Source of the DNA: Eledone cirrhosa
Taxonomy: Eukaryota
DNA: 64,000 nucleotides
Direction: 5' to 3'
NCBI GenBank assembly: GCA_964016885.1
Contig: OZ024745.1
Span: forward strand, 54,436,001 to 54,500,000
Shown: one piece after another, positions 1 through 64,000 of the stretch
How the letters are laid out: each line of letters opens with the position of its first letter
How positions within the stretch are numbered: the first letter of the stretch is position 1
Notes under the pieces: model-generated
What the model saw: the letters and a program-made list of their open reading frames with translations, nothing else
What the model was told of the DNA's origin: nothing
The model's database searches: none
Translations under genes and position numbers: made by a program

Positions 1-1
1 G

Positions 2-145
<144 letters not shown>

Positions 146-995
146 GCACGTACAAAGAGACACACACATACACAGTTGGAATCCAGTCATGTACCTTGTG
201 CATTTCCTGTAAATATTATATTTTATTGCGATCGTTCCAATGTTGGATGAAAACATCACCCAGCAAATTTCTGCTTACCTATGCTGGCATTAAAACTACC
301 TGTCACTAATGGTCGATTGTGTGTTGAGTGGAGTTGTGAATGTCCTGGTCATCAGATGCTTAAGAACGCATAGCGTCGGAAGAGATACCGCAATGTATTC
401 TATTTCCTCCGACACTCAAATAATCCCTCCAATTTAATACAGACCTTTGACTAATACATTGTTTATCGATCCAAGAAGGATGAATGTCAAAGTCAGATTT
501 GAACTTATAGTGTAAAGAATGGGAACAAGACACTGCCAAATCACGGATTCTATTACGTTTAAAAATTAGAAACTTATTATGTGGGAACTAAGTAAAAAGC
601 TGGTGTTTTGAGTGATGCACAACAAATGTTTCTTTAGTGAGGACATGATAATAAAAAGTCACTGTAGATCTAAACAGAACCTTCTGGAAGCATGGGAATA
701 AATGGATATTAATGATACATGTTTTTCTCCATGGGTATAATATCAATGAATAGATATGATTTCAAGTTAAATTCCTTCTCAACTTAAGAGATGTAACGAT
801 TGGAAAGGTTATTGAAAGCTATTTTAAATACAAAACAATTTACACCCCATCCACGTCCATTCAAGTAAAATCGTTATATTTCACCAGCCTGATAGTGTTA
901 CTTATCAATAGTCCTACAATGAAAACATCTAATGTCAAAGCCATTGCTTTGAGCGTCTTACGAACATACTGCTTAGAGAAATGTGCTGGGATACA

Positions 996-1185
996 AATAA
1001 TTGTTTCTACTTTTGGCGCAAGGCTAGCAAATATCACAGTGCATTACTGGTACTTTATTTTATCGACCTCGTAAGGATGAAAGGCAAAGTTAACCTCGGC
1101 GGGATTTGAACTCAAACCGTAAAGGGCCGTAACTATGCTGCAAAGTATGTTGTTCGATACTCTACCGATACTAGGACTATTCGCT
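996..1185 (-). mobile_element. tRNA-derived SINE, family 1
   Basis: Minus strand has a B box GAGTTCAAATCC followed by the conserved body GAGGTTAACTTTGCCTTTCATCCTTACG..GTCGATAAAATAAAGTACCAG; homologous to the other copies in this window. Confidence 0.85.
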
Positions 1186-2016
1186 GAAAATGAAATTCTG
1201 CTGCTTTCAAGTTAACGTAGACATTTAACCTCTAAACCCGGATTTTACAAAAGACTACTTGAATGATATGTGATCAAACACATCATTGTGTTAGAGAACA
1301 ATGTAAAACAAATGTACATAACATTCATTCGTAAAAGAATGCAACTGAGATCTCTAGCAATCTTTTCTCTCATTGTAACTGTCATATGTTAGAACTCAAT
1401 AATGCCATTTACATCCCATAAGAAGTTGTCCAGGAATAAGACGAAGCAAGTGAAAATGTTAATGAAAATCTAGCCATATGTGGATACATATGGCTAGGAA
1501 ATGAACACCTTGCTCATTTAAACATCGGGTACTACGGGCTAACAAGACATCTACGTAGTAATTCCATTTACCCGAAATAGAAGCCAAATCTCTCGCATAA
1601 AAATGTCTTCAAAAATAAGTTAACACACAGCATAATGTTAGTCATAATGATAAAACATTCAATCATGTGTGAAATCGAGTAGCTTTTGGTAAAGTTACGT
1701 GATCTCATCTGCCTAAAACAACATAAAAAACTTAAAGAAATATCCTTGGATTTGGATGAAAGATACTGACCCAGAAATTGAATATTTACAGTAAATATGT
1801 TACAGAATATTACAGGATAGAGCTTATACAGCGGTTGCTTAAATCCCAGCCAACCGAACAAACTAACAGAAAAAGAAGGCGCTAAAACGTCCCTATCGGT
1901 TAAATAAATACCAACAGTTTATATTGTTGAACTATTAACTTCGAATGCATCGCTCTGTCCACCTCACTCTCTATACCTACCTACCTACCTACCTACCTAC
2001 CTACCTACATACCTAC

Positions 2017-2092
<76 letters not shown>

Positions 2093-2111
2093 CATCTATC
2101 TATCTATTTAA

Positions 2112-2382
2112 GTGAATGGGCCTTCTCTCTATATCAGCCTGTAGGTGAGAGAGGAGGAGAAGGAGGAGAGGAAGGGAGCACCAGCTCTTTGTGCTCCTGA
2201 GGAGGAGGTGGCACATTTTTTCAGGGGTGTGTGCGACCCACGTCACCCCCCCCCTCCCTATTGAGGACTTCGATTGTTGAATTTGATTTGTTATATGTTT
2301 TTACACGTCCCTTGAAATGTATGTAACCCCCCTTGTATTTGTCCCAACCTTTGATGCCCTGGTGGCAAATAAATAGAAAGTT
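2112..2382 (+). mobile_element. 3' end fragment of a Tx1/L1-type element following an (ATCT)n tract
   Basis: GTGAATGGGCCTTCTCTCTATATCAGCCTGTAG matches the ORF2 ends at ~42465-42497 and ~46461-46494; 3' UTR has CCCTATTG and AATAAA. Confidence 0.75.
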
Positions 2383-2776
2383 ATCTCTCTCAGTATTTCT
2401 CTCACTCACATATATATATATGCTATCGCCGTATTTCAAAATACGGCGATAGCTTACATTTCTAATAATTTCAAACCCACTCGCTGTTTCGAAAATATTC
2501 TTACACAAACACACATATATATATATAAATATATATATATATATGGGTTTACAAAGGAGTAAAACGTGTCCAATATCATAATAGTGTGTATTATATAAGT
2601 ATTATATTACTGAGATTATTCTCTGTTGTAACTCAGATTAGGAAACGGAAAATATGTTTAGGTGACACAGTATATATCGCAAATATGATTGCGGTGGCTA
2701 ATATAATGAAGTAAATGAATGGACTGATTTTAAAAGACCCATCCACACACGTTTATATATATAATACGCATACACG

Positions 2777-2808
<32 letters not shown>

Positions 2809-5143
2809 CATATATACATATATATGTATCACACACACATACACACACATATATATATGTATATATATGTGTGTGTGTGTGTATATATGCACATGCATAT
2901 ACGGATTTACATTCACACGTACATACCTATAAATATATGTATGTGTGTGAATTTGAATTAAACGTTAATGTAAGACATTATGTAAGCAGATCTGATCGTC
3001 CGGGTGATTTCATTCTAATTCCTTTATAAACACACATAGACCCCCCCCCCCTCCACACACACACACATTTATAAATATATATGTGTTGCATATGTGTGTA
3101 TTGATCTATTTTGTATACAAATATACATAAGTACAAATAAGGCTTTCAATAATTAGTTACGTCTTACGTTGTGAATTCAAATTCTGTCATGATTCCTACT
3201 GCTATTCATCTGGTAGGGTCATTATATAAATGAAATACTTTGTACTGCATTCGGTTGTTTACGTTGCACTATATACATCCCGCCACTCTTTTCAAATTTG
3301 GAAGAGAGCCAAGGAAGAAGAATTTATATGTTTGCTCTCTCTACTAGAAATAAGAGCCAACTGTCCCTCAAATCATTCACTACCATCTTAGAAATTTGGA
3401 TAATGGGGTTCCGATTTTCTAACACAGGAAAAGATAAGACGTTCACGCTGACTTGCTCTTGATAATAAATCTTTCGAATGAAGGATTACCTGCGTACTTA
3501 ACAGCAACAACAACAATATCGTCAAAACATCAATAGGGAAAATATCAGTGACATCACCATCAAATCACACGCAGCTATCTTGATACATGATAACATTAAA
3601 AGCAACACCATCAATAACAATAATGTCAACAACAATATGAAGAACTATGAAGAACTACAAGAACAGCAACAACGAAAACAACGTCAACGATAACAGCAAC
3701 TGCTTGATCGTGTGAGATAACGAGAGAAACCATTAGTAAGAATCCAATTCTTTATACAAATGAAATAAATGTATAGTCTTTACATATTTAACAACAATAC
3801 ATCCCTGCAACGATATCAAATATATCAAAAGAATGTATTAACAATAACTGATACGACAAAAACTTTATAAATAAACAAAAGACACCAAACAGCAATGCGA
3901 AAACCTATGAATAATATGAAGAACACCATTAGCAGCAAAACAATGAAACCGACAGTGATGAAAACAAAAGAAACAGAACAACGGCAATAAAAAAATATTA
4001 AAGAATTAATGCACACATACACACACACATGTACACATGAATGTGTGTGTGTTTATATATTATATTATATTATTTATATTATATTATTTATATATATTCA
4101 TACACAGAACAAAAGTGGTAACTAAGGTTTCAAGGCCCAATATTTACCATATCTCCAGAGGAATCAAATGACCAAATCTTCAGGCGCTTAGACGTGTACG
4201 TGTATATATGTATGTCCGAATGGGCCTTTGTTAGTTTCGACGATGTGTGTTCCAGTTCTTAGATCAACCGAACAGCCCGCTTTAAAAAATTATTGTGTAA
4301 GATGCTGAGCATTTCATAAACACGATTACCCTTAACGTAATTCTCGGGGAAATGTTATGTGATTGAGTTTCTTGAAGGGCTGGTTCTTTACCTTACACGT
4401 ACAATCCACCCGTCGGGTTTCCAAGTAGTTCCGTCTACTTATTTTCACTAATAAGGCATGGGTTGGCCCGATGATGTTATGGTAAATGATATTTATCAAT
4501 TTTATATACACTGTGGTATGGGTAAGCAGTGCGTCCCCAAAAAGGGTTGCTCAGACACTCAAAACTCCGCCGAAGCATGTTACAGTTCAGGTTAACAGTG
4601 CAGCGACGTTAGGATAAGACACGAGCCGCCCAACTGTAGATTTGTGACTATGTGCTTCTAACCTGTCGAGTCTTCATACGTTGCTACTTCTTCACCACCG
4701 TTGGACTTGTAAAGAAATATCTGTACATAAAGATGGCACTTCTACACACATAGCACCCACTCCATCCTTGCAGCTATGTGTCCAGTGACAAGCCAATGCA
4801 AGATAATAGGACTGATACGAGGATCGCATGTGTTATTCTCATAGAGTTTAATCGCTCCAGAGAGTGTAGAAATACTCATCATGCTTGGCAAATTGCAGGT
4901 TAGTGAGGCTATAAAACCCATAGTTGGGGGTGAATGTCCGTTGACACTGTGAAGTCATCCACCCTTTGGTAACTTCTGTTTTTGTGTTGCTAGGTTTCCA
5001 CTTATCCTCTAGTCAGACTAGGGTTTGGTGTGAGACCGGTTTAGTAGCCGACCACCCGAATATGAAAGAGGTTGTATTGAGCTACATGGTATCAGTAGCA
5101 GACCGAGAACTGACCTGATAATATATATTATATATCTATCTAC

Positions 5144-5219
<76 letters not shown>

Positions 5220-6032
5220 ACACACACATTTATACATGTTTGTGTGGTGTGCGTGTATTTGTGCTTATGTGGAACAAACAATAAAAACAAACACATTCCA
5301 GACATATAAACATATATATATATATGTCAGGCTATATCATGTTCAACAACACAACATACCACATAGATATACACTAAAAATATACACATAAATATATCCG
5401 CATACATACACCAAATGTCATAAATAAATACGTACGTACACATAACACACACAAACACCCATGCAGTCAGGTGTACACATTCATACTTCCACTATTAGAC
5501 AAGCATACACTAAGACGACAGTATTATTACCACAAACAATAATTGCTTAAACATCAAACACATGAGTAGCATCAACAACAAGAACAGCAATAGTAAGTAG
5601 GAGTAACAGCATTAGTAACCAGTAATAAGAACATGTAAATGAGCTGGAATTAAAGCAGATGGAGGAGACGACACAAGAATGAAGAGGAGGGTGGATCTTG
5701 AGGTGAATATGGAGGGTGAGGAATAGGTAAGAGACAGGTGTATTGATTGTGGATGTTGTGACAATATGACTAACGTCAGAATTGTCTGCGTAGTCAGTTA
5801 ATCAATTAATCATCCTCCTCGTTCTCTTCCTCCTCATCACTATCGGCGTTGTCGTCGACGTCATCCTCATCACCATCACCACCACAATCAACATCATTAT
5901 CGTCATATCGTTACTATCATCATCATTAGCATTATCATCATTATTCATTCATGATCATCATCGTCATCAACCTCACCGTAATTATATAGTTAATAGGAGA
6001 CAGTAGAAGGAGCAAAAGCAACAGCAGTGGTT

Positions 6033-6068
<36 letters not shown>

Positions 6069-6139
6069 GTAGTAGTAGTAGCCTTTTGTTTTGGTGCTAA
6101 CAACAGCGAATACAACAGATGTTCACAGACCTCTTCTTA

Positions 6140-6545
6140 AATAATGGTTTCTTATATAGGCACAAGGCCAGCAATTTTGGGGGAAGGGAAAGTCGATTAA
6201 ATCGGCCCCAGTGCGTGACTGGTATTTTATTTTATCGACCCCGTAAGGATGAAAGGCAAAGTTAACCTCGGCGGGATTTGAACTCAGCCTCTTTTAAAAT
6301 AATAATTGTTTCTACATTTGGCACAAGGCCAGCAAATACTCAGTGCATTACTGGTACTTTATTTTATAGACCCCGTAAGGATGACAATAAAGTTAACCTG
6401 GACGGGATTTGAACTTAGACCGTAAAGGGGCGTAACTATGCTGGAAATCATGGCGTCCGACTCTCTACCAATACTGCCAACTACTTTTGGCACAAAGCCA
6501 GCAATTATATCAGTGTATTACTGGTACTTTATTTTATCGACCCCT
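6140..6545 (-). mobile_element. Cluster of three partial family-1 SINE copies
   Basis: Repeated GGCACAAGGCCAGCAA...CTGGTA(C/T)TTTATTTTATCGACCCC blocks at ~6140-6287, ~6300-6480 and ~6480-6545. Confidence 0.85.
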
Positions 6546-6690
6546 GCCTATGTTGGTGAGTATAGAGGTAACCCTAGGGCCAAGGACACCAGAAGTTTCC
6601 ACTTCCAAGGGCATGCCCACGAACCTGTCGGAGAACGACCGGTACTTGGAGAGTTTGGCCTCCTCAGCCCGACGTACAGCATTATACAGA
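6546..6690 (-). pseudogene. Fragment of a restriction-like endonuclease C-terminus from a non-LTR retrotransposon (CRE-like)
   Basis: Translates AVRRAEEAKLSKYRSFSDRFVGMPLEVETSGVLG, matching the AE..K..KY...F.P..VET.G.WG pattern of RLE domains. Confidence 0.55.
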
Positions 6691-7064
6691 AATATAACAT
6701 TTACAAAGATATCCGAAATCAACGGTTTAAAACAAGAATAAATGGGTATGAAAAATCTCAATCATTCTTTGAGCAAAAGAAACGATTTTATTTGGAACCC
6801 AGTAAAATGAAATAAAAATGATCAGGAATGTATTAGCTATACTCGTTGCGGTGCAGCTTTTATAGAAATGTTGATTATAATATGTATAGCAATAATTTTA
6901 AGAAATAATTTTTAATACAAATTGCGACCTATATATTTTGATAGAAGTAATCCCTAATACTATTATCTGTGATTAGGATAACCGATAACCATTATTAGGT
7001 GTTAAAGGCAAAATTGAAGTCAAGGTCATATAAATATTCTCTCTCTCTCTCTCACTCTCTCTCT

Positions 7065-7536
<472 letters not shown>

Positions 7537-7730
7537 ATTGCACTCAGTGCTCCTGTGAGAGTCCCGACATGGACACACCGGAAGGGGAAGACCAAGGTTA
7601 ACGTATGTTGATGCCCTAAGGACAGACACTGGTCTGTTGGAGACGCAGGAGATGGCAGAGATAATGTGGGACAGAGACTGCTGGAGAGAACTCGTCCATG
7701 GATCTCGGGAATTTTACCCGCCCTAGACAG
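7537..7730 (+). pseudogene. RTE-clade ORF C-terminus and 3' end
   Basis: Plus frame reads [48 protein letters not shown], a typical RTE terminus, and runs into (TA)n. Confidence 0.8.
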
Positions 7731-7743
7731 ATATATATATGTA

Positions 7744-7919
<176 letters not shown>

Positions 7920-7929
7920 GAATATATAT

Positions 7930-8132
7930 ATATATAAATGAGGTAAATATCTCTCTGAGTACTAAGTACCCATAGAGATATAATTGTTGTTCTATGGTAC
8001 TAATTCGAGATACCAGAACTATAAAAATTGAGATGACCAGAACAAACAAAGAACAACAATTATAATATAAACACCCTATATATCTCTATGGGTACTTAGT
8101 ACTCAGAGAGATATTTATCTCATTTTTATATA
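7930..8132. repeat. Inverted repeat (fold-back element) adjoining (TA)n
   Basis: AAATATCTCTCTGAGTACTAAGTACCCATAGAGATATA (~7946) and its reverse complement (~8079-8116), with an inner AATTGTTGTTC/GAACAACAATT pair. Confidence 0.85.
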
Positions 8133-8408
8133 TTCTCCAATCTATGTAGAGAAAAATTCGTTGTTGCTTACTGCTACTTTTTTTAGCAGCAAAGCCATCA
8201 ACACGTCTTTAATATTCCTGCTTTCCCTAGCGGCCGGTTCACGTGTGGGTCACTTTAACGGCCATAACTCATACGAGCTGGTAGTTGGCATTATATTTGC
8301 AGACCGTGGGACTTGTTCCTATAGGATGAAAATAGCTATCTGATGAAATTTACTTTTCCGTAGGACACCTCGGCTATTTTTCATTTTGTAAAAAAAACCT
8401 CACTTTCT

Positions 8409-8464
<56 letters not shown>

Positions 8465-8466
<2 letters not shown>

Positions 8467-8662
8467 CGGAGGAAATGTGGTAAGGAAACCAGGTGGACCA
8501 TAACGCACCAAAGTACTCAATACTTAGGGTAGTGGAGTGGGTAATAGGAACGAGTAGGACCCCGACGGCTGAGCTCAAGCCGTTTCCACGGCTAATTCTG
8601 GAGTCCAGAATTAGCCGTCGAAACGGCTTGAGCTCAGCCGTCGGGGTCCTACTCGTTGCTAT
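8465..8662 (-). mobile_element. Fold-back Penelope-like mini-element, family HP copy 1 (subfamily A)
   Basis: ~80-bp unique tail plus palindrome with ~59-bp arms (8544-8602 and 8604-8662), flanked by (TA)n. Confidence 0.85.
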
Positions 8663-8697
8663 ATATATATATATATATATGTGTACATACATACATG

Positions 8698-8768
<71 letters not shown>

Positions 8769-8811
8769 GACGTAAAATAAGAACAATTTAAAAAAAAAAA
8801 AAAATTAACTT

Positions 8812-8846
<35 letters not shown>

Positions 8847-9326
8847 TGCATGTATGTATGTGTGTATATATATATATTTATATATATATATCACGTACAC
8901 ACACTTGTATATTTACACGCATACATACATATAAACTTGCATACATATATGTCTGCATACGAATAAGTTTGTGACGACATCTGTGCCTGTATTTACTTCT
9001 GTGTGTGTATTGAAGAATATTACCATATGACTGGTGTATGTGTAAGTCGTTATATTCTGCACAATGCTGTATTGGTCATATATGAAGAAGGAGAAACATG
9101 TTGTACATATCTAAGGAGGACATAGAGTCACGTTAAGAAATTACATTGCCACAAATTGCTACATATGCTTTCGCTTGCTAATTCGCTTCAGTGAACTTAG
9201 CAGAAGAAATTGTGTCTGTTCAAAATTTAAGTATGTGTCCAACGTATGGAATTCCAGACGGGGGAACAAACTTACAGGAGATACATAGACAGCCGGAGTC
9301 CACATAGAAGATGGATGCCAGACTGT

Positions 9327-9359
<33 letters not shown>

Positions 9360-9718
9360 ATACGACCTACCATACATATTTGCTTATATATATATATATA
9401 TATATATATATAATGTATTTATGTATATAAATATATATAGAAAAAAGTATGACCCCGACGGCAGAGCTCGTGTGTGTTTGAGTGTGTGTGGTTGTGTGTA
9501 TCTATGTCTGTGTGTGTATGTGTGGCCAGGTTCTTTATTGAGTCACTGGTGTAGATTTACACATATAATATCATGTGTGCGTTTGTTGGAATTCCGTCGG
9601 TTCTAACTAGAAGTGTTGTAGGTGTTTGAACTACAAACAAGCGTACTCAGAAATTAACTAATTAACAAGCATTGCACACATAACCAATTCTTAAGCTACG
9701 CGCCTTCTCATTTATTGC

Positions 9719-9869
<151 letters not shown>

Positions 9870-10027
9870 GGGTGTCCCTCAAAGTACTGCAACAGAATTC
9901 TAATAAAAAATTGCCTGGTAATCAAAGTGTGTATATATTTTGTATAAACGTAAACAGAAATAACAGACCAAAATCACAGTACTATGAAGAAATGTATTAG
10001 TTTAACGCTTGATATTGTACGAAAAGA

Positions 10028-10065
10028 ATCTTTACGTTTCGAACGCTAGTTCTTCATCAAAAGAT
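10028..10065 (-). ncRNA. Degenerate minimal type I hammerhead ribozyme (Penelope type)
   Basis: Minus strand ATCTT-TTGATGA-A-GAAC-TAGC-GTTC-GAAAC-GTA-AAGAT; stems I and II pair, core C3 is T. Confidence 0.6.
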
Positions 10066-10171
10066 AGAATGATAAATAAAAGATGAAATAACAAGATAGA
10101 GATAGAGAAGAGGAAGGAACGAATATATTTATTCTGAGAAAATCAACCGTTGTTTATCTATAACTATAAGT

Positions 10172-10391
<220 letters not shown>

Positions 10392-10849
10392 TAAACGGAA
10401 TAGAAAATGCTGACAAATTGTTCACAGTGAAAAATAGTTTAATTAGGAATAAATGAGAATTAGTAATTGTATTGGTTAGTATTCAGTTTTGGTTTTAAGT
10501 TTTACCGGTTGCGCATTTCTAAATGCTTTTCAAAAATAATTTTGAGATAGAGCGTCCGTGATCACATACAAATATACAGATACACACTCATACACAGGCA
10601 TATATTATTATTATTATTATTATAATATATCTTGTTTCTGTGAGCATGATGTATATATATATATATATATATACATTATGCTCACACAAACAAGATGTCC
10701 CAAAAGCACAGTTACTTTATCCATAAATTTGCAGTGCAAATCACACTCTTCTCGCATCATGATAATGAATCTCTGTAACCTGTGGTTTTACAATAAGTTA
10801 AACCCAATAATTTACAAAAGAATCAACCAACTAAAATATTGCAACAAGT

Positions 10850-12250
10850 AATCCATCCAACTGCTAAAAAAAACATAACATTCAAAACTGTAGATTACCA
10901 TCATCAATAAATAAAGAACAGATGAGAAAGGCCTGGCCATTGAGAAAACTTAATCCCAAAGCATTCATTTCATATGCCAAAAACACAATTGACCCTCGGA
11001 TTGATGAAAATAATATTTTCTATATTCATGCTAAAACCATAGGTGAGATACTGTAGATACCAGACCTCTCTCTTTCAGTAATCCTGATATGGTTGATCTA
11101 GATAGTATCAGTGATCGTATGTTGAGTGTTATCTCAACATACCATGATTGAGATAACATTTCTTGCCTCTAATATCTTAGGAGCAATAGACAGAATTAAA
11201 TACAACGTAGCAGGTTCGATATCAACATGCATCCCCTCGAGCTAATCCTTGCAGGATCTCACTGGGTGCAGTCTATACCCCTGAACATTTTCTAAGTCTG
11301 TCGTCCCAGTTTTCACAAAGAGAAACAAGTCCCTTACAGTGAATTACCATCTGATCTCACTCACCTCTCATATCATTAAGAGGGCGGTGATATGAATTAT
11401 AACTCCCTTTTTCGAAAGCAACAACATGCTGAACTCCAACTAACATGGTTTTCACGGTGTCAGGGGCTATATAACTTTGACGGCATCCTAAAAGCTTTGT
11501 GAAAGGGCTCTAACACTGACATCTTAATTTCAATAATGATTTTGACAGAAAGGAACACTGCATCTTGTTGAAGAAACTTAGAATAATTATCGATTATAAC
11601 TTAAGCTAGAGTATCCACGAAAATAACAAAGTAAATAACAACGTTTCGTTCTAGACATATTCACATCATTATTTTTTTCGCCTCTAACTTTTCCCGCCCC
11701 CATCTTGAATATTGTTGTCCGCTGTGATTTATCAATTCAAAACAATGTATTATGAAAATTGCAGCACATCAGAGGTCAATTATAAAAATGACATGGCCTG
11801 GCAGGCTATGACTTTTGGAGTCAATTAGAAATCCTCAAACTCTACCCACACCATTGCTGCCTTGACTAATACATCATTTGTGTGATGTGGAACATATTCC
11901 ATCAATATTACCAAAATGATGCTGGCATCATCTTTAAAATCCACGCAAGTCTTGGTCCCCGAATACTCTTCCTACTACAAAATCTTCCTTACATTTCATA
12001 ACAACATTATCATACAACTATTTAACTGCAACTGGCACTATCTTCTACATCTCTCTCCAAAATAGATCAAGAGAGATGTCATAAAACCAAAAAGGTCCCT
12101 GACAAATTCCCGTAAGATATTCCGGATAAACCTCCTATACTAGGATATGTCTCCAGAAACAATAACTCTTTACAGGAATAAGCCATGGTAACGAAAACAT
12201 GATGTGAAAGAATTCGCCAGATGGTGCTATTAAGTTAGACATGGTCTGGG
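10850..12250 (+). pseudogene. Heavily decayed CR1/L2-group LINE RT remnant
   Basis: Residual NYHLISLTSHIIK (cf. NYRPISLTS) at ~11342 and HGF at ~11443; many stops. Confidence 0.55.
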
Positions 12251-12630
12251 TGGTGTACAGCGTGTTTTCGCCTCCAGGGTTAGACTATTCGCCCAACTTA
12301 GACTATTTCCTATAGACAAACAACGTTGATGCTCTAGCTTTCAAATTCAATATATATAGATAAAGTCGTATGGAAGTATAAGAAAAGGAAAATAATGTGG
12401 GTAGATAGATTGTTAGATACATACATGTATGCATACAGAACGAGAAAAAAAATGTAGTGATGTACGAGCACGAGAGTAAGAGATTGATGGTAAAATGTAC
12501 AAACTAAAAATAAATAAGTGTAACAAAGTAAGAGTTAGAAACACCATCATCAGAAATATCCTAATAGAAAGAGATAAAATCATGTTCAGTAACAAATAAG
12601 CTACTCTTCACCAAAGAAGCAGTCACTTCC

Positions 12631-12676
<46 letters not shown>

Positions 12677-13632
12677 AGTGTTGTTCATCTTGTCATTGTC
12701 GATGTTGTTAACGATGTTATTCTTTCCGATGTTGCTCCTAATGTCGTGGTTGATGCTATCGTTAAGTCCTCCATGTCAAATTTGATTAAGCAGTCATTTG
12801 ATTAAGGCATTCCAACCGACACCATTCCGACTAATTAGTAATCAGATTGCTACCTGTTCAACCTACATACACATACACACCCAGTAGGGTAGGTTTGTGA
12901 GTGTTGTTGTAAAAGTCATGGGACTAGTTCTTTCCTCCGTAATAAAGACATAACCAAACCAAAGGATTATAAAAGATCTCCGTTTCTAATAAAATTCAGA
13001 TAGATTTGTCAGCTATGTTTTGCGCTTCAAGCTGCTACATAGCTAACCACTTGATTGTTGGTTCCGTTGAGCACCAGCTCAACCCTGATCAAGCATTTAT
13101 ACGATCAAAGATATTTCAATCGTGTAGATTCCAAATGTTTTCCTAATCCCACAACCGACGACAGAAACTTTAACGAGTCATTCTGTAGGATGGCAGGACT
13201 ATATTTTAAGACAGATTTGATAGCAATTTTTAGAATGTGAAGTGACCGTTGAGAGGTCTCCTTCTTCACTCGGAAAGCCTTCCCAATTTAAAGATAAAAT
13301 TATTTACTACTTCTCGCAGGTTGTGCCTCTTCACCGTAAATATTCCATTATTGATTTGCTACCACGTTGGTTCTAGATATGTATGTATATGTATATCTAT
13401 ATATGGAATAGATAACGTAAATCTTAGGAAACTTCAGCATGACAGACAGTATGTAAAGGTTCCGAATCGGCGCCATATGGTTGCAAAACGAACTTTTAAC
13501 TATCCCTACGTGCACACATGCACACAGAAACACACAATATATGTATTGATATGGATTTGTATGGACGTATATATGTATGAGTATATATATAATACATACA
13601 CATACACACTCACACATATGTATACACACACA

Positions 13633-13725
<93 letters not shown>

Positions 13726-13762
13726 ATATATATATATGTATATATATATATGTATATATGTA

Positions 13763-13847
<85 letters not shown>

Positions 13848-13872
13848 GTATATATATATATGTATATATGTA

Positions 13873-13957
<85 letters not shown>

Positions 13958-14286
13958 ATTGCAATTAATTTACATGTACAGAAAAGGAGCTTCGTTTGCA
14001 TTTATAAATCAATTTGAACTTCCCATGCATGCAGGATTCCTCGTTCGAGAAACACATCGATATAACATTGAACTAATGATGCATGTATGCTGGAGCCAAA
14101 TAGCCTCCAACGCATGGAAGCATGCAAAACATGTCTGTACATAATTGCACTGACTGTGTATTGACATAAAACATCCATGTAAGGAAATCGGCTTGGTCGA
14201 GCATGCGTTTGTGCTTGTTTGTACGCCTGCACAAGTGAATCTCTTTCCCCTCTCTCTTTCTGTCTGTCTCTCTCTCTCCCTCTCTC

Positions 14287-14411
<125 letters not shown>

Positions 14412-14550
14412 TGGGGGGCGGATCTGTATCTGTATACATGTATGAGCATGCGTATATATATATATATATATATATAGTAATAATAATAAAATTGAAGACG
14501 TTAAGGGTGAAAGCAGCGATTCTTTGCTTAAACTTTAATCTGTTATTTTA

Positions 14551-14624
<74 letters not shown>

Positions 14625-15251
14625 TTATTTTTAAAATCTTTCACTGGTTTCAGAGCCAGAAACAACGATGGAACGTTGTCAAAATCAACTATGTATGTAT
14701 GTATGTATGTATGTATGTATGTATGTATGTATGTATGTATGTATGTATGTATGTATGTATGTATGATTGCATGCATATCTGTCTATCTGCACGTATGTAG
14801 AAGTCCACACATGGCAACATATTATTTTGTCCAAAGCAGAGTAAAGAGAGTTATAATTTAGAGAAAGAATTTAGGGATTGCAAGGCTAAGGACCAACCTC
14901 ACCTGTGTGCAGCAAAAAATAAGTGGTATTACGAGAAGACCCTAGAGATTTAGATATCTGCAGACAAACGAGACTTAAAATATTTGTATGACCAGTTGCG
15001 TGAAGTCTATGGCTGACCTTCGTTTGTCTTTTCATCTCTGAAAGTGAGGATGAAAGACCAGATCGCGGCAATATTTTAGTGATGTGTTGAAACGTGGGTC
15101 AGTGCCCAGTCCTCTTGAACCTGGCAGGCTTCAACAATCTCCTGTAATCTATGAGTTTCCTGATCAACCTTCTTAACTGATAGAGAATGACGTAGGAGAG
15201 GTACTGGGTTTGCTTCATATCATCCGGTGTGGGAGAAGGGCGTAACTCCAA

Positions 15252-15690
15252 ATGAGTGGTGAGATGCCATTCTCGTGTCCTTGTATAAGAAACTACCCAA
15301 TGATCTGTGCAATAACTGGGATTTCCCTTCTCTTTGTTGTGGGAAAGATTATTCCAAGGATATTTCTGAACCGTTTGTTGCATCATGTTGCATCTAATAT
15401 GCTGTCCGGATCAAAATGTGGTTATCAACCAAACCGAGGGACAATAGATATGTTCTTTACAGCACGACATGTTCAGCAGAATTGCAGAAAGCAACAATTG
15501 GATTTGTCAGAACAATTGGATTTGTTCTGACAAAAGCTTTTGACACCGTTAATAGGCCAACTATTTGGGGAATCCTGTTAAAGATTTTCTGAGTTAACAG
15601 GCCTTATTCGATAACACGAAGACATGAGTATGTGTCAATTGTGAACTGTTGGATCCAATCTCTGTTGACTGGAGTGAAACAAGGTGATAT
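15252..15690 (+). pseudogene. RTE/BovB-like RT fragment
   Basis: GISLLFVVGKIIPRIFLNRL..CGYQPNRGTIDMFFTARHVQQNCRKQ, then LTKAFDTVNR after a frameshift. Confidence 0.8.
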
Positions 15691-16938
15691 CATGGATCGA
15701 CGGAATGTTCAAGCATGAATTTTCAAAAATTCGTTTAACTGGTTATATCCGACCATCAGTTGACACCCACCAATTATTTATTTCTGTATGTTTATATGTA
15801 TGTATGAACATATGTATACATGTATCTGTGCATGCATTCATTTGTGCAAGCATGCATGCCATTGCATGTGTGCATCTGAATATTTTGAGTTTTGTATGTG
15901 TACATAGGCATACATTAGTATGTCTATAAATATGCATATTACGAACTAGACTTTGGAATGTTTTGCATATTTTCACAGTTCAATTAATTGACCATGACGT
16001 CTTCAGTTTTGTGAAGTGCAATTTCTATAGATTCTATATATTTATGCTGAACCAAGTTGATAGATATCTAAGTGCTCCAATAATTACAAATATAAATCTG
16101 AAACTATAATTTGACTGGGATGTTTTTGGTTTTCACATTAGTTCGGCATAAAGGTTTTATTTCTATTTCATTTTTAACATTATGTTACCACTCTGGACAA
16201 CTGGGCAACTGATGTATGTTAGAGTACTCACCTTCTATTCTCTGTCCACGGATATTATGTTTACTTTACTGTATTTATACCTTACAAAAGTTTTGACGGG
16301 AACATTTTACCAGTATACATTCATATTATGGGTGAGTTTACACTCAACAACACAACAATTTTAATTTTCAGTACTATCTTATATTCAGTTTGAAATATTT
16401 TGTTATAGCCACGGCGTCATACTTCATACATATTACTGTGATTATACAGTTTGTTGGTTCAAACAATGTACGTTAATTCACTTTCAGACTCTTATAGTGA
16501 GAATGTTATTTCTGGGTGACACTTGCCGGGCAAATCTGTAATTGAATTAATTTCAATCGTGACCACCACATACTTTGCTATGTGCTGGGAAACCTAGGAC
16601 TTCATAATCCAATGTACCTCTTGGGAGATTTTGCTGTTGTTTCTCGCCTATCGACTGACGCGTCGAGACTCCATCATTGGTTTGAGTGGTTTTTGTTATT
16701 TTGATGCTGTTTTTGTTGTTGTTGTTGTTGGTGCTGATGGTGGTGTTTTGAGAATCAGATATTAATTAGCTTGAAAGACAAACAAACTGGTTAGCTGAAA
16801 TTATTTCCTGTTGTGAATAATTATTGAATAGAAAGACGTGTCGTCTAAACGTGTACATGAAATCACGTGTGTCTGCATGCGCTTATACAATCATCTCGGA
16901 AACACACACACACACACACACACACATACATTTATATA

Positions 16939-17162
<224 letters not shown>

Positions 17163-18893
17163 TATATATATATATACATACATACAAATACATGAATGTA
17201 TTTATGCCAAGACACATATTCTTAGATACTCAAACATGAATGCAAACATTTATCGATGCACACGGATATACAAACACACAGACACGCATATAAAATAATA
17301 ATTAATAATTGTAGCTCATAATTATTTTTCTGTTCACTATGAGTGTAATTTTAATTAATTAAACAATTTTATTGTCTCATGAAATTAAGTATGTTAGGCC
17401 CCACTTATCTATATAGTTTTCATGCAACAGACACCCCTACATAATTTTCTTCTACGTTGTCAATGTTCATTCCATCCTAATTTTTGTTGTCTACTAGAAT
17501 CTGAGAAATACTTGTAAGACTATGTTTTGCTAAAGAGGACTAATTTAATCGAAGCATGCCCCGAGCTATTAGCACTCTTGACAAAATTCAAACGTTCTTG
17601 CCAGTACAAGCAAATATGTTGTCGCCCATGTTGAGTTAGTAATTAACTGAATCTATTTTTACTTTCCTTTACATTATGGGTGTTCGTTTGTTAAACTAAA
17701 CAGTATATTTTGTATCTGACTGCTTTGAGAATGGCAACCCTTAGTATATATGTATTAATAAATATCATAGTTAAAATTGTCATACAACGTTGTTTAATCA
17801 CTTGTTTATAATTTCAATCTAATATCTCATTTGTGACTTATCAATATATAAAAGGTGTTGTTAACATTATGGATGAAAGCATTAGATTCAAATTATAAAC
17901 AATGTTTCTGTATCATATTTTATAGTCAAGTATAAACAATGTTTTGCTACTTCTGCTAACAATGTTGTTATATCAATATATTAGTCTGTAAACCACTGAA
18001 AACATTTATACTCGTATTATGCACCACAGTATGCAGTTGCCGCCATGCCTCAGCCTTGAAGGCAAGGTAGCGCAAGTTATGTTACTTGTATGAAGCATAA
18101 TATATCAGGTCTCATGCCTTAGATGTAAAACTGCTTTGTTCTCCCTTCTCACAGATATTTTCACTGAAAACACGTCCCTCTCTCTCTTTACACACACACA
18201 CACACACATATATATTTTATCTTGTGATTCTATAGACATGTTTTATGATATATAGCTCTGATTGTTTAATTTATTAATTTTTCATTGAGCCAAAAAATGA
18301 CCAGTTGCAAAACACGTATATGTATGTGTATGTATATATATATCTAAACTTTTATATGTAATAATCTCCCACTAGGTTGAGATACAAATTTGGCTGTATT
18401 GTGCTGTGCTTTGTAGCAAAAATGCCACCAGTCGTAAGCAACTACCACACCCCTTCCAACTTGACCGCGACTACGTCACGATTTTTAGCCATTTTGAAAT
18501 GAATTCTTGGCGCGATCGTTTTGGAAAAATTAATGTCTAGATATGAGCGAGCTTCCTGAAGAATCTGGCGCTCGAGTTTATATAATTATTAAATAATTAT
18601 TGGATAACTCAAAACACGGACGAAACCATGGTAGTGTATTCTATTTTCTCCTAGTTTATTTTAAACCTAATTCTGCTTAGTTGACTGTATCTAGGCGATT
18701 ACGCTGTCGAAATATTCGATAAATACTCCACTACGGCCGACGCGAAGCGCTAGTTTTGGTTATTTGTTGGAGATTCCTTCATAGAAGCCTCATTCGTATA
18801 GCCTGGTCTATTCGATTTTTTATATAGTTAATTATGCTAATTGGGAGAGGAAATAGTGTATATTTTATCTTGTGATTCTATAGAAATGTTTTA

Positions 18894-18955
<62 letters not shown>

Positions 18956-19047
18956 ATATTTAAGAAAATGAGGTTATTTTAAAAATAATAAAAAAACGAG
19001 ATGACCTACACGAGTGAAAGTATAAGGAAAAGAAATCGATTTCTTTT

Positions 19048-19104
<57 letters not shown>

Positions 19105-19111
<7 letters not shown>

Positions 19112-19425
19112 GTGAGGTTTTTTTTACAAACTGAAAAATAACCGAGGTGTCCTACACGAGTGAAAGTATAAAGAAAAAGAGATGAAATCGAAAATGCAAC
19201 TGGAGTCTTATTTAAAAAAAAAATATATATATTTATTTGGTTCCTTTACCGGTTTCGCAGTTCTTCTGCTTTTCAAAAGTAGAGTTGAGATGGAGGGTCT
19301 GTGGTTTTTCTCACATCTGAGAAAAACCACAGACCCTCCATCTCGAACTCTACTTTTACCAAATAAATATATATATTTAAAAAAAAAATAAGACTCCAGT
19401 TGCATTTTCGATTTCATCTCTTTTT

Positions 19426-19432
<7 letters not shown>
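19105..19432 (-). mobile_element. Fold-back Penelope-like element, family HP2 (long palindrome plus tail)
   Basis: Arms ~19166-19313 and ~19318-19432 (the second has an internal deletion); tail 19105-19165 also occurs at ~8358-8412 and ~18961-19023; (TA)n flanks. Confidence 0.75.
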
Positions 19433-19505
<73 letters not shown>

Positions 19506-19510
<5 letters not shown>

Positions 19511-19653
19511 AGAAAAACCATAGACCTCCATCTCAACTCACCTTTTGAAAAGCAGAACAACTGCGAAACCGGTAAAGGAACCAAATAAATATATATATTT
19601 AAAAAAAAAATAAGACTCCAGTTGCATTTTCGATTTCATCTCTTTTTCTTTAT
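19506..19653 (+). mobile_element. Single arm of family HP2 containing a hammerhead-like motif
   Basis: CCTT-TTGAAAA-GCAG-AACAA-CTGC-GAAAC-CG-GTA-AAGG at ~19541-19578; homologous to the 19166-19313 arm. Confidence 0.65.
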
Positions 19654-19665
19654 ATATATATATGT

Positions 19666-19741
<76 letters not shown>

Positions 19742-19746
<5 letters not shown>

Positions 19747-19944
19747 AACAAGTAAGACCCCGACGGCTGAGCTCAAGCCGTTTCGACGGCTAATTCTGTA
19801 CTAATTGAGTACAGAATTAGCCGTCGAAACGGCTTGAGCTCAGCCGTCGGGGTCTTACTTGTTCCTATTACCCACTCTACTACCCTAAGTATTCAGTACT
19901 TTGGTGCGTTATGGTCCACCTGGTTCCTTACCACATTTCCTTCG

Positions 19945-19946
<2 letters not shown>
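19742..19946 (+). mobile_element. Family HP copy 2 (subfamily A)
   Basis: Palindrome 19742-19868 with loop AATTG, then tail to 19946; (TA)n on both sides. Confidence 0.87.
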
Positions 19947-20007
<61 letters not shown>

Positions 20008-20011
<4 letters not shown>

Positions 20012-20180
20012 GAGTTCGATTCCTGGACCAGGCGATGCGTTATGTCCTTGAGCAAGACACTTTATTTCACGTTGCTCCTTCTACCTGGAGTTGCGACCGA
20101 TAGATAGTATTAGCAATTGGAAAGACCAACGGAAACATTGTTCCCTCGGTCCGATTTGACGAAAGTCGATCGTTCCTATT
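20008..20180 (+). mobile_element. tRNA-derived SINE, family 2 (CORE/V-like), 5'-truncated
   Basis: B box GAGTTCGATTCC followed by GTCCTTGAGCAAGACACTTTATTTCAC. Confidence 0.65.
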
Positions 20181-20227
20181 TTTATATATATATATATAAG
20201 GAAAAGAAATCGATTTCTTTATATATA

Positions 20228-20390
20228 GTAATAATTGTTTCTACTTTAGGCACAAGGCCAACAATTTACAGTGCATTACTGGTACTTTATTTTATCGACC
20301 CCGTAAGGATGAAAGGCAAAGTCAACCTCCGCGGGATTTGAACTCAGATCGTAAAGGGACGTAACTATGCTGGAAAGCATGGCGTCCGAC
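20228..20390 (-). mobile_element. Family-1 SINE, cut at the 3' boundary of the R2-like element
   Basis: Homology to the other copies stops abruptly after GGCGTCCGAC at 20390. Confidence 0.85.
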
Positions 20391-21179
20391 AAGACCAAAA
20401 TTCAAAGCGAACGAGATAATGGTTTAATACACACATATATATATATACAGTAGCTGGCACTGAACTCGTGCTTTTTTCAAAGCACGAGACGCCTTTCCCT
20501 GTTTTTAGAGTGGGTGGTCCCACGGGCCAACGCCATCAAGCTCTCTATGGCATGAACGGTGTGCCCCTGTCAATCCGGTTGGTACCGACCGCAGTTCAAA
20601 CCGCTCACCGGCCGTGGCAGAATTATCATGTCACGCCGACCGCAATTCGATCCGCCATCTGTCAATCCAGTATTTAAAACCCTTAATAAACTAAAATAAG
20701 GTGGTCGTGCACCGCTCGACCCCCCCCCCCCAAAAAAAAAAAAGAGAACGCTCCACGAGACCCAAGTTTCTCACTCTCCTATTCAACATTCAATTAATAA
20801 GTTTTAATAACCAACAAATTAACAAAAATAAAAACACAGACACGTGACCCTGCAACGGGGGGTAAAGGGCGTGCTAACGTAAACCCACCACGAACGCCCG
20901 GACTAGCGGAGCCGGCGGAGTCGTCTCACTTCTCCTTCACTCGGATTTTCTATCCGACCGCTTACCGGGTTAGTTTAGTTAATCGGAATTAGGAAGAGTG
21001 GACCCGGGCTCTAACGCGCGCACAAAAAAAAAAAAAAAAATCTGAGGCAATCATCCCCGAACCCAGTATGGGCCCATACAAGGGGGGAGCAGCCGACAAT
21101 CAGTCAAAGCGAGAGGAACCAGAAGAGTCCAGAAAGCCCCGTCTCGCGAGCCCGCCAGCCAGTCGAGTCCAGCTGGAAC

Positions 21180-24100
21180 TCACTCCAGAATTTCAAGCGT
21201 TGCTAGCATCGCTCTACGACACAAGAGCCTCCTGAACGCATCGTCATCAATCCCAAGAGCAGAAAGAGTCTCCTCCGCCGCGACGGACCACGCTCCGCAG
21301 GCCCCGATGGGACAGCCATGAACCGAGACTCTCCCACCCGTTTCATTCTCCAGCAGAGCCGTTAAGGGAAGGTATTTTCGTACCTTCTCCGCCGCGGCGT
21401 CGATCAAAGCACTCCCCTGCTCAAATCTCACAGTGACATCAACGACCAACGTCGCACCCCTCTCGTCATCACCAGGTCCGGAATGAGCCTCGCATCGTTC
21501 ACCCGGTAGGACGGCTCCCAGCCAACCCTCCAGCCAAGGCGCGTGGATTCGTCCGCTATCAGTTGGCACAGCTGGTCATGCCAGGCCAGTCGCTTTCTCT
21601 TGAGAAGAGGGCACTGGCCACTGATATGGGCGATTGTCTCCGCGGCCGTTCCACAGCGTCGGCAGGTCTTGTCACCGCGACCGCCTCTCGCCAAGCATTC
21701 CCGGGTAGGAAACGTATTGGTTCGCAGTTTGAGACAACTCAAAAAAGGTCCCCTCAGAAACCACACCCGGGCGGAGCAACCAATCGTTGCCGATTCGGTC
21801 ACCCCGAAACGACCCCACACACGCCCTCTGGACGGGCTGGAAGGCCCAGGCCTCGGCGGTCTGCCGTCCAAGATCGGGCGCGTACGTGGACGCGCCCGGC
21901 GGGACCGGAGGCAGCCCATAACGTAACGCTATCTCGCTGTTCCGCGTAGCGAGGCCCGCCGATTCCGCCATGAGACGAACCGCGTCATAACGAGAGGCTA
22001 GCAAACGGAGATTATTACCCATCACGATGGATGGGATTAACTTCGCCAAGTGGCAAAGACCCAATCCACCGTCCCGCTTGCTACAGTGCAAGAAGGAAAC
22101 CGAGGTCGACACATGCAGATGCATAATCCTACGTGTTCCCGCGCGAATCGCCGCGTCTAGCTCCTCGAGTTTAATCCGGCTAGGCATCACCTGCACCAGA
22201 CTGTAAAACAATCTAGGCAGGTAATACTTTTGTAGCAGATGGAATTTCTGCCGGGGCTTCAGTGGAGCACAGCAAATCTTATCGACACACTGTGACACCC
22301 GCTCCACCGAAACTTTCAACTCGAGGTTCGACCACGGGCCGACACTAACACCTAAGTAAGAGCATTTCTCTGCAGGGTCGATTCTCAAGAGCTGAATCCC
22401 ATCAATCTCAGGGGCGGAGTCCGTGTTGACCAAGAAAGACTTCCCCCACGCTTTAATCGAGAAGAAGGCGCATTTGGAGACATTCACTGCTAGCTCCATC
22501 TCCCGGTAGAAAGACACACACCTGTCAACTAGGCGCTGCATCTCCACCGAGGAGCCGGACACCAGAGCATTGTCATCCGCGTACGCCAAACTCGACAAAC
22601 CCAACTCTCCAATCCATAAGCCACAGTCGTTGGACAAAGCGTCCAATAGCGGATCAGTGGCAATGTTGAAGAGAAGGGGCGAGAGGGCATCCCCTTGCCG
22701 TACTCCTCGCCTGATCGAGATGGCTCTGCTCGTTTCCGCTCCGACCGAGAATTTTGTGACACAGCCCTCGTACAGACCTCTCACGACTTCGACCATGTGT
22801 TCGTGAAATCCAAGTCTTCTCATGCCCGCAAACACGAGTGAGTGCGGGACAGTATCGAAGGCCTTGGCAAGGTCCAAGAAGGCCACGTTCAACTGCCGAA
22901 TCCTCGATCGAGCTAGCCCACCCCTAGTGCGAGCGATTAGTTGTCGCAGTAAGAATAAATTCTCACTGCAGCCGTCCGCATTAATGAACCCTCGTTGGGC
23001 CGGGTTCAGGGGTGTTACCTGAAGCATTCATTTAGAGAGAATCCTGGTGTATAGACGATACACGGCAGAGCATATCGTCAGGGGTCTCCAATTGGAAAGG
23101 TCGATCGGACCGTCCATCTTTTTGCGAATAAGGACTGACCTTCCTTGCTTCAAGATATCGGGAACTCTCCCGGCTAGCAGCAAACAGTTAAATAGATTCA
23201 CTAGAGTTGCAGGGTCGATTGCGCGTACTTGTTGGGGCGTGATTCCGTCGGGCCCCGGAGCCGAATGCAGATCCATACACTTACGCGCACCCACCACTTC
23301 GGACACGGTAAACGGCCGCAAAAGCGACTCATTGTTCACCACCTCCGTTGCGGGATACGCGCTAAGATCCACATCTGGTCCAGGGACGGAGAATCTGTCT
23401 TCGTAAGCAGACGCAATGTCCGCCATCGGGACAGGACACACCCACTGCATCTCTTCGCCTAAAATTACTGTTAGGAGCTTCTTCCTGTCTCGGTCATACA
23501 AAAACTGGTAGCGAGCGTAGAGGAGACTCTTTTCACTCTTTCTACCAGTTTTCTTATAGGGACTTTTAAATCTACTCTTTTTCCGTGTATTTCGCGCTCT
23601 ACCACGCCCTCTGTTCGAGCGCACCTTGTTCACCCATTCGTCGACAAACCCGGCGAACGCATCCCAGCTCTCATCCGTGATCTCATCACAGAATGTGACA
23701 AGACACTCGGCAAAAGCGGCGGACCATCGGAGCGCCCAGGCTCCACCGCCTCGCCAAACAAGTTCCTCCAATCGTTATCAAAGGCAACCGGGATGGACGC
23801 CCCACTCGGCTGGTTAGGCGGCCGTCTCTCTAACGACCCTGCAGAACGGGTAGGGGACTGTTCACAGTGTTTTCTTCTATTCCTTAGATCGCTCCTCTTC
23901 GAACTAATCTGTTTCACAGTCTTCCCGGGCAGGAAAGGAGCGATCCCAAGATTGACACGACGGCACCCCGCCTTAAGAAGCTCGTCCTCCTTTTCGAGAA
24001 GGACCGAAACCTCCTGCTCGGACCAACAACCACGACCAACCCGGGTGCGGGGCTGCCCAGCTCTCTCGCGAGAGGCTACAGCAGCACGAGAGGCACGCTT

Positions 24101-24823
24101 CTTTCCGATCTCCTCCGCGTGTTTCGCGATCCTGCGGCGATTGGCAACCACTGGATGACGATGTCTCTCGTGCTGTGATCTTCCTGCGACCGTACGGAAG
24201 GCACGGTCGCACTCTCCGCACCTGTGGATCAAGTCCGAGACGGCGGGAATATCGTCCCATCTCCTGCCCGTGCATCGGCCCACGTGCACCCGGAGCGAAT
24301 GCAGGTGACAACTCTCCCTACCGCATTTGCTGCACCTAAAAACTGCCTTTCGCTCATGACAGCGAAGCAAATGCTCCGCCCCACCAGACGGGCCCGAGAA
24401 ATGACGCGAACAGCACGAGCAAAACAAAATTACGCTCTTACAAGGAATCTCGAGACAGTCCTCCCCCGCGACCGTTGGCCCAACCTCACAGACAGATTCC
24501 ACGTGGTCGCGCGCGAGCCACGACGACAGTTGCTTGCCTCTCAAGACCAAAGCGTGGGTTGGGTACTCGAGAGTAAATTTATCGGGTGTATCCCTACGGA
24601 CTAGTATGGTCGGTATCTGAATCCTCCGGTAGGTCAAATCCAGTGAGCCGGCGCTCTTACGAGGAACATGGTCCGGCTCTTTGCCAGTCCTCGGAGACAG
24701 TTGCCAATCGCAGCGGGCCATTACAGAACGCTGCGACAGGCCGAAGAGACCTATCCCATTCCCTCCGGCCACTGGTTTTTCGGCCCCCAGCTGCCCTATG
24801 GAATTCAAAATATGTGTCATCAT
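21180..24823 (-). pseudogene. R2 polyprotein (zinc fingers CCHH-CCHC-CCHH, Myb, RT, CCHC knuckle, PD-(D/E)xK endonuclease)
   Basis: CSCC..H..H, CSKC..H..C, CGEC..H..H; WSEQEVSVL..PGKTVKQISSKR; WRPLTI, FLDLAKAFDTVPH, GVRQGDALSPLLFN, YADD; CRRC..ETIAHISGQC, IPDLVM, VVDVTVRFE, EKVRKY. Split by about 3 frameshifts and an in-frame TGA at 23028-23030. Confidence 0.92.
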
Positions 24824-24829
24824 AATTTG

Positions 24830-25001
24830 GGCACCAATTAGTTCGTCTTAATGTGGCCGACCAACCGAGAATGGTAAAACCTGCCGAGTCAACCCTGACC
24901 ACCGCAAAAAAAAAAAGGCGGGGCGGAGCTGCCTCTCTCGTACAGCTCAAAATCACGGACTTAAGCTCTCTTCCCACGCCAAGGGTGGTGCCGCAAGAGT
25001 C
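24830..25001 (-). ncRNA. Candidate HDV-like self-cleaving ribozyme in the R2 5' UTR
   Basis: Minus strand in order: GACTCTT (P1), GGCACCA (P2), CCC-TTGGCGT-GGG (P3/L3), AAGAG (P1'), long P4 region, AACTAAT (J4/2), TGGTGCC (P2'); the ORF ATG follows at 24823. Confidence 0.6.
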
Positions 25002-25149
25002 TGCATTTTTATATCTACCGAATTTCATTTGCAAAGAATTCGTTAAAATAAATCTATAGGATGAGTCATTTGCCCAATGTATCTTTGCAGTGGATTGAAT
25101 TCTGAACCATATGATTGATAATGTAATTTGCCCGACTTAAATGCCTCGC

Positions 25150-26750
25150 TTATATGAAACGGCTTCCGAGAATGGAAATATTACGAGGCTGCTTCAATTA
25201 CATCGTGCTAGCTGTTTTGCCTTGATTTTATGTGAGTATCGTTCTATTAATTATAGCTCATAGCAAGATAGGGCCGTTTGTATTTCTTCAGAAAACAATT
25301 TTGTTTTTGTATGAATGTCCGAAAGTATCCATTTATGTTTGCTTTATTTTTTATCTGTTTTTGCTGAGTTTTGTATTGCAAGAGTTTTTCATTGAGCCGT
25401 TTTCTTTTACAACATCAGTATAATAACATTCAGCGTGGCTAAAATACCTTAATCGATATGGTATTTGCAAAATATGACTGATTTGGCTGTAGGTGGTTAG
25501 TTTGATGTATTATAATTTTTCTTTTGATCTATGTATGAAGTTTACAATGCTTCCGTTGGATCTGAGTATGATTTTTAAATTCAATTTTATCATATCTTAC
25601 ATAAATCTATCTAGATAATAAATGTTCATATAATAAGGATTTATTGGCCCACCAAATGTATAGAGACCGATATCTAGAAATTTGATTTTATCCAAAGTAT
25701 CTTTGATGTCTAAGCCCTACAACTTGCTGCACACACAGCCTCGCTAATATAAAGTAGCTAGCTGCAATAGTTCTTACTCAAGACTTATTGTCGAACAATT
25801 GAAGTAACTTTCTAGATTACGCTATGACACTTGTTTTACTAAACAAATTTTCCAAATTAAAGGTTTTTATTTAGTAGTAGTTTTCTGATGTACCGGAGAA
25901 ATTCAATATGTAACTGAGAGACTCTCAATTGGTTTTGTTATCTTTATTGTTCAAACACATTATTATCGCAATGCTTTTATCCTTGATTGATTATGTCAAG
26001 GTTGTGCATACATTAATACCCCGTTCGCGTTTGGCTGGATTTATTACTATGCATTTTGGGTACCTTAAAGGTATTTCATTTCTGTGCTGTGCATCGTCTA
26101 TTTCAACTGGATGCTTGCACTATCAGATTACTGTTAATTTTACTGTACATGTTGGGATGTATCTATTTGCATAGTTTTGTTATATTTAGAGAATATGAAC
26201 GTATGTGGAGTTGTCCATTTTGAACAACATTTTTATTTCGTCAGAATATATGGAGTTATTAAAATAGATTTTGCCTCTGTATTTGTATGGCGTCTAAATC
26301 GCATTCATTTTATCATGTTGATTACATAATTTTAAAATATGTCTAAATCATTGTTATGGAGGGCTATGTATACCATCTGAATTCATATTGGTTTTCTCTA
26401 TAGATACTATATTTATCATGGACTTGGGTATTTCATCACTTTCAATTTATTAAATACAGCTTTTTGGCAGTATAGTTATTCGACCCTTAAGTTATCGTTT
26501 GATGTTCGAAAGCAATTTAGGAGTTCCTATACACAGGTCAATTTACAAACGAAATAAAAATGCTCAATAAATATGCTGCTTATTTATATGTTTAAAGTCA
26601 AGGATTCTCTTCGCTTTTGCGTTTCCACTTTTCTCGTGGCCAGCTTCTGATTTAAGCTTGTATTCGATAGCGATGAGTTAGTTAGGTTGGTACGATGTTT
26701 CATGTTATTTTTAAGATCCGTGATAGGAAAACTGCTAAAGATACAGCGTA
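25150..26750 (-). pseudogene. Possible decayed Penelope-type RT remnant
   Basis: Only scattered motifs, e.g. DKIKFLDIGL at ~25665-25692 on the minus strand. Confidence 0.3.
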
Positions 26751-27292
26751 GTTAGATCACTATAATTTAGATGTATGTTATAGTGTGGAAGTGTAAATAA
26801 AGGAAGTTCATGAATACGTTCCTTGTAAAGCAGAAGAGAATAGTAAGGAGCGTAGTCGAACATGCAGAGAAAGACACAACAGAAAGACAGACAGCCTGCA
26901 CGCTGGACTACAGACCTTATTATTCTCTTCTGTTTTACTATTTTTCTCCTTTCTCCTTATATTTTCTCCTTTGGTTAAGCACTTGCGCACAGTTCTCTCC
27001 CTTCTTTGCCAGTTGACGTACTTGGGATACTTTGTCTTCTATATTTGTGTAACATGCCAATAGGCATAACCAGTCTCTACCTGTTTGTTGTGTCCCAATA
27101 TGCACTGGAGTGAATGTAATTAACCTTAATCCTGAAGACATGGGAGTCCTGTTTGTCTTTTTCTTATTCTTTTCCATTTTATTTCTCATGTGCGCCCCAT
27201 AGTTTGAATTAATTTTCTAAAGACTTAGTCATGTAGTCGTGCAGACATTTTTGTAACCTGTGTATATATATACATGTATATCTACATCTATG

Positions 27293-27388
<96 letters not shown>

Positions 27389-27731
27389 TGTGTGTGTGTG
27401 TGTGTAAGTGTGTGCAAATTCTAATTACATAACACAGTATAGGCCATGCGAATTGCATAATTCTATATTAGTGATTATTTCTAGGTTTCCTATCAAATAA
27501 TTTTATCGGTAATATCACACAGACATAATGAGTGTCATATATTTACGATGATGAAAGCCAATCAGGTCGAAATCACGAACCTTCAGTTGCGAGACACGCA
27601 ACCTCTCTGTAGGGATTATGAAATTTGAAATTGCTTCGGTGCATTATTTTTTCACTCTTCTCTCACCTCACTCTTTTTCTCTCACTGCGGACACACACAC
27701 ACATATATATATATATGTACACACAGACAGA

Positions 27732-27830
<99 letters not shown>

Positions 27831-28508
27831 ATGTGTGTGCATGTGTGTATGTGTTAGATTTTGTGTGTATATGTAATTACACGGTAAATATTGGTATTTG
27901 TGGTCTATAATCTAAGCACATACAATTTCTATTAGTAAGCACGAACATTGTCAATATTGTGTGACAATTTAGATAAGACAAATGATTACCCTAAGTTGAT
28001 CATGGGGTAATGGTAGACTATATATATATGCGAGTATAAACGAAGGTAGTCGGACTTTGGAGGAACTGGCAGTTTCATGGCCTTTGTTGATAAACGTACA
28101 TCAAACAATCAGAGTGGTAAGAATAAGGAGTTTGAATGGGACGCCTCCATTGCTTATGTAGCGACAAAGTAATCCGGGGTTTGCCTCTTGAATTATCCTA
28201 AAGCATAGTCCCCTTCTATTGAGGATCTATTTCTAATTGACATTTGTTGTTGGTTTGTATTGTTACATATCTAATTATTAAAGTTTTTGTTGTTATTATA
28301 TCTATTGTTTTTTGCCATTGTTGATGTTCTTTATTCGATGAAACCTTGCCCTGAGTTATTTTCCTCTTTGTATTCTCCCCCATTCACTTAGGCCAGTGTG
28401 GCAAATAAAACAAGAACAGTAACAACAACAGCAACAACAACAACAACAACAACAACAACAGCAATAATAGTAATAATATTTATAATAATAATTATTATTG
28501 TTATTATT

Positions 28509-31500
28509 CCGGGATCGGGGGGAGGAGTTGCTGTGCTTTTTCGGAGAGGTTTGGATCTTGCCCCGACAGGAGCAGGGCGGCCTGATTTCTTCCGGCGTCT
28601 GGAGACCTTTCTTGGAACGTCCCGCTCTTTAGTGTTAGTGGGCGACTGGAACGGGATCTTAGATGCACGCTGGGACTGTGTGGGATTAGTGGATAGGGGA
28701 GGAGGGTGCAAGAGTCTCACCAACCTGCTCAGACGTTTTGAACTGTCTGACAGGTACCGATTGGATTTCCCGAATGTGCCAATGTGAACTTGGACAAATC
28801 GCATAGGGTCATCCAGATCATATCTAGATAGAGTATTTTGTAGGGAAATAGATAGGTCTAGCATAGGCTGTCCACAATTCAAGATGGTCAGCTACACGGA
28901 CCACAAATTCGTGATCTGTGTGCTTGACTTAGATAGGCTTCATAGATGAGGACCCGGCTACTGGAAGCTAAACGCGTCCTTACCAGCGCGCAAGGCCTAC
29001 AGAGACCGGATTAGCGAACTAGTTAAGCGGGCGTTGACGGGGGCCATCATCAACAACAAGTGGTGGTTTGCTCTGAAAAGAGCAATTAGAATAGAGTCCA
29101 TTAGATTTAGTAAGGCTTTAGCAATAGAGAAAAATAGAGCAGAGGGAGAACTAGTTAGAAAATTAGACGAGGCGCTTAGCAAAGGCATCTCGACCGACGT
29201 ACTTGCGGCGAAATTGGCCCTTGACCAATTCTTCAATGCAAAGCACGAAGGCTGCGTTGTCAGAGCTAGGGTACGTGCTCTCAGACACGAGGGGACGAAA
29301 GCCGTTCAATGGGCCCGAGTGGCGGAGGCGCGTCGTGGCAACAAAGCCACGATACGGTTTTTTGTGGACCACGACGGGCGCATTCTACTCGATCCGGGCA
29401 AATGTGTGAAGCTTTTCAGCGACACTTCGGACAGCTGTTCGGGGGCAGCGGCGGGCCGGATCGAGGGATGGACTTTAGTGTCTACTTCGACGGACTGGCG
29501 CGGCTCTCGGCCACCCAGGCGCAGTGTTGCGAAAAGCCGATAACAGCCGCTGAAGTACGGGAGGCAATGACTGGCTGCACAAGGGCTAAATCGCCTGGTT
29601 TGGATGGTCTGCCCTATGAACTTTACGTACATATGCCAGACATAATCGGAGGCCTCTTGGCGGACGTCTACTGCAACTGGCAACAGAACGGGAGAATTCA
29701 AAGCTCTGTGAGCTGAGGAGCTGTGGCGCTGCTGAGAAAGGATCCGAACAAGGGGGATAACATAGATAATTTCAGGCCCATAACTCTGCTAAACACAGAG
29801 TTTAAGATTTTGGCCAAGGTGCTAGCAAAGAGGTTGGCGCTTGTCGTTGGTGGTCTGCTGGGAGAGGGGGAGACATGCGCCATTCCTGACAGATCCATCC
29901 ACGACAACCCCCACCTCATGCGATACATCGTAGAGAGCGTAGCTAGGGAACCTGGCACGGGTGGGTCCTTGATCAATTTAGATCAGTCGAAAGCATTCGA
30001 TAGGGTCGACCATCATAACCTAGCGGCAGTCCTGAGGGCAGCTGGCTTTGGGCCCGTCTTCAGAGGCTGGATCGCTGCCATGCACAGCGACATCTGCTCT
30101 GTGGTGAGAGTGAACGGTCACCTTTCGGAACCGTTCAATATCATGCGCTCGGTCCGCCAAGGATGTCCCATCTCGTCCCTCTTGTACGTATTGACTCTCT
30201 CGCCATTACTGCACAAACTGCAGACGTTGAGGGGGGTCCCGCGCGAACTAGGATGCAGAAGATCCGTGTCAGCATATGCGGACGATGTCACCGTAGTGGT
30301 GTCGAACGCCAAACTCATCGAGGCGATTGGCACTACACTAAGAGAATACGAAGCGGTGACAGGAGCAATGATCAACCAGGAAAAGTCAATGGGCCTGCAG
30401 CTCGGCACCTGGAGAGGCAGGTCCATGCCGTCCAACAGCGTTGTCGGGCGCTGGACGGACGGACCGGTTAAATTGCTAGGGGTCTGGTTCGGTCCGGACC
30501 TCCAGACGGACAAAAACTGGGACGGTGACGAGCAGGGTGGCTTCTCTCACCCAGAAATGGGCGGAGAGGAAGCTATCCCGGAAAGGTCGAGCGGAGGTGG
30601 CTAACGCGTACATCGCGTCCGTCATCTACTACCGCCTGACCGTCGTACCTTGTCCTAAGCCCCGCCTGACTGCGCTGGAGCGTTTGCTCTTTCGATTTTT
30701 GAGGAAGGGACGCGCTCCGATGGTCAGGCGGTCCATCTGCTGTCAACACCCGCTACGTGGAGGGCTGGGCATGCCGTGGCTGATGATGAGCAGACACGCC
30801 CTCATGCTACGGCACCTCCACCTCTTCCTCGACGGTGATCAGTTGTGGTCGCCGTTTGCTAGACACGTCTTTCCCCAGCTCGTCTCTTTGACGGAGCTGC
30901 AGTCCTGGGTCAAGAGAAGAACGAGAGGGAGCGCTTGGAGACTGGAATGTCTTTAGGCGCTCACAGCCCTCGACCAATCGGGCAATGTGATCGGTGGAAA
31001 CTCCACCTTGGCGTTCTATAGAGGATTAGTGGAGGGGAAGAGCGACGACGTACTTGGAGAAACTCTAGGCGTCGACGAAAATCAACTAGCCAATCTCTTC
31101 GGAAGGACTTTCGGGCCGGGGCCTATGGACAACTTCCAGAAATCCCTGGCCTGGCAGTGCTACCGAGGAGCTTTGCCAGTTCGGGATAAACTCTACAGGC
31201 ATGGAGGTGACGTCAGCAGGGCGACGAAACCGTACTGCACGCACTCGTCCAGTGTCCGAGCATTGTTGACTTGTGGGTTTATGTCGAACACCTGCTGTCA
31301 CGTGTAGGACGGATCCAGCTATCAGCTGAGTCCATCGTGAGGATTGCCCCGCCCTCTTCCTTTAGCCGGGAAGGGCAGGCAGCTTTTATCTGTCTGGTGG
31401 CCATGGCGAAAGAGATAGTATGGTGGACACGTTTGAAAGGGCTGAAGACGAGCACTTACCTCTTCGGTGATGCCCTGATTAACTTTTTCAAATTTCATTT

Positions 31501-31681
31501 GAAAAGGAAAATCATGGTAGAGAGGGAAGTGCTCTCTTCCCAGCATTTTGTTGAAAGATGGGTGAGAGAAGCAAGTATGGCCCGTGTGAATGGGCCTAAT
31601 CTGAGTATCTGTCTGTAAATTAAAGGTGGAAAACTGGGAGAGGGCACTGCCCTGTAAACCCTTGTGGTTAATAAAGAAAGC
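28509..31681 (+). mobile_element. 5'-truncated, mutated copy of the Tx1/L1-type element
   Basis: Closely matches 39268-42740; internal deletion at a TGCC microhomology (~28560), stops and frameshifts, 3' UTR deletion; (ATT)n on both sides. Confidence 0.93.
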
Positions 31682-31696
31682 ATTATTATTATTATT

Positions 31697-33482
31697 GTTC
31701 TTTGAGTCTTAGTCATTGATGTTATTTAACTGGAAAGTTTGTTGAAATGAATATCAAGCCGCTACCTGCAGCCTCAGATATTCAGGACGAATCGGAGGGT
31801 TCTTGCTGTTCCTAGCAGGCATGCTTTTTGAAGTGTTCCAAAAAGCGGGGCTGGACTCATTTTCTTTAACCATCCTTGGAAACTCTTTGAGATAGTACCT
31901 AGTGCGCCTATGACAATCGGGACGACTCTGACTTCATGGCAGTTCCAAATCCTTTTTAACTCCCACTTTAAGTCCTGGTATCGGTTAATTTTCTCCCTCT
32001 CCTTTTCTTGCACTCTCGTGTCAAAGCGGCAGGCTACGTCTACAATCAGGCACGATCTTTTTTCCTTGTCCAAAACCACCAGGTCAGGCCTATTGTGTTC
32101 CAGTTTCTTGTCCGTCTGTATCCTAAAATCCTATAACACCTTCACCTGATCGTTTTCTATCGCTGACTCTGGCTTATGCTCATACCACTTCTCAGAATGT
32201 GGTAAATTTTTACTTTGCACAGGATAACCCTGCCTATCACATCATGTCTACAGCCTTTATAGTGAGTCTGGGCTAGGTGTTTACACTCGGATACAGTGTG
32301 AGCCATAGTCTCCTCTCTCCACAGATCCTACACAGTGGGCTAGCCTCCTCCTTGTAAATATGGTGTTTCAACCACTTCATTCTGACGGCCTGCTCTTGCG
32401 CAGTCATTAACATTCCTTCTGTAGCCTTTTTAAGGTCTCCTCTTTTTAATCAGTTCCATATCTGTAGATCTCTAAATTCAGTTTTCTCAACGAAGGTACG
32501 ATGAAGGGATTTTTCATGAAGGTTGCTCTTCCGCCTTGTTGTTATTTCCTCTTTGGACATCCCTCGGTCTATTGTCCTCTCCTTCAGTACAATTCTGAGC
32601 ATTGGCTCCCTACTGTCAGTCACGTATTTGTGAAGGTTGTTTTTCTCCATCTGAACACAGTCCTCTATGCTGATAAGACCTCTTCCACCTTCAGATCTCC
32701 TTAAGTAGAGTCTGTCGACATCACTCCTCTTGTGGAACATGTAGATAGTCAATAGCTTCCTAGTCTTCCTATCCCTTTCATTTTGTTCAGCAACATTCCA
32801 TCTCAGAATTCCCGCACTGTACCTAATAATAGACACAGCTAGGGAATTTACTGCACTTATGGCATTCCTACTGTTTGATGTGACTTTAATACGCTCCTTA
32901 CTCTCCGAATGTATTCAGATCTTATCAATTCCTTCATTTTTTTTTGTTCTTGATGTCATCAGCCTCCAGAACACCCAAATACTTGTATCCTTCTTCAGTG
33001 TCAATTTCCTTTATCATCTCACCTGTTGGTACCTGGATTCCGTTGCTTCTGCTCAATTTACCCCTCTTCATCACACGGACTCCACACTTACTAATGCCAA
33101 ATTGCATACATATATCATTGCTGAAAATTCGGACAGTGTCGACAAGCACATCCAACTCCTTCTCACTCTTCCCGAAGAGCTTAAGATCGTCCATGAAGAG
33201 GAAGTGGTCGATGGTAAGCTCTCCTTTTCTCAACTTGTATCCTGCTCTCACTTTTCGCAGTATAATGGTCAGGGGTATAAGGGCAAGGACAAACGACAGA
33301 AGGGACAAACTATCTCCCTGGAAGATACCTCTCTTGATCTTCACGTCTCCCAAGGATTCTCCACCCGATCTTAACTCTGTTTCCCAGGACTTCATACTTT
33401 TGCACAACAACTGTCTGATGTTATATGCCACCTTGAAGATATCTAGGCTTTTGGTTATCCAAGAGGTACCATGTCGAATGCC
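31697..33482 (-). mobile_element. R4/Dong-clade non-LTR element, 5'-truncated (RT, CCHC, RLE)
   Basis: GIFQGDSLS, LFMDDLKLF, YKYLG, GGRGL, RPDLVV..LIVDVAC..EKINRYQDL..IVIGALG; ends in (TAA)n on its own strand. Confidence 0.9.
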
Positions 33483-35437
33483 CTAGGGTGCGTGCTCTCA
33501 GACACGAGGGGACGAAAGCCGTTCAATGGGCCCGAGTGGCGGAGGCGCGTCGTGGCAACAAAGCCACGATCCGGTCTTTGATGGACCACGACGGGCGCAT
33601 GCTACTCGATCCCGGGAAAATGTGTGAAGCTTTTCAGCGACACTTCGCTCAGCTTTTCGGGAGCAGCGGTGGGCCGGGTCGACGGATGGACTCTAGTGTC
33701 TACCTTGACGGACTGCCTCGGCTCTTGGCCACCAGGTCAGGTCTATTGTGTTCCAGTTTCTTGTCCGTCTGTATCCTAAAATCCTATAACACCTTCACCT
33801 GATCGTTTTCTATCGCTGACTCTGGCTTATGCTCATACCACTTCTCAGAATGTGGTAAATTTTTACTTTGCACAGGATAACCCTGCCTATCACATCATGT
33901 CTACAGCCTTTATAGTGAGTCTGGGCTAGGTGTTTACACTCGGATACAGTGTGAGCCATAGTCTCCTCTCTCCACAGATCCTACACAGTGGGCTAGCCTC
34001 CTCCTTGTAAATATGGTGTTTCAACCACTTCATTCTGACGGCCTGCTCTTGCGCAGTCATTAACATTCCTTCTGTAGCCTTTTTAAGGTCTCCTCTTTTT
34101 AATCAGTTCCATATCTGTAGATCTCTAAATTCAGTTTTCTCAACGAAGGTACGATGAAGGGATTTTTCATGAAGGTTGCTCTTCCGCCTTGTTGTTATTT
34201 CCTCTTTGGACATCCCTCGGTCTATTGTCCTCTCCTTCAGTACAATTCTGAGCATTGGCTCCCTACTGTCAGTCACGTATTTGTGAAGGTTGTTTTTCTC
34301 CATCTGAACACAGTCCTCTATGCTGATAAGACCTCTTCCACCTTCAGATCTCCTTAAGTAGAGTCTGTCGACATCACTCCTCTTGTGGAACATGTAGATA
34401 GTCAATAGCTTCCTAGTCTTCCTATCCCTTTCATTTTGTTCAGCAACATTCCATCTCAGAATTCCCGCACTGTACCTAATAATAGACACAGCTAGGGAAT
34501 TTACTGCACTTATGGCATTCCTACTGTTTGATGTGACTTTAATACGCTCCTTACTCTCCGAATGTATTCAGATCTTATCAATTCCTTCATTTTTTTTTGT
34601 TCTTGATGTCATCAGCCTCCAGAACACCCAAATACTTGTATCCTTCTTCAGTGTCAATTTCCTTTATCATCTCACCTGTTGGTACCTGGATTCCGTTGCT
34701 TCTGCTCAATTTACCCCTCTTCATCACACGGACTCCACACTTACTAATGCCAAATTGCATACATATATCATTGCTGAAAATTCGGACAGTGTCGACAAGC
34801 ACATCCAACTCCTTCTCACTCTTCCCGAAGAGCTTAAGATCGTCCATGAAGAGGAAGTGGTCGATGGTAAGCTCTCCTTTTCTCAACTTGTATCCTGCTC
34901 TCACTTTTCGCAGTATAATGGTCAGGGGTATAAGGGCAAGGACAAACGACAGAAGGGACAAACTATCTCCCTGGAAGATACCTCTCTTGATCTTCACGTC
35001 TCCCAAGGATTCTCCACCCGATCTTAACTCTGTTTCCCAGGACTTCATACTTTTGCACAACAACTGTCTGATGTTATATGCCACCTTGAAGATATCTAGG
35101 CTTTTGGTTATCCAAGAGGTACCATGTCGAATGCCCTAGGGTGCGTGCTCTCAGACACGAGGGGACGAAAGCCGTTCAATGGGCCCGAGTGGCGGAGGCG
35201 CGTCGTGGCAACAAAGCCACGATCCGGTCTTTGATGGACCACGACGGGCGCATGCTACTCGATCCCGGGAAAATGTGTGAAGCTTTTCAGCGACACTTCG
35301 CTCAGCTTTTCGGGAGCAGCGGTGGGCCGGGTCGACGGATGGACTCTAGTGTCTACCTTGACGGACTGCCTCGGCTCTTGGCCACCAGGTCAGGTCTATT
35401 GTGTTCCAGTTTCTTGTCCGTCTGTATCCTAAAATCC
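32090..35437. repeat. 1653-bp tandem duplication of a chimeric R4/Dong plus Tx1 unit
   Basis: Identical ORFs offset by 1653 (32450/34103, 32934/34587, 33488/35141). Confidence 0.95.
33483..33733 (+). mobile_element. ~250-bp internal Tx1 ORF2 fragment between R4/Dong pieces (repeated at 35136-35386)
   Basis: Matches ~40121-40370 (RALRHEGTKAVQWARVAEARRG...). Confidence 0.9.
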
Positions 35438-35823
35438 CACAGCACCTTCACCTGATCGTTTTCTATCACCGACTCTGGCTTATGCTCATACCACTTCTCA
35501 GAATGTTGTACATTGTTTACTTTGCATAGGTGCCCGTGGATCTTCACGCTTTCCAAGGATTCTCCAGCTGATGTTAACTCTGTTTCCCAGGACTTCATAC
35601 TTTTGCCCAACAACTGTCTGATGCTATCTGCCACCTTGAAGATCTCTAGGCTTTTGGTGATCCAAGAATGAGGCACCATTTCAAATGCCTTTTTGTAGTC
35701 TATCCATCCCATGGTAAGACCAGTGTGTCTCCTCTTGCAATTCCTCATTACCATCTTTTCAATAAGTAACTGGTCCTTTGTACCACGGGACTTCTTTCGG
35801 CATCCATTCTGTTCGTCCGGTAA
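35382..35823 (-). mobile_element. Diverged R4/Dong fragment with an internal deletion
   Basis: [16 protein letters not shown] (RT) joined directly to [21 protein letters not shown] (RLE). Confidence 0.85.
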
Positions 35824-35844
35824 CTATTATTATTATTATTATTA

Positions 35845-36849
35845 GTATTTGCATTTATCTTGCTTTATGTTCATACGAGTTATCACCAAGTCACAACCAG
35901 TGACCTCAAGAGACAACAAGGTCCGCCATGTTCAAGAAAGAACATACATATTCACACATGCATCCTTAGTGTTTAGACTTGTGATGTACTTATATTGACA
36001 GGATCTTCCTTAGTATATGGGCAGTTCCCATTAGTACTATCTTTTGTATTTCTCCTATACGCGGGTTTCCTGGGATTTGCGATAAGTAGTCGTTAGACCC
36101 CTTAGGTATCATTCCCAGAGCGCCTACAACCACTGGAATTGTTTTAGTTCTCAATTTCCACATTTTTCCAATTTCTATCTCCAGGTCCTTATACTTGCTC
36201 AATTTTTCAAATGTTTTTATAGATACATTCTTGTCTATTGGAACAGACATATCAATTAGCAGGCAAACCCTCCTTTGAAAGTCCTTCAATATTATATCAG
36301 GTCTATTTGCATCTATTTTTCGGTCTGTTTGGATGCTAAAGTTCCACAAGATTGAGATGTGATCTTTTTCAAGTATGGTAGGTGGTTGATGCTCCCACCA
36401 ATTCTTTTGATGGGGCAGGTCAAAATGCTTACACATTATCCAATGTATGTATTGTTCAGCTCTGTCATGCCTGTTTAGGTATTCGGTTGGAGCTATAGGA
36501 CTGCACATTGAAATTATATGGTCAATGGTCTCTGGTTGTTTTTTGCATACACGGCATAATGGGCTGCACCCATTTTTTTATTATGTTGGCTTGGTAATTT
36601 TTTGTTGGCAGACACTGATCTGGTGCCGATATAATCAGTCCTTCAGTCTCCGATTTCAGTCCAGAGGATGCCAACCACTGATGGGTTAAAGTTTTGTCAA
36701 CATCAGGATTGTTAGCTCGCTCTGGGTATTTTCCATACAGAGGCTTTTCTTGCCATTTCTTAGCCAGTTTCTGTAGCAGTTCTTTCTTTGCAGTTACTTT
36801 TACCTGCTTTGCTTTTTCTGTGTTTTCCATTTCAGCAGTAAATGGGACT
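35845..36849 (-). mobile_element. Second R4/Dong family, 3' fragment
   Basis: GLKSETEGLI, RHDR, NRPDII..LIDMSVP..EKLSKYKDL..VVGALG; (ATT)n on both sides. Confidence 0.88.
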
Positions 36850-37083
36850 TATTATTATTATTATTATTATTATTGGCGACCTACGTAGGAAATCGTATTA
36901 TCGTGAGCTCCGCAAAGGTTTGTTATTTCCGTTTGTTTAAAAATTGCCATTTATGGAAAATTTTATTTTAAACTGTTTATAAGCACACATACATTGTTTT
37001 CCGAAAAGGACACCCAAAAAGATTGGGGCCTTGTGCCCAAAATTTTAACTTTTATTATTATCCAAAAATTTCTTTGAAAAAAA

Positions 37084-39044
37084 ATGGCTAATTCCCCTCT
37101 GCACGAAGCAGCTGAAAGCCTTCCTCACAAAATAACACCTCACACCGACACCACCATTGTAAATGTTACTACGTTTGCCAACACAAAAAAAAATATAAGC
37201 AGTAGCAATATTTTAAATTTGTCTCAGGCAGACATTCATTTCCCGCCATTACCAATGCCTGCAGGTGTTAAACCCTCCACCACCACCTCCACCGCGACAA
37301 CAGAAACAAAAGAAGAAAAAAATAAATTAACTCGTGACGTCGAAATGAAATCAAGCAAAATGGACTCTTCCCCACCAAAGACGACTGACGTCACCACCAC
37401 CACCACAACTGAAAATAAAATTAATATTAACGATAGCAACAACAACAACAATGACATTATAAAACCGACCCTCAGTTTCGCCATCGTAGCAAAACAATTC
37501 GAAGCGTTCACGGTAACTCAAGAAGATTTAGAAAATGCCAAACAAATGGTAAAGAAAGATGGGTACAGGGTCAGCCTCACCCCCCCACCTAATAAAATGG
37601 AGCATCGGCGCCTGTGCACCGTGTCGTATAGAACAATAAATGTAAAATCGCGCCGAGTGGAACGGGCATCCGAGTCCCAAATTCAAAAAGCTTTGGGACA
37701 TGTGTGGGCAAGAAAAACCCACATCAGACGTGGGCAAAAGTATGGAACCGTGGATGTGTTCTTTGAAACACCAGAGGAGGCTAGAGAACACTCCATGGCC
37801 CCATTAAAAAGTGACGACTTCACACTCGTCCCAAGCTATTGTGGCCAGAGACTCGTAAAGATCAGGGTGACCCACGTTCCACCGGCCATCGAAATTCCCT
37901 GGCTAATAGCGGCTGTCATCGCCGGCATCGAGGCCAACACGAAAATAATAACAATAGCAAAAGAAAAGCAGGAAAACTGGTCCGGATCTGGGATGGAGCT
38001 CCTGATCCAAGCGGACCAAAAAAGCATTGAGGAGATCCCAGAGGTAATAGACCTCACTGACGGCAGCCACCTCACGGTAATTGTCGAGGGCAGAAGACCT
38101 AGGTGTGTCGTTTGTGGTGAAGGAACCCACCTAAGGGCTTTCTGCCCTCAGGCTAAAAGGTTGAGGCCACCTCTCCTACCCACCCCAGTGACACAACCAT
38201 CAACACCACCAGTAGCAGAGATGCCAGCAACAACTGTAGCAACAACAACAGAAGCAACTATAACAGCAACAACCCCAGCAACAGTAGCAAAACCAACACC
38301 ACTACCACCACCAGCAAAATCAACACCACCACCACCCAACGCTTCAGAACTAGCACCAGCGCCTACACCATCCACCACACCACAACCAAAACTAACGGCT
38401 GTGGAGGATTTTCCACTCCCCGGCCTATCACAACTGGAGACAGATTGTGACGACGAGGAGTGGGAAACGATATCCGGAAAAAAAAAAGAAACCAAAAAAG
38501 AAAAAATTCTCTTCCTTCCTCCTCCAAAAACAAAATACAGAGGGAAACAAATAAACTAAGAAACAAAAAAGTTAGGACAGATATGCCACCATCCACACCA
38601 GCATCACCAACCCCATCAACCCAAACACCAACACCATCACCATCATTATCCCCAGCACCACCATCACCTACACCACAAAAGTCACCAAAATACGAAACAG
38701 AAACAAACCCACAACAAACGCAAACAAAACAAAACAACCAAAACGATACACACTACACAGCATTAAATTTGAACAACAAGCAATTATTACACTACATCCA
38801 ACACAACACCAGCATCACAGAAAAAGACTACACAACAACCCCAAAATTCACACCACCTCCACACATACAAATCACTCGCATCACACAGAAAACGTACATG
38901 ACACTAAAACAAAAATTCCCCAAAGACATCGGAGACTTCCGACAAGCACTCTCCAGGAGGATTTATAAGGACATCCTTCCTGAGGAGGCCACAAGCAGTG
39001 AAAAGGATGGAAAAGCCGTCCTTCCCCTACGAGAAGTAAGGTAA
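37084..39044 (+). CDS. ORF1 gag-like protein with a CCHC knuckle and Pro/Thr-rich region; frameshift in the A-run at ~38480-38505
   Basis: CVVCGEGTHLRAFC zinc knuckle; ORFs 37084..38559 and 38460..39044 overlap across a homopolymer. Confidence 0.8.
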
Positions 39045-39078
39045 GTGGTCTTTCCCATCTTTTCCACTCCTTTTCAAC

Positions 39079-42000
39079 ATGACCTCACTCAGAATAGGCA
39101 GCATAAATGCGCGTGGCTTGGGGTCGTCATGGAAGCAGGGCCACCTGCTCAACGACCTCAGGTCACTAAACATAGATGTAGTGGCCATCAGCGAGACCAG
39201 AATCTCCGAAGCACAGGCTTTCGCACCGATCTTCGGCGGCTACGATGTGTACGCATCTCCCAGCCGTCCGGGATCGGGGGGAGGAGTTGCTTTGCTTTTT
39301 CGGAGAGGTTTGGATCTTGCCATACGGGCCATCTTCCTGGACCCAGAAGGTAAGTTGGTGGTGCTGGACGTGACCAGCGGAGACGGGCAAGCTTTCAGGT
39401 TAGTGGCCGTCTATGCCCCGACAGGAGCAGGGCGGCCTGATTTCTTCCGGCGTCTGGAGACCTTTCTTGGAACGTCCCGCTCTTTAGAGTTAGTGGGCGA
39501 CTGGAACGGGATCTTAGATGCACGCTGGGATTGTGTGGGATTAGTGGATAGGGAAGGAGGGTGCAAGAGTCTCACCAACCTGCTCAGACGTTTTGAACTG
39601 TCTGACAGGTACCGAATGGATTTCCCGAATGTACCAATGTGGACTTGGACAAATCGCATAGGGTCATCCAGATCATATCTAGATAGAGTATTTTGTAGGG
39701 AAATAGATAGGTCTAGCATAGGCTGTCCACAATTCAAGATAGTCAGCTACACGGACCACAAATTCGTGATCTGTGTGCTTGACTTAGATAGGCTTCATAG
39801 AGGAGGACCCGGCTACTGGAAGCTAAACGCGTCCTTACCAGCGCGCAAGGCCTACAGAGACCGGATTAGCGAACTAGTTAAGCGGGCGTTGACGGGGGCC
39901 ATCGTCAACAACAAGTGGTGGTTTGCTCTGAAAAGAGCAATTAGAATAGAGTCCATTAGGTTTAGTAAGACTTTAGCAATAGAGAAAAATAGAGCAGAGG
40001 GAGAATTAGTTAGAAAATTAGATGAGGCGCTTAGCAAAGGCATCGCGACCGACGTACTTGCGGCGAAATTGGCCCTTGACCAATTCTTTAATGCAAAGCA
40101 CGAAGGCTGCGTTGTCAGAGCTAGGGTGCGTGCTCTCAGACACGAGGGGACGAAAGCCGTTCAATGGGCCCGAGTGGCGGAGGCGCGTCGTGGCAACAAA
40201 GCCACGATCCGGTCTTTGGTGGACCACGACGGGCGCATGCTACTCGATCCCGGGCAAATGTGTGAAGCTTTTCAGCGACACTTCGCTCAACTGTTCGGGG
40301 GCAGTGGCGGGCCAGATCGAGGGATGGACTTTAGTGTCTACCTCGACGGACTGCCGCGGCTTTCGGCCACTGAGGCGGAGTGTTGCGAAAAGCCGATAAC
40401 AACCGCTGAAGTACGGGATGCAATGACTAGTTGCACAAGGGGTAAATCGCCTGGTTTGGATGGTCTGCCCTATGAACTTTACGTACAAATGCCAAACTTG
40501 TTCGGAGGCCTCTTGGCGGACGTCTACTGCAACTGGCAACAGAACGGGAGAATTCCCAGCTCTGTGAGCCGAGGAGCGGTGGCGCTGCTGAGAAAGGATC
40601 CCAACAAGGGGGATAACATAGATAATTTTAGGCCCATAACTCTGCTAAACACAGAGTTCAAGATTTTGGCCAATGTGCTAGCAAAGAGGTTGGCGCTTGT
40701 CGTTGGTGGTCTGGTGGAGAGGCACAGACATGCGCCATTCCCGGCAGATCCATCCACGACAACCTCCACCTCATGCGATACATCGTAGAGAGGGTAGCTA
40801 GGGAACCTGGCACGGGTGGGTCTTTGATCAATTTAGATCAGTCGAAAGCCTTCGATAGGGTCGACCATCGTTACCTAACGTCAGTCCTGAGGGCGGCTGG
40901 CTTTGGGCCCGTCTTCAGAGGCTGGATCGCTGCCATGCACAGCGACATCTGCTCTGTAGTGAGAGTGAACGGTCACCTTTCGGAACCGTTCAACATCATG
41001 CGCTCGGTCCGCCAAGGATGTCCCCTCTCGTCCCTATTGTACGTATTGACTCTCGAGCCATTACTGCACAAACTGGAGACGTTGAGGGGGGTCCCGCGCG
41101 AACTAGGATGCGAAAGATCCGTGTCAGCATATGCCGACGATGTCACCGTAGTGGTGTCGAACGCCAAACACATCGAGGCGATCGGCACTACACTAAGAGA
41201 ATACGAAGCGGTGACAGGAGCAATGATCAACCAGGAAAAGTCAGTGGGCCTGCAGCTCGGCACCTGGAGAGGCAGGTCCATGCCGTCCAACAGCGTCGTC
41301 GGGCGCTGGACGGACGGACCGGTTAAATTGCTAGGGGTCTGGTTCGGTCCAGACCTCCAGACGGACAAAAACTGGGACGAGGTGACGAGCAAGGTGGCCT
41401 CTCTCACCCAGAAATGGGCCGAGAGGAAGCTATCCCTGAAAGGTCGAGCGGAGGTGGCGAATGCGTACATCGCATCCGTCATCTACTACCGTCTGACCGT
41501 CGTACCTTGTCCTAAGCCCCGCCTGACTGCGCTGGAGCGTTTGCTCTTTCGCTTCTTGTGGAAGGGACGTGCTCCGATGGTCAGGCGGTCCATCTGCTGT
41601 CAACACCCGCTACGTGGAGGGCTGGGCATTCCGTGGCTGATGATGCGCAGACACGCGCTCAGGCTACGACATATCCACTTCTTCCTCGACGGTGATCAGG
41701 TGTGGTCGCCGTTTGCAAGACACCTTTTTCCCCAGCTCGTCTCCTTGACTGAGCTGCAGTCCTGGGTCAAGCGAAGACCGAGAGGGAGCGCTTGGAGACT
41801 GGAATGTCTTCAGGCGCTCACAGCCCTCGACCAATCGGGCAATGTGATCGGTGGAAACTCCACCTTGGCGTTCTATAGGGGATTAGTGGAGGGGAAGAGC
41901 GACGACGTACTTGGAGAAACTCTAGGCGTCGACGAAAATCAACTAGCCAATCTCTTCGGAAGGACTTTCGGGCCGGGGCCTATGGACAACTTCCAGAAAT

Positions 42001-42497
42001 CCCTGGCCTGGCAGTGCTACCGAGGAGCTTTGCCAGTTCGGGATAAACTCTACAGGCATGGAGGTGCCGTCAGCCGGGCATGTCCGAGATGCGCGCAGGG
42101 CGACGAAACCGTCCTGCACGCACTCGTCCAGTGTCCGAGCATTGCTGACTTGTGGGTTTATGTCGAACACCTGCTGTCACGTGTAGGACGGATCCAGCTA
42201 TCAGCTGAGTCCATCGTGAGGATTGCCCCGCCTCCTTCCTTTAGCCTGGAAGGGCAGACAGTTTTTATCTGTCTGGTGGCCATGGCAAAAGAGATAGTAT
42301 GGTGGACACGTTTGAAAGGGCTGAAGACGAGCACTTACCTCTTCGGTGATGCCCTGATTAACCTTTTCAAATTTCATTTGAAAAGGAAAATCAGGGTAGA
42401 GAGGGAAGTGCTCTCTTCCCAGCATTTTGTTGAAAGATGGGTGAGAGAAGCAAGTATGGCCCGAATGAATGGGCCTTCTCTGAGTATGTGTCTGTAA
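39079..42497 (+). CDS. ORF2 (APE endonuclease, RT, C-terminal CCHC) with one frameshift near 40716
   Basis: SINARGL, VAISET, VYAP, GDWN, SYLDR, YTDH; KSPGLDG, FRPITLLN, DQSKAFDRV, VRQGCPLS, YADD; CPRC..HALVQC. Confidence 0.93.
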
Positions 42498-42739
42498 ATT
42501 AAAGGTGGAAAACTGGGAGAGGGCACTTGCCCTGGTGGTCAGGGCCACTGTGGTCTTTTAATGGGCTTTCTCCACAAATGTCCCTTGGAAGTCTCCCCCC
42601 TATTGGGGAATATTTCTTTGTTATTTTATTTCAACCTCTGTTTTTTTACACGCAGAAATGCCCATTTGTACCGTCCTGTATTGTCCTGTACTGTCCTTAA
42701 TGTCTACTTTATGTGAACCCTTGTGGTTAATAAAGAAAA

Positions 42740-42793
<54 letters not shown>

Positions 42794-42849
42794 CATCATC
42801 ATCATCATCATTATCTTCATCATCATTATTATCATTATTAATCTATTAC

Positions 42850-45120
42850 TAAAAGAAAGTTTTTAGAGAGGAAACAATATCATGATTAATAACAAAAATA
42901 ATTGAAAAAGCAAACCTTGTCGTCACAGACATAAGGCAATCGAAAACCAACATAAACAGGTTCAGGCTAAATAGAAGAATATATGAAGCAGTCATTCTAG
43001 GGAGAAAGGAAAGTAAGAACTCCACCAGATATACACATATAGGAATACCGAAACATAAGCAAACACCAGGAATGACCAGTATACAACAACATAGAAGAAA
43101 AAACAGAAGTACTTCGTCTAACATTTATTGAAATCAATGAAGATACGACACAACCAATAAATATAATGAGTAAATGACAAATATGTAAGAAGACAATAAA
43201 GGAAATTATAAAATCAAACCCAGTTTCCATTAAAGGGAGAATATTTCAAGAATATAACTCCTGGGTTCACTTCATTTCTTTCTGGTGCTTGTACCTTTAA
43301 ACAGAATGTAAAACATGACTGGAATCATAGGACAATCAACCATTTTTTTTTTGTATATGAACGATTGCAAGTTGTACATTGCAGATAATAATCAATTAGT
43401 AGCTCTGTTGAAGATATTAGACACTTTGACTAGAGAAAAGAGATTTACAGCAATAAGAGAATTACATTAAAAAAACACACTTACAAATAGGAATCAATGT
43501 GATAGACAGAGAACAACACAAAACCTAATGAAATGGAATATTATAAATGTATTAGATTAATAAGTAAAATGTAGCTAAATGCGAAAAATATGGTAATAGG
43601 CATCAATGCTTTAGCTGTATCTGTAATAAGATATAGCTAAAATATTCTTAATTTGACGCTACACCAACCATCAATACTAGACAGAAAAAATAACAATAGC
43701 TACATTTAGAAAACACAAAAGAAATTCTGACATAAAATACTTACATTTACCACCACTACTGGGGGAAAGGGGCTTTATACAGCTAGGAAGCTATTATGAA
43801 ATACCCAGGTATGACTACGATAATTTCTATAAAACAAATAATGGTAGACGGTCACAAATTGTTACACAGAACGAACCAAAAAAAAAAACCCCCCAAAACA
43901 CAACAACTGTTTACTAATTTTAATGAAACACACGAATATATGAGAAGCTAAAATGACAAAACCTTCTGAAGAGAAAATGAAATAAACAACAAGCATTACT
44001 TAGAAAATAAACAACACTTACAGCGAACCTAAAAGTGCAATGGTAAGGAATACGATTGAATGACCAATACCTGACGAACTTGGATACGGTGGAAATGAAC
44101 ACATTTGCAACACTGGTTGTGAACAGTGCTCACGTACGGCTGAGCTGAAGTTATGTAACAACAAAACACTAATTATTATAAATAAACATGTTTGTCTCTG
44201 GTTCAGACAAAGCGAAAGTGTATTTGAATTCATATAAAAATTAGAAAACTCATCGCTAGGACAGCTGTTAAAACAGCTAAATACTGTCAAAGACAACGAT
44301 GGCCGAAAATGTTTCATAGGCCATAGATCAGCGGCCAGTGGTCGGCAGAGAGATAATTACGAGATGCAGGACAGGCATAAGAAATATAGAAAAGATTGAA
44401 GGAGGAGGAGTATAAGGAGAAGTGTGTTGGCGCCCAGAAATGACCGGACGAAGGAAATTGTGCGAAATCATTTTGAGTGCTGATGAGAGTAAAGATGTGT
44501 GTTTGTGTGAAATTGTCTTGTACATAACCTTTCCTTTTCCTTCTTCCGGGTATTTCTGTGCGTCAACACACTTCTTGTACTCCTCTTTTCTATATTTTAT
44601 CTGCCAGTCACCCACCTCGTGAAATGTCTCTCTGCTGACCAATGACCACTGACCTCAGGCAAAATTTTCCATAGCTGTCATTGAGAAAATCTGGCTGTTT
44701 TCACAGCTGTTCTGGCGATGAGTTTTCTCATTTGTATATGAAAACTAATTATTATATTAGTTCTAGAAGATTCAGAAATGGAAACAAAAAGAAAATCTCT
44801 GTACGACTTGAACTCGGGAAAATAAATCATAATCAAGAATTCTTAATAAATCAAATAAAAAGTCAGACATATTATCCACAGTCTCTAAATCCAACAACAC
44901 AAGAGACTAGATACAATCAACTAAACAATAACGACAGCAGTTATAATAATAAAAGAAAATAAATACTTGTAAACTTTAGCTTCAGCAACAATAATTGTTG
45001 CCAAGAAAACCGACGGCTAAACTCTCCAGCTGATTAAGGGAGGCTATAAGTAAGCTTAGGTAAATATTAGAAACATACGAGGCGTGAAATTAGTTGATGA
45101 TGTCAGTTAATATATTGAAA
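42850..45120 (+). pseudogene. Old degenerate R4/Dong-like element interrupted by a MITE
   Basis: INALAVSVIRYS at ~43602 and a GxRGL-like motif at ~43762; many stops. Confidence 0.55.
44229..44742. mobile_element. MITE-like element with ~140-bp imperfect terminal inverted repeats
   Basis: TTCATATAAAAATTAGAAAACTCATCGC..ACAGCTGT..GGTCGGCAGAGAGA versus TCTCTCTGCTGACC..ACAGCTGT..GCGATGAGTTTTCTCATTTGTATATGAA. Confidence 0.7.
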
Positions 45121-45610
45121 GCATTGTGAAATTCTAGTCAGTGACATTTCAATAAAGTAAACGTATCAGACGGGTTAGTCAAACACAAACATTCATGTAT
45201 GTATATACAAACACGTAAGCACAGATAACCATAATTCCAAACATAGATACATACATACACATGTATATATATATATATATATATATATATGCATGCGCAC
45301 ACATTCACGCACACACACACACATACACACACACACGCACACACACACACATATATATATATATAAAGTGTGGAATAAGCTGCTGAAATGGCAAGAGCCG
45401 CTGGGTTCCAACACTTTAGCAGTCTTGAAGGATCGAAGATCGTGAAACTCAAATTATTGCCTAAACTTCAGTTTAATAAATATATTAGTGGACTACGCAG
45501 CAGGGTTTTACAAACTGAAATAGACACACAAGCACGCAAATACACAGACACACACACATATATATAGAATAGAATTAGAAGTTAGCTTCGAACATAGCTG
45601 TATACAAATA

Positions 45611-46064
45611 TGTATTTGAATTTCGTATTTCTAAAGAAATACGGCAGGTTTATAAATAAACATTTAGAAAGCCATAGCTATGTAAAATACTGGCAGCTAA
45701 CGCCACCAGGCGGTGCTCGGCAGAGGGCAAGGGGACAATCGTCGATGCATTTCGAATTGAATTGGTTCTCGTCAAGACGATCTCTCCCGCTCTTGCAACT
45801 GCTGGACTTTGAAAACAGGCGAAATTATATAGTTTTTCGTTCATGTAAATGAGGTGATTAATCTCATTTGCTTATGAAGCTGTATAAGTGGGCTCAACGT
45901 AATATAAAATATAATTAGAGTTTAGGTTGGTAGCGTTAGCTGCCAGTGCTTTTCATAGCTTTCTAAATGTTTATTTATAAACATACCGTATGTTTATTTA
46001 TAAACATACCGTATGTTTATTTATAAACATACCTTATTTCTTTATAAATACGAAATTCAAATAT
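45611..46064. mobile_element. MITE-like element with ~95-bp TIRs and a 23-bp triplication in the right TIR
   Basis: TATTTGAATTTCGTATTT..CTGGCAGCTAACGC versus GCGTTAGCTGCCAG..AAATACGAAATTCAAATA; ATGTTTATTTATAAACATACCGT occurs about 3 times. Confidence 0.75.
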
Positions 46065-46240
46065 ATATATATATCAAAAGAAAAAATAACAGTCAAGTAC
46101 TAACTACTTCATTGTACTAACTTTGAGAAGGTAACGGTAATTTGCTATCTTCTTCCCTGCTTAACTTTCCCTCCTTCACAGCGTTGACAAGCAGGTGAGC
46201 GGTCAACAACTGCTATCTTTAGCCATTTATTGGAAGCTTG

Positions 46241-46271
<31 letters not shown>

Positions 46272-46296
46272 ATATATATATATATCTATCTATCTA

Positions 46297-46715
46297 TGTT
46301 GGACGAGATTGAGAGGACTGAGGACAGATGCCTTTCTTTCCGGACAACAATTGATTCCCTTCTTTAAGTATCACTTTAGAAGAAGAATCAGAGTGGAGAG
46401 AGAGGCACTGCACCCCAGTAAATTTACTGAAAGGGGGGTGAATGAAGCAAAAATGGCTCGAGTGATTGGGCCTTCTCTGTTTATAAGCCTGTAGGTTAAA
46501 GAAGGGAGCACTTGCACAACACGCTCCTGAAGTTGAGGGTTGTTCTATCGACGGGGTATTAAACAAGCCATTTGTAGCGTCTTCCCCCTATTGGGGATTT
46601 CGATTGTTATAAGTGTTTGTTTTATATTTTGTTTACACGATTGTATGTAAAATCCCCGGCATGTGTCTTTGTATTGTCCCTTTTCTTGTCCGGCCTTGTG
46701 ACAAATAAAGAAATA
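46297..46715 (+). mobile_element. 3' fragment of a related Tx1/L1 family flanked by (ATCT)n
   Basis: WTRLRGLRT..FFKYHFRRRIRVEREAL..ARVIGPSLFISL is homologous to the ORF2 end at 42300-42497. Confidence 0.85.
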
Positions 46716-46765
<50 letters not shown>

Positions 46766-47116
46766 GTCGATCTATGTAACTATCTATCTATCTGTCCATC
46801 TCTTTCACCCCCCCTCTCCCTCTCTATCTATCAATCTCTTTATCCATCTATCTATCTATCATAACTACTTACTTACGTATTGCCTAGGTAATAGTGCCAT
46901 TCAAGATGAGTATTTTAATGTTGCCCAATATAAAAATCTACATATCTTTATAGGAACAAACGACTGCCAGCTACACGGTTGCACACTCGGCTGGTGTGAC
47001 AATGACTTCAATTGTTTACAAATGACACACAAAGCACTATTTCAAAACTGGTTCACTTCTATGTATCAAGCTTATGATTATTACACACACACACTCACTC
47101 AAAACCATATATATAA

Positions 47117-47168
47117 GACTCTCCTGATGATGTCTTACGAATGAAACAGTTCTATTACTGTAGAAGTC
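47117..47168 (+). ncRNA. Type I hammerhead ribozyme (decayed), related to the 58807 copy
   Basis: GACTCTC-CTGATGA-TGTCTTACGAAT-GAAA-CAGT-TCTATT-ACTG-TA-GAAGTC; the downstream GTACCTT..ACTGTGGT.ACCTC tail is shared with 58895-58925. Confidence 0.7.
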
Positions 47169-47306
47169 ATTTCTATAATAAAATGAATAAGCCTATACTT
47201 TACTAACATATTACTAACAAGTACCTTTTGTAACTGTGGTCACCTCACGATATACATTGGAAATCCATATCTCTCTCTCACTCTCTCTCTCCCTCTCTCT
47301 ATCTCA

Positions 47307-47371
<65 letters not shown>

Positions 47372-48114
47372 CATACTCCCTCACATATGTAGAGGTCGCA
47401 AAAATATCATTTATAGAAACCTCTTCCACTTTCTTCCTCATTGTCTGCTGGAAGTTTAGATTGTGTTTTTGATAATTGTCACCTTCTTCTTAGTTTATCT
47501 TTTAAATCCTCTTCGGTTTGACTTTCTTACTCATTTATATTACTTCCTATCAATATATCTTGCTCTTTTCCAACGTAACGCACTCTCATTCATACCTCTA
47601 TTTAATATGTATATGCCTGACTAGATTCTGTGTGTATGTTTTCATATATGAGACAATGCAATTTATTTTTGTCTTGGTGGCTCACGTTTTTGTCCATTTA
47701 TAGCTGCAAATGATTTTTTCTTTGTATTGATTTATATGAGAGATAACATTGTTTTGAGAATTTCAATCCAAGAAATGTACAGTAAGTTATTTTAGTCAAA
47801 TGACCATGTGTTTAAGAATTCATAAATCAAAACATTGTTACAGTTTCAGCTACGTTGATGGAACATACAGAATATATTATGGAGATAATAGTCGCACACA
47901 ATCACACAGACACACAAACCGGCCCCCATAACACACACACACATACACACATATATATATATGTATATATATATATGTGTGTGTATATATATATATAGAT
48001 ATGTATAGTAGTAACAAAACAGTTAGTACACCACTGTTATGTTACTACTTCTACCAAACTCGTCCGATGGACAAAGTGCTCTGCGGATATTACCCTCTAG
48101 TGTTCTACCCCCCC

Positions 48115-48168
<54 letters not shown>

Positions 48169-48170
<2 letters not shown>

Positions 48171-48361
48171 CGAAGGAAATGTGGTAAGGAACCAGGTGGA
48201 CCATAACGCACCAAAGTACTCAATACTTAGGGTAGTAGAGTGGGCAATAGGAACAAGTAAGACCCCGACGGCTGAGCTCAAGCCGTTTCACGGCTAATTC
48301 TGGACTGAATTAGCCGTCGAAACGGCTTGAGCTCAGCCGTCGGGGTCTTACTTATTCCTAT
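48169..48361 (-). mobile_element. Family HP copy 3 (subfamily A)
   Basis: Tail plus palindrome 48248-48361 with loop TGGACT; (TA)n flanks. Confidence 0.87.
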
Positions 48362-48531
48362 ATATATATATATGTATACATAATATAAAACGAAAAATCA
48401 GTGATGCATCTGAACTCAATTTATTGTGTGTTACAATTGTTTCGCCGGCGGACAGTCGAGACGCGATCATTGTGTGGATCTGTCTGATTCTGGACCCGCA
48501 GGTTCGACGGACACGTCTAATGATTTCGGAG

Positions 48532-48633
<102 letters not shown>

Positions 48634-48839
48634 ATATATATATATATATATGAAAACAGGGAGAAAGAGACGATTATTAGGAAGAAAAATATATTTTTTT
48701 TCTTTTTTGTTTCGCTCTCTCTTTTTTCTGGGTTAGAAAATGATTAAAACGAAATGTTTTACTTTGTGTGAATGTTAAGGTATTAGTTTATTTATTTATT
48801 ATTTAACAATGGCATTTATTTATCTATTTATATATTTAA

Positions 48840-49869
48840 TAGTTGTCTATTACCGGTTTCAGCATTTTTATGCATTATCAAATGATAGTGAAATGTGGTG
48901 TCGTACATGTTAAACAGAAGGTGCAGAAAGAATAATTTTATTTACAAACAAGGTTTATGAAGTGAAAAAAAAAAAAAAAAAAAATAAAATAAATAAATAA
49001 ATAAAAAAACTAAAAAAAAACGGGCGTAATGTAGAGCATAAAAAGTCAATGTGGAAGAAAAAATAATGTTATTTACAGGCATAGTTCTTGAAGTTAAGCA
49101 GATCAAAATGTGCTAATATAGCAAGCGTTCTTAGTTGATCCCTGATTCCCTGATGGAGGCAAATGGTGGACTGAGGTCTGATATGATTTCCCTTTTTAGA
49201 GAGTTAATATGCAGGGGGAAGCAATTCGTGCTGGATGATATTTAATTTATTTAAGAAAAAGGATTAGGTAGGGTGTGAGGGAGGTAACTCTTGTAAATGT
49301 TTGATTGTTTGTTGCTGTTTTAGTTTGGTCCGATTTTTAGAGCATTAAGTAGAGGCTGGAATTTGTTAATGAAATATGTTTCCTTGTTGGTACGTTGGAT
49401 GAAAGTAGCGTTGTCTATGAATTTGTAAATGGGGAAAATGTTAAAGTTTGGATGTTGGTTGTGTGCACAATTGGCGATATGTTCACTAAATGAAATCTTT
49501 CTGTATTCCTGTATTTTAATTTTGAGTTATGGACGGTCACACGTTGACGGAAGGTGTTTTTTGTCTCTCCTATGTAGTGCTCATGACAACCTGAGCAGGT
49601 CAAAACATAGATTAGGTTTTCAGATGCACATGTAAAGTTGTGTTTAACTGTGAAACGCTGTCCTTGTTTAAAATGGAATGTTGAACGTCTATTAGATTTA
49701 TGCATATGCCACAGTTGGGCCTTCCGCATTTTGTTACTGTAGGGTTCATTGTGAGGGTTTGTTGGATTTTGGCTTGTGTGAGGATGTTTTTTATGGATTT
49801 AGGTTGTCCTTTGCTCTTTATGATGTTGTGTGTTTGGAGGATTTTGTTCATTCTTGGGTCTATTTTTAG

Positions 49870-49872
<3 letters not shown>
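48840..49872 (-). pseudogene. Penelope-like element 3' part: GIY-YIG endonuclease, Cys-rich linker, 3' UTR with a decayed hammerhead
   Basis: KCGRPNCGIC linker; NFTCASENLIYVLTCSGCHEHYIGETKNTFRQRVTVH; minus-strand TTGATAA-TGCA..TGC-T-GAAAC-CG-GTA-ATAG at ~48846-48888. Confidence 0.85.
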
Positions 49873-49901
<29 letters not shown>

Positions 49902-50353
49902 CGGGATAACATGTTATCGTTATATGCAGTCAACTTAGATGTAGTCCAGTTAGAGTACTCCGTGTAGTGGATGGTGTTAACGTATGGCTTAGTTTGACAC
50001 AACAAGACGTTTTCATAGTGATGCTGCGAGTTCGCGGTGATTTCTGTGTAGGTTATACTTGGAGTAATAATAATTCAAGAAAGAAGTGTGACATGGTTGG
50101 CTATAAAATAAGGGCTTTATTCTCATTGCTGAAAATTGTTTCTTTGATCTGGTTTAACACCACTCCTCTATAAAAGCCATGCCTTGAGTATTTTCCTCAC
50201 TTCCGCACGCTCTGATGAAACGACTGGTTATAAGTAAATGATTGGAGTTCGATTGACACAACATCAAGCGATTAGCGAACTCTAGACCTACCAGATCAAA
50301 GAAACAATTGTCAGCAATGTGAATAAAGCCCTTATTGTGACTCTTCTTTCTTG

Positions 50354-50740
<387 letters not shown>

Positions 50741-50749
50741 ATATCCATG

Positions 50750-50846
<97 letters not shown>

Positions 50847-50897
50847 GTGTGTGTATATATATATATATATGTGTATATATATATATGTATATATATG

Positions 50898-50938
<41 letters not shown>

Positions 50939-51528
50939 TATATGTGTGTATATATATATATGTATATATATGTATATATCATATATATATGTATATATAT
51001 ATACATATATATGTATATCCTCATATGTTTGTTTATATCGGTGCGTATCAGTGTGTTGACATACATCACTTTACGTCAAAACTGAGAATTTAGTCATTCA
51101 GTATATATAGATAGATAAAAACAATTATCAGACTGAAATAAGTACTGTGGTCGACATGATTGCAGTCTACTGACTGAAACTATTAAACAGATTAAAGAAT
51201 ATTCTTAGTCTCTTTTATTTATTGATAATTCATCGGAATGAATATGGATTCCGTCTCGACGGAAGTTAAATGCGTAACGGCAAAACCATCAAATATTTTC
51301 TCTGTTATTCCAAATGGCTACCAACTTATCTCTATCATAAACATTGCCACTACTCAAGTCATCCAATATCATTATGAAGAACAGATAGCCAGGGCTAATA
51401 TTTTATTCTGTATGTGCGATGAGACACGTTTAGCGAAAAGTGTTATGTTACATGTTCATGCACGGACACGTAAAAGGCTATTGTTACCTTAGTTTTCTCT
51501 TTGGATCACTCCAATACATACTCACACG

Positions 51529-51609
<81 letters not shown>

Positions 51610-51683
51610 TGTCTGTTGTCACAGCGTGATAATGCTGCAATGTATGCGGATGGTTGCACAATCACACATAAACGCTATCACGT

Positions 51684-51723
<40 letters not shown>

Positions 51724-52805
51724 CGTTCGCTCGCTCCCGTTCACATACGCACACACATATATATCTATATTCCTCTTTGTGTATGTGTGTGCATATGTGT
51801 GTGTGTGTATCTGGGCATTCGTACTTACATATGATGCTCCTCTCATTGTGACACCAATCAATACATGACAGGCATATTTGAATGAGCTTAGATATGCATG
51901 ATCTCACCAACAGAAACATAACACCATGGCGTTGTTTTGCTGTTGTCTAATATTACGACTACACACAAACAAACACACACACATACACACCACACACACA
52001 CATAAGTAGACACATAACTAGGTAATTGTATTTTGTGTGGTGTGCTTTGGCTAGTTTAGGCTTGTATTATATTATATTATATTAATATATTTTTAAGTAT
52101 TGTCTTTGTTATTTGCCTTAATTTCCTTTCATGTGTTTAATAAAAATCAAATCCATTTTTTTCTGACTATGGTCAGCAGAAAAGATGAGCCATTTCCCGA
52201 ATTGGTTGTATGTAGTTAGCATTGATAAACCTGAACATTGGTATTCGCTAACTGAAACAATTGTAAAACAATGTATCAATTGTTCCCTCATTTTGTTTTT
52301 CTAATTCATTGTTTAATATTATATATACTAACTGGCTCCGTGTAGACAAAATTGGCGGCTAATTGTAATATCTATGCATAATATAAAAAAGAGATATTTG
52401 TTTGTTGGTTTATTGGTTTCTTCGTGCTCACACACACAAGTGATTCAAACATACAGTTGTGACGAATCTTATAACCCTGAATTACGATAGTTTCTCACCA
52501 CCTACTCCTTCCTCAGTCATCACATAGATGTGTGTGTATGTAATACTATTTTTTTTTCTAAGTGTGTCTGCTTATATATTCGTATATGTAGATGCGTGTG
52601 TGTTTGTAATTCTATTGTCTATGTATCTTTCAAAATAAACAGACACAAACACATAGACACTCACAAAAAGACACAGATACACATATATATATTAATAATT
52701 AACGATGCTGCGATCGAATGTCGCTTTTTAGGCCACCCAATAATCTATATATATATATTAAGCAATTAATTAGAAATAGAATATATATATATATATAGAT
52801 ATATA

Positions 52806-52992
52806 GTAATAATTGTTTCTACTTTTGGCACAAGGCCAGCAATTACCCAGTGTATTACTGGTACTTTATTTTATCGACCCCGTAAGGATGAAAGGCAAAG
52901 TTAACCTCGGCGGGATTTGAACTCAGAATGGCAAGGGCCGTAACTCTATGCGTCAAAGCATGGCGCCCGACCCTGTACCGATACTGCCAAAA
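52806..52992 (-). mobile_element. Family-1 SINE
   Basis: A-box-like TGGCAGTATCGG and B box GAGTTCAAATCC on the minus strand, plus the conserved body. Confidence 0.87.
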
Positions 52993-55900
52993 TAATAAAT
53001 GTGAAGACTAAAATCCAAAGAGGGCTAGATAAAGATAAATATATATCAAATATATAAGAACCCTAGAGCAAATATTTATTAAAATAACAGATTAAAGTTT
53101 AACCAAAGAATCGCTGCTTTCACCCTTAACGGTATGTGTGTGTGTGTGTGTGTGCGTGTGTGCGTGCGTGTGTGTGTTTGCATATAAGATTGAGAAACGT
53201 TGTTGGCATTCAATAAACAATCTTATCGAATTTAGATACTCTGACGAAATTTGATACATAAGGTCTATTTTTCGTGAATACACCTGTGAATAAAAGTATC
53301 ATTGCATATGTTTGCTCGAATAAGGGCTCAGTTGTGCCAATCAATAGTTCACTTACTTTATAGTTTTCGGTAAGGCACAGAAATTGATTTTCACTGTAAA
53401 GCAAAATACTATAATAAAAATAGACCCACCACTCGAATAAAAAATGAGAAAAATAACCCTTTATCAATGAAAGTACGTTGCATTGCTGATCAGTTCGGAA
53501 TTACGTTCACTCACTTCAAAGAAAGGCACTGATGCCAAAGAAAAATTCCGATATCTCTTTTTACGTAAGCAAAATTGTTCATGCTGCTTTCAAGTGTGTT
53601 GGATCGTATACCATTCTTTATCACACTAGACAGAAAGAGAACCGAATATTCAATTTTAAACATGCGTATTAACTGCAAAGAAAAAAAATGCCATTAGTGT
53701 TTGAAGATGAAATGCATTTGTGAACCTGTTCGGAATCGAATCCATTTAAATAGACTAGGCATTTCCTGATCATACGGTCGGCCATTCATAAGTTTTGTGA
53801 TTGATTTCTTTGTACGTGAATATTTATAATGCTGAATGGTATTTTCTCAGGTTTATAGAGATGTCCTTATCATTTGTTATTAAGTGAAATGTTGTGGGTA
53901 AATTCTTTTTGCTTTGCTCAATCATACATATGAAAACATTAAAGGATTCTTTTATGTAAAATATTTACGTGTGGGCATTCTGAGAGCCCAGGTTTATGTC
54001 ATGTAAGGTCAAAAACTATGTCTGAAGTCGAATGTTTGATATTTCTACCACTTGAACCCTTTGACTGTGGAAACGACCAAGTATCTGCATTAAAGCTTAA
54101 ATGAATACCATAACTTTGCATTCAGTTGCCTGCACTTCTAAATTTCTTTGAAACAGAAGAGAATATATGGTAATGATACTCGGGAAATTAGGCATTTATA
54201 TGCATGAAATTGATTTTGGAAATTTAGACTGCTCACTTGAACGCAAACGGAATGTTTTGCGGAGGAAAATGTCGGTTCTCCCCAAATTCATTTTATCTCA
54301 CCATTTGAAGAGTCACAATGATAGTATATGTTCAAAACGTATATATGATGACTAACGATTTTTAGAACTTCACATGCTAAAGTCATTAACCAAATTATTG
54401 TAGAAAGCAAATTAATTTTCATTAATTAAAAGTATACCTATTGCGAGGTGAAAGAATTATGAACTTAGATATCCGTTTTGACCAAGAATTAGAAATTCAT
54501 TAAAATTATTTAAATGTAAACTGTGGGTAACATTACAGTGTGAGTCTTATCTGGGCACTACGGTGAGACAACTGGGTATCCTTCGCTATTATTATGCATA
54601 CACAGCAAAACCAACTATACTTAGCATCTATCATGGCTGAAAACCTTACAAGAATGTTTAGATTATGTTAGGCCGTTTTTATCGCCATGCAATGATACCA
54701 TATTTGTTGCCTATTGTTAACCCAATGTACGTAAACTGGAGAACTAAGCTATCAGAAATGGACTCGTTTATTGAATCAATTTCGTATTTCAGGCACTGAA
54801 AACAAAATCAGTTTGGGCAGTTTCTGCGTTCCAAATTTCACTCAGAAAGAATTGGTTGAAAGGGGGCAATAGTAGAACTCATTTCCTGAAAGTGTGGAGC
54901 ATTGAGATCGAATCCCAAACCATGATACTTCTAACGCAGCAATGTCACCATTTGTGTAAAGTGAAGACTGTACGTGGTATCTATAAATATATAATAGCAC
55001 TTCCTGAACTATCTGCCTGATAACTTATTTGTATGTTTTGTAGTGATAAACAGCATCGTATTTTTATACTGCTAATTTTTTACACCTCATGAAGAAGAAG
55101 AGCCATCTGAATTGTCTTGTGGTTTAACGGAGATCGTTTACATAGTCTCTTCTGATTTATATATAGCAACCGTATATATCTCAAGTATGGACGATGCAAC
55201 CATTCGTTGATGTACCCTAAAGTATTCATTACAATCACTACCACCTTAGTCACTCTTTTTAACCATTGTCAGTACTGTGCAACCACTGGGTTTCATTGTC
55301 TCAATACTATCTTCGCTTTAATGATTGAGTCTTGTATAGACTCACGGAATTTTCTCAACAAGGCTCCTTTTTACTCACATGGAGCCTCAGTCTTTCTTCT
55401 GACATCATGAAGTGTATGTATTGCTTAATATGAAAACAGAATTGTAATTCTTTTGACTATAGTAGAATTGCTTGTTAACTAGTATTAAACTAATGGCTGT
55501 TAATACCATTCTATAAATTTTGACTGAAATGTTAATGTCATCGGAATTTAATACGAAACAATGGACACTATTCCTATCCATAACTAGAGAATTACTTCTC
55601 ATTTACCAGAAGTCACCGAATTGACTATTCCACCATATTGTAAGAAACCATCAATAACAAAGCACTCTGTCTATCATCCAATGGAAATCAGGTATATTCA
55701 GAAGGCGTGAACGCATCTTCATTCAGTTAAGGGAGTTTTCAGACGGTTAAACGTGCTTTGTGCATCTGTAAACCTTTTAGTAACGCAAATCTGTGTCTAA
55801 CGCAAATCTGTGTCAATCTGTTAATGCAAATGCAATAGAAACCTAGTTTATTTGAAACATACGGAAAAGAAATATAAGTTGAAAGTAGAAATTATTGTTT

Positions 55901-57630
55901 TGTTTTGCTTTACAACTGTTTTAGTTCTATTTCTAGCTTGGATTATCCTGGCGTTCTGAAAGAAATACTACCGAGTAGTTCGCTAGATTTGCAGCCTTTT
56001 ACCCACCAATGTTAATATGGACTTCCAAACATTTTGGGTCCATAAATTAAAGTACTAGTCAATTAATAATGAAGGTTTAATAGTCCTCTCCTAAATTTGA
56101 GTCATTGTACTTATGTACAATATCCATATTTCCTCCAAGCTTAATAGACAGTAAAAAGAGTTCGAACAGTTATTACAGTTATGATTTCATAGATCTTTAC
56201 AATAATTGTATACTTTCATTATGAATTTATGATTTTAACAGTAATAATTAGTAAATTTGCCTGTATCGTCAAACATTTGGTCAGTGTACATCAAGTAAAA
56301 AAATAACTAAACAGAACGTGCAATAGTGTCTAAATTAACAGATCTAAACTAATCTTTTTATATTAGATTACTGAGCTTTTTATGGCAAATAATTCTCCTA
56401 ATTTCTTTCTTGAATGTCAACGGAGGAACGTCGTTTTCAATTAGATGCATTTGAAGTGTTGAGCTTACATAGTATATGTTGCTTGTGTGGCATGGCTTTG
56501 AATCGTAATTGTAAAGCCTAGGAGATATGTCCATCGGTATCACGTTACCACGTAATATTAGGGGAAAAAAATCCCCAAAACAAAACAAAACAAATAACAT
56601 AAACATGAACACCGCAAAAGAAAAATAAATGAAAAAAACCCCCAATAAAATCACAGAACAAAAAAAAAATAACCCGCAGAAAATATTAAACCAATCATAG
56701 AATGGCTATCTCGTATATAGTTTATGAATTAGGAATCGACGGAAGACTGTCATGTACATGCAACGTTGTCACGTTCGTTGTTCACCACACACACACAAAC
56801 ACACATACAAACACACACAAACACACACAAACACACACACACACACACACACACACGCGCACACACACACACACATACACACACACACACATATATAAAT
56901 ACATAAAGTGTCACATTGCCATAGGTGCGCAATGCATCTTGTGTTAATATGTGTGTGCGTATGTGCGTATATATTGTGAGTGTATTGATATATTTAGCAG
57001 TCTGTATGTAATCTAGATGTTGAAAACATAAGTATAGAATTATTAAATCCTTACTGATAAACAACTACACACTTGTACATATACATAAAATTGATTGAGG
57101 TTATATGGAAACCCATACAATATGTAGCTTTTCAGAAAATGGTGAAACTTTAATAGAAATTATGGGTATTCTATGATAACTTCTGCCTACAAAAACATTC
57201 AACCCTGCCAACACAAATCGACACAGAAACTAGCACACTCACATATCTTTCAAATACGAACAGTTAGATATAGCAACCAAATCTTTCTCAGATCAAACGT
57301 TATCATCTTTAAAGAAAGTTTAACATATTAGTTGATGCATTAGTTGATGCATTAGTTGATGCATTAAAGCTTGTTGGGTTATGACCACAATGCTTTCCAT
57401 CACAGCTTATCTATTGTTAAATGCCGTAGCTGCAAAAATAGGGATGTCATCAAGAGGTTACCTTAGCAACTAGGGTCCAGGTTCTATTCTACTACATGTC
57501 ACACGGGAAAATTGTAATTCTGTACTCGAAAACTGTTTGGAAGACTGCACACAAACGCACGCACACATACAAACACACACACACACAAACGCACATACAT
57601 AAACACACATATATATATATATATATCATG

Positions 57631-57662
<32 letters not shown>

Positions 57663-57692
57663 CTGTATATATATACATATATATATATTATA

Positions 57693-58037
57693 CAGTAAAA
57701 TTCCGATATAACGAAATTCACGGAGTGTAAAAAAAAATCGAACGTTTGTTTATATTAACTCGCATTTAAAAATTAATCAATAATTTCGTAAATTCATTAC
57801 AATTGTTTGTTTGTATGTGTTTGTTTGTATGTAAACATTTATATGTATGAGTATATAAATATAAATACACATACACTCACACAAAACACACACATGTCGC
57901 TGCGAGAAAGAGTGTGTCGAAAAGCTTTTTTGTTTTCGTTGTAAGCAAGGAATTTTGGCTGCTTGGGGTTCAATTTTCGTTCGTTGTATTGAAATATTCG
58001 TTGTAATGAATTTCGTTATAACGAGATACTTTTATCG
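57693..58037. mobile_element. Degenerate pogo/Tigger-like MITE
   Basis: TA|CAGTAAAATTCCGATATAACGAAATTCA versus TGAATTTCGTTATAACGAGATACTTTTA. Confidence 0.5.
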
Positions 58038-58528
58038 TTGTTTAAATTCAGCCTATTCCATTCTCGTGAGACCATGAACAGGTGTGTGTGTTGTGGAGGA
58101 GGGACATTAGGGAAATAGAGAAATCAGTGACGAAAGAAAAGTAAAAAAAAAAAAAAATGTAAATCACAATCGGGGTGAGAATAAGATGGAATTGGAACAA
58201 CTATGGGATCATGGATAATATGAAAATCATATAGTTGTTATTGTTGATTTATATATATATGGAAATGATGATGGAGGGTACTGTAGCAGGAAGGTCAATG
58301 ATGTAAACTGTATTTTACGGGCTTGTGAGGATGCTGAGATAGTTTTTAAATATATTTTTGTCTCCATCCAGCTAGAATCTGTGTCTGTGTGTTGGTTCTG
58401 GTTGTAGGTTGAAGTTCAGCTGTCATTGTCTTTTGATTAATGCCGAGAAAAAAAGAAAGATGTATGGCATATATCTAAGATTTGTATTATCTGAGTGGCG
58501 TTGGATGTGGATGTTGTGTATGTTTTGC

Positions 58529-58659
<131 letters not shown>

Positions 58660-58671
58660 CATGTACATATG

Positions 58672-58733
<62 letters not shown>

Positions 58734-58741
58734 TATACATA

Positions 58742-58944
58742 TATAAGTTTTAATATAGATGAGATTCTACAGGACTAGAACTGTTTCATTCTTTAGAAAT
58801 CATCAGGAGATTCCTGATGATTTCTAAAGAATGAAACAGTTCTAGTCCTGTAGAATCTCATCTATATTAAAACTTTTATACTCTGCAATGTATTGAGTAC
58901 CTTACTTACTGTGGTTACCTCCGATTCAACCCGGAATAACAGAC

Positions 58945-58945
<1 letters not shown>
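58742..58945 (+). mobile_element. Fold-back Penelope-like element, family HP3
   Basis: Perfect palindrome ~58744-58875 centred on GAT at 58809-58811, then a ~65-bp tail; (TA)n flanks. Confidence 0.85.
58807..58859 (+). ncRNA. Type I hammerhead ribozyme
   Basis: Stem I GAGATTC/GAATCTC, core CTGATGA, stem II TTC-TAAA-GAA (closing pair is a T-T mismatch), GAAA, stem III CAG/CTG, cleavage triplet GTA. Confidence 0.8.
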
Positions 58946-59000
<55 letters not shown>

Positions 59001-59079
59001 CATATATATATATATACACATTATATATATATATATATATGTATATATATTATACATATATATACATATATATATATAT

Positions 59080-59280
59080 ATAGGAAAAAGTATGACCCCG
59101 ACGGCAGAGCTCAAGCCGTTTCGACGGCTATTTCTGGAAATAGTCCAGAAATAGCCGTCGAAACGGCTTGAGCTCTGTCGCCGGGGTCATACTTTTTCCT
59201 ATTACCCACTCTACTAGCCTAAGAATTGAGTACTCTGGTGCGTTATGGTCCATCTGGTTCCTTACCACAATTCCTTCGTT
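59080..59280 (+). mobile_element. Family HP copy 5 (subfamily B)
   Basis: Palindrome 59080-59202 with loop AATAG, then tail; (TA)n flanks. Confidence 0.87.
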
Positions 59281-59430
59281 ATATATATATATATATATAT
59301 ATACATGTGTGTGTGCGCGCATATATATACATATATATTTATATATAAATGTATATTATATATATGTATACATATATAAATGTATATTATATATATGTAT
59401 ACATAAATGTATATTATATATATGTATACA

Positions 59431-59497
<67 letters not shown>

Positions 59498-59634
59498 TAA
59501 TAAAAATAATGAATAAAAACAAAGAAACAGTTCCTTATATTAAAAAATTCATCATTTTACGATCGTTTCTAGGATATATATGTGTGTGTTGGTATGTATA
59601 TCATATAGATCTATGTAAAATTTATATATATTAA

Positions 59635-59708
<74 letters not shown>

Positions 59709-59721
59709 CATATATATATAC

Positions 59722-59771
<50 letters not shown>

Positions 59772-59842
59772 TTAAGTATGTACACGTACATACATATATG
59801 TATACAGATGTACAGTAGTATGTATATATATATACATACATG

Positions 59843-59891
<49 letters not shown>

Positions 59892-60037
59892 GTGCATATA
59901 TATATGTGTGCATGCATGTATATACATATACATACTACTGTACGTCTGTATACATATATGTATGTACGTGTACATACTTATATTTAAATAACAGCCGTAC
60001 TAAGAGTGGGAAATGAAATTTCGTTTCATTTTTTTCC

Positions 60038-60090
<53 letters not shown>

Positions 60091-60092
<2 letters not shown>

Positions 60093-60370
60093 TGAAGAGA
60101 GGAGCCCCTTCGGACCACTCCCCTCCGAGGGTCAAGTCCGGGCAAGTCTGATAGTGGAAGACCAGCAGTTGCCCATGCATACCAGCCTCCTCTCTCCAAC
60201 CCACCGATACTTTCCAATGGCCCATACAGCTTGGCACCTGTGACGTCCAGCAGAGAAAATCTGGACCAACGTGAAAATAAAGTGTCTTTCTCACGGATAC
60301 AACGTATCAGCCGGTCCGAGAATCGAACTCACAAACTCCCGATTGCAAGCGCAATGTTCTAGCCGCTAAG
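60091..60370 (-). mobile_element. Family-2 SINE
   Basis: Minus strand GAGTTCGATTCTCGGACCGG..GAGAAAGACACTTTATTTTCACGTTG is homologous to 20008-20075. Confidence 0.65.
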
Positions 60371-60586
60371 AAATATATTAGGTTCACGGTTGAAATAAAT
60401 ACACACACAAAGACACAGACACACACTCACACATAGACACCCCCACACACGCATATATGTATTTAAAAAGTTAAACTAATATATTTCTTCCATATATTAT
60501 ACCGTTTGCTTTGCTATTCCTGTTTAACTTTTACACACCCACATGGACACCCCACACACACACATGTATATATATATATATATATA

Positions 60587-61501
60587 CAGGGTGTTCGGGA
60601 TAAATTTGACAGTTTCATCAGGAAAAAGAAAAAGTGCTTGGTATCTACAAATTTTATTTGATTTAAAAGAAATTCAATGGACAAGGAAATTACACTATTG
60701 TCAAAGAGTTTTACTCAAAATAACCGCCATTAGCGTCTATTACAGCCTCAATCCGGGCCCAGAACCTGGAGCAAGCTGATTTTACACTTTCCCTGGGAAG
60801 GCCCTCAAAAACTACTTTAATTCTGTCGATTAACTGGGCTTTTGCAGTACTGGCACGGCGATTGGTGTCTTTCTCTACAGCGCCCCATACATAATAGTCC
60901 ATCGGGTTAAGATCAGGGGAGTTCGGAGGCCAAACATTGGGACTGGTGTAGTCGTAAAAATTGGCTGACAACCATTTTTGACTTTTCCACGAGGTGTGGC
61001 AGGGGGCCGAATCCTGCTGCCATACATACGGCCTATTATTGGCTACCCTTGTTATCCAGGGCTTAACTACAGTGGTTAGCAATTCCACGTAGGCATCTGA
61101 ATTCCAATGCCAGGGTCCTCCAACACTTTTTTCTGCAGATTTTCGATGAATTCTGCTGTGCGAGAGCAATCAGATCTTCTGTTATGTTTCTTTCTTCTAG
61201 CCACAGCCTCGTAGTCTCCATTGCAATTCTTCAGTTCATGCCGGATTGTTTTTACAGTGTTCAGGGAGCATTGAGCAGCGACCGTAATCTCCTTATTTTC
61301 ATGGCCGGCGCGAATCATCATGATATAAGTTATTCTCTTCCATGATTCAGGTGGCTCCCAGTCATCCATTCTCGTTGTCATCACATATATGAATGAAGGA
61401 GGGTTTAAACTTTCAAATAAAGCCTAGTAGGCATGAATAAATTTAAAACATCTGAAAAAACAACCAAATATTATTCTGTCAAATTTATCCCGAACACCCT
61501 G
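60587..61501 (-). mobile_element. Tc1/mariner DD37D (maT) DNA transposon, internally deleted
   Basis: Perfect 26-bp TIRs CAGGGTGTTCGGGATAAATTTGACAG flanked by TA; N-terminal HTH region; QQD..(37 aa)..SPDLNPMD; the first catalytic D region is deleted near 61100. Confidence 0.93.
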
Positions 61502-61520
61502 TATATATATATATATATAT

Positions 61521-61711
61521 AACGAAGGAAATGTGGTAAGGAACCAGGTGGACCATAACGCACCAAATTACTCAATACTTAGTGTAGTAGAGTGGGTAAT
61601 AGGAACGAGTAGGACCCCGACGGCTGAGCTCAAGCCGTTTCGACGGCTAATTCAGTCCAGAATTAGCCGTCGAAACGGATTGAGCTCAGCCGTCGGGGTC
61701 CTACTCGTTCC

Positions 61712-61714
<3 letters not shown>
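61521..61714 (-). mobile_element. Family HP copy 6 (subfamily A)
   Basis: Tail plus palindrome ~61599-61714 with loop AGTCCA; (TA)n flanks. Confidence 0.87.
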
Positions 61715-61789
<75 letters not shown>

Positions 61790-63511
61790 TAGAGTTAGTC
61801 CTTCATCAGTTCATCAGTATATATTTATATATATATAAATATTGCGTGTTTCGAAAATTCTCGAGGCGACGCCTGAGTGTATTTGAAACGCAAGGAACAG
61901 TCATGAAAACAGCTGAATACTGGATAAAAGCAATGGACAGTGATTGATATGGAGGGACGGAAATGTGTGGGCTTGGTGAAACATATAGGTGATTGAGAGG
62001 ATAGTGTATTGGCACGTAAGTGTGATAATAAAGAAGAAGGAAAACAAGTGGAGATTTAGGTTACAATAAGAGTCGAGATAAAAGATACAAACCTTACAAA
62101 ACTGTGCAAAATCACTGAGGCATCTAAAATCTCATCAGCTCTCACTTGGCATCCAGTTTTGCATGATTATATGAGAGGACGGCATTTTGTTATGTCAACT
62201 CGTGCAGCAGAAAATAAATAAACAAAACAAAAAAAAAAGAACAGACAGACGAACAGACTGTCTAATCAGGGAGCGAGAGAAAGTGCGCTGGACCAATAAC
62301 GTGCCACAAGCAAAAAGGAAAATCACAACCCTAGTAATCTTTACTTGTTTTCCTTTCCCCCTGTTTCACTCCTACGTGCCAATACACTTATGTCTCAAAC
62401 CTGTTTACATTTAATATACCTTTTCCCTACCTCACAACTTCTCGTTCCACTATCGCGCTCACTGGCCACAGTATTTTTACCCGACTTCCTTGCTGTTGTC
62501 ATTAACAGTATTCAGCCAACTTATTTTCCTCTTTCTCTCGTATACACATATATGTGAGAGTCGTAATTTACTTGAAGTTTTGTGGAATATGTAAAGTGTG
62601 AACGATTTCGAAGCCGCCAAAACATATTCATTGTGCATATAGACTCATTCAAACCCGACCTTGTAGAAATCAACCAAGCTTGCGAAAAAAAAAAGACCTG
62701 GCTGCTGAAGCAATAGACCATTTCATAGGGAGCGTTGAAGGTGTGACTTGTGTTCAGTTGGAATACTGTCGATCGTAATCAGAATCTGCTTATACTCACA
62801 ACATGACTGGATCTATAATTTCCAACACCAAGCATTACACATTTCTCTAAATACAATATATCTGTCATCCCATGCGGTAATCCTATTTATCTATACCTCT
62901 GTCCTTAGCTACACTACATCTCGTAGTAACCCAACCGCAATACAGCTACACTATGATCCTAGCTTAGCTCCAACACTTAACGCTATAAATGAAACCTAAG
63001 TATCTACTAATCCGTATATGTCTAGAACACTTAATATAAACATAAATAACCATCCATTCTGAGTACTAAATTCACCACATACGCAGTTGTAACAATACAT
63101 AAGAGAGAGATAATATTGGCAGAAAAAGGTGGATTTCTCACAAGTATGCCTCAACATAATTTGATCTCTCGTTTCCCCATATACAACAAATATAACCCAT
63201 ACACTTTGTTTCACACCAACACAGCACGAAACATTTCATCCATCCATCTTATCTATCCCTCCTACATGGTCATTTATATGAATCTTGATTTCTACAGAAA
63301 AAATTAACTTATCTTGACCAAAACACTATACAAACCACAGGCAGATATCAAAGGACAAGCAAAGATTCTGGTGTTACACAAAGACACAACAACTATTACA
63401 TATGACTTTGATAGAGATGGAAGATGTTTAATTTACTGGCCGATATTAGCTTTCCGATCATTTTTTTTTCTTCTCGTCTCATCATCTACCTTTAAGTGTT
63501 TGAGCAATAAT

Positions 63512-63698
63512 TGTTTCTACTTTTAGCACGAGGCCAGCAATTATCACAGTGCATTACTGGTACTTTATTTTATCGACCCCGTAAGGATGAAAGGCAAAGT
63601 TAACCTCGACGGGATTTGATCTCAGACCGTAAAGGGACCTAACTATGCTGCAAAGCATGGCGTCCAACCCTCTACCGATACTGCCAATTCACCGCCCT
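63512..63698 (-). mobile_element. Full-length family-1 SINE with target-site duplication
   Basis: Starts AGGGCGGTGAATTGGCAGTATCGG; TSD TGTTT(G/T)AGCAATAAT at 63497-63511 and 63699-63713. Confidence 0.9.
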
Positions 63699-64000
63699 TG
63701 TTTTAGCAATAATATTGACTTGTCACCCATTAACTTGTCTCAATCAATCTTCGAAAGAGGACAGCATAAATGAACATGTATAGCCACTCCCTAAAAATAA
63801 ATTATAAACGCACAGCAATGATTGGCTGACTGTCACAACCAACCCATCCCACAATCCCATAAACAACGTTTAGTCAATTTTCTATTGATGCCCATAGTTA
63901 TTTCCATACACCTATATATTTCTTTTTCCCGACCAAACGAATAATAATTATATTTACACTTTTTTCCAGAGAGATGCAGTTACGATATTTCTTGCAAATT

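Follow-up and report, generated by a model that had tools for sequence, protein, structure and literature searches.

A complete but broken R2 lineage-A retrotransposon outside the rDNA of Eledone cirrhosa, probably an off-target insertion of a 28S-specific family

The window analysed here, a 64-kb stretch of the genome of the curled octopus Eledone cirrhosa, carries an R2 lineage-A non-LTR retrotransposon which, with a probability of roughly 0.8, represents a complete, dead, off-target insertion that originates from a slightly leaky, 28S-specific family. Two readings had been put forward in the preliminary description, one of them assuming the ectopic insertion of an rDNA element and the other a lineage with lost or changed target specificity. 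The first of these is backed by the 3' ends, 24 of 27 of which were located either at the 28S site or within R2 tandems, by a relative that is embedded in 28S and by the unchanged finger 1 and Myb domain of the window copy; the second finds no support in view of the same 3' ends and domains and of the absence of an off-target clade, hence retargeting of the family is considered unlikely.

Identity and structure of the element

The element spans positions 20450 to 24999 on the minus strand (4,550 bp), its ends being set by relatives from the same genome. It had been called full-length, which is correct in that both ends are present but not with respect to the ORF, in which frame reading identified three frameshifts (at about 23729, 21741 and 21458) and one in-frame stop (23028 to 23030). 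The 3' end had been placed at 20391, which requires correction, as the relatives cease matching at 20450 instead. Within the minus-strand frames the domain order reported earlier for R2-A was recovered: three N-terminal zinc fingers of the type CCHH-CCHC-CCHH (24155 to 24421, by motif reading), in the third of which Gly replaces the Trp of most copies (24380-24382); a Myb-like DNA-binding domain (23888 to 24037, by motif), near-identical in rDNA-resident copies; the reverse transcriptase (RT) core with its QGD and YADD motifs (22344 to 23009; Pfam RVT_1, 4e-25); a CCHC zinc knuckle (21611 to 21664, by motif; zf-RVT at E 2e-4, under the curated cut-off); and a restriction-like endonuclease (RLE) region (21180 to 21590) with the motifs HDQL, IPDLV, VDVTV and KVRKY. 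A Pfam profile search of the window copy returned no match to Myb or RLE. The order of RT, CCHC knuckle and C-terminal RLE that belongs to a single ORF is thus present though four breaks interrupt it, the one near 21458 cutting the RLE region in two. Wherever a relative extends across the position of a break, it lacks that break (11 loci compared), hence the breaks, not being common to these loci, were attributed to post-insertion decay or, in part, to assembly slips; the frameshift at 21741 is backed by read-run contigs and that at 21458 has no such backing. As judged from the relatives' 3' ends, the 3' UTR (20450 to 21179) ends with GCCAGCTAC and, as had been noticed before, without poly(A), which is normal in the family as the 28S-resident copies likewise lack it.

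Comparison of the RT with the PDB yielded R2 proteins as best matches (E 4e-61 to 7e-59), followed by Bombyx-sized R2 entries (E 1e-44) and LINE-1 (E 4e-9). The RT phylogeny that had been proposed was computed with FastTree from 87 RT pieces, of which 2 came from the genome itself, 79 from the 80 best-ranked matches and 6 from APE-type outgroups, with R8, R9, NeSL and Utopia not labelled among the sequences taken in. Here, the window copy was placed among three-finger proteins together with the R2 of Beryx (support 0.976), so that the assignment to R2 clade A was supported and a grouping outside R2 was not seen. Utopia elements target U2, and NeSL elements the spliced leader. Traits of NeSL or Utopia were not encountered, given that a Myb-like motif is present, that the family resides at the 28S and that the window has no Rfam match. 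Utopia was described to have no Myb domain (PMC13188248), and R2A3 was described as the place of the jawed-vertebrate R2s with the exception of two R2C families (Kojima et al., PMC5035012).

The family and its 28S site

Searching the genome for the ends of the element, as had been advised, was carried out with the last 196 nt as query and identified 27 places, all of which were scored. The 3' end locates to the canonical 28S TAGCC at 17 of these (14 short or partial elements and 3 long copies), to the head of another R2 at 7 and to non-rDNA at the remaining 3, namely the window copy, a copy at C18:32.77 Mb and a short element within (AC)n at C7:22.1 Mb. Both ends of the latter two likewise lie in non-rDNA, and the copy at C18:32.77 Mb splits another repeat, of which about 6-8 bp are missing as compared to one other repeat copy. 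The 28S flanks belong to genuine rDNA units, often kilobases long (Rfam LSU, SSU and 5.8S on 6 stretches), and the rDNA junctions are found at -4 (5') and +1 (3') on many contigs. The family hence still targets the canonical 28S site.

As the own-genome search (at least 79 matches) yielded 1,129 candidates, many of them probably SINE matches, of which only 40 were scored, family counts derived from it are lower bounds. The downstream 28S target occurs exactly at 23 places in the assembly and the empty-site pattern at 1 place, while one further target place is continuous rDNA; so few target places and empty sites suggest that the main rDNA array is under-assembled and that rDNA-resident copies are probably under-counted. 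Units and fragments of rDNA are scattered over at least 10 contigs, many of them rearranged. Among the resident copies, L008 is embedded in 28S, shares 87% identity with the window copy and has a 995-aa frame, but it is without about 630 bp that cover most of the knuckle and the RLE; in L003, just 50 nt of the downstream 28S were kept. The genome was also seen to harbour a second R2A family, the 1,214-aa frame of which is open.

The family is already catalogued. R2-1_ECi of the curled octopus was reported as a 28S-embedded element (Hassan et al. 2026, PMC13188248, Table S2 row 186) and, as far as the entry shows its sequence, corresponds to L008, the match extending over the 400 residues displayed, with an equal length of 995 aa and 28S flanks that agree as well. 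The window copy belongs to the same family (87% identical) but, in contrast to R2-1_ECi, which sits in 28S and is without about 630 bp, constitutes a younger variant that is complete end to end, broken and located outside rDNA.

The 5' end and its predicted ribozyme

Alignment to 28S-resident copies revealed a 28S-derived remnant, GACTCTT, at positions 24995 to 25001 (minus strand), whose place in these copies is taken by GACTCTCTT, corresponding to target positions -13 to -5. The GA of the remnant may be due to chance; CTCTT or more is found at four off-target 5' ends in total, three of them besides the window copy (L042, L070 and L077). The earlier statement that the element sits outside rDNA therefore holds as far as rDNA matches in the window are concerned, but not for this short stretch.

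From the alignment of the 5' ends of 15 copies an HDV-like ribozyme was predicted (24829 to 25001, minus strand), consisting of a P1 whose 5' strand is provided by the 28S and pairs with AAGAGAGCU, a P3 (CCC/GGG), an L3 of 7 nt, a P2 (GGCACC/GGUGCC) and a long P4. Across the 15 aligned ends the pairing of P2 amounts to 97.8%, 3 of its 6 pairs show two-sided changes, and its covariation score, though inflated by related rows, exceeded those of 500/500 shuffles and of all slid controls; P3 is invariant. The strand following P3 may pair with the 28S letters GACUCUCUU at 8/9 positions in 8 of 10 rDNA-flanked copies and at 7/9 in the other two, while 6/9 are pairable in the P1 of the window copy. 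Plain MFE folding of the region gave a z of -0.49 and did not form P1. Pairing of P1 with the 28S letters predicts a cut at -13 in the 28S, and cleavage at this position is among the sites described, with P1 depending on 28S letters (PMC3774820). A cut at -28 was considered and rejected, as no matching P1' follows the L3 candidate, and the variable 28S duplications found at some 5' junctions do not fix the cut site. As modelled, the ribozyme is predicted to free the element's RNA from a transcript shared with 28S, and the presence of a 28S remnant where it would cut suggests that the parent of the window copy likely sat in rDNA.

Off-target and rDNA-resident copies

For 31 coding-family loci, not counting short 5' fragments and SIDE-like elements, the presence of rDNA within the fetched 10-50 kb was used for classification, whereby 10 loci were found to possess 28S at the junction (one of them 50 nt only) and 21 to be without nearby rDNA. 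The two classes differ in age: nearby rDNA is absent from 2 of the 9 loci holding a piece that shares 87% identity or more with the window copy, the other 7 having 28S at the junction (one with 50 nt only), versus 19 of the 22 older loci (Fisher p 0.0013, the loci being non-independent and the threshold having been chosen after the data were seen). The preliminary description considered a rare ectopic copy and, against retargeting, the case that nearly all other copies sit at the 28S site; of the 3' ends, 3 of 27 are non-rDNA and 24 of 27 belong to the 28S site or to tandems, but with 21 of 31 loci lacking nearby rDNA the off-target relics are numerous, so that "rare" has to be qualified and the window copy is not a one-off. 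The off-target relics, which range from 66 to 99% identity, would be expected to pile up as they escape rDNA turnover; a shared 3' end was sought for the older relics and is absent from most of them, so that a particular way out of rDNA may only be presumed for these, which counts against the main reading.

Two DNA trees were obtained as ladders in which off-target and rDNA copies are interleaved; they contain no separate propagating off-target clade, and no new target site is common to the off-target copies, the flanks of which differ from each other. The copies nearest to the window copy are that at C18:32.77 Mb (98.7% in the RT region, off-target) and an rDNA-resident one at C4:236.7 Mb (98.0%), the node joining the three being unresolved in the trees. 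That the closest relative is itself off-target and has the same Trp-to-Gly exchange in finger 3 speaks against a leaky 28S-specific family, as does the count of 21 of 31 loci without nearby rDNA. A rival assumption is that a young sublineage formed by the window copy and the copy at C18:32.77 Mb became relaxed in its target choice and now inserts into common AT-rich repeats. Next to their close similarity, both copies have exact 3' ends in non-rDNA repeats, are without the 2 nt that precede TAGCC elsewhere and share the finger-3 exchange of Trp to Gly, and non-specific R2 families do exist (PMC5035012). However, the sublineage would comprise two copies only, the node that it forms with the rDNA-resident copy is the unresolved one, and its predicted 5' ribozyme still needs 28S letters, which makes it unlikely that further copies descend from an off-target one. 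The finger-3 exchange, which was considered as the cause of off-targeting, is weakened in this role by the Gly of a 28S tandem-array copy (C18:15.066 Mb), by the Trp of two older off-target copies and by the report that an avian R2A from which finger 3 had been deleted kept its rDNA fidelity (PMC11204384). According to the same report, the target in lineage A is set by finger 1 and Myb, and both match between the window copy and the rDNA-resident copies. Taken together, a relaxed sublineage is regarded as rather improbable. The broader proposal, according to which this youngest branch is a lineage-A element in the course of loosening its 28S specificity, with about 20 dated relics and mobile SIDEs recording the strictness of R2A targeting, is considered unlikely.

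Insertion site and proposed route

Neither Rfam rRNA models nor the 18S-28S unit of the genome itself matched anywhere in the 64-kb window, in agreement with the reported lack of 28S surroundings, and in a window devoid of rDNA the element does not occupy a 28S site. The true 3' flank is a spacer of 59 nt (20391 to 20449) whose end is formed by a (CA)n(TA)n tract, beyond which a truncated, very high-copy SINE-like repeat follows (20229 to 20390, plus strand; loose ends at 20390, very high depth). This repeat had been labelled a SINE and described as being cut by the element, but it terminates 59 nt away from the element's 3' end without contact to it, the tract being the direct neighbour, so the R2 did not cut it. 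On the 5' side, a decayed short repeat (25002 to 25120, plus strand) was found as described earlier. At a paralogous place, G000:C3:95.37 Mb, the (CA)n(TA)n tract is directly followed by the same repeat body without interruption, which makes it likely, on sequence grounds, that the two flanks are halves of one decayed repeat that existed prior to the insertion. They bear no likeness to the 28S target.

The suggested route assumes that the parent R2 was co-transcribed with 28S in the rDNA and that the HDV-like ribozyme freed its RNA about 13 nt upstream of the target. Next, the R2 protein would have primed cDNA synthesis at the boundary of (TA)n and repeat, with little or no change of the target. 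The new copy, having no rRNA promoter and having lost half of P1, would have been dead on arrival and would then have decayed; such slips are likely to recur at a low rate. The GACTCTT of the window copy and the CTCTT or more at three other off-target 5' ends are what would be expected of an RNA from an rDNA parent, and since the element's ends are exact at three off-target sites, reverse transcription is preferred to a capture of DNA, so that origin of the window copy by reverse transcription is, as far as the sequence permits to judge, likely. Exit from rDNA as DNA, i.e., by recombination or template-switch repair involving a unit that bears an R2, would be in line with the scattered and rearranged rDNA fragments, with the 50 nt of downstream 28S at L003 and with the lack of a target-site duplication (TSD), which had been noted before and was confirmed (in 40 nt on each side the longest common word is ATATA, and no suffix-prefix repeat exists). 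However, the breakpoints at the window copy, C18:32.77 Mb and C7:22.1 Mb lie within a few bases of the element ends, and DNA capture offers no reason for repeated breaks there, which renders this option distinctly improbable.

Three runs, all from one sample, each supplied a contig of about 2 kb that crosses the 5' junction and covers 34-37 letters inside the element with 0-2 differences, while no bridging contig for the 3' junction was found among the read-run contigs searched. Likewise, no empty allele of the insertion was detected in the runs searched; a candidate contig in which 20447 and 25016 are connected by 15 other letters was discarded, as it is explained by the paralogue at G000:C3:95.37 Mb, where a pattern search identified these 15 letters between flanks of both types (1 of 15 matches). 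The junctions were not usably covered by the RAD-seq runs X5-X7, four loose RAD-seq reads at 20447 falling in the microsatellite, and among the runs listed there was no RNA run holding words of the window. An error of the assembly as the cause of the placement is very hard to credit, for although the runs holding half or nearly half of the words derive from a single sample, possibly the one from which the assembly was made, and no bridging of the 3' junction was seen, the contigs over the 5' junction and the fit of one repeat to both flanks argue against it.

Comparison with known systems and significance

A precedent for a leaky 28S-specific family comes from five Drosophila species, in which non-28S R2 copies diverged by 1-2% from rDNA copies and were judged to be dead ends (Stage and Eickbush 2009, PMC2718515). 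Like the window copy these locate outside rDNA, yet they are often incomplete, whereas the octopus family includes one complete copy and relics of 66-99% identity. In cells, avian R2A proteins were reported to give about 0.1-1% off-target events (PMC11371274). Non-specific R2 families with young non-specific copies were described as R2NS-1_SMed and R2NS-1_CSi in clades D and C, respectively (Kojima et al. 2016, PMC5035012); they share the non-rDNA sites with the window copy, but the octopus family belongs to clade A and is mostly bound to the 28S. A closer parallel is the oyster R2-1_CGi, first called non-specific and renamed after a 28S-adjacent copy had been seen (PMC5035012). R8 (18S) and R9 (another 28S site) are derived from R2, with R8 falling inside clade A (PMC5035012), and each moved to one new rDNA site, while the octopus off-target copies have no common new site.

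In itself the window copy, a dead stray whose family is already catalogued, makes for a modest result. A 2026 review cautioned that present-day locations can mislead on R2 specificity, because rates of copy loss differ inside and outside rDNA (PMC13580325), and the octopus R2 illustrates this caution: counted by locus (21 of 31) it reads as mostly non-specific, while its young copies and intact 3' ends read as 28S-specific. Since genes are inserted into rDNA with the help of lineage-A R2 proteins, natural off-target junctions are of some value as examples.

As a side observation, elements of 1.2-1.4 kb were found at the 28S site that combine the 5' ribozyme region of the family with its 3' end. 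They are side members of the family, distinct from the window copy, and were likened to the R2 SIDEs of Drosophila (Eickbush and Eickbush 2012, PMC3414825) by ribozyme region, 3' end and 28S site, whereby for octopus the ends only were compared. Among the 20 best-ranked matches of each literature search, which covered journals outside subscription, no paper was found that treats SIDEs or off-target R2 copies of cephalopods. These SIDE-like elements of a mollusc may be the more reportable find as compared to the window copy.

A second R2 family and the distribution of rDNA

In addition to the R2 family to which the window element belongs, the E. cirrhosa genome houses a second three-finger R2 family, which uses the same 28S site, possesses an open frame of 1,214 aa and shares 41-45% protein identity with the window element. 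It was found at locus L124:1591-6560 (contig C2 of the assembly G000, 166.89 Mb) as well as at loci L135-L136, L128-L129 and L130-L133. Units and fragments of rDNA are dispersed across many large contigs (G000 C1, C2, C3, C4, C6, C7, C9, C10, C12, C14 and C25), and almost every assembled 28S target site is occupied. At L125:6402-10000 (C6, 50.98 Mb), a tandem repeat of ~70 bp extends over at least 3.6 kb; its unit derives from the 28S segment +30 to +116, immediately downstream of where R2 inserts.

Short elements, arrays and partial copies

Fifteen elements of 1.17-1.39 kb (L034, L036, L042, L045 and L047-L057, on G000 C2, C3, C4, C6, C7, C12 and C25) combine the predicted 5' ribozyme region of the window element's family with its 3' end and are devoid of the long coding part. 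The end point is the 28S site for 13 of them and another R2 head for one, and the remaining one is located in an (AC)n tract; in a subset, a stretch of 28S (-89 to -18) is present internally. By their appearance these elements resemble R2 SIDEs, a term defined in the Drosophila study of Eickbush and Eickbush (2012, PMC3414825).

Both families, together with one short element, constitute a head-to-tail R2 array of ~33 kb at L130-L133 (C18, 15.04-15.08 Mb), which is preceded by 400 bp of 28S. Older copies of 73-77% identity form a tandem array at L141-L142 (C3, 332.08-332.10 Mb), where 30 kb of sequence contained no rDNA. A further copy, 5'-truncated and 95% identical (L003, likewise L164:3673-7785; C11, 13.12 Mb), has no more than 50 nt of 28S after its 3' end, beyond which unrelated DNA begins; this arrangement possibly reflects a read-through insertion or an rDNA remnant.

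Off-target insertion sites

Two independent insertions outside rDNA, L066/L032 (C18, 32.77 Mb) and L077 (C25, 6.66 Mb), hit one repeat family ~35 bp apart, this repeat being located after a (TA)n tract. Tracts of (TA)n or (CA)n were observed at or close to several off-target R2 sites, although such coincidences may be due to chance.

Other features of the window

The window further contains a non-LTR element with an APE endonuclease (37078-42534), presumably L1/Tx1-like as judged from its motifs, which comprises a 493-aa ORF1-like frame and an ORF2 split over two frames; a partial, 95% identical copy of it resides at 28556-31654. A 1.65-kb tandem duplication (99.4% identical) spans 32076-35530, and visual inspection revealed long inverted repeats, almost perfect and bordered by (TA)n tracts, at 19208-19360 and 19760-19860.
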